Below, piece by piece: positions 1-20,000 of a stretch of 20,000 bases of DNA. Made by a program: the position numbers and the translations under genes. The stretch is taken from IMG/VR virus record IMGVR_UViG_3300037504_000379; one strand, given 5' to 3'. Positions within the stretch are counted from its first letter, which is position 1; every line of letters starts with the position of its first letter. Source of the stretch: an uncultured virus (IMG/VR IMGVR_UViG_3300037504_000379) (Duplodnaviria > Heunggongvirae > Uroviricota > Caudoviricetes > Crassvirales). Below the pieces are notes generated by a model. The model had not been told where the DNA came from, did no database searches, and saw only the letters and a list, made by a program, of their open reading frames with translations.

Positions 1-2
1 CG

Positions 3-155
3 ACAGAAAATAATCCGTCAGGAGTATATTGGCAAATTAATACTTTAGAAGGAGTAATGACTGCTACTATAGGTGATTATATTATTAAAGGCGTAAACGG
101 GGAATTTTATCCTTGTAAACCAGATATATTTCATAAAACATATGAGAGAGTTTAG
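3..155 (+). CDS. 3' end of PGDYG-family phage protein (partial, starts upstream of window)
   Basis: Manual translation ...[39 protein letters not shown] matches the [20 protein letters not shown] signature of the PGDYG family. Confidence 0.85.
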
Positions 156-349
156 TTTGTGGATGTTTTTCTATATATGGGCTTAATTATACTATTCAGG
201 GGGTGTGTTCGTGCGCCTGAATCGTCAATCCGCAACCCCGCCCCCGTCTTTATTTTGAACTTTTATAGTATCTTTTTAATTTTTTGTATATTTGTAAAGC
301 AATCAGACAAATAAAGTACAAACTATAAACTAGCCAGGAGGACAAAATT

Positions 350-445
350 ATGACTCAGACAAAGAAACCAGGACAAATTGATAGCCTTAAAACCTGCATG
401 GCTAGGGCTGATAGTGCTAACATACTTCAAAAACTGGATAAATGA
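350..445 (+). CDS. small hypothetical protein (31 aa)
   Basis: ATG 350 preceded by AGGAGG; MTQTKKPGQIDSLKTCMARADSANILQKLDK*. Confidence 0.35.
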   Translation: MTQTKKPGQIDSLKTCMARADSANILQKLDK

Positions 446-572
446 AGTATGAGTATAATCAGACAAACAAAGAGTGTGTAATTTCTCACACTTTTATATA
501 TTTCTCTGCATTTGAAATAAATAATAGTGTTCCATTTTGAAACAATATTAAAACCTACTAAATCAAACTATC

Positions 573-1028
573 TTGCCAGTACAACCAATAAGATTATATG
601 AGCGTCTGTTTATATCCCTTCCGTTTGCCCTGGATAAGCTTTCTAATAATCATAATATCAATCAAACAAAACTTATTATATTAATGTGTATTAATAACGC
701 TTACAGGGCTAACAGCAAGATAAAACGCAAAGATATTATTCAAGTCTTACAGATTGATGCTATATATACTAGTAAAATGTTAGTGCAATTAAAGAAAGAT
801 GGTTATATTATACAGACGAATACTTATCTTTTAACAGGCAAAGGGACAAGACTTTTAAATACGTTCTCTGTTCTTACCAGTAATTATTTAACCAGGTTAG
901 AAAAGAATTCTATTTATTCCTTTGCGGATTATGCTAGTAAAAATACAAGAGTTAATTCATACAAGTATAAAAAGAAGAAAGGGATAATAAAAGAGCCTGA
1001 AAAGAGTAAATATAATAAGTTGTTGTAA
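573..1028 (+). CDS. MarR-like winged helix-turn-helix DNA-binding protein
   Basis: QTKLIILMCI...IKRKDIIQVLQIDAIYTSKMLVQLKKDGYI...YLLTGKG follows the wHTH/MarR pattern (L..L...GYI...LT.KG); TTG start uncertain. Confidence 0.6.
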   Translation: MPVQPIRLYERLFISLPFALDKLSNNHNINQTKLIILMCINNAYRANSKIKRKDIIQVLQIDAIYTSKMLVQLKKDGYIIQTNTYLLTGKGTRLLNTFSVLTSNYLTRLEKNSIYSFADYASKNTRVNSYKYKKKKGIIKEPEKSKYNKLL

Positions 1029-1142
1029 TATATATAGTGTTGTTTGTCCACAAAGAATAAAACCACCGGAATTTAATTGCCTTCCAAAACCCTTACTAAT
1101 CCTACAAAACTAAAATTAATTGTAAATTTTTTGGTCTAAAAC

Positions 1143-1173
1143 TTGACTAGTGTTATTTTTTTTACGTACTTTG
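1143..1173 (+). promoter_or_regulatory. putative early promoter
   Basis: TTGACT-N18-TACTTTG upstream of ORF 1212; same layout as 3823-3853. Confidence 0.45.
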
Positions 1174-1211
1174 TAAACAAGTTCAAACGTAAAATTTAAA
1201 ATTTATCAATT

Positions 1212-1415
1212 ATGAATTATCAATATCAAGTTATGCTGTTCAATGCGAACGAGTACAATAAAAGTTTAGATTGTTTAAGTATTGATACTTATTACACAAA
1301 CAAAAAAGATGAAGCAATTCAAACAGCAAAAACAGAGTGTAAAAAGCATAATTATGTAGCTGTTATCAGTGACTTAAAAAATAGAACGAAAAAGAATATT
1401 GTCATAAACCATTAA
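1212..1415 (+). CDS. hypothetical protein
   Basis: ORF track; A-rich ATTATG start context. Confidence 0.7.
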   Translation: MNYQYQVMLFNANEYNKSLDCLSIDTYYTNKKDEAIQTAKTECKKHNYVAVISDLKNRTKKNIVINH

Positions 1416-1426
1416 AATTTAAAGTT

Positions 1427-1645
1427 ATGAATTATCACAAAAAAGAACTAAACAAAGTTGATCCGTTGAATTCAGAGTATGCGCCTACCTTTAAGGTGAT
1501 GAACGAAAACGGAGAGTCAAAATGGATAGACTTAAAAACTGAAAGTGCAAAAGAACTGATTGTCTGGCTAGCTGAGAACTATTATGAGGCTTATGTATTA
1601 GCAAAAGATTATATTGAATCAGATAATTTTGAGTTAAATGTATAA
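1427..1645 (+). CDS. hypothetical protein
   Basis: ORF track; closely packed in operon. Confidence 0.75.
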   Translation: MNYHKKELNKVDPLNSEYAPTFKVMNENGESKWIDLKTESAKELIVWLAENYYEAYVLAKDYIESDNFELNV

Positions 1646-1841
1646 CCTCTATTCAACTGAAACAACAAAGGATGTTAAACGTATAATGTTTAACGTTGCT
1701 GAGGCAGAATACCGGACTAAACTTGTTCTTTTAAAATATAGAATTGAGCCGGATAAATTTAAACGAGCTGCTTCTCTTTTGTGGAGACTTGTATTAAATT
1801 ATTATAGTCCGCAAAAGGTAAAACCAACGAATTTATTTTAA
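1638..1841 (+). CDS. hypothetical protein, paralog of 3269..3424 (start may be ATG 1686)
   Basis: Duplicated at 3269-3424 with many synonymous changes. Confidence 0.7.
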   Translation: MYNLYSTETTKDVKRIMFNVAEAEYRTKLVLLKYRIEPDKFKRAASLLWRLVLNYYSPQKVKPTNLF

Positions 1842-1872
1842 ACACTTAAAACCCATTATTATGAAAACACAA
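1659..1872 (+). repeat. 214-bp direct repeat, copy 1
   Basis: Aligns without gaps to 3242-3455 (offset 1583); last ~75 bp identical. Confidence 0.95.
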
Positions 1873-1959
1873 ACAATTAAAAAAGACTTAGTAATTTACA
1901 AAATAGTAGCCTTTGCGCTTATTGTTGCGGCTACTACGTTTTTAATGATTGCCTTTTAA
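1861..1959 (+). CDS. small single-TM membrane peptide (32 aa)
   Basis: MKTQTIKKDLVIYKIVAFALIVAATTFLMIAF*; basic N-terminus plus hydrophobic stretch; ATTATG start. Confidence 0.6.
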   Translation: MKTQTIKKDLVIYKIVAFALIVAATTFLMIAF

Positions 1960-1996
1960 ACCATTCTAAACGGGGGTTCGATTCCTCCGTATGGTT
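1959..1996 (+). other. tRNA T-arm-like hairpin (not a full tRNA)
   Basis: CGGGGG-TTCGATT-CCTCCG stem-loop enclosed by AACCAT/ATGGTT. Confidence 0.6.
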
Positions 1997-2016
1997 CTAA
2001 CCAAAAACCAACGCTT

Positions 2017-2238
2017 ATGGATTACATTTATAAAAACAAGCCTAGAAAATCAAATAAGTTTGGAGCGATGAGTTTATATTATGACGGTATTTATTATTTC
2101 CCTTCTGATATAAAAGAATCTGACAAACGAAAAGACAAGCCTTTTGAAATACAAGGCGTTTATTATAGAGGTAAATGGTATCAAGATACTTTTTATATAA
2201 CAAATGAATTTAGGGAGTTTCTTTTAAATGCCCTATAA
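2017..2238 (+). CDS. hypothetical protein; stop codon lies in the TAAC box of the first attC-like site
   Basis: ORF track; TAA 2236-2238 is part of CTATAAC. Confidence 0.7.
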   Translation: MDYIYKNKPRKSNKFGAMSLYYDGIYYFPSDIKESDKRKDKPFEIQGVYYRGKWYQDTFYITNEFREFLLNAL

Positions 2239-2330
2239 CGGGCGAGTGTATGGCAATGTAAGCCACGCACTAAACTTTGAATTGAAACAATAACCTAACT
2301 GGCTTATTTGCTATACACATTGTTAGCAAC
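2233..2330 (+). repeat. attC-like site A1
   Basis: CTATAAC(2233) - arm GTGTATGGCAATGTAAGCCA (2246-2265) / arm TGGCTTATTTGCTATACAC (2300-2318) - GTTAGCAAC(2322). Confidence 0.8.
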
Positions 2331-2356
2331 TGGGCGGTTTTAAAAACGAAAATATT

Positions 2357-2650
2357 ATGATGTACGCAAGTAAAATAGAAGTAAAGTATGAGCCACAAAA
2401 AGTCAGATATCAACGAGAAGTAGAGCTACCCGATAGACTACTTACACTTGAAGATATAGGTAAGCACCTAAAGGAAGGTGAAAAGTTTGTATTCTTCCAA
2501 CGTGAAGAGGGTGGGCTTGGACTACCTGTTGATTACATAAGCATACATGGTTACAGGCTTGAAACTGATGAGGAAGTAAAAGCAAGGGTAGCGAAAGCAG
2601 AAAAGTATAACGAAAACTACGAGAAGTTTCATGCGAAGTACAGAAAGTAG
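2357..2650 (+). CDS. cassette-borne hypothetical protein
   Basis: ORF bracketed by GTTAGCAAC (2322-2330) and its complement GTTGCTAAC (2655-2663); C-terminal RLETDEEVKARVAK. Confidence 0.85.
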   Translation: MMYASKIEVKYEPQKVRYQREVELPDRLLTLEDIGKHLKEGEKFVFFQREEGGLGLPVDYISIHGYRLETDEEVKARVAKAEKYNENYEKFHAKYRK

Positions 2651-2654
2651 CCTT

Positions 2655-3146
2655 GTTGCTAACGGCACACAGCTATGAGTAGTGCGGGAATTACAGCACT
2701 GACTTTGATACGAGTATTAACCGCTCCCGCTTCTTTTTTAAGCGTGGGCATAAATATAAATAAAGATGAAAAAACAGATTACAGTAAAAGAAAGAAACAG
2801 TTGGGAAGGCGAAACATTTAATTATGTAATATATGTTATTCCCGAAGAAGAAAACCAAATTCGTGAAAAATGCGAGAAATATGGCGATGGTAGTTTAACG
2901 GTGCAAGAAACCAACTACACCGATGAAGAAATAAAAAAGATGAATGCAGCATCCAGCAACTTATATATGGACTTTATAGCACCGTATGAATTAAAGGGAA
3001 ACGCACTAAAAAAATGGGAAGAATTTGGTGATTGCTTTTACAAAGGTGTTGGTTTAACAAAATTAAAAGCGTTGGAAGAAAAAGAAGCACAGCACTAACC
3101 TTACTACGAGCTACGACACCCGCATTACTCATAGCTGGTGTTGTAG
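2655..3146 (+). repeat. attC-like site A2 whose loop contains a whole gene
   Basis: GTTGCTAAC - arm CAGCTATGAGTAGTGCGGG (2670-2688) / arm CCCGCATTACTCATAGCTG (3119-3137; 18/19 complementary) - GTTGTAG (3140). Confidence 0.8.
2766..3098 (+). CDS. hypothetical protein nested inside attC-like loop
   Basis: ORF track; flanked by GCAC-N9-TACGAG direct repeats at 2693-2714 and 3089-3110. Confidence 0.85.
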   Translation: MKKQITVKERNSWEGETFNYVIYVIPEEENQIREKCEKYGDGSLTVQETNYTDEEIKKMNAASSNLYMDFIAPYELKGNALKKWEEFGDCFYKGVGLTKLKALEEKEAQH

Positions 3147-3168
3147 CATCGTTTTAATGTACTACAAC
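3140..3168 (+). repeat. empty cassette palindrome with CGTTTTAATG loop
   Basis: GTTGTAG-CAT-CGTTTTAATG-TA-CTACAAC. Confidence 0.75.
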
Positions 3169-3241
3169 ATATGAATAAAGAAAGGTGTTTTTAAAATTGC
3201 GGTAAAATGAAACAGAAAATTATTGACAGAATAGAAGAAAC

Positions 3242-3455
3242 GAAACAACAAAGGACGTTAAACGTATAATGTTTAATGTTGCTGAAGCTGAATTTAACAG
3301 TAAGCTTGTTCTTTTAAAATATAGAATTCAACCGGATAAATTTAACAGAGCCGCCTCTCTTTTATGGAAACTTATATTTAATTATTATAGTCCGCAAAAG
3401 GTAAAACCAACGAATTTATTTTAAACACTTAAAACCCATTATTATGAAAACACAA
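3242..3455 (+). repeat. 214-bp direct repeat, copy 2
   Basis: Aligns to 1659-1872. Confidence 0.95.
3269..3424 (+). CDS. hypothetical protein (51 aa), paralog of 1638..1841
   Basis: MFNVAEAEFNSKLVLLKYRIQPDKFNRAASLLWKLIFNYYSPQKVKPTNLF*. Confidence 0.65.
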   Translation: MFNVAEAEFNSKLVLLKYRIQPDKFNRAASLLWKLIFNYYSPQKVKPTNLF

Positions 3456-3569
3456 TCTAAACAAACAACTATCCAGGTTATATTCTTGGCTGAATTTAAA
3501 ACAGTGATCCATGCAAAACGCTTTTATCTTTGCGGAGAGAAGTATAATCTAAGCTTCTATTTAAATTAA
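3444..3569 (+). CDS. small hypothetical protein (41 aa)
   Basis: MKTQSKQTTIQVIFLAEFKTVIHAKRFYLCGEKYNLSFYLN*; same start context as 1861. Confidence 0.55.
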   Translation: MKTQSKQTTIQVIFLAEFKTVIHAKRFYLCGEKYNLSFYLN

Positions 3570-3614
3570 TCCGCAAGTAAAAAAAACATTTATTAATTAA
3601 AAAACTTAATTATT

Positions 3615-3812
3615 ATGTATAGATATAGACTATATTCAACCGGGCACAACTCAAAAGTCTATGGGAATTGTGAGGTTTGCAAAAAACATGTTTCTGAAGT
3701 ATATATCCAGAATGAAGAAAAAATGTTTTTCATGGATGGGCAGGAATATTGGGCCCACAGTTCTATAGTTTTTGGCCATAAACAATGTTTGAGGAACATA
3801 CGGAAAAATTAA
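3615..3812 (+). CDS. small putative zinc-binding protein
   Basis: GNCEVCKKH ... FGHKQC: CxxC plus HxxC. Confidence 0.7.
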   Translation: MYRYRLYSTGHNSKVYGNCEVCKKHVSEVYIQNEEKMFFMDGQEYWAHSSIVFGHKQCLRNIRKN

Positions 3813-3822
3813 TGAAAAAAAT

Positions 3823-3853
3823 TTGACATTGTAAAAAATTTATCATTATTTTG
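3823..3853 (+). promoter_or_regulatory. putative promoter
   Basis: TTGACA-N18-TATTTTG upstream of ORF 3882. Confidence 0.5.
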
Positions 3854-3881
3854 AATTATAAAACTTTAAAACTTATTAGTT

Positions 3882-4559
3882 ATGAATACACAAGACTATC
3901 AAAGAACAGTAAAATTTAAGGATGACAATAATAATTTTGTCATTGCAGAAATAGAAGTAACTCATAGAAATGGTTATCCAGAGTTTACTATGAGTGGAGA
4001 ATACGAAGGAGCACACGGACAAGTTTTTGACCGTGTAAAGCCAGCCAAAACAAGTCAAAGAGAACTTATTGAGCTGTGGAATAAATGGCATATGGAACAA
4101 ATTAATGATCTTGGCTCCTTTGTGAAAAACTTAGATGCGTTACTAGACGACATTGAGGACGAACAAATAAGCAAACAAGTAACTGAAGAAGATTCAGAAT
4201 ATTTTGAATTATTTGATGAGCCGGAAACCGTTCACGCTCTTTCTCTAATGCTTGATTTGACTATTGAAGATATTGATACAATAGAAGAAGAAGGAGATAA
4301 TCGTTTCTCTATTGGTGGTATGGAATATCTTTGCGGCACTGGCGAGGAGATGGATGTATTATGGGATAAGGAGCTAGACCGTTGCTTAGAGGAAATTGTT
4401 TATCCCGATTTGCCTGACTATATGCAAATTTATTTTGATGATGAGGCTTGGAAAAGGGACGCGCGTATAGACGGCAGAGCACACATTTTAAATCGGTATG
4501 ATGGTTCAGAACTTAAATACAAACTAAATGATGTTTGGTATTTTGCATATAAACAATAA
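3882..4559 (+). CDS. highly acidic protein, possible ArdA-like antirestriction DNA mimic
   Basis: Very D/E-rich; C-terminal DLPDYMQIYFDDEAWKRD resembles the ArdA C-terminal 'LP..L..YFDYEA..RD' motif. Confidence 0.5.
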   Translation: MNTQDYQRTVKFKDDNNNFVIAEIEVTHRNGYPEFTMSGEYEGAHGQVFDRVKPAKTSQRELIELWNKWHMEQINDLGSFVKNLDALLDDIEDEQISKQVTEEDSEYFELFDEPETVHALSLMLDLTIEDIDTIEEEGDNRFSIGGMEYLCGTGEEMDVLWDKELDRCLEEIVYPDLPDYMQIYFDDEAWKRDARIDGRAHILNRYDGSELKYKLNDVWYFAYKQ

Positions 4560-4589
4560 AGGGTATTAATTTACCCTTTTCTTTCCTTT
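4558..4589 (+). terminator. intrinsic terminator
   Basis: AAAGGGTA-ttaatt-TACCCTTT followed by T-rich tract right after stop. Confidence 0.6.
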
Positions 4590-4643
4590 ATGGAAAATCC
4601 GCAAATAAGAAACAAAAATGTATAATCTTTAAATTTATAAATT

Positions 4644-4946
4644 ATGAAAACAATAAATTGGCACAATGCTAAAAACAATGAAAAAGGATATTACAAAGAT
4701 GATAACGGAAAAGTCTTTTATTTTAATCCTGCTAGCTATTTAAATTTTACAAGTGATAACGATCAGGATTCATATGATTTTTGGATGACAAATACAGGAA
4801 CTTTAGTAAGAGATAAAAACGATTATTTTGTTTTCTCAGAAATTGGCATTAAAGACGCTTTACGGGATGCAGCCGAACATGAAACTGATATTTCTAACCT
4901 GGCTAAGAAGATGAAAGAGTATGCAGACGAAGTTTTACACGATTAA
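4644..4946 (+). CDS. hypothetical protein
   Basis: ORF track; ATTATG start. Confidence 0.8.
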   Translation: MKTINWHNAKNNEKGYYKDDNGKVFYFNPASYLNFTSDNDQDSYDFWMTNTGTLVRDKNDYFVFSEIGIKDALRDAAEHETDISNLAKKMKEYADEVLHD

Positions 4947-5040
4947 CGGTCACAATCCGTATAAATTCAGAGTGGAACGGAGCGTAAAAAGCTCTTTTAA
5001 TGAAGCTAATTAAATGTTAAACTAAAAAATTAAATGCTTT

Positions 5041-5238
5041 ATGGAACGACAAAACAGACAATTAAAACAATTTCAAGAAAAGTGGCAACAGAATTATAAT
5101 GTTTCTTCAGAAGTAAGAAAAGCTATTGATTATTTTCTGTCTTTAAAAGCAGTCGGAGAAAGAAACGCCAGACAGAAAGTAGAAGAAAAAGGATATATTG
5201 TTCCTTTTGCCCTACTGAAAGATATGAATAAACTTTAA
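5041..5238 (+). CDS. hypothetical protein
   Basis: ORF track. Confidence 0.7.
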   Translation: MERQNRQLKQFQEKWQQNYNVSSEVRKAIDYFLSLKAVGERNARQKVEEKGYIVPFALLKDMNKL

Positions 5239-5286
5239 TTATCGCATATCGCAATATGAAATACTAACAGTTAAAATTTAGTGGTT

Positions 5287-5466
5287 ATGGAAACGATTGA
5301 GACAAAAGTGAAACAAATAACTGACATTAATCAGTTAGCAGCACAGAAAGAAATGTATATCAATGCAGGTTATAAAACCTGTAAAAGATATGAAAACCCA
5401 AGCTTAAAAGTAGTATTTAAACAACACTCTCCGTCTATACAAAAGACAGTGTATTTTAAGAAATAA
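5287..5466 (+). CDS. hypothetical protein
   Basis: ORF track; ATG 5287 (METIETK) preferred to GTG 5281. Confidence 0.65.
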   Translation: METIETKVKQITDINQLAAQKEMYINAGYKTCKRYENPSLKVVFKQHSPSIQKTVYFKK

Positions 5467-5477
5467 ACTTAGTAATT

Positions 5478-6530
5478 ATGGAAACAAAGGAATTGAGAAA
5501 GTTTTGCAAAAAAGCAAACAAATTAAAATCAACACTGCCAATAACAGACAATGTATTGATAAGTAAAGGGCAATTAATTGTAACAGACCTAAAACATTTT
5601 ATTGTTTATAATCCGCCCGAAATTGACCCAGACATTAAATGCTTAATCAATTTTAAAACGTTTAAAAAGATTGTTGACAAGGTAAAAACTGTTGATATTA
5701 TTCCTGGTGATACGGTAGAGCTGGAAACAGATAAAGGAATATACAGCCTAAAACAAGATCAGGGCGTTAATGATTTTCCGGGTTTTCCGAATGATAAGAT
5801 GAGTAGAAAAGACATTTTGTCAACTGAGGATGTAAAGACAATCAAGAGAGCCGTTAATTATACGTCCAGCGATGAGCTGAGGCCAGTAATGGAATGTGTG
5901 TTAATTGATGGTAACTATGTTGTTGCTACAGATGCACACAAACTTCTATATAAGAAAAGGAAGGGAAACGGACATAAATTTTTAATTAATAAGCTTGTTG
6001 CTTCTCTTTTTGAGGATAAACAACATGAAGTTTTTGCAGATGACAAAGATCAATGGATAGGTATTTGGGATAATTTATACGAATATTGGTATATGCAAGA
6101 ACAAGGAACATACCCACAATGGAAAGCAGTTATTCCAGATACAAGTAGCGTTCCGGCTACAGTAAGAGTAAAGGGCAAAGATTTTAAAGAAGCCCTGGAA
6201 GCAGCCGAACCAGTTTTGCCCCCTATTCCAAAGATGAGAATGTATGGCAATGTAAAGCAAAACAAACTCAATCTTTACACCAAAGACCTGGATTTTGATG
6301 TTAGTTATAATACAAATATTTCGGCCAGGTGCAAAGGTGAAAGCATGGTGATTGGAATAAATCAAAATTTTATGCTTCAGATTTTGAAAACGGAGAAATA
6401 CGAAGAAGTAGAGATAAAAATGTTTAATCCAGACAAAGCAATGATTATTAATGATGAGTTATTGCTTATGCCTGTTATGCTTGAGGAAATGGACGAAGAA
6501 CCAACGCCAAATCAACTGGCTGAAGCATAA
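5478..6530 (+). CDS. dnaN: DNA polymerase III beta subunit (sliding clamp)-like protein
   Basis: 350 aa; LPITDNVLI, TDL, SSDELRPVMECV, VATDAHKL, YPQWKAVIP, IGINQNFML and terminal LLMPV correspond to beta-clamp conserved blocks. Confidence 0.85.
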   Translation: METKELRKFCKKANKLKSTLPITDNVLISKGQLIVTDLKHFIVYNPPEIDPDIKCLINFKTFKKIVDKVKTVDIIPGDTVELETDKGIYSLKQDQGVNDFPGFPNDKMSRKDILSTEDVKTIKRAVNYTSSDELRPVMECVLIDGNYVVATDAHKLLYKKRKGNGHKFLINKLVASLFEDKQHEVFADDKDQWIGIWDNLYEYWYMQEQGTYPQWKAVIPDTSSVPATVRVKGKDFKEALEAAEPVLPPIPKMRMYGNVKQNKLNLYTKDLDFDVSYNTNISARCKGESMVIGINQNFMLQILKTEKYEEVEIKMFNPDKAMIINDELLLMPVMLEEMDEEPTPNQLAEA

Positions 6531-6538
6531 ATAAATGT

Positions 6539-6581
6539 AGGGCTTATTATTGTCATATAAGACAATTTTAAGCCCTTTTTT
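6539..6581 (+). terminator. intrinsic terminator after clamp gene
   Basis: AGGGCTTA..ATTGTC-atataa-GACAAT..TAAGCCCT then TTTTT. Confidence 0.7.
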
Positions 6582-6856
6582 ATCTTTGTGGATGTTTACC
6601 CCTCCGCAAAGAATTAAAGCCCTAAAAAAGGCTAAAATATATATTCATTTTTGTAAAGATTGTCAAAAAAAATAAGCCTCAGGGGTTATAATGAGCGAAT
6701 ATAAGTCAATAGACTTATTAGTTTGTCACAAAAATAGGTTGTTAATGTGACAGACGTGAAAAATGATTATAAACCGTGAAAAACAATTATTTTGTCCCCT
6801 ATTTTGTGAATTTTAGGGACAAAACACTACAAAATTAATAGTAAAGTGCAAACATT

Positions 6857-7069
6857 ATGAAACAAGAAGATCAAGACAAATTAATTAAATTAAGCAGGAA
6901 AGCCGCTGATTTAGAAAGAAAGGCGAACATTGAAGGATACTTAGACGGGTTAAAGGTTGCATATAATATTTTAACTGTTAGGGAGAACAACGAGACAATA
7001 AAACTAATTAGAGAAGAAATTAAAAAAGTCAGAAAGGCTAATCCAGGAATAGAACCAACTATTAAATAA
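6857..7069 (+). CDS. hypothetical protein
   Basis: ORF track. Confidence 0.75.
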   Translation: MKQEDQDKLIKLSRKAADLERKANIEGYLDGLKVAYNILTVRENNETIKLIREEIKKVRKANPGIEPTIK

Positions 7070-7094
7070 ATACATCGAATTCGATGCTTTTAAA

Positions 7095-7283
7095 ATGAAA
7101 TACGAGAAGTTTAAAAACCAGTGTTTAAGAAAGAGACGCTACACATACAAACAAGCAGTAAACGAGCTTAAAAAGCTTAATAAGAACAAAACTGTATTTT
7201 ATATGTATGCCTGTCCTCTTTGCAGAAAATTCCATCTCACTAAACAAAGCAGATGTTTAAACAAACAAAATTTAACGCCATGA
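7095..7283 (+). CDS. small basic zinc-finger-like phage protein
   Basis: C..K.RY ... YACPLCRKFHLTK, a pattern common in small phage proteins. Confidence 0.7.
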   Translation: MKYEKFKNQCLRKRRYTYKQAVNELKKLNKNKTVFYMYACPLCRKFHLTKQSRCLNKQNLTP

Positions 7284-7462
7284 CACACAAACAAATTAAG
7301 TACAATGAAATTATCACGGCTATTAAGCAAGCCGAGACACAGGATCAGTTAGATGCTATAATTAGAAAGCATCCTGAGATTATCGTTAATACGCAAGTAA
7401 AACATTTTATTTACATGAAACGTAAAGAAATAATTAATAAGGAGGAGTTATGCGAATATTAA
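7280..7462 (+). CDS. hypothetical protein
   Basis: ATGA overlap with upstream stop favours start 7280 (MTHKQIK). Confidence 0.65.
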   Translation: MTHKQIKYNEIITAIKQAETQDQLDAIIRKHPEIIVNTQVKHFIYMKRKEIINKEELCEY

Positions 7463-7770
7463 TATTTATGTTGTTTGTTGTTATTCTTTCATTATCCACA
7501 AAGGCAGAAAACCCGCCAGAAAGCTATCAAATGTTTAAGGCAGAGTTTAAGAATATGCCTACGGAGACAGTGAAGAGATGGACACCGAAACAAAAAGCCA
7601 TACTGGGGGCTTCTGTTGGGGCTGCTGCCTTTATTGTTGCCGAAGTATTTTTTTACACTGGAGACATTAAGGGGTATAATAAAAGCCTTTTGATAGGAGC
7701 TGGAGTTCATATTGTAACACATATTATTTTACAAGTGACTCATAAGCCCTATAAATATTCATGTCATTGA
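7450..7770 (+). CDS. putative membrane protein with signal peptide
   Basis: Hydrophobic N-terminus and two further hydrophobic segments. Confidence 0.7.
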   Translation: MRILIFMLFVVILSLSTKAENPPESYQMFKAEFKNMPTETVKRWTPKQKAILGASVGAAAFIVAEVFFYTGDIKGYNKSLLIGAGVHIVTHIILQVTHKPYKYSCH

Positions 7771-7811
7771 AATGATTCCGGCAAAAGTTTGAAATTTTCA
7801 AAATTAATATT

Positions 7812-7973
7812 ATGACACAAGCAAATAAAGCATCCAGGCTGTTAGATAAGTTAAGACGTTTGGCAAGTAAACGGCAAAATGAGAGGGAGCTTGCAAAACT
7901 GCATGATAGGCTGGAGAAAAATAAGCCCGTCCTTGTCTCATTTGAGGAAGGACAAGTAAAAATTTTAAATTAA
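7812..7973 (+). CDS. hypothetical protein (53 aa)
   Basis: Manual: MTQANKASRLLDKLRRLASKRQNERELAKLHDRLEKNKPVLVSFEEGQVKILN*. Confidence 0.6.
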   Translation: MTQANKASRLLDKLRRLASKRQNERELAKLHDRLEKNKPVLVSFEEGQVKILN

Positions 7974-8010
7974 ATTTGCATTTCTGATTAAAAATTAATA
8001 TTTTAGAGCC

Positions 8011-8289
8011 ATGTTAATAAGTCATGCATTACAAACAGATCAAAATTTACAGCAAACTGTTGTGAGGATGAGTCAATCCCTAAAGAAGGGAGAAAGTCTT
8101 TTTGCTATCAATTATTGGGGTATTATACGCTTCAAGGTAATAAGAAACAAACGAAACCTCAGAAAATATTGCATCGGTCAGCCAATTTACATAACCAATC
8201 AGAGGTTAGAGTCTACAGATCAGGTTAAAATGATTGGAAACTTAATTAAAACTATGAAAAGAGAAAAAGAATGGATAGGGATGAGCTAA
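8011..8289 (+). CDS. hypothetical protein
   Basis: ORF track; possible promoter TTGCAT-N17-TATTTT at 7976-8004. Confidence 0.65.
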   Translation: MLISHALQTDQNLQQTVVRMSQSLKKGESLFAINYWGIIRFKVIRNKRNLRKYCIGQPIYITNQRLESTDQVKMIGNLIKTMKREKEWIGMS

Positions 8290-8438
8290 TAAAACGATAT
8301 GAGAGACTTATTGAAAAGATTGACAGGATGATTAATCTTTTGTGGACAGAGCCAGGCTCAGAACAAAAAATTATTGAATTGAGAGACAGAAGACAAGTCT
8401 ATAAAACTTTTATAAGCGAATTAAAACTTTTAAAATGA
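8271..8438 (+). CDS. hypothetical protein (55 aa)
   Basis: Manual: MDRDELIKRYERLIEKIDRMINLLWTEPGSEQKIIELRDRRQVYKTFISELKLLK*. Confidence 0.6.
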   Translation: MDRDELIKRYERLIEKIDRMINLLWTEPGSEQKIIELRDRRQVYKTFISELKLLK

Positions 8439-8552
8439 TTTCAAATTATAAAATACTGGAAGAATTGATAGAGATTATCCAAATAGACCATTCTTTTGAA
8501 AGAGAGGAGTTGATCGAGGATAAAGTTTATTGGATTCATTATATTCAGAATT

Positions 8553-8694
8553 GAATATTCAACGTTTACGTATATGACCTATTTGGGATTTGAAATACTA
8601 ACTTATAAAAACGAAATAAAGATGAAAAACGATACAAAAAAACAAAATAGCACCGACACCCAAATGGGTTATAATACGGTGTTATCAGCCGTGC
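8553..8694 (+). repeat. attC-like site B1
   Basis: GAATATTCAAC - arm CGTATATGACCTATTTGGG (8569-8587) / arm CCCAAATGGGTTATAATACG (8659-8678) - GTTATCAGCCGTGC (8681). Confidence 0.8.
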
Positions 8695-8843
8695 TTTCAG
8701 ATAATTATCTGCACTTTGAAACGATTGATGGTGTTGACGGCTGTGTAAGAAAATGTGATTTAGAAAACTGCATTTATCAAACATCATGTCCATTTTTTGC
8801 AAAATGCTATGACAAAAAAAGAGCTGTGCTTTTGCATGGCTGA
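8622..8843 (+). CDS. small Cys-rich protein starting inside attC-like loop B1 and reading into the cassette
   Basis: MKNDTKKQNSTDTQMGYNTVLSAV... with C-x2-C-x4-C-x4-C-x5-C; stop TGA inside GGCTGATAAC. Confidence 0.6.
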   Translation: MKNDTKKQNSTDTQMGYNTVLSAVLSDNYLHFETIDGVDGCVRKCDLENCIYQTSCPFFAKCYDKKRAVLLHG

Positions 8844-9350
8844 TAACGGACAGCAATAAGAAACGTGCGAAATTACGCACAAAACTAAATACGAGTACTA
8901 ATTAAAAAATAAAAAAGCGATGGATTTACCAATGAGCAAAGATTACTCACAAATTAGAGTAGAATTAGGAATTAACGCACAGAAGTTTATACAACAGGTG
9001 CAAATTAACAACCAAACTATTGAAGATCAGATAGCAAAAGGCATAGAATTAGCTATAAATGACATAACCGAAGAGGATAATTTTGTGCAAGCAATACGGC
9101 ACAACACAAAGAAAGAGCTTGAAAATATAGTAAACCAAACCGTAATGAGCTGGGAGGTTAAAAACAAAATTACAAAACTGGTTGCAGAAAAGATTGAAGC
9201 GAAGGTAGAAGCCTATGCCGACCAAATTGCAGAGAAAGTAACAAGTAGCTTGAAATAGTGCGTGGGCTTTTATTTTTTAATTGCTCAATTACGCACCAAA
9301 GCTGATACGAGAACGAAAAGTAAGCATGTTTTTTATTGCATGTTAGCTTT
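8834..9350 (+). repeat. attC-like site B2 whose loop contains a whole gene
   Basis: GCATGGCTGATAAC - arm GCAATAAGAAACGTGC (8853-8868) / arm GCATGTTTTTTATTGC (9324-9339) - GTTAGCTTT (9342). Confidence 0.8.
8920..9258 (+). CDS. helical hypothetical protein nested inside attC-like loop
   Basis: ORF track; flanked by AATTACGCAC-N9-TACGAG direct repeats (8871-8895, 9287-9311). Confidence 0.85.
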   Translation: MDLPMSKDYSQIRVELGINAQKFIQQVQINNQTIEDQIAKGIELAINDITEEDNFVQAIRHNTKKELENIVNQTVMSWEVKNKITKLVAEKIEAKVEAYADQIAEKVTSSLK

Positions 9351-9418
9351 TCGTTTTAATGAAAGCTAACGAAAGTGTAAAGAACGTTTTAATGTTCTTT
9401 ACAGTGTGTTAAATGTTC
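9342..9418 (+). repeat. empty cassette plus minimal attC-like site B3, both with CGTTTTAATG loops
   Basis: GTTAGCTTT-T-CGTTTTAATG-AAAGCTAAC, then GAAAG-TGTAAAGAAC-GTTTTAAT-GTTCTTTACA-GTGT-GTTAAATGTTC. Confidence 0.8.
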
Positions 9419-9450
9419 CACAAAGAAAAAAACCAAATAAATTAATAGTT

Positions 9451-9786
9451 ATGGAAGCAGAAAAAGGAGATTTTATAAGGCACAGGAAAGGACAATGGGA
9501 GGGCATTGTTATAGACGTACATTATAGCGAAGAATTAGAAAGTGTGAGATATATTACAACACGTCTGAGTGATGGATTTGAGTGTGATTTACATGAATCT
9601 GAATTTGATGTAACCTATCGTCCTGGCCTTTGTGGATACGTAAATGTATATAAAGATGAAGATGGAAGTAGATTTATTAGCGATCAAACTTATAACACTT
9701 ATAAAGATGCTTTCGCCTGGAGAGATGAACTGACTAATTACATTGGTACTGTATCAATAGCACAGATATATGAAGGTGACTTTTAA
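9451..9786 (+). CDS. hypothetical protein (SH3/KOW-like N-terminus possible)
   Basis: ATG 9451 (MEAEKGDFIRH..G..GIVIDV) preferred to GTG 9406. Confidence 0.75.
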   Translation: MEAEKGDFIRHRKGQWEGIVIDVHYSEELESVRYITTRLSDGFECDLHESEFDVTYRPGLCGYVNVYKDEDGSRFISDQTYNTYKDAFAWRDELTNYIGTVSIAQIYEGDF

Positions 9787-9796
9787 AATTAGATGT

Positions 9797-10063
9797 ATGA
9801 AAAAACTACTTATCATAACCCTATTGCTTCTTCCTTTATGGACTTCCATAAGTAATAAAACATCTCTTCCTATAGAGTTTTATGCTCAATGGGATAATGG
9901 AACAATAAAAGACCAGGGAATTTATATGAATTTATCTAAAACCAGGCGAGACAGAATAGCAGATAGTCTTTATGCGGCTCACTATGATAGTTGGGTAGAA
10001 AATAAATATCAAACAAACAAATTACAAACAATTAAATTTTTATTAAAATGGGAATTACTTTAA
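9797..10063 (+). CDS. putative secreted protein
   Basis: MKKLLIITLLLLPLW signal-peptide-like start at 9797. Confidence 0.65.
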   Translation: MKKLLIITLLLLPLWTSISNKTSLPIEFYAQWDNGTIKDQGIYMNLSKTRRDRIADSLYAAHYDSWVENKYQTNKLQTIKFLLKWELL

Positions 10064-10638
10064 CAAAAGACCAAGAAAAACTTTTCTACTTTTTGAGAGA
10101 AGTGCATGAACTATGTCAAAATGGAACACCGTTTGGTTTTAATGCTCTGATGCATAAGCACGGAGTGTATGCAAACGAGACAAGAGAAGCTTTGAAACGT
10201 GTTAAACTGTTTGAACCTACAGGGGAGAAGAAAGGAAGAACGCCTTATCATAGATGGCTTGCTCCTGTACAGCCTAATGTCGAAACAGCCACTAAGCTAG
10301 ACGAAGAAATTAAAAAAATACGTGCACAAAAAGCTAAACGAAAAGCAAAGGGCAACGGGCACGATAAAAAAGAAACCGTTGAGCCTATGAACGTAAAAAC
10401 TATTAAATATGAAAAGGCTTATAATAATAAAGGGGAAGAAACGGATATTCCTAAAGAACATAAACAAGAATATTTGAGTCGGTTAAATAAAGCAAAGAAA
10501 CAGATTGAAACAAAGACAAAAGATTATTTTGTTATTCGTATCCCTAAAGCATACATCCAAAACGTTTATTCTTTGGGGAAATATTTACTAGCAGCAGGAA
10601 TAGGTTATGCTATAAGATTAATAATTGAAAAACTGTAG
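10048..10638 (+). CDS. hypothetical protein with C-terminal hydrophobic segment
   Basis: ORF track. Confidence 0.8.
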   Translation: MGITLTKDQEKLFYFLREVHELCQNGTPFGFNALMHKHGVYANETREALKRVKLFEPTGEKKGRTPYHRWLAPVQPNVETATKLDEEIKKIRAQKAKRKAKGNGHDKKETVEPMNVKTIKYEKAYNNKGEETDIPKEHKQEYLSRLNKAKKQIETKTKDYFVIRIPKAYIQNVYSLGKYLLAAGIGYAIRLIIEKL

Positions 10639-10642
10639 CAAA

Positions 10643-11005
10643 ATGGATATTGATAAGGCAATACAAGACATAGCAGATTATTTTAAGGCCAAACTAGTTA
10701 AGGGGGAATTTGAGTTCCTCCGAAGTGATATACATACGGCCACTATTCTTATAGGCGGTAGATATGAATTTGAAATATGGATAAGCAACAGACAGCCTGA
10801 CAATCTAGCTTTTTATTCTTCTTTTCCTTTCGACAGAAAGACAGGGGTAGAAGATTTTTTCCAGATGACTTGGGATGAGAAACGAAAAGCATGGAAACAT
10901 CTAGGTTCACATGTTAGGTCTTATAAGCACAATCAGCTTATAAAAACCAAAGAAAATGAGCTAGAGAAGTTAAAAGAAGAATTACAAAACCTTAAAAACA
11001 AATAA
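10643..11005 (+). CDS. hypothetical protein
   Basis: ORF track; ATG 10643 (MDIDKAIQ). Confidence 0.8.
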   Translation: MDIDKAIQDIADYFKAKLVKGEFEFLRSDIHTATILIGGRYEFEIWISNRQPDNLAFYSSFPFDRKTGVEDFFQMTWDEKRKAWKHLGSHVRSYKHNQLIKTKENELEKLKEELQNLKNK

Positions 11006-11007
11006 CA

Positions 11008-11898
11008 ATGAAAAGATTTGCAGTGTATAGTAAAGACAAAACTCTTCTAAAAGCATTTGAAGAGAAGTTGAAAGAAAAAGGAATAAAACGTAATGATAGT
11101 ATGGATGAGGATAGAAAAGAAATGAATTTTATTCTCATATATAGCGATATGGTATATATGTATGCCAATCACAGTGGTTGTGGATCGGTAAAGCAATTTG
11201 TTTTACCAAATAACTGGAACGAGGTTGTTTCTTTCCTTGAGGACAACACAAAACCAGAATTTAAAGTAAATGATTGGGTGGTGTCAGATGAAGGAGAGAT
11301 TGTAAAAATTACGAGTTTACCTTATATGAGAGAAGATAATTTATTTGGCGTAGAATCTGGTTATCCATTAGTGGCTATATCTCCGTCAGCAATTAAACGC
11401 CACGCCACTAAGAAAGAAATCTATAATCACTTAATAAGTCAGACAGATTTAAAGGTGGGGGATGAGGTTATTGATGAGGATGGAGTTAAGGGAATAGTAA
11501 AAGAAATTTCTTTGCATAGTGAGCGTGATGGTTATTCTGGTGTTTGTCTAAGATATTTTAGAGAGCATGGCGATCATCTTGTTGTTGCATTCAATATGTG
11601 CGCACTACCTATAAGTCACGTTCAGAAAGTAAATTCTGTTTCTTTTACTATTAAAACAGATAAAAATGAATATATTCCACAAATAGAAAACGGAAGAGTT
11701 AGTGTGGGGTGTGTTAAAGATGTTAGCGAGATGGATTTAAGGCGTATAAGAAAAGTGAATGAATTTTGTCAGGAAAAAGAGACAAATTTACTATTTAAAC
11801 GTGATGGTGATATTCAGGTTATTGTTGCCGATGAAGTGGGCTATATTGGATATGATCAAATTAACGAACTAATCAAAAAATTAGAAGAAGATGAGTAA
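11008..11898 (+). CDS. multi-domain hypothetical protein with two KOW/SH3-like repeats; probable paralog of 16706..17581
   Basis: FKVNDWVV...KI and LKVGDEVI...GIV motifs; shares LKAF, F.LP..W..V and V.VGC with 16706..17581. Confidence 0.8.
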   Translation: MKRFAVYSKDKTLLKAFEEKLKEKGIKRNDSMDEDRKEMNFILIYSDMVYMYANHSGCGSVKQFVLPNNWNEVVSFLEDNTKPEFKVNDWVVSDEGEIVKITSLPYMREDNLFGVESGYPLVAISPSAIKRHATKKEIYNHLISQTDLKVGDEVIDEDGVKGIVKEISLHSERDGYSGVCLRYFREHGDHLVVAFNMCALPISHVQKVNSVSFTIKTDKNEYIPQIENGRVSVGCVKDVSEMDLRRIRKVNEFCQEKETNLLFKRDGDIQVIVADEVGYIGYDQINELIKKLEEDE

Positions 11899-12058
11899 TG
11901 GAGGAATAAATACAATAATATTTAAGGAACGTGTTTATACATGCTTCTCAAATTTGAACTAAAATCATCTTCGAGGGGTAAACTACTTAAAAACAATTTA
12001 AAGCCCTAAAATAGCTTAATATTAACTTTAAAAACAGATAAATTTAAGTGAAGAGACT

Positions 12059-12244
12059 ATGGCATTAAAAGCTGAAAACATAAAAACAATAGAAGACATG
12101 CAAAATTATGTCGAAGGCGTTATAAATGACTACGAAGCCGGAATAAGTACGAAAGAAGAAACTCTTTCCTTCCTTAAGGATTATACATTTAGAATATTAG
12201 AATTGTGTAACGAAAATAAATTTAACCATGAAAACAATTATTGA
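12059..12244 (+). CDS. hypothetical protein
   Basis: ORF track. Confidence 0.7.
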   Translation: MALKAENIKTIEDMQNYVEGVINDYEAGISTKEETLSFLKDYTFRILELCNENKFNHENNY

Positions 12245-12707
12245 CAAGAACACAGGAAAAGAAATCACTATTAGTGATGAAAGTTATGAATCTTTGTTTC
12301 CACAAAAGAAGAAACGCTGGAAGCCGGACTTGGGTAAAAAATACTATTTTGTAAGCATTACGGGTGATGCTGTTGATACATATATGGATAATGACGAGTT
12401 AGATAATTTTAATTATTACACCTTTAACATGTTTGAAACAAAACAAGAAGCCGAAGCAAAACTCAAAGCTATTAAAAAGAAATACGATATTATTAATCGT
12501 ATAGAAGAACTTAATGATGGTTGGGAGCCTGATTGGGGAAATGATGACTCTAAATATAGTTTATTTATTGATTATGATGAGTTTGATATTTCTAGAGCTA
12601 TACATATAAAAAGAATGCCTGATGAATTATATTTTAAGACAATGGGAATAGGATATACACTCATCTTTGAATTTGGGGATGATCTTAAATATTTATTTAC
12701 ACTTTAA
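12228..12707 (+). CDS. conserved phage hypothetical protein
   Basis: RWKPDLGKKYY...NMFETKQEAE...WEPDW, a pattern recurrent in phage proteins. Confidence 0.8.
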   Translation: MKTIIDKNTGKEITISDESYESLFPQKKKRWKPDLGKKYYFVSITGDAVDTYMDNDELDNFNYYTFNMFETKQEAEAKLKAIKKKYDIINRIEELNDGWEPDWGNDDSKYSLFIDYDEFDISRAIHIKRMPDELYFKTMGIGYTLIFEFGDDLKYLFTL

Positions 12708-12719
12708 AATTATAGTGCT

Positions 12720-12887
12720 ATGGAAACAATTGTATTAATTTTAGCAATATTGTGTGTATGGGTATATATTCACAACACAATAGGAAGTATTACAAATGGA
12801 GGTGAGGCTAATGGTCAATATATAACCAGAGTATTATCTTTTTTTATTGGTTCTATTCTTTGGGGACTTTATCTTACAATATTTTAA
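12720..12887 (+). CDS. small two-TM membrane protein (55 aa)
   Basis: Manual: METIVLILAILCVWVYIHNTIGSITNGGEANGQYITRVLSFFIGSILWGLYLTIF*. Confidence 0.6.
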   Translation: METIVLILAILCVWVYIHNTIGSITNGGEANGQYITRVLSFFIGSILWGLYLTIF

Positions 12888-12909
12888 TCATTTTTTAAAA
12901 AATAAAACT

Positions 12910-13209
12910 ATGAAACAATTATTAATTATTTTAGCTTTAATGCTTGTATTTGCTTCATGCGATACAAAGCTAGTGGAAAATCCTAAAGCAGAAACTACTT
13001 TAGAGATGCAACAACAACCTAAAGACACTATGTTGGTAGTAATGGAACAAGATGATTCCAGAGTTGACCGTATTGAATTATATGACATGAATAATCAAGT
13101 TGTGTATAAGAAAGATCAATTAGATGGATGGACTATTTTTGGGCTTTTGTTAGCTGGTTTTTGGATTGGAATGCCTTTGATGCTTTTATTATTTAGTTCA
13201 TTTGATTAA
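12910..13209 (+). CDS. putative lipoprotein with C-terminal TM helix
   Basis: MKQLLIILALMLVFASC lipobox; hydrophobic C-terminus. Confidence 0.75.
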   Translation: MKQLLIILALMLVFASCDTKLVENPKAETTLEMQQQPKDTMLVVMEQDDSRVDRIELYDMNNQVVYKKDQLDGWTIFGLLLAGFWIGMPLMLLLFSSFD

Positions 13210-13212
13210 CTT

Positions 13213-13623
13213 ATGTTAAAAGAATATTTGTTTTTAGGACTAACGATATTTCTCGTTATAACACAAGTGCCTCACGTATATTACACCTTTGATTCTTTTT
13301 CAAGGCTAAAAGGTACGTGGAGAAAAATACAAAGCGGAGCCTTTTGTGCTATTATATCAATCAGTATCATTGGCTTTGTATGGATAGGAAGACCTGAGCT
13401 AGCCCTATTGGGAGCCATTATTGAAATAATAGTTAACTTGTATTATTACAGTATTGACTTTTGGCGTAATGGCCCAACAAGGAGAAAAGAAGCTAGTAAG
13501 TTGTTTGGAATAGCCAAGAAAGATATAGGAACATTCTGGAGAGAGAATTGGATAGCATTTCTTTTTGGCAGCCTTATCCCTTTGGCGATATACTTATTCA
13601 GTGAAATACTCATTAAACTTTAA
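13213..13623 (+). CDS. multi-pass membrane protein
   Basis: About 4 hydrophobic segments. Confidence 0.8.
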   Translation: MLKEYLFLGLTIFLVITQVPHVYYTFDSFSRLKGTWRKIQSGAFCAIISISIIGFVWIGRPELALLGAIIEIIVNLYYYSIDFWRNGPTRRKEASKLFGIAKKDIGTFWRENWIAFLFGSLIPLAIYLFSEILIKL

Positions 13624-13628
13624 ACGTT

Positions 13629-14333
13629 ATGCAAGACTTTAAAACTATTTTAAATAATTCCGCAAGTGAAAGAGAGATAAATCTTCGCAGTCAATATATG
13701 GCTGGGGAGATTGACTCTCATACCTTCCTGGATGAAGTAACATTTTTAATCAGAAACACAAACGAACTGACAAAACAGATGCAAAAAGAGCTAAGAGTAG
13801 AAGAAAATAAAATAGCAGAGCTTAACAGGAAAGTTAAGGCTTGCACTGGAAAACCTGTCTTCGGACAAGGAAACGTCTACACCGACCTTGTATTTATAGG
13901 AGAGGCAGGTGGAGCTAATGAGGAGAAAACAGGACTTCCTTTTCAGGGTAGGGCAGGTAGGCAGTTAGATAAAGGGCTACACCATGCAGGAATAAGCAGA
14001 AAAGAGGTTTATATTACTAACCTGGTTAAGTTTAGACCTCCAGGCAATCGTAATCCCAACCAGAAGGAGATAGACAAGTATGGGTTTTATCTGTATAAGG
14101 AGATAGATATTATACAGCCTAAGATTGTTGTACCAATGGGTTCTTTTGCTACGAAGTTTATTCTTCAGTCAGAAAAGTCTATTGGAGAACTGAGAGGTAA
14201 GCTGCATCATATAGTGATAAATGGGAATAACTATTACGTGTTTCCTATGTATCATCCTGCTGCTGCATTGTATAACACAAAGCTGCGTATTCCCTTTATG
14301 GAAGATTTTGAATTTTTAGGTAGTATGATTTAA
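13629..14333 (+). CDS. uracil-DNA glycosylase, family 4-like, with N-terminal extension
   Basis: VFGQG, FIGEAGGANEEKTGLPFQGRAG, YITNLVKFRPPGNRNP, YHPAAALY motifs. Confidence 0.9.
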   Translation: MQDFKTILNNSASEREINLRSQYMAGEIDSHTFLDEVTFLIRNTNELTKQMQKELRVEENKIAELNRKVKACTGKPVFGQGNVYTDLVFIGEAGGANEEKTGLPFQGRAGRQLDKGLHHAGISRKEVYITNLVKFRPPGNRNPNQKEIDKYGFYLYKEIDIIQPKIVVPMGSFATKFILQSEKSIGELRGKLHHIVINGNNYYVFPMYHPAAALYNTKLRIPFMEDFEFLGSMI

Positions 14334-14344
14334 ATTGTAATATT

Positions 14345-14581
14345 ATGAAAGAACTAACAGGGATAAGCTCAAATCAATCTTTAATTGATGAGAATGGAGA
14401 TAAAAGACACGAAATTATAATCATAACATCGGAAATTGATTATGAATATTATGAACAAGGCGGAGAGAAAACGTTGATTAAAAACAGAAAAGCAGAAACG
14501 TATAGGTTTTTTGCCTCTGATAAAGGAATAGATTTGTTAATTAAAGATTTGCAAGAAATTAAAAAGTCATTGGAGGAATAG
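14345..14581 (+). CDS. hypothetical protein
   Basis: ORF track. Confidence 0.75.
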   Translation: MKELTGISSNQSLIDENGDKRHEIIIITSEIDYEYYEQGGEKTLIKNRKAETYRFFASDKGIDLLIKDLQEIKKSLEE

Positions 14582-14617
14582 TTGGTATTGCTTTAGGAAT
14601 ATTATTAGAAGATGATT

Positions 14618-14655
14618 AAAAAAAATAAGCCCTCGAAATTAATCGGGGGCTTTTT
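14618..14655. terminator. bidirectional intrinsic terminator at the convergence of the two gene blocks
   Basis: A-run, AAGCCCTCGA-aattaa-TCGGGGGCTT, T-run. Confidence 0.8.
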
Positions 14656-14848
14656 GATACTTTAACCTGTATTCCAGGTCATCTAATTCCTCCCACCTTA
14701 CCTTCCCTTTCCATTTGTAATAATACCCTTTAGGTGGTTTCTTTACTATCTCTGCTTCTACAGACCCGTTAATGTTAATCTTATACTCAGCCTTATATTT
14801 TCGACAAAGACTGCGAGCCTCCATTGCTAAGGCTATGTCCTGTTGCAT
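14639..14848 (-). CDS. hypothetical protein
   Basis: ORF track. Confidence 0.65.
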   Translation of the reverse strand: MQQDIALAMEARSLCRKYKAEYKININGSVEAEIVKKPPKGYYYKWKGKVRWEELDDLEYRLKYQKAPD

Positions 14849-14860
14849 ACGGTTAAATTT

Positions 14861-15121
14861 TTAGTGAGAATACGAAGGTAATAAAAAGAGATGTTCCTTT
14901 TCAAGGAATGGGAGCAATTGAGTATCAACGGTAAAAGGAGTAATCTCATAAGCCTCATACACTTGCAGAAAATCATTATAAATGAGGTATTTCTGGCCTA
15001 CGTTTAAAAGGTAGAAGTCAAAATGATTTGGATCAATGGTGATAAACTCATAAATGCTCTCCACCTTTTTGTATTCTTCCGGTAATTCCTCAAAGCAAGT
15101 AAACCCCCATTTGTCTGTCAT
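14861..15121 (-). CDS. hypothetical protein
   Basis: ORF track; ATGA overlap with upstream gene. Confidence 0.75.
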   Translation of the reverse strand: MTDKWGFTCFEELPEEYKKVESIYEFITIDPNHFDFYLLNVGQKYLIYNDFLQVYEAYEITPFTVDTQLLPFLEKEHLFLLPSYSH

Positions 15122-15513
15122 AAAGCTCCCTCTATGTCTTTATATAGCTTTCTAAACTTTTTATCCGTGTCAACAAGATTGTCTACCGTCTTACACGAAT
15201 GCAACACTGTAGCATGATCTTTCCTGCCAGCCTTAAAACCTATATTTTCCAATGACATCTTAAAATGTTTCTTAGCAAAGCTGTGTACTAATTGTCTCGC
15301 CTGAACCACTTCTCTTTTTCTTGTATTTCCATATATAGCCTTCACTGGCACTCCCGTGTATTGACTCACTGTTCGTTCTAGTCTCTCAAAAGTAATCTCT
15401 TCATCCAGCTTCAAGTGATCAAGAATAGCCAGGTTTCCTTTTCGTAGCTCTCCAAGCTTTACCTTGTGATATTTTTTAATATTCATGTACGTCTGTTTTA
15501 TAGGTGAATCCAT
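15118..15513 (-). CDS. stand-alone DnaA C-terminal (domain IV) HTH protein
   Basis: RKREVVQARQL...MSLENIG...RKDHATVLHSCKTV is the Bac_DnaA_C signature; no AAA+ domain. Confidence 0.9.
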   Translation of the reverse strand: MDSPIKQTYMNIKKYHKVKLGELRKGNLAILDHLKLDEEITFERLERTVSQYTGVPVKAIYGNTRKREVVQARQLVHSFAKKHFKMSLENIGFKAGRKDHATVLHSCKTVDNLVDTDKKFRKLYKDIEGAL

Positions 15514-15688
15514 GTCTGTTGTTAAGATAGCTCACTATCTGACTCTTAGGGATAGATGTTTCCCTGTGTAATGCATTAAGAAGAGGAGTCATTGCCTCTC
15601 TATACTCTTTAGCTGTATTCCATAAAGGAATAATGTCCTCTTTTGTTAGTGCCTGCTTGATTATACCTTCTGCTTTTGGTTGTTTCAT
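15476..15688 (-). CDS. hypothetical protein
   Basis: ORF track. Confidence 0.65.
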   Translation of the reverse strand: MKQPKAEGIIKQALTKEDIIPLWNTAKEYREAMTPLLNALHRETSIPKSQIVSYLNNRHGFTYKTDVHEY

Positions 15689-15691
15689 GGT

Positions 15692-16069
15692 TTATCGTTT
15701 TAATATTTTGATTGCTTCTTTTATTCCTGCTAGTTCTGCTTCTTCGTAAGTATTATAATGATAACCCGCCTCCATTATGGACGTATCAACAAAAGAACAT
15801 ACTTCATATTCAAATTCTATTTCTTCTGATGCGCCATACCATTCTACGATAACAGAAATATTCTTCTCATCCCTCAACCATTTTATTACCTCTGCCTGAG
15901 TAGGGGCAGAAATGACAGATGTTTTTTGACTATTGACATCCACGGGTTCTTGTGATAATCCATGCAATCTTTCACTTTCGTTATTACGATACATATTAGA
16001 AACAGGCCAATCAAACCCTAATTCTTTAAGGTCTTTTGCTGTTTGAAAATCTACTATTGGTAAATTCAT
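15692..16069 (-). CDS. conserved Bacteroidota-phage hypothetical protein
   Basis: VDFQTAKDLKELGF...APTQAEVIKWLR...YNTYEEAELAGI pattern. Confidence 0.8.
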   Translation of the reverse strand: MNLPIVDFQTAKDLKELGFDWPVSNMYRNNESERLHGLSQEPVDVNSQKTSVISAPTQAEVIKWLRDEKNISVIVEWYGASEEIEFEYEVCSFVDTSIMEAGYHYNTYEEAELAGIKEAIKILKR

Positions 16070-16135
16070 AATATTATGTTTTAAATTAATAATGTTTCTA
16101 AAGCTTATTGGAGGTTAAAATTTGTGACCTCCAAA

Positions 16136-16684
16136 TTATAGCTTATAATTCTTCATGCCACCTTCCTCTCTGCTACGCCTCAACTTTTCTTTTTCTACAT
16201 AATAAAGACGTAGGGAAATTTCTTTTATTCTTTCCATAAAGGAGTTAAACCACTCAATCTCATGTGCTGGTTCTCCTCCGTGATAGCGTACAATATGACA
16301 ATGTGGGTGAGCCAGTGCCCAATAGTCTGTCCTGGTAAGCAAGTCGTTATCCCTTCCTATAAGATGATGTAAATCTGGCTCTTCATTTATCTTCTCCCCA
16401 CAGAAAATACAATAGTCTCGTCCTTCCTCCTGTGCTATCTTAATAAACTCATCTTTCGTATAACGATATATTTTTTCCTGTGCTTTTCTTTTATCGCTTT
16501 TAGGCTTTATTTTAGCCTTTTTCTTCTTTGAGGACATATTACCCTTCTTTTTATAGAAAGTGTCTCTATGACGCTCTAAAGACTTTTTATAGGCTTTATC
16601 ACTACGTAGATGCTGATGCTTTTTGCAATAGCCATGTGAAAAAACATTGAGTTCACACCCTTTTGCTTTACATTGTTTAGGCAT
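16136..16684 (-). CDS. HNH-type nuclease (NinG/Ref-like) with N-terminal Zn-finger and basic linker
   Basis: CKAKGC...YCKKH; CIFCGE...DLHHLIGR...AHPHCH..YH. Confidence 0.65.
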   Translation of the reverse strand: MPKQCKAKGCELNVFSHGYCKKHQHLRSDKAYKKSLERHRDTFYKKKGNMSSKKKKAKIKPKSDKRKAQEKIYRYTKDEFIKIAQEEGRDYCIFCGEKINEEPDLHHLIGRDNDLLTRTDYWALAHPHCHIVRYHGGEPAHEIEWFNSFMERIKEISLRLYYVEKEKLRRSREEGGMKNYKL

Positions 16685-16705
16685 TTTTCTGTTTATTTAT
16701 TTCGT

Positions 16706-17581
16706 CTACAATCTTACTTTACACCCAATTTTAACTATATCCGATGTTACCTCAACATCATAACCAAACAAGCTTAGTTTAGGCTTAATACGTTCTAATT
16801 CTTCTCCGTTCCATATATAGCCTGCTTTATTTCTTTCATCTATTAACCTTAATTTTTCCGAAGCACTAGCTTTTCTTATGGCACGTGGGTTGTCTGATGA
16901 TTTTAATACACATTGTGGCTCACTATAATATCCCAATTCACTTCCGTATTCTTCATAGCTATTAATAGCATCATTTTTAATGTTTTTATACTTAAAAGTA
17001 ATAAAATGATTTGATCCGGTTATTGTATAAATCTCCCTAGGAATAAATAACAACTTCCACTCTCCATTATCATATATACATGTATCGTTTAAATATAATT
17101 TGTTGTCCTTAAAGGAGAAAGAACTGTACTGATAAACATCGGAAGTTTGTCCTATACTTCGTTTCTTTATACCATCAGTTATTGGAATCTGCTTCAACCT
17201 ACCATCCCATATCCACATTCCACCTTTATAGCCTTTTTCTTTGGCCAGACCAATCAAATAGATTCCATTTTCATTCTTAAACCACTCTATGGTTGCATTG
17301 TCATATTTGTTCCAAAAATTATCAAGCGGTTGATCATTATTGTTAGTTGTATTGCTTTTAATGATATTATACACTTTGTCCCATTCTTCAGGTATATCAA
17401 ATATTAAATCATATTTGTCACTCTCATCAGTTAAAAAGTATTCTTTATTTTCAGTACTAAGAATTAAGTCTGGCTCCTCTAGTTTTTCGCCAAATTTCCA
17501 TTCATTAAATCCAAGTTTGCGCTGAAGCATTTCACCAAACGCTTTTAACATTTCCTTTTCTCCTGTCAGTAAAATTTCCAT
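16706..17581 (-). CDS. hypothetical protein, probable paralog of 11008..11898
   Basis: MLKAF...FDIPEEWDKV...VKIGC shared motifs. Confidence 0.75.
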   Translation of the reverse strand: MEILLTGEKEMLKAFGEMLQRKLGFNEWKFGEKLEEPDLILSTENKEYFLTDESDKYDLIFDIPEEWDKVYNIIKSNTTNNNDQPLDNFWNKYDNATIEWFKNENGIYLIGLAKEKGYKGGMWIWDGRLKQIPITDGIKKRSIGQTSDVYQYSSFSFKDNKLYLNDTCIYDNGEWKLLFIPREIYTITGSNHFITFKYKNIKNDAINSYEEYGSELGYYSEPQCVLKSSDNPRAIRKASASEKLRLIDERNKAGYIWNGEELERIKPKLSLFGYDVEVTSDIVKIGCKVRL

Positions 17582-17585
17582 AGCT

Positions 17586-17852
17586 TTAATGTTTTAATGT
17601 TTTCAAATATCTATCCTTTAAATATCGAAGCACTTTATTGTCTCCGATTGAATATGTCACTCCTCTTTCCTTTAAGGACTTTAAATCATTTAATACATCT
17701 AAAAATTCCTCAAAGGAGAAACGAACACTCGCTTTAGACTTTCCATAGTCAATCACCATGCCCGTTTTACTCATGATCTTAATCTTATCTATTTCTTCCA
17801 ATAGATATTTAAGATTAACAACACTACCATCTATCTCAATAAACTGTGCCAT
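17586..17852 (-). CDS. hypothetical protein
   Basis: ORF track. Confidence 0.75.
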   Translation of the reverse strand: MAQFIEIDGSVVNLKYLLEEIDKIKIMSKTGMVIDYGKSKASVRFSFEEFLDVLNDLKSLKERGVTYSIGDNKVLRYLKDRYLKTLKH

Positions 17853-17854
17853 AC

Positions 17855-18001
17855 CTATCTCTTTTTAGCTGGAATATAATGCTTATCTATTCCCTTATAC
17901 ATATACTTATCTGCTCTGGCAGATGATATTCTCTCAACAGGCAGTCCAGTTAGACTATTATATCCCTTCCTTGGTTCGTAATATTTCTTTTCTTTTGGCA
18001 T
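17855..18001 (-). CDS. small basic hypothetical protein (48 aa)
   Basis: Manual: MPKEKKYYEPRKGYNSLTGLPVERISSARADKYMYKGIDKHYIPAKKR*; fills the gap between neighbours exactly. Confidence 0.6.
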   Translation of the reverse strand: MPKEKKYYEPRKGYNSLTGLPVERISSARADKYMYKGIDKHYIPAKKR

Positions 18002-18002
18002 A

Positions 18003-18893
18003 TCAAAACAATTCTGGTTTCACTTCTTTCACTTTATTAAATGTAAAATACTGAAGGCGTTTGTAATCAATCGTTGGATTTTTAAACTTTTTGACATAAT
18101 TCCAGGATTCTTCTTTAACAAGACAATAAAAAACAGTATTAAGAAGCCTTGGGATCATTTTACTCGTCCAACCACTTTCATTTTCTATCTTAGCATATTC
18201 CTTTTCAATTAACGCCTTAGTCACAAATTCACTAACAATATCTTCTTCTACAAGTTTTTTCTCTTTAACTTCCTGAGGCTTTTGTTTATGAAAATTATCT
18301 TTAAATTCGTTACGTACAATTTTAGCCCACGTTTGTCTTCCAAACTTATTTTTCCATTGATAATTTTTAATAACAATACCTTCTCCTGGTTTTTCTCCGT
18401 CAGAAATAAGATAATAATTCCGATCCAAAAATCCTATAAGCTTTTCATGTGTAGGGTTATTTATAACAGCAATAGGCGGAACATATTCTATATTATACTG
18501 ATCAAGTAGCTCTTTATATTTTTCGTAATGCACATATACCCCTGACGCATCATTATAGACATCGAACACATAAAAATGCTTCCATGCGTCATCTCGATAA
18601 TACTTTACCGTATGGGGCACAAGCCATTCTCCATACAGCCTCATATTGGGATGATCTAAAATGAATTGTCTTAAATTATCTTGCTTAACAGCCCAATTCA
18701 TAAATCCTGCATTGTCGTTATCGAGAGCTAATTGTCTTTTACGACTACCGCACCCCATCTGACCTTTGTCTGTGAGCCATACGGAGGCATTTGTTCCATC
18801 TATTTTGGGAAAAATGTAACATGTCCCAATGTCGATTGCTTCGGTTTCCGTAGTTCCAAACTTTTCAACGTGTTGATACTTTTTAAATTCCAT
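18003..18893 (-). CDS. ATP-dependent RNA ligase (Rnl2-like nucleotidyltransferase)
   Basis: Motif I KIDGTN, GSR, LYGEW, FYVFDV, GEGIVIK, AKIV; start MEFKKYQH at 18893. Confidence 0.85.
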   Translation of the reverse strand: MEFKKYQHVEKFGTTETEAIDIGTCYIFPKIDGTNASVWLTDKGQMGCGSRKRQLALDNDNAGFMNWAVKQDNLRQFILDHPNMRLYGEWLVPHTVKYYRDDAWKHFYVFDVYNDASGVYVHYEKYKELLDQYNIEYVPPIAVINNPTHEKLIGFLDRNYYLISDGEKPGEGIVIKNYQWKNKFGRQTWAKIVRNEFKDNFHKQKPQEVKEKKLVEEDIVSEFVTKALIEKEYAKIENESGWTSKMIPRLLNTVFYCLVKEESWNYVKKFKNPTIDYKRLQYFTFNKVKEVKPELF

Positions 18894-18894
18894 A

Positions 18895-19266
18895 TTATTT
18901 ATTTTTATTTGTATAATTCTTATGACATTCCTTACAAAGAACACGAAGGTCTTTTTTGTGACAAAATAATCTTCTGGCAAACCCTTCTATATGTGACCAA
19001 TCTTTAAGAGTTCCTACAGGAATTATATGATCTACCTGCACTCTTTTAGCAGGAAATTCTTCTCCACATTCAGCACATTTGTAATGCTTTGCCAATTTAC
19101 CCGTATCCTTATTCACCTTGCGTCCCACCTCAGCATCTTTTAGCGCCTCATATTTTGGGGGATATTTGTTCCAAGCTTGTCTTAGTGCTGAACGAATAAA
19201 TGTCCAGAATTTAGAATTACTCCAGTTTTCGTAATTTTCAAATATTCCACTCGTTTTTTTAGCCAT
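18895..19266 (-). CDS. HNH endonuclease (FIRSALR-type small phage HNH)
   Basis: YKCAECG...VQVDHI...LRVLCKECH. Confidence 0.85.
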   Translation of the reverse strand: MAKKTSGIFENYENWSNSKFWTFIRSALRQAWNKYPPKYEALKDAEVGRKVNKDTGKLAKHYKCAECGEEFPAKRVQVDHIIPVGTLKDWSHIEGFARRLFCHKKDLRVLCKECHKNYTNKNK

Positions 19267-19876
19267 CTGTTTTTAATATTTCATCTACAGAATAATTTCT
19301 TCTATAACGTTTGTGTATCATCCAATAAGACATTCCTAAATATATAGACCATTGCTTTAATGTCATAGATTTACCCTGATATTCTAATATTACATTGCTT
19401 CTTTTATTATTAGATTGTTCTGTGTAACTAGCCCACTTACAGTTATCAGGATGATAACCATCATCATTATCTATTCTTTCTATTGTTAAGGATACTCCCG
19501 GAACACCCATATCATCTATAAAATTCTTAAAACTATTCTTCCACCTATCACATACAAAAATACCCCGTCCTCCATAATTCTCATAATTGCCTGAATTTGA
19601 ATTATAACATCTATTCTTCATACCTCGCCAAACGCTATAGGCTTTAGGGTATTTTTTCTTGTAGGAATTAATATATTTTGCTTTCATTTTATCTTTCCTA
19701 TAACAGCCACAGCTTTTTGTATGACCATTTTTAAGTCTGTACCCTAAAACCGTAACCTCTTCTCCACAATCACAAATACATGCCCATATAGAGTTTCCTT
19801 TAACGTCACTATTCACCCTCCTCACAACTGATAGCCTATAAAATTTTCTGCCAACAAGGTCTAATGCTTTACTCAT
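19259..19876 (-). CDS. free-standing HNH homing endonuclease
   Basis: DLVGRKF, WACICDCG, KSCGC, MKNRCYN, YGGRGI.VCDRW, IERIDNDDGYHPDNCKWA; ATG at 19876. Confidence 0.85.
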   Translation of the reverse strand: MSKALDLVGRKFYRLSVVRRVNSDVKGNSIWACICDCGEEVTVLGYRLKNGHTKSCGCYRKDKMKAKYINSYKKKYPKAYSVWRGMKNRCYNSNSGNYENYGGRGIFVCDRWKNSFKNFIDDMGVPGVSLTIERIDNDDGYHPDNCKWASYTEQSNNKRSNVILEYQGKSMTLKQWSIYLGMSYWMIHKRYRRNYSVDEILKTDG

Positions 19877-20000
19877 CTCCAAGCCTCGCTTTCCTTAATA
19901 TTTCATTAAACGTATATTCATCCAACATCTTTTGTGCTTCTTCCACAAACTTAATCTCCACGAAATACATATCAGGAGGGTTGTTGCGTAGCTTTACTAT
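19869..20000 (-). CDS. 3' end of hypothetical protein (partial)
   Basis: Open frame IVKLRNNPPDMYFVEIKFVEEAQKMLDEYTFNEILRKARLGDE* overlapping the next start. Confidence 0.55.
   Translation of the reverse strand: MVKLRNNPPDMYFVEIKFVEEAQKMLDEYTFNEILRKARLGDE

Follow-up and report, generated by a model that had tools for sequence, protein, structure and literature searches.

Two stretches of small genes framed by AAC/GTT hairpins in a phage genome resemble integron cassette arrays without a recombinase

Here we analysed a stretch of 20,000 nucleotides of DNA from an uncultured phage (the window), which has two places, arrays A and B, where small genes lie between, and even within, hairpin sites that begin with AAC and end with GTT. 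Are these hairpins sites at which genes are exchanged, and which enzyme would act on them? Both stretches are probably short, recombinase-less, integron-like cassette arrays that belong to an exchange system of Bacteroidota and their phages, and for which the recombinase would be needed in trans. Each array consists of two alternating hairpin frames, the S-sites and the closing stems. An S-site comprises TAAC, a spacer of 4-6 nt, a stem of 16-21 bp with fixed G.T wobbles, a loop and the return stem, followed after 2-4 nt by GTT. The closing stem (GTT...AAC) is built from both ends of the neighbouring unit. Either kind of loop can house a single small ORF together with its leader, and cargo-free loops are reduced to (T)CGTTTTAATG. 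Array A is composed of the following parts.

2236..2325, + strand: S-site A1, made of TAAC (2236-2239), GGGCGA, a stem of 20/19 nt (+ strand, arms 2246-2265 / 2300-2318), a 34-nt loop, ATT and GTTA (2322-2325)
2322..2663, + strand: closing stem GTTAGCAAC(TGGGC) / (GCCTT)GTTGCTAAC, inverted repeat I8, with boxes GTTAGCAAC at 2322-2330 and GTTGCTAAC at 2655-2663 around cargo ORF 2357-2650
2660..3143, + strand: S-site A2, whose loop holds cargo, made of TAAC, GGCA and arms 2668-2688 / 3119-3140
2766..3098: cargo ORF of A2, 110 aa, with its own leader
3140..3168, + strand: empty closing hairpin at the end of array A, GTTGTAG(CAT) CGTTTTAATG (TA)CTACAAC, with arms GTTGTAG (3140-3146) and CTACAAC (3162-3168)

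Site A1 was matched by model R1 at 2228-2332 (81.6 bits, E 6e-20) and has about 89% identity to sites in three other loci (L168, L112 and L020), where the upstream DNA is unrelated. The ORF 2357-2650 encodes 97 amino acids and is without an assigned family. The arms of A2 (inverted repeat I1) are 19 nt long, 95% complementary and separated by 430 nt. A terminator-like hairpin with a T-run was also spotted by eye at 2683-2738. The parts of array B are as follows.

8560..8684, + strand: S-site B0, made of CAAC, GTTTAC, arms 8570-8587 / 8659-8677, GGT and GTTA
8681..8847, + strand: closing stem GTTATCAGCCGTGC (8681-8694) / GCATGGCTGATAAC (8834-8847), inverted repeat I6
8844..9344, + strand: S-site B2 with cargo in its loop, made of TAAC, GGACA, arms 8853-8868 / 9324-9339, AT and GTT
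9342..9370, + strand: empty closing hairpin, made of GTTAGCTTT (9342-9350), TCGTTTTAATG and AAAGCTAAC (9362-9370)
9367..9411, + strand: empty S-site B4 at the end of array B, made of TAAC, GAAA, GTGTAAAGAA, CGTTTTAATG, TTCTTTACA, GTGT and GTTA

Model R1 matched B0 at 8558-8691 (38.9 bits, E 3e-8) and B4, whose hairpin spans 9375-9403, at 9359-9418 (24.5 bits, E 3e-4). The ORF 8622-8843 starts in the loop of B0 and reads through the 3' arm, as a check of the frame confirmed. Its remainder is surrounded by the closing stem 8681..8847, which is 14 nt long and 93% complementary, and its stop codon TGA (8841-8843) is directly followed by TAAC. The arms of B2 (inverted repeat I4) are separated by 455 nt and its cargo, ORF 8920-9258, encodes 112 amino acids.

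A sequence-only reading of this DNA had proposed that both arrays share one site grammar. This grammar is present at all sites, with the repeats that it named at their positions, and all the box pairs in which the GTT end of one site is complementary to the AAC end of the next were located. The two site loops of about 430-455 nt were said to hold a gene each, and ORFs 2766-3098 and 8920-9258 are indeed enclosed by the arms; the empty units that end both arrays do have the same loop, CGTTTTAATG. This loop occurs exactly three times in the window (3150, 9352 and 9385), always inside an empty hairpin. The ORFs of both arrays are co-directional and have repeated frames. The four array ORFs gave no Pfam or PHROG match, and an atlas search with ORF 2766-3098 gave no usable match.

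The long-range stems around three of the 36 ORFs of the window exceed chance. DNA duplex energies were computed between the 120 nt upstream and the 100 nt downstream of each of the 36 ORFs. The three that are enclosed have -29.6, -26.5 and -26.5 kcal/mol and the next best has -15.9 kcal/mol, against a mean of -10.4 (sd 2.6) and a minimum of -22.6 kcal/mol in 250 non-cognate controls. Region A folds with a z-score of -2.6 and region B with one of -7.3. The AT-rich window has 30 exact inverted repeats of at least 10 nt (10-14 nt), which is common at chance level, so that boxes of 7-9 nt count in context only.

The AAC...GTT sites form a large family that is found in phage contigs and in Bacteroidota genomes. 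Of the pattern matches, 62 of 121 from viral loci and 28 of 120 from genome loci form the closed hairpin, and the distinct validated sites number 83. With model R1, 167 matches were obtained in 78 viral loci, where they form dense, co-oriented arrays (10 sites in L072 and 8 in L045). As had been claimed, the arms differ between sites yet pairing is kept: in an alignment of 73 sites, 97.8% of the cells are paired and compensatory changes occur in 10 of the 20 pairs. The covariation score is 0.448, whereas shuffled controls reach 0.118 and slid controls no more than 0.089.

Site-bounded units recur as discrete modules elsewhere: 2660-3167 is found in two unrelated contigs, with 88% identity in L318, where the context is different, and 89% in L001. 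In a comparison of assembled contigs, homology breakpoints fall at the AAC box, at 2236, 2658-2663, 3167/8, 8844 and 9370; homology with L282 and L318 ends at AAC 3167/3168. Breaks had been predicted exactly at G/TT junctions. That they are bounded by sites was borne out, but in the orientation of the window they are at the AAC box and not at G/TT; read from the opposite strand, this position corresponds to G|TT, since phage sites and their ORFs have inverted orientations. Such breakpoints are compatible with strand exchange at G|TT and with circular cassette intermediates. An X1 contig diverges before 8844, an X1 contig diverges just past 9370, into a different empty site, and in an X2 contig position 8923 is joined to 9254. 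Genes do lie inside site loops: the arms of A2 enclose 8 different ORFs across 9 further complete sites (at least 8 in all), and short non-coding loops of 132-139 nt in L316, L317 and L325. An identical copy of the end hairpin of array A follows A2-type sites in five loci (L282, L327, L333, L334 and L336). In L020, the leader and trailer are as around ORF 2357-2650, with a different ORF, of 58 amino acids, inside. The arms of B2 are kept in L285, which has blocks 8839-8923 and 9256-9347 in common with the window and a different ORF, and compensatory variants of these arms, with loops of 664 and 337 nt, are found in L286, L296 and L304. Furthermore, relatives have ORF-precise deletions outside the arrays, at 3584-3821, 6853-7073, 7096-7280, 9437-9796 and 12039-12224.

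No integrase had been noticed in the window, and a search of its 20 kb found no recombinase, transposase or HUH enzyme. A recombinase was searched for in five array-bearing viral contigs, one of which is rated 100% complete, and none of the five encodes one. The co-occurring tyrosine recombinase that had been envisaged does adjoin arrays of the same family, in 11 of 30 Bacteroidota loci and in four viral loci (L021, L071, L025 and L037). In L248, 12 co-oriented sites are followed by a tyrosine recombinase of 283 amino acids, and in those 11 of 30 loci a site lies at most 1.5 kb from the 3' end of the homologous gene, with constant geometry. The recombinase behind the Bacteroidota arrays is small, Xer-like and below the cutoff for integron integrases: with TIGR02249 (cutoff 265 bits) the array-linked enzyme reaches 166.9 bits and with NF040815 (cutoff 220 bits) 192.3 bits, and it aligns to IntI4 (2a3v) no further than residue 174.

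Could the frames serve expression instead of recombination? The hairpins may be regulatory cassettes, acting as promoter, leader, terminator or processing stem, with ORFs shuffled solely by homologous recombination, in the manner of the promoter-early stem-loop (PeSL) cassettes described in T4-type phages (Arbiol et al. 2010, PMC2839356; Comeau et al. 2014, PMC4122927), and with no dedicated recombinase in phages. That precedent, the ORF-precise swaps within identical leaders and trailers, the ORF indels also found outside the arrays and the 0/5 array-bearing phage contigs with a recombinase all fit this explanation, as do the loop motif AATTACGCAC..ATACGAG, which is repeated upstream of each cargo ORF (direct repeats D2 and D1), and the T-run hairpin at 2683-2738. 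A scan with the sigma-70 consensus, which does not cover Bacteroidota promoters, found 77 matches where 88.8 were expected. We nevertheless regard this explanation as rather unlikely: in bacteria and in some phages, arrays of the same sites follow a tyrosine recombinase, the outer breakpoints concentrate at the AAC box, and the arms vary with pairing kept, which a homology-driven system does not need. The sites of bacteria, moreover, are antisense to the ORFs, which is hard to fit to a promoter or terminator role.

Phage sites and bacterial sites are oriented in opposite ways with respect to their ORFs. Among 27 decidable viral sites, the ORFs are on the wobble-bearing strand at 26 and opposite at 1, whereas among 19 decidable sites of bacterial genomes they are opposite at 15 and on the same strand at 4; the sites are antisense to the ORFs in all three bacterial arrays inspected. 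The ORFs of the window are on the wobble-bearing strand, unlike in integrons, where the ORF is located upstream of its attC and antisense to the folded recombinogenic strand; bacterial arrays of the family keep this canonical polarity. As the wobble strand is constant for sense and antisense ORFs, a site at the DNA level is indicated rather than an mRNA structure. This weighs against the idea that the stems act in RNA, either by looping out the individual cistrons of a polycistronic early mRNA, so that they are processed in an RNase III-type manner, stabilised or coupled in translation, or with the S-site as a new self-cleaving ribozyme, which we consider improbable. In phages, the wobble strand is the mRNA sense strand (26/27 decidable sites), and G.U columns are fixed in 71/73 and 51/73 sites, as an RNA structure could explain. 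The stop codons within or beside TAAC, a twister-like candidate in the same early region and the strong RNA fold z-score of region B also agree with a role in RNA. However, the wobble strand is antisense to the ORFs in bacterial arrays (15/19; 3/3 inspected), some 3' arms are coding, in differing frames, and no Rfam covariance model matched the window's array regions (at E<=1) or 12 related bacterial sites. That the units are MITE-like or transposon-like, with terminal inverted repeats, a transposase that moves them and a nesting that arose from successive insertions, is very improbable: inverted repeats do flank each unit, the bacterial form is compact (about 125 nt) and the nesting resembles transposon-in-transposon insertion, but bacterial genomes have 1-4 pattern matches each, clustered and not dispersed, the AAC/GTT joints show no target-site duplication, no transposase is nearby and, because the arms differ between units, there is no common transposase-binding end.

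The reading as cassette arrays can be compared with known systems. The window sites have the integron architecture R''(..AAC)-spacer-L''-variable loop-L'-spacer-R'(GTT..), with structure conserved over sequence. As in integrons and CALINs, small co-oriented cassettes have imperfect AAC/GTT hairpin sites between them and complementary ends, the AAC box contains stop codons, and cassettes without an ORF occur. Unlike in those systems, the boxes pair over 7-14 nt, cargo may lie within the site loop and the phage sites are inverted relative to the ORFs. The window has no integron integrase (IntI) with the IntI-specific extra domain beside its arrays, and the enzyme of its relatives is below the IntI cutoffs. 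With 3 R1 matches and 2 cargo-bearing sites in two clusters, the window is, by analogy, a CALIN (at least two attC-type sites, no integrase). In sedentary chromosomal integrons, such as the VCR arrays of Vibrio, which have a canonical IntI, many unrelated ORFs share almost identical site frames, and A2-type and B2-type frames likewise recur around different cargo. To our knowledge, the ORF of a VCR array lies between sites and never within a site loop. PeSLs are reportedly conserved intergenic stem-loops of phage accessory regions, which flank exchanged small ORFs of unknown function; they are said to be sequence-conserved promoter-terminator units that act by homologous recombination. The arrays described here also exchange small accessory ORFs between stem-loop frames, but their arms vary with compensation, their stems span whole genes, and the family is linked to a tyrosine recombinase.

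Qi et al. (2023, PMC9892861) described CALINs from phages, including the HattCI-predicted attC site P12002L_attC1 of Polaribacter phage P12002L. This site (L250, 30001-30064) belongs to the family of the window and has the CGTTTTAATG loop; in that study, it is the sole site of six without a verified IntI1 junction. The recombinase-associated acquired interbacterial defence clusters (rAID-1) of gut Bacteroidales chromosomes, as described by Ross et al. (2019, bioRxiv 10.1101/471110), consist of an XerD-like tyrosine recombinase and then co-directional, low-GC genes with immunity-gene cargo and intergenic repeats 'reminiscent of integrons', and their definition requires 44% identity or more between the 5' XerD-like recombinase and the B. 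fragilis protein BF9343_RS08045. L248 and the surroundings of its recombinase homologs have the layout of rAID-1, and the window arrays share the co-directional, low-GC genes with repetitive intergenic sequences. However, the window arrays are in a tidal-flat phage, without a recombinase and with inverted polarity, and their four ORFs are without a known family. The system is not as new as had been assumed; part of its layout is already known, from rAID-1 (Ross 2019) and from phage CALINs (Qi 2023).

Three tests of the gene-shuffling interpretation that had been set beforehand, on covariation, modules and the recombinase, all came out in its favour. From the sequence comparisons, we infer recombination at the window sites; in the assembled contigs compared, neither a recombination event nor a circle was seen. 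The sites would fold in single-stranded DNA, and an Xer-like recombinase, which the host or a co-infecting phage would provide in trans, would cut and rejoin them at the AAC/GTT box. Outside three fixed wobble columns, G.T is not clearly above A.C (8 versus 4), which weighs against this reading. With the recombinase provided in this way, units would pass from phage to phage and possibly to or from arrays of the host. In view of the inverted polarity of the phage arrays, the direct capture of cassettes from hosts is at most a possibility. Identical frames with different ORFs and breaks at start or stop codons also fit plain homologous recombination, as do the ORF-precise deletions outside the arrays, and homologous recombination between conserved frames probably contributes to the shuffling. 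As a tentative proposal, Bacteroidota phages might run a polarity-inverted Xer-type integron, with a two-ended folded site and cargo between sites or in the terminal loop, whose recombinase-less arrays would be serviced in trans by rAID-type enzymes of the host or by those of co-infecting phages. The integron-like layout is common in Bacteroidota and their phages and has so far been described only in pieces. If the proposal is true, phage accessory genes and host defence cassettes would form one exchangeable pool, and one frame around many unrelated ORFs would offer a glimpse of how cassettes arise, a problem that integron research has yet to solve.

Arrays A (2233-3168) and B (8553-9418) are two clusters of small ORFs framed by hairpins, and all the repeats that the sequence-only reading had listed in them are present. 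The frames are of two kinds: the S-site, a hairpin of the form TAAC-spacer-stem-loop-stem-GTT, and the closing stem, in which the two ends of the neighbouring unit pair, GTT...AAC.

Array A
2236-2325, S-site A1
closing stem GTTAGCAAC / GTTGCTAAC, enclosing ORF 2357-2650
2668-2688 / 3119-3140, 21-nt arms of S-site A2, enclosing ORF 2766-3098
3140-3168, empty hairpin
Array B
8560-8684, S-site B0, with ORF 8622-8843 beginning inside its loop
8681-8694 / 8834-8847, closing stem
8853-8868 / 9324-9339, arms of S-site B2, enclosing ORF 8920-9258
9342-9370, empty closing hairpin
9367-9411, empty S-site (B4)

The empty units had been said to share one loop, and CGTTTTAATG is indeed found exactly three times in the window, each time in an empty loop. 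The flanks of the three enclosed ORFs form duplexes of -29.6, -26.5 and -26.5 kcal/mol; the next value among 36 ORFs is -15.9 kcal/mol, and the minimum among 250 non-cognate flank controls is -22.6 kcal/mol. Inverted repeats of 10-14 nt by themselves are common in the window by chance, and a fixed-spacing search for the loop motif was uninformative (3 matches, 1.8 expected). A protein atlas query with ORF 2766-3098 gave no usable match. Two candidate start codons were rejected. The ATG within GTGTATG, considered as a conserved leader-peptide start, runs into a stop in window A1, and its frames vary between sites. The ATG of CGTTTTAATG was discarded as a cassette start because cargo splits the motif in filled frames, which have TCGTT directly after the GTT box and (A)AATG directly before the AAC box. 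In viral loci L014, L046, L059, L070, L078 and L103, the ORFs beginning inside a site loop cross the 3' arm in one common frame, ..(L/K)(P/S)IH(N/S)V.., and window ORF 8622-8843 crosses its 3' arm in a different frame from these. The sequence before array A, at 1904-1947 and 1975-1985, contains a hairpin, ATAGTAGCC..GGCTACTAC, with GTTTTTAATG after it, which is possibly a worn unit, and also a tRNA-like T-arm string, GGTTCGATTCC; ARAGORN calls no tRNA there or elsewhere in the window.

With a GC content of 33%, the 20 kb window has the look of a phage early or replication region. In addition to HNH endonucleases and many small ORFs that belong to no family, it encodes the following proteins.

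5478-6530, sliding clamp
13629-14333, UDG-family protein
15118-15513, DnaA C-terminal domain protein
18003-18980, minus strand, RNA ligase

The RNA ligase has 54% identity to that of Cellulophaga phage phi18:3. Tidal-flat metagenome runs contain DNA near-identical to the window; a megablast against the phage collection gave no match, and the left end of the window was not found in the metagenome contigs. The sliding clamp has no relative among the viral contigs, and the contigs that carry its close homologs are no longer than 3.7 kb, so that a synteny comparison anchored on the clamp is impossible. Two adjacent HNH endonuclease genes lie beside the RNA ligase gene, with a third, weak HNH-like ORF nearby (18895-19882 (-), 16136-16684 (-)); these genes may be homing elements. 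Contigs from two metagenome samples, X2 and X3, skip 18002-18894 and 19214-19874. At 4939-5013 (+), in the gap after ORF 4644-4946, the type-P3 twister ribozyme (RF03154) is matched over its full length with 32.9 bits, the gathering score being 39.9. The match begins at TAACGGTC and finishes with TTTTAATGAAGCTAA, and both motifs resemble array-site motifs.

The sites belong to a larger family. Using as search pattern the 15 nt common to A1 and its counterpart in viral locus L001, the expected hairpin, ending TACAC-N-GTT, closes in 62 of 121 matches in viral contigs, among the matches listed, and in 28 of 120 pattern matches in prokaryote genomes, mostly of Bacteroidota and allied MAGs. At least 83 distinct sites were validated, ten of which have loops of 182-325 nt, each with a small ORF or an ORF start. 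Window A1 and 72 of the 73 short sites were aligned, one row being omitted over a coordinate slip. In these 73 sequences, in which the search pattern and filter preset five stem pairs and some of the 5' flank, the named structure is 97.8% paired, compensatory changes are found in 10 of 20 pairs, and the predicted arm covariation is borne out by a score of 0.448, compared with 0.118 after shuffling and at most 0.089 in slid controls. The inner pairs (columns 33-35 with 128-130), which are free of pattern and filter, covary heavily. Two G.T wobbles are near-fixed, in 71/73 and 51/73 sites; the G.T excess of 149 against 4 comes almost entirely from three fixed columns, other columns giving 8 against 4. 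R1, the covariance model built from these 73 sites, scores window A1, B0 and B4 at 81.6, 38.9 and 24.5 bits. Over 78 viral loci (of 119 fetched) it gave 167 matches, which form dense co-oriented arrays, for example of 10 sites in L072 and 8 in L045. An Rfam search of the window array regions and 12 related sites matched no family.

Units and their frames recur in other contigs. A1 with its leader (2236-2360) is 88-90% identical to three loci, L168, L112 and L020, and the DNA upstream of TAAC is unrelated; L020 keeps both this leader and the trailer (TAGCCTTGTTGCTAAC) around a different ORF of 58 aa. The segment 2660-3167, comprising the A2 site, its ORF and the empty hairpin, recurs in L318 (88%) and in L001 (89%), where the copy ends at the contig end and the phage has no other protein in common with the window. 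The claim that genes sit inside site loops held up among the 30 A2-type arm matches examined: in nine further complete sites the A2 arms hold 8 different ORFs (60-136 aa), and in three sites they surround a non-coding loop of 132-139 nt, the remaining matches being cut at contig ends or having no second arm. Locus L285 has the B2 arms and shares blocks 8839-8923 and 9256-9347 with the window around a different ORF, and L286, L296 and L304 have a compensatory B2 arm variant, whose loops measure 664 and 337 nt. One contig of the likely source sample departs from the window before 8844 and another just after 9370, and a second sample has a contig in which 8923 is joined to 9254. Judged by the A1, A2-module, B2 and sample-variant comparisons, the outer breakpoints lie at the AAC box (2236, 2658-2663, 3167/8, 8844 and 9370); the inner ones are at start and stop codons. 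The low contig cover of X2 and X3 over 2002-3335 and 8672-9338 was not counted as evidence, and an all-against-all comparison of viral loci for syntenic pairs with cassette indels yielded no informative pair.

Homologous recombination between highly similar frames surely contributes to this exchange, and perhaps it is the only process in phages, which we hold to be rather unlikely. In its favour, relatives of the window have ORF-precise deletions at other places. Small ORFs at 3585-3820, 6854-7072, 7097-7279, 9438-9795 and 12040-12223 are precisely missing in contigs of two other tidal-flat samples, with 1-21 letters in their place; the turnover of small ORFs is thus a general trait of this early region, outside the arrays as well as in them.

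The internal loop of the site is asymmetric, with 6 nt against 3 nt; this asymmetry and the fixed wobbles set a direction for each site. Relative to the wobble-bearing strand, ORFs of viral loci are on the same strand in 26 cases and on the opposite strand in 1 (29 undecided), whereas those of genome loci are opposite in 15 and same in 4 (8 undecided); phage-type sites are present in 3 of the 4 exceptions, and all three bacterial arrays inspected agree with opposite-strand ORFs. The phage version is thus inverted, and the asymmetry is a property of the DNA site, not of an mRNA. A role at the RNA level is weakened by this antisense arrangement in bacteria, and we regard it as improbable. By analogy with attC, the analysis favours single-stranded DNA as the substrate. 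The exchange point proposed earlier, G/TT, stands as G|TT on the other strand; in window orientation it reads AA|C. MITE-like units fail on both copy number and arm diversity and are very improbable.

A candidate enzyme adjoins related arrays. Bacteroidales bacterium CF (L248) has twelve co-oriented sites and, after them, a Xer-like tyrosine recombinase of 283 aa, which scores 192 bits with NF040815 (cutoff 220) and 167 bits with the integron-integrase model TIGR02249 (cutoff 265). Among solved structures it is nearest to archaeal XerA, followed by IntI4, and since IntI4 is matched only up to residue 174, the enzyme probably has no IntI-specific insertion. Of 301 Bacteroidota genomes sampled, 112 have homologs (E<=1e-40), among which there is a tight group at 46-53% identity. 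Just past the recombinase 3' end there is an R1 site in 11 of the 30 loci listed (gene ±1.5 kb), always in the same geometry, which agrees with the proposed co-occurrence. Among the window and 127 phage-derived loci (L001-L125, L249, L250), homologs adjoin arrays in L021, L071, L025 and L037. As had been stated, there is none in the window, where a homolog search found nothing, and five array-bearing viral contigs that were searched, one rated complete, encode no recombinase. A homolog search with the L248 recombinase returned generic XerD or tyrosine-recombinase names only, so the link to rAID-1, the recombinase-associated defence clusters of Bacteroidales (Ross 2019), rests on layout. Between the last array site of L248 and the recombinase 3' end, segment 12230-12290 reads TATAAC..CGTTTTAATG..GTTATGG, with the same 10-nt motif as the empty phage loops; it may be an array entry site. 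Cellulophaga phage phi18:3 has a 428-aa tyrosine recombinase (gp037) about 600 nt past its site-bearing genes.

With the repeats present, the arms covarying and a recombinase adjoining related arrays, the observation and core of the sequence-only reading hold. The best reading, which we consider probable, is that a Xer-like recombinase, supplied in trans, exchanges AAC-to-AAC units. The R and L boxes of a circular or folded unit would pair into one stem with a loop at either end, and cargo could occupy either loop, so that genes would be found both between sites and inside sites. The empty partner loop of such a unit would be reduced to TCGTT|TTAATG, whose halves keep their places beside the GTT and AAC boxes when a frame is filled.

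Part of the system is already in print, as rAID-1 and as phage CALINs (attC clusters without an integrase). Qi et al. 2023 (PMC9892861) report 17 CALINs in a screen of 10,705 phage genomes, one of them in Polaribacter phage P12002L, and give P12002L_attC1 as the sole site among six without a verified IntI1 junction. This oligonucleotide is a member of the site family with the CGTTTTAATG loop (L250 30001-30064). R1 finds at least six further sites in P12002L, flanking methyltransferase genes, and two in phi18:3 (L249); DNA methyltransferase genes are flanked by family sites in both cultured phages. IntegronFinder-type screens detected only two of the at least seven sites in P12002L, and arrays of this kind are in practice missed by annotation pipelines. 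The IntegronFinder 2.0 paper describes integrons as rare in Bacteroidetes. In the literature, bioRxiv rAID-1 supplements not covered, we found no description of the site family in phages, of loop cargo or of inverted polarity. What the window adds is a clean, small example of hairpin-loop cargo, with comparative proof via same-arm sites, and furthermore the AAC-side breakpoints and the inverted polarity.

Host arrays that serve as stores of defence and immunity genes are related to the phage system. The genes that would be swapped are, in relatives, often DNA methyltransferases, and more widely they are probably counter-defence genes. Since identical frames surround many unrelated ORFs, the arrays give a concrete handle on cassette birth. 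If active, the sites would give phages of a phylum that is major in both sea and gut a dedicated, structure-guided route for swapping small accessory genes. Integron-type biology would then take in a recombinase that lacks the IntI signature, viruses, and a design with the cargo in the hairpin loop itself.

What the first reader, a model, noticed from the sequence alone, without database searches (positions are those of the whole stretch)
2233..3168. Array A: site - cassette gene - site with nested gene - empty cassette - truncated site
Seen: the ORF 2017 stop lies in CTATAAC. Site A1 is followed by gene 2357..2650 between GTTAGCAAC and GTTGCTAAC. The 19-nt arms at 2670 and 3119 enclose gene 2766..3098. 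An empty 29-bp palindrome follows (3140-3168), then CAAC-atatgaa-TAAAGAA, which resembles the left half of site B3 (TAAC-gaaagtg-TAAAGAA) without a right arm. Inference: the array was truncated on its 3' side close to the duplicated segment.
Basis: partly seen in the sequence, partly recalled or inferred. Interest (0 to 1): 0.75.

Follow-up and report, generated by a model that had tools for sequence, protein, structure and literature searches.

The report
Phage gene cassette loaded inside hairpin
A phage carries two swappable gene units joined at folded-DNA sites like those of bacterial integrons. One unit keeps its gene inside the hairpin loop and leaves the usual gene slot empty, a layout that may help show how such cassettes first pick up genes.

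Summary
The features are real. They are two complete cassettes of an integron-like system of Bacteroidota and their phages. Each unit runs from one AAC to the next (2237-2660, 2661-3165), and both recur elsewhere between other neighbours, breaking at that AAC.

Cassette 1 is a hairpin followed by a gene. Cassette 2 holds gene 2766 in the centre of a standard hairpin loop, and its 29-nt 'empty cassette' is its own capped body. The same frame holds two other genes elsewhere. Homologues of gene 2766 also end like ordinary-body cassettes (protein ends only).

Related arrays end at a one-armed site just upstream of a ~266-aa tyrosine recombinase that lacks the IntI insertion; the window has none. 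Genes lie on the folding strand, opposite to classical integrons.

The likeness of the last AAC to site B3 is at chance level. Still, 3188-3253 looks like the orphan start of a third cassette, and gene 2017 has lost its hairpin, so the array is broken at both ends. No recombination was demonstrated.

One site of this family is in print and failed with IntI1. This scan noted the layout before on other DNA.

The parts
2017..2238 (+). Remnant of a cassette gene: from about 2030 it matches the 3' part of a cassette gene elsewhere and keeps that cassette's closing box (CCCTAT-AAC). Its own hairpin and N-terminus are missing and replaced by another start.
   Evidence: 192 of 210 nt identical to L005 up to the AAC. 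In L005 and L006 the gene is longer and preceded by a hairpin ending GTTATAGGG. L007 is a 67% homologue with no cassette box.
2237..2324 (+). Hairpin site A1 (88 nt, AAC to GTT), front part of cassette 1. The inferred crossover is in the AAC at 2237-2239.
   Evidence: In L002 likeness starts exactly at this AAC; L003 carries a more diverged copy of the site.
2325..2660 (+). Body of cassette 1 with gene 2357-2650 (97 aa, no Pfam or PHROG family), closed by complementary boxes GTTAGCAAC / GTTGCTAAC.
   Evidence: Same unit in L002 (92% aa) and L003 (76% aa), followed there by different sites. No family hit.
2661..3142 (+). Hairpin site A2 (482 nt) with 19-nt arms 2670-2688 / 3119-3137. The single mismatch is the family's G.T wobble. 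Four loop repeats lie at 2695, 2713, 3091 and 3109 (18-nt phase).
   Evidence: Same frame in L001, L009, L325.
2729..3088 (+). Cargo module in the loop centre, between repeats 2 and 3: a possible inner 10-bp stem (2729-2738 with 3079-3088) and the direct motifs GCGTGGG (2742) and GCGTTGG (3069).
   Evidence: The inner stem is inferred from complementarity; a local hairpin competes with it in the + strand fold.
2766..3098 (+). Gene nested in the A2 loop (110 aa, conserved family of unknown function). Its last roughly 9 codons belong to the frame, not the cargo.
   Evidence: 37 homologues. Three unrelated cargo proteins in this frame all end in KEA. No Pfam, PHROG or Atlas hit.
3140..3168 (+). 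Empty body of cassette 2: box stem closed by the cap CGTTTTAATG, ending in the terminal AAC (3166-3168).
   Evidence: 112 distinct copies of this 29-nt pattern in viral contigs. The same body follows the A2 frame in L009 and L325.
3169..3187 (+). 19 nt of unclear origin, not recognisable as a left arm or as the attI-like site.
   Evidence: Position-weight test. A follows the AAC here, while G follows in 43 of 46 true sites.
3188..3253 (+). Probable orphan body of a third cassette: leader and first ~15 codons (ATG 3207). Its hairpin is missing, and it is cut where the second copy of the 214-bp repeat begins, at a 12-nt overlap (3242-3253).
   Evidence: In runs X2 and X3 (two studies) this stretch follows a GTTGTGTGC box, and the same contig goes on to a B2-like site. 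Overlap shown.
3242..3455 (+). Second copy (90% identical) of the 214-bp repeat at 1659-1872; the right border of the imported segment.

Best explanation
This is an orphan piece of a cassette array of an integron-like system used by Bacteroidota and their phages.

(1) Shown by comparison: the mobile unit runs from one AAC to just before the next and carries its hairpin in front of its body.
(2) Inferred: the coding (+) strand folds as single-stranded DNA and is cut in the 5'-arm AAC, as the bottom strand of attC is. The excised unit is a closed dumbbell whose central box is flanked by two stems, each with a conserved G.T wobble.
(3) Association shown, activity inferred: the enzyme is a ~266-aa tyrosine recombinase without the IntI insertion, encoded just behind a one-armed attI-like site at the end of related arrays. 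The window encodes none, so these cassettes could move only with enzyme supplied in trans.
(4) Shown: either loop of the dumbbell can hold the gene. Cassette 1 is body-loaded. Cassette 2 is loop-loaded, and its unused end is closed by the same 10-nt cap that closes the loop of gene-free minimal sites.
(5) Inferred: cargo is exchanged between frames across short shared flanks.
(6) Inferred: this array fragment entered the phage by homology in gene 2017 and a 12-nt microhomology at 3242-3253, not by site-specific insertion, which is why both ends are broken.
For: Breakpoints at the AAC in L001, L002, L003, L009 and L325 and in contig loose ends.

In 408 sites, opposed non-Watson-Crick bases on the + fold are G.T 581 times against A.C 97 times. 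The longest ORF is on + in 296 of 307 ordinary cassettes and in 48 of 50 long-loop, empty-body sites (2 had none).

Of 57 distinct recombinase loci with at least 1 kb upstream, 56 have a site, 49 have two or more, and 50 have the terminal AAC within 60 nt of the start codon. The complete phage that carries cassette 1 (G002) encodes the recombinase behind its array.

A gene sits in the loop in 42 of 58 cap-bodied cassettes against 2 of 343 filled-body ones; the 50 loop genes fall into 48 families. Body stems, not selected beyond position 8, pair at positions 12-14 in about 80% with a G.T at position 11 in 69% of 275. Removing the inserts from A2 and B2 leaves 116 and 114 nt, inside the main length class.

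Of 50 homologue sequences of gene 2766, 8 end in the loop frame (two of these are the window's own protein and L001's) and 17 end in NER, the ending given by an ordinary GTTAGCGTT body.
Against: No recombination, excised circle or single-stranded fold was observed. Sites were selected for complementary arms, so arm-pairing figures are partly circular, and many loci were selected for the cap. In the recombinase-linked loci, not selected that way, only 3 of 172 cassettes are loop-loaded, one of them probably a false call.

AAC:GTT does not pair in the linear fold of A1. A2 is 482 nt against 57-141 nt for described attC sites (PMC5371416), so it may fold and recombine poorly.

The DNA context of the NER-ending homologues was not seen; 0 of 401 plus 0 of 401 genomes searched held the gene. 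The shared GCG..GG flanks occur at both ends in only 9 of 48 loop-loaded and 4 of 274 body-loaded cassettes. The G.T bias fits RNA folding equally well.
Confidence: 0.75

Rival explanations
1. The hairpins act mainly as RNA structures (5'-3' pairing around each small gene, for stability or processing), and the modules spread by ordinary homologous recombination between the repeats.
For: The folding strand is the coding strand and G.T equals G.U. Stems close right at stop codons. Ribozyme-like elements lie nearby: twister-like at 4939-5013 and hammerhead-like behind the L006 array.
Against: Breakpoints fall at the AAC triplet, not spread over the repeats. Arrays abut a recombinase through a fixed-distance half-site. 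Box complementarity links the two ends of each unit, as a DNA circle requires. No Rfam family matches the sites.
Confidence: 0.1
2. These are ordinary attC sites for classical IntI integrases, picked up from a host integron (a CALIN).
For: AAC/GTT box, hairpin, G.T skew towards the cut strand as in attC (PMC5027507, passages). A site of this family is published as attC in Polaribacter phage P12002L (PMC9892861, Table S3).
Against: That site, attC1, was the only one of six that gave no verified junction with IntI1 (PMC9892861). 300 of 408 arms have no bulged base, and the spacing is AAC-N8-10-TA against TA-N6-GTT. Genes are on the folding strand. The linked enzymes score 112-137 bits on TIGR02249 (cut-off 265) and lack about 48 residues of the IntI insertion region.
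Confidence: 0.07
3. The nested gene is a separate small mobile element that inserted into the loop and duplicated its target (the 24-nt direct repeats around it).
For: Direct repeats at 2693-2716 and 3090-3114, and similarly around gene 8920.
Against: The repeats are copies 1-2 and 3-4 of the 18-nt-phased loop repeats, at the same distances from AAC and GTT as in the gene-free site B1. The cargo has no transposase and differs in 48 families. An insertion would not explain why the body is empty.
Confidence: 0.04
4. For the 3' end only: the last AAC is the array's natural end (attI-like or secondary target), and ATG 3207 is the first codons of a lost recombinase or an unrelated gene.
For: A, not G, follows the AAC, as at many terminal positions. 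38 nt to an ATG is within the 32-53 nt range of recombinase loci. L325 ends with the same cassette followed by AAC-ATAT.
Against: Score -16 on the attI-like matrix, whose members have a median of +14. No recombinase likeness anywhere in the window. 3188-3253 sits behind a cassette box in two other studies, although the right arm seen there lacks the usual TA-N6-GTT spacing.
Confidence: 0.3

Closest known systems
Classical integrons (IntI, attI, attC cassettes; Nivina 2016 PMC5027507, Loot 2017 PMC5371416, passages read)
   Same: Tyrosine recombinase next to a one-armed insertion site; tandem cassettes; AAC/GTT box; a hairpin site with G.T skew to one strand; the crossover inferred in the 5'-arm AAC of that strand.
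   Different: The recombinase lacks the IntI insertion; most arms lack extrahelical bases and have an uneven spacer; genes lie on the folding strand, behind their hairpin; whole genes occur inside the terminal loop (site 482 nt against 57-141 nt); empty ends carry a shared cap.
CALINs in virulent phages, especially Polaribacter phage P12002L attC1 (Qi et al. 2023, PMC9892861; main text parts 1-4 of 7 and supplement part 1 read)
   Same: P12002L attC1 has the same cap in its loop and the same spacing, so it is a minimal site of this family. No integrase lies nearby.
   Different: The paper treats it as an ordinary attC. It did not recombine with IntI1. In the parts read there is no cognate enzyme, no loop-borne gene and no empty body.
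Inverted integron-integrase group (Treponema and others; Cury 2016 PMC4889954, passage read)
   Same: Integrase gene in the same direction as the cassette genes.
   Different: There the integrase is a true IntI turned round relative to attC. Here the enzyme keeps the classical position relative to the folding strand and the genes are the inverted part.
Cellulophaga phage Ingeline_1 integrase locus (MT732435; Bartlau et al. PMC8776804, passages read)
   Same: A 35% identical recombinase, preceded by a loop-loaded cassette (gene 27 inside a 363-nt site, gene-free body) and a terminal AAC 46 nt before the start codon.
   Different: Annotated only as an integrase taken to indicate a temperate life style; 'integron', 'attC' and 'cassette' occur 0 times in the main text.

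Membership tests
Classical integron / attC cassette | Conserved AAC/GTT triplet box with complementary extension closing each cassette | tested here: met
   Both cassettes are closed by 9-bp boxes (one mismatch in cassette 2). AAC:GTT pairs in the circular folds, P 0.94/0.80/0.55 for cassette 2; it does not pair in the linear fold of A1.
Classical integron / attC cassette | Unit moves as a whole with the crossover in the triplet | tested here: met
   Comparative only: L001, L002, L003, L009, L325.
Classical integron / attC cassette | Extrahelical bases on the arm opposite the cut AAC | tested here: not met
   300 of 408 sites have no bulge; 30 bulges on the 3' arm, 82 on the 5' arm. A2 has none. 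A G.T wobble is conserved instead.
Classical integron / attC cassette | Site length 57-141 nt, gene-free terminal loop | tested here: not met
   A1 is 88 nt (fits); A2 is 482 nt with a 110-codon gene inside. Range from PMC5371416.
Classical integron / attC cassette | Cassette gene on the strand opposite the recombining (bottom) strand, site behind the gene | tested here: not met
   Genes lie on the G.T-favoured strand in 296 of 307 ordinary cassettes; the hairpin travels in front of the gene.
Classical integron / attC cassette | IntI integrase with the additional domain | tested here: not met
   Four linked enzymes score 112-137 bits against the cut-off 265 of TIGR02249, in two stretches. In L428, 30 residues span what takes 78 in VchIntIA, PDB 2A3V. 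None in the window.
Classical integron / attC cassette | attI site between array and integrase gene | tested here: inconclusive
   A conserved one-armed site lies 32-53 nt before the recombinase in 50 of 57 related loci; its function is untested and the window's terminal AAC does not match it.
Classical integron / attC cassette | Recombination of a folded single strand with replicative resolution | not testable with these tools
   Needs a strand-delivery assay. A family member failed with IntI1 (PMC9892861).
CALIN (cluster of attC sites lacking an integrase) | Two or more sites in a row with no integrase nearby | tested here: met
   Two sites here, three at 8560-9411, no recombinase in the 20-kb window. 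The rest of this genome was not available.
Structured RNA family in Rfam 15 | Covariance-model match over the sites | tested here: not met
   No match up to E 5 overlaps 2233-3168.

The most novel reading that the evidence does not exclude
The cassette of this system is a two-ended dumbbell whose two apical loops are equivalent loading points. The shared cap is the unloaded state, and genes are captured into, or moved between, the two loops inside a pre-made frame. Loop-loaded and body-loaded versions of one gene would then be products of the cassette-making reaction itself, which is unknown for all integrons, and the cultured phage Ingeline would let it be assayed.
Probability: 0.25. Interest if true: 0.88.

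Novelty: new variant of a known kind. Interest (0 to 1): 0.66.

Why it matters
How integron cassettes are first made is described as largely unknown (PMC5371416, passage). Here the frame and the cargo are visibly separable. One frame holds at least three unrelated genes, one gene family appears to occupy two different slots, and the unused end has a fixed cap.

The system also explains a published negative result: a Polaribacter phage 'attC' that IntI1 would not use belongs to a family with its own recombinase. It suggests that some 'integrases' read as signs of lysogeny in flavobacterial phages, such as Ingeline's, are cassette recombinases. Long loop-loaded sites are likely to be missed by attC models built on short loops.

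For this window, the array is an orphan with cargo of unknown function.

Tried and rejected
Ideas tested and dropped:
- ATG 3207 as the start of a lost recombinase: no likeness, and the stretch looks like a cassette body elsewhere.
- Flanking direct repeats as a target-site duplication: rejected.
- A fully blank dumbbell (minimal site plus empty capped body in one unit): none convincing; the three 'blank' calls look like chance hits.

Searches that gave nothing useful:
- A relative without the array: the 67-aa repeat ORF found one weak viral hit and none in metagenomes. The 27-nt tail pattern found 0 stretches in metagenomes; only chance-level hits in cultured phages and one weak hit that is not a cassette leader. 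Run X4 covers the flanks but has no cover over 1948-2495 and 2770-3043; without a joining contig this shows nothing.
- Cargo function: no Pfam or PHROG family for genes 2017, 2357, 2766. The Atlas gave nothing for 2766; for 2357 an unnamed viral cluster (0.90) and DarA_C at 0.77, a lead only. No match in cultured phages for 2200-3250 or protein 2766.
- DNA context of NER-ending homologues: not found in the 401 + 401 genomes searched.
- No RNA holder listed. No tRNA. Promoter-like sites not above shuffles, and Bacteroidota promoters are not covered by that scan. No whole genome is held for this window.
- No structure or complex prediction was run.

Literature: ten full-text searches gave no description of loop-borne genes, the cap or this recombinase as a cassette enzyme. 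The library lacks most subscription papers. I did not see the Dryad annotation file or part 2 of the supplement of PMC9892861, nor any bioRxiv supplement; these could bear on the claim of novelty.

Full report
Setting. The window is phage-like DNA of about 33% GC with a sliding clamp, UDG, RNA ligase and HNH genes. A run that may be its source is labelled tidal flat metagenome. A Bacteroidota host is inferred because most genome records holding the same sequence pattern are of that phylum. No whole genome is held.

Observation. The 18-of-19 arms are expected about 0.015 times by chance and the assembly is continuous over 1843-3409. A crude scan for such sites was not above shuffles (8 against 1-8), and AAC:GTT does not pair in the linear fold of A1. 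The case therefore rests on homologous loci.

The mobile unit. Gene 2357 recurs in L002 and L003 with its hairpin in front. Likeness starts at the left AAC (exact in L002; L003's site is more diverged) and ends at the next AAC, where other sites follow. Site A2 with gene 2766 recurs behind a different cassette in L001. The same frame holds unrelated genes in L009 and L325, each followed by the same empty body; a full site follows in L009 and none in L325. Contigs of other runs join the frame's two halves across other letters. So the units are 2237-2660 and 2661-3165, and the 29-nt element is the body of the second.

Family survey. From all loci of at most 9 kb I called 659 sites; 412 had a matching closing box and 408 remained after a coordinate filter. 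A gene of 40 or more codons lies in the loop in 42 of 58 cap-bodied cassettes and in 2 of 343 filled ones; the 50 loop genes form 48 families. Many of these loci were selected for the cap; in recombinase-linked loci 3 of 172 cassettes are loop-loaded.

Strand and geometry. G.T outnumbers A.C 581 to 97 on the + fold, genes are on +, and 300 of 408 arms have no bulge. In classical attC the G.T-rich strand is the recombining bottom strand and genes lie on the other (PMC5027507, passages). Both stems beside the box carry a conserved G.T: position 11 of the body stem (69% of 275) and position 9 from the TA of the arms (82% of 166 medium sites, 71% of 63 long ones). The one mismatch in A2's arms is this wobble. 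The repeats flanking the nested gene are the site's own 18-nt-phased loop repeats; taking out the insert leaves 116 nt, the commonest class.

One gene, two slots. Of 50 homologue sequences of gene 2766, 8 end in the loop frame (including the window's own and L001's), 17 end in NER and 25 end otherwise. NER is what the closing box of an ordinary GTTAGCGTT body encodes in L009. Loop and body frames of this sub-family share about 15 nt before and 10 nt at the end of the gene. Both endings occur within one 90% cluster. I did not see the DNA of the NER forms, so their position in bodies is inferred.

The enzyme. Eight loci holding a cap pattern also held a tyrosine-recombinase ORF; in L020, L291 and L343 it starts about 50 nt after the last AAC on the same strand. 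A search with their alignment gave 80 viral loci, to which L427 and L428 were added. Four had no ORF call, one was a duplicate and 20 had under 1 kb upstream. Of the remaining 57, 56 have a site upstream and 50 end in a conserved one-armed sequence 32-53 nt before the start. Two of five records behind the cassette homologues encode it, including the complete phage with cassette 1. It falls far below the IntI cut-off and lacks about 48 residues where IntI has its insertion. The window has no trace of it. The cultured Cellulophaga phage Ingeline_1 has a 35% homologue with a loop-loaded cassette in front.

The two ends. Gene 2017 matches a cassette gene of L005 and L006 from about 2030 to the AAC but lacks its hairpin. 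The 19 nt after the last AAC are not distinguishable from background as arm or attI-like site; 110 of 442 AACs in the window are followed by TAW at 5-8 nt. In two other studies 3188-3253 follows a cassette-type box and precedes a B2-like site, and it ends in a 12-nt overlap with the 214-bp repeat. I read this as an array fragment brought in by homology at one end and microhomology at the other (about 0.6); a natural terminal AAC remains possible (about 0.3).

Literature. Qi et al. 2023 (PMC9892861; main text parts 1-4 of 7, supplement part 1 of 2) list a Polaribacter phage site with this cap and spacing, the only one of six without a verified IntI1 junction. That their bottom strand equals our + strand I infer from the primer order of their control, since the colour marking is not visible. 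Passages only were read of PMC5027507, PMC5371416, PMC4889954, PMC8618304, PMC9024848 and PMC8776804. The last two reviews of distribution report integrons in Bacteroidota, rarely. Ten searches found no account of loop-borne genes or of this enzyme as a cassette recombinase. Earlier notes of this scan describe the same layout and enzyme type on other genomes; one is marked as partly fallen, without detail. I used them as leads and tested the points above myself.

Verdict. A real, probably orphaned piece of an integron-like system. It works like an integron by inference but fails several defining tests of the classical family. New variant of a known kind; interest 0.66.

Noticed in passing
window 8560-9411: A second array of the same system: site B1 (gene 8574-8843 has an in-frame ATG in the loop and reads through the right arm), B2 with gene 8920-9258 in its loop and an empty capped body, and minimal site B3 with the cap in its loop.
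   Followed up: partly
window 4939-5013 (+): Twister-P3 ribozyme-like sequence overlapping the stop of ORF 4644-4946; 32.9 bits, E 0.0018, below the family's gathering score of 39.9.
   Followed up: no
window 1959-1996 (+): Hairpin with a tRNA T-loop-like sequence just upstream of gene 2017 (z -2.7); ARAGORN finds no tRNA.
   Followed up: partly
window 1659-1872 and 3242-3455: 214-bp repeat at 90% identity bracketing the array; the first copy lies in a 67-codon ORF (1638-1841), the second lacks that ORF's start.
   Followed up: partly
L006:1825-1880: A hammerhead-ribozyme-like three-stem fold begins right after the last AAC of that array; the core motif was recognised from recall, not from a database match.
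   Followed up: no
L430:3145-3968 (Cellulophaga phage Ingeline_1): Two-cassette array with a loop-loaded cassette and a terminal half-site directly upstream of the annotated integrase in a cultured phage.
   Followed up: partly
L002:2316-2885: A cassette that appears to carry a gene in its loop and another in its body at once (read by eye).
   Followed up: no
L287, L310, L329 (host genomes): A longer (~395 aa) tyrosine recombinase lies on the opposite strand near cap-pattern matches; in L310 it ends about 60 nt from the empty body.
   Followed up: no
site set: Site lengths cluster near 40, 62, 80 and 117 nt, steps close to multiples of the 18-nt loop repeat.
   Followed up: no

Follow-up and report, generated by a model that had tools for sequence, protein, structure and literature searches.

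The 112-aa gene at 8920-9258 of the window (the whole 20-kb stretch of phage DNA analysed here) lies in the hairpin loop of an attC-like site, where it is enclosed by an inner frame made of an inverted repeat and two G-rich words. In other phages the same frame surrounds unrelated cargo: its arms covary, words line both edges, sequences diverge at ATG-G and at TAG, and the rest of the site is constant in length. On balance, we slightly favour a mechanism that exchanges the cargo of a loaded frame, between its two words and on single-stranded DNA, the whole cassette being moved by a tyrosine recombinase at AAC.

The window is the final part of a phage record that measures 76.6 kb and has direct terminal repeats. 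Its sequence was found in tidal-flat metagenome runs, and no RNA run is listed among those containing it. Since the same frame is present in a Flavobacteriales MAG (L054), the phage host is probably a member of the Bacteroidota. The loaded site, its surroundings and a second frame of the window are composed of the following parts:

8560-8847, + strand: upstream cassette, a 124-nt unloaded site and a 167-nt body.
8842-8847, + strand: AAC core box, 5' end of the loaded attC-like site; its pairing with the body start at 8681 is perfect.
8844-9344, + strand: loaded attC-like site, 501 nt, with the 112-aa gene in its hairpin loop.
8853-8868, + strand: outer left arm; 14 Watson-Crick and 2 G-T pairs with 9324-9339 on the gene-sense strand.
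8870-8899, + strand: loop repeat unit 1, a direct repeat of unit 2 (family D14).
8900-8914, + strand: left arm of the inner (third-tier) inverted repeat, doubling as the A-rich region 5' of the start codon.
8917-8923, + strand: left G-rich word GCGATGG with the start codon inside; other alleles diverge past 8923/8924.
8920-9258, + strand: cargo gene, 112 aa, of a conserved phage family whose start aligns with ATG 8932.
9256-9267, + strand: TAG stop, one T and the right G-rich word GCGTGGGC (9260-9267); other alleles return to the frame sequence at 9254-9258.
9268-9282, + strand: right arm of the inner inverted repeat, pairing with 8900-8914.
9283-9323, + strand: loop repeat unit 2 (family D14).
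9324-9344, + strand: outer right arm and GTT core.
9342-9370, + strand: empty cassette body, 29 nt, self-pairing.
9367-9410, + strand: short attC-like site of 44 nt, read from the sequence, at the array end; joints at 9368 in public contigs.
2729-3088, + strand: second inner frame, element A2; arms 2729-2738 and 3079-3088, left word 2742-2749, right word GCGTTGG at 3069-3075.

With our own detector, 13 attC-like sites and no IntI were found in this genome (G000). Elsewhere in the window, a 214-nt direct repeat with 90% identity flanks array A (1659-1872 and 3242-3455), a beta-clamp-like protein is encoded at 5478-6530, and a match to the Twister-P3 ribozyme was obtained at 4939-5013 (E 0.0018, below the gathering score). 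A second Twister-P3 match, in L124 (6660-6726), lies above the gathering score (E 1.8e-5). On contig C1 of this genome, positions 4193-4564 encode a DUF3127 protein.

The inner inverted repeat of the window had been placed at 8900-8918 and 9266-9282 in the original prediction. It is real, but its perfect stretch covers only 15 nt (8900-8914 and 9268-9282); segment 8915-8918 contributes a GC pair with 9266-9267, beyond a 2-base bulge. As predicted, TAG at 9256-9258 is followed by one T and then by GCGTGGGC, which occurs twice in the window for 0.04 occurrences expected. The GCG thought to be duplicated around the gene is part of a longer direct repeat of 7 nt that includes the ATG, GCGATGG (8917-8923) resembling GCGTGGG. 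This match between left and right words places the start codon inside the frame's own word. The other copy of GCGTGGGC, at 2742-2749, had been assigned to a small hairpin in loop A2; rather than a hairpin loop, this copy is the left word of the A2 frame, which surrounds an ORF at 2766-3098. A G-quadruplex formed by both words was considered and dropped, as the left word of the window has just GG.

The arms are of low complexity: when the two 45-nt flanks were shuffled 20,000 times, pairing of 10 nt arose in 111 cases. A 15-nt repeat was never obtained. Around ORFs located away from any site, the flanks carry a 15-nt repeat in 1 of 999 cases and a repeat of at least 10 nt in 10 of 999.

The frame was then surveyed in 1.09 Mb of sequence corresponding to 26 of the 33 viral records behind the loci, this genome and 13 loci. 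From this set, chosen by search patterns, 195 sites were parsed, 160 of them distinct, in 27 phage contigs and the 13 loci. The detector missed real elements (A2 of the window and the frames in L028, L032, L033, L035 and L040), so that the survey counts are lower bounds; because sites have common ancestry, they are not counts of independent events. The three counted sites retrieved with a start-codon pattern were also caught by outer-arm patterns that do not contain the inner frame.

Pattern scans showed the window's frame around unrelated ORFs in L029, L031, L041, L047, L049, L050, L054, L061 and L169, and in an alignment of ten left halves the conserved block stops at ATGG. Of the 35 sites of at least 310 nt, 28 carry a perfect inner repeat, 10-18 nt long, and 24 distinct arms are represented. 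When arms were matched with partners from other sites, 82 of 1190 pairs reached 10 nt; for 25 of the 28 arms, no partner did better than their own. Inner arms are either A-rich or T-rich first, and compensated changes, including C-G pairs, are observed. Chance pairing of A/T-rich sequence is refuted by this covariation and, with a repeat in 28 of 35 long sites, is hardly conceivable. In 24 of the 28 frames, each inner edge bears a degenerate G-rich word, to be compared with 41 of 1236 ORF starts and 19 of 1236 ORF ends in the controls. Conservation of the motif across copies, to which the original prediction was tied, holds on the right side for this degenerate word (24 of 28 frames), whereas the exact octamer is found there in 4 of 28. 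The inner repeat and the words are a real, conserved and covarying inner frame.

Several widespread families are represented in the cargo: methyltransferases, HNH, Thg1 and PAPS reductase. Two further loaded loops of this genome (C1, 42937-43498 and 47342-48342) hold an HNH endonuclease and a DNA methyltransferase. Their left arms end T-rich, both stop codons lie within the right arm, and the HNH gene has the GTG of GCGTGGG as its start codon. Mosaics of outer arms and cargo are seen between L040 and L169 and between L006 and L008. In two close homologs, L006 (1860-1960) and L007 (2840-2940), the left half and both inner arms are kept, and loop unit 2 and the outer right arm are missing. Loops of more than 600 nt (G004, G010, G016, G022 and G000:47342) have in common a TTTGAAAAA-type stretch 5' of the right word, and their left word is often GGGAGGG; these two features possibly constitute an extra tier for long cargo.

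The fit of the frame to the codons was measured in 25 single-gene loops, 3 of the 28 being excluded as they carry more than one ORF or much non-coding DNA. The start codon is at most 9 nt from the arm in 18 of the 25 loops and 13-46 nt away in 7; in 14 loops it is inside the left word. Near starts read ATGG in 15 of 18 cases, when ATG is followed by G in 328 of 1236 ORFs overall. The stop codon is located 0-14 nt before the arm in 13 loops and 20-26 nt before it in 4; in the remaining 8 it overlaps the arm or lies in or beyond it. TAG represents 11 of the 13 near stops versus 208 of 1236 overall. The proposed start-to-stop insertion is matched by a tight fit at both ends in 11 of the 25 loops; the other 14 have leaders, trailers or read-through. 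The 'exact' fit is also partly built in, since the words of the frame supply ATG-G and the AG of TAG. As an ATG is common to any gene, the informative letters are the G at 8923 and the TAG excess only. In the genes of cassette bodies, the commonest stop is 11-13 nt before the body end and TAG accounts for 19 of 39 near stops; the body stem therefore appears to supply stop letters too.

Among the matches listed in public contigs, the frame was followed to 8923/8924 and then diverged in 8 of 8 runs (7 of 7 without X1, which may be the source of the window DNA itself), rejoining at 9254-9258 was seen in X2, X3 and X9, and some contigs depart earlier, at 8897, 8903, 8909 or 8916.

With 101 related proteins at E <0.001, itself included, the 112-aa ORF is a real gene. 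Pfam, NCBIfam, PHROGs and Atlas gave neither a function nor a family name, and the cultured-phage collection contained no relevant match to either half of the frame or to the protein. Most homologs start about 5 columns later. Since this family start aligns with ATG 8932, four codons inside the ORF, ATG 8920 may be regarded as the frame's, a leader of about 8 nt having presumably arrived with the gene. The gene is also found in other contexts: in cassette bodies with a tight frame (L009) or with 17-19-nt spacers (L004, L017, L018), without the inner frame (L010, L012) and without any frame. Its stop is TAG in 8 of 9 distinct complete framed homologs, the window being counted, and in 0 of 10 frame-free ones. 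On a poorly resolved tree of 20 rows, from which duplicates and fragments were left out (L001, L007, L013, L015, L024-L027), framed and free copies interleave with 5 changes; 46 of 500 shuffles were as low, hence clustering is not significant.

Subtraction of the inner module leaves 114-126 nt in all 28 sites (mean 120, sd 3.4), measured with search windows that permit about 100-170 nt, and the commonest class of unloaded sites is 111-127 nt long. Because this remainder is as long as an unloaded site, the inner stem is likely to maintain the geometry of the site by closing the gene off as a side loop. The 160 sites (G000-G029) fall into length classes of 44-56, 85-94, 111-127, 189-209, 266-280 and 342-370 nt. 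Sites of 180-400 nt show a period of about 80 nt, of a strength that none of 2000 uniform draws attained, and bodies show one of about 77 nt, which none of 1000 draws matched; shared ancestry inflates both tests. No length period was found for the 28 stem-bearing sites. Repeat-free inserts between G-rich words measure 142-147 nt in six unrelated loops. The protected unit of E. coli SSB is 145 nt. A single-strand-binding protein could, as a guess, act as a length ruler; its footprint is given as about 30-70 nt in the accessible text of PMC4652220.

Loss of the right inner arm was simulated in silico for 20 of the 28 sites, those of up to 640 nt. On the antisense strand, where the control has 8.8 pairs, predicted outer pairing decreases from 8.7 to 3.9. 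On the gene-sense strand, it goes from 13.3 to 11.6 (control 13.9), with a drop of more than 5 pairs in 4 of the 20 sites, including the window. For the window itself, the values fall from 12.4 to 0.3 (antisense) and from 14.4 to 5.8 (gene-sense). Outer arms read on the gene-sense strand contain 288 G-T versus 16 A-C oppositions, the G-T pairs being counted among 2974 pairs. Given this excess and a contig joint at AACG, described below, it is probably the gene-sense strand that folds and recombines, which makes the weaker folding effect the relevant one. The role in geometry is better supported than a help in folding. Inner arms show 0 G-T in 453 aligned pairs, a count biased by the method, which selects cores as perfect. 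Loops are 47% A on the gene-sense strand. The fold of the whole element is not significant as antisense DNA (z -1.17); as RNA it reaches z -3.2, and the inner stem is absent from the predicted fold.

Core boxes of the YAAC ... GTTR type with paired arms and an unpaired spacer are found in the 160 distinct sites. Spacers are mostly of 5-6 nt against 2-3 nt, and 81 bulged bases are distributed over the 160 sites, in both arms, with none in the 16-bp arm of the window. In X4, a 151-nt contig of depth 2, position 8560 is joined to 9368 at a common AACG, and a second joint of the 8560/9368 type occurs in X2, with unread letters between. This points to a possible crossover at the gene-sense AAC box.

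Following the suggestion of a linked recombinase, only a 191-aa tyrosine recombinase and RecA (C1, 41944-42939) were identified in this genome, where neither TIGR02249 nor SAM_4 has a match. The 191-aa tyrosine recombinase lies beside an IS605-type TnpB (C1, 50823-52931). In contrast, a SAM_4 tyrosine recombinase is present in 7 of 34 related records. In the viral records that carry one (6 of 6), the array ends in AAC shortly 5' of the recombinase gene, which follows directly on the same strand; L077 and L079-L083 have such genes, of 270-280 aa, just past the last AAC. No array-adjacent recombinase was seen in 28 of the 34 related records, many of which are fragments. The AAC end of the array beside the recombinase is a candidate attI-like platform. 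Three array-adjacent recombinases score 96-165 bits, in two stretches, versus an IntI cut-off of 265. From these sub-cut-off scores, they would be devoid of the integron-specific insertion.

Classical integrons, as described in the accessible parts of PMC5027507, PMC5371416 and PMC8946536, likewise have AAC...GTT boxes, folded arms, an unpaired spacer and a variable loop. They also have arrays of promoterless genes, with a tyrosine recombinase at one array end, as in the relatives of this phage. The differences concern the strand, G-T pairs and purine-rich loops being here on the gene-sense strand instead of the bottom strand (PMC5027507, same restriction), and the only usable joint, which is at the gene-sense AAC. 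Moreover, whole genes sit here in a loop within a second stem, and the recombinases of the relatives have 270-279 aa and score under the IntI cut-off. No inner frame supplying start and stop appears in those parts of the three papers. Judged from sequence, the array is integron-like but mirrored, with recombinases below the IntI threshold and the other strand apparently folded. Phage CALINs have already been described (PMC9892861, in its accessible text). Those of virulent phages, such as Polaribacter phage P12002L, resemble the present arrays by their attC-like clusters, the absence of an integron integrase and methyltransferase cargo. Unlike here, no inner repeat or G-rich word is seen in that accessible text, and the words 'nested' and 'VTS' are absent from the main text of PMC9892861; the CALIN lists in its supplement may include such sites. 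The Flavo-1 RNA motif (RF01705) is also a repeated intergenic hairpin of Flavobacteria. Its identity with the present sites was rejected: it has no match in G000, G013 and G022, and true hits in G030 differ in sequence. No Rfam family matches these sites. Sources for attC anatomy, the IntI insertion and Flavo-1 were the accessible parts of PMC8946536, PMC8138268 and PMC9723704.

Because the frame overlaps the start and often the stop codons of unrelated genes, these genes likely arrive by a swap of content. A new gene would replace the cargo between both words of an already loaded frame, through joins that would form on single-stranded DNA, at the words or close to them, with some slack. Selection would keep those joins whose left word provides an in-frame start, or that bring along a short leader with its own ATG, and whose stop is provided by the right word or arm. 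The inner stem would then close the gene off as a side loop, the surrounding site staying at about 120 nt, and the finished site with its body could be moved at the gene-sense AAC by a tyrosine recombinase of 270-280 aa. For this phage, the enzyme would be borrowed, since related phages carry one beside the array and this genome is without one. No close frame-free donor was found with which the junctions could be read to the base, and transfer may have gone either into frames or out of them.

Alternatively, a dedicated cassette-building activity could nick or start at the G-rich word, copy the gene, make the second arm by fold-back template switching and set the product between the loop units. 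The near-perfect inner arms look like the outcome of copying (0 G-T in 453, versus 288 of 2974 in outer arms), although the selection of perfect cores biases this comparison. The repeat-free inserts of 142-147 nt and the lack of the whole module in unloaded sites are also in favour of such an activity. But identical arms and words around unrelated genes are not expected from gene-by-gene copying and no candidate enzyme was found, which makes this explanation unlikely. A different view is that the inner repeat is an RNA element, either a 5'-3' pairing that hides the A-rich start region or a processing stem, and that cargo is swapped by ordinary homologous or illegitimate recombination, for instance with the phage RecA. 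The left arm is indeed immediately 5' of the start codon, folding is better for the gene-sense strand, RecA is encoded in the genome and the mosaics of outer arms and cargo would be accounted for. We nevertheless hold it to be improbable, given the T-rich-first polarity of the arms in several frames, the lack of G-U pairs in inner arms, the constant 120-nt remainder that links the stem to site geometry, and an RNA fold of the window predicted without the inner stem.

The original prediction, according to which an empty hairpin received a reverse-transcribed mRNA from start to stop and GCG was duplicated, now seems distinctly unlikely. The loops tight at both ends and the direct repetition of the word agree with it, and a folded strand of mRNA sense is compatible with RNA. 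An RNA route was also proposed for classical cassettes with group IIC-attC introns (PMC3001079, accessible text). That model addresses the same question, the joining of a bare ORF to a recombination site, but it needs an intron-encoded reverse transcriptase. RVT_1 (PF00078), the linked enzyme that capture by a group IIC-attC intron, a retron or a DGR would call for, was searched for and found neither in this genome nor in the 34 related records, many of them fragments. With an arm-word-arm pattern that covers the window's arm type only, 17 viral matches to an empty hairpin were obtained, 0 of them near site arms, and the 1.09 Mb contained no such match. L064, L068 and L072, unloaded sites with outer arms of the same family, have neither the repeat nor the motif. 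Some public-contig joints have unread letters between, with room for about 250-280 in two of them. Since these scans gave no empty hairpin in a site, and the 35 records no reverse transcriptase, insertion into an empty loop from RNA is unsupported, and templated capture from RNA has no direct evidence in its favour. The 7-nt word that includes the ATG, the 14 of 25 loops with leaders, trailers or read-through into the frame, and the 3 of 28 with more than one ORF or much non-coding DNA also argue against it. An empty precursor could be transient or reside in unsampled hosts, and a reverse transcriptase could come from the host. What survives of the capture idea is a conserved repeat and motif with unrelated genes joined at or near their start and stop; insertion into a pre-existing empty hairpin is left without support.

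A bolder version, to which we give little credence, is a dedicated capture machine run by phages and hosts. Coding sequences would be cut or copied in at two G-rich words that complete start and stop; unstemmed inserts would be sized by a single-strand-binding-protein ruler, in steps of about 38 and 80 nt; and the inner stem would lift this limit so that whole genes fit. If true, cassettes would here be seen in the making, in a factory that is not an integron. The origin of integron cassettes from bare ORFs is presented as an open question in the accessible parts of PMC5371416, PMC8618304 and PMC12901181. Large loops are described as an obstacle to the folding of attC, and how cassettes form de novo as largely unknown (PMC5371416; also PMC8618304, PMC12901181 and PMC8352920). 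In the openly accessible main literature searched, we found no description of genes in attC loops or of an inner frame. With one frame near-identical down to the base around many genes and junctions that can be mapped (after ATG-G and at TAG), cassette genesis becomes testable. The questions of a DNA or RNA donor, the role of the G-rich word, that of the inner stem and the length rule can all be put to the test.

The ORF at 8622-8843, in the upstream cassette, starts in the loop, reads on through the right arm and ends in the next body, as do ORFs at about 50 sites in related contigs. Of the 28 such read-through ORFs tested, 26 had no PHROG match. Because they run from loop to body, cassette shuffling would make chimeric proteins. 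This would explain many odd short chimeric proteins in the annotations of Bacteroidota phages, and exchange of cargo in the frame would explain a route by which accessory genes, such as methyltransferases, enter these phages.
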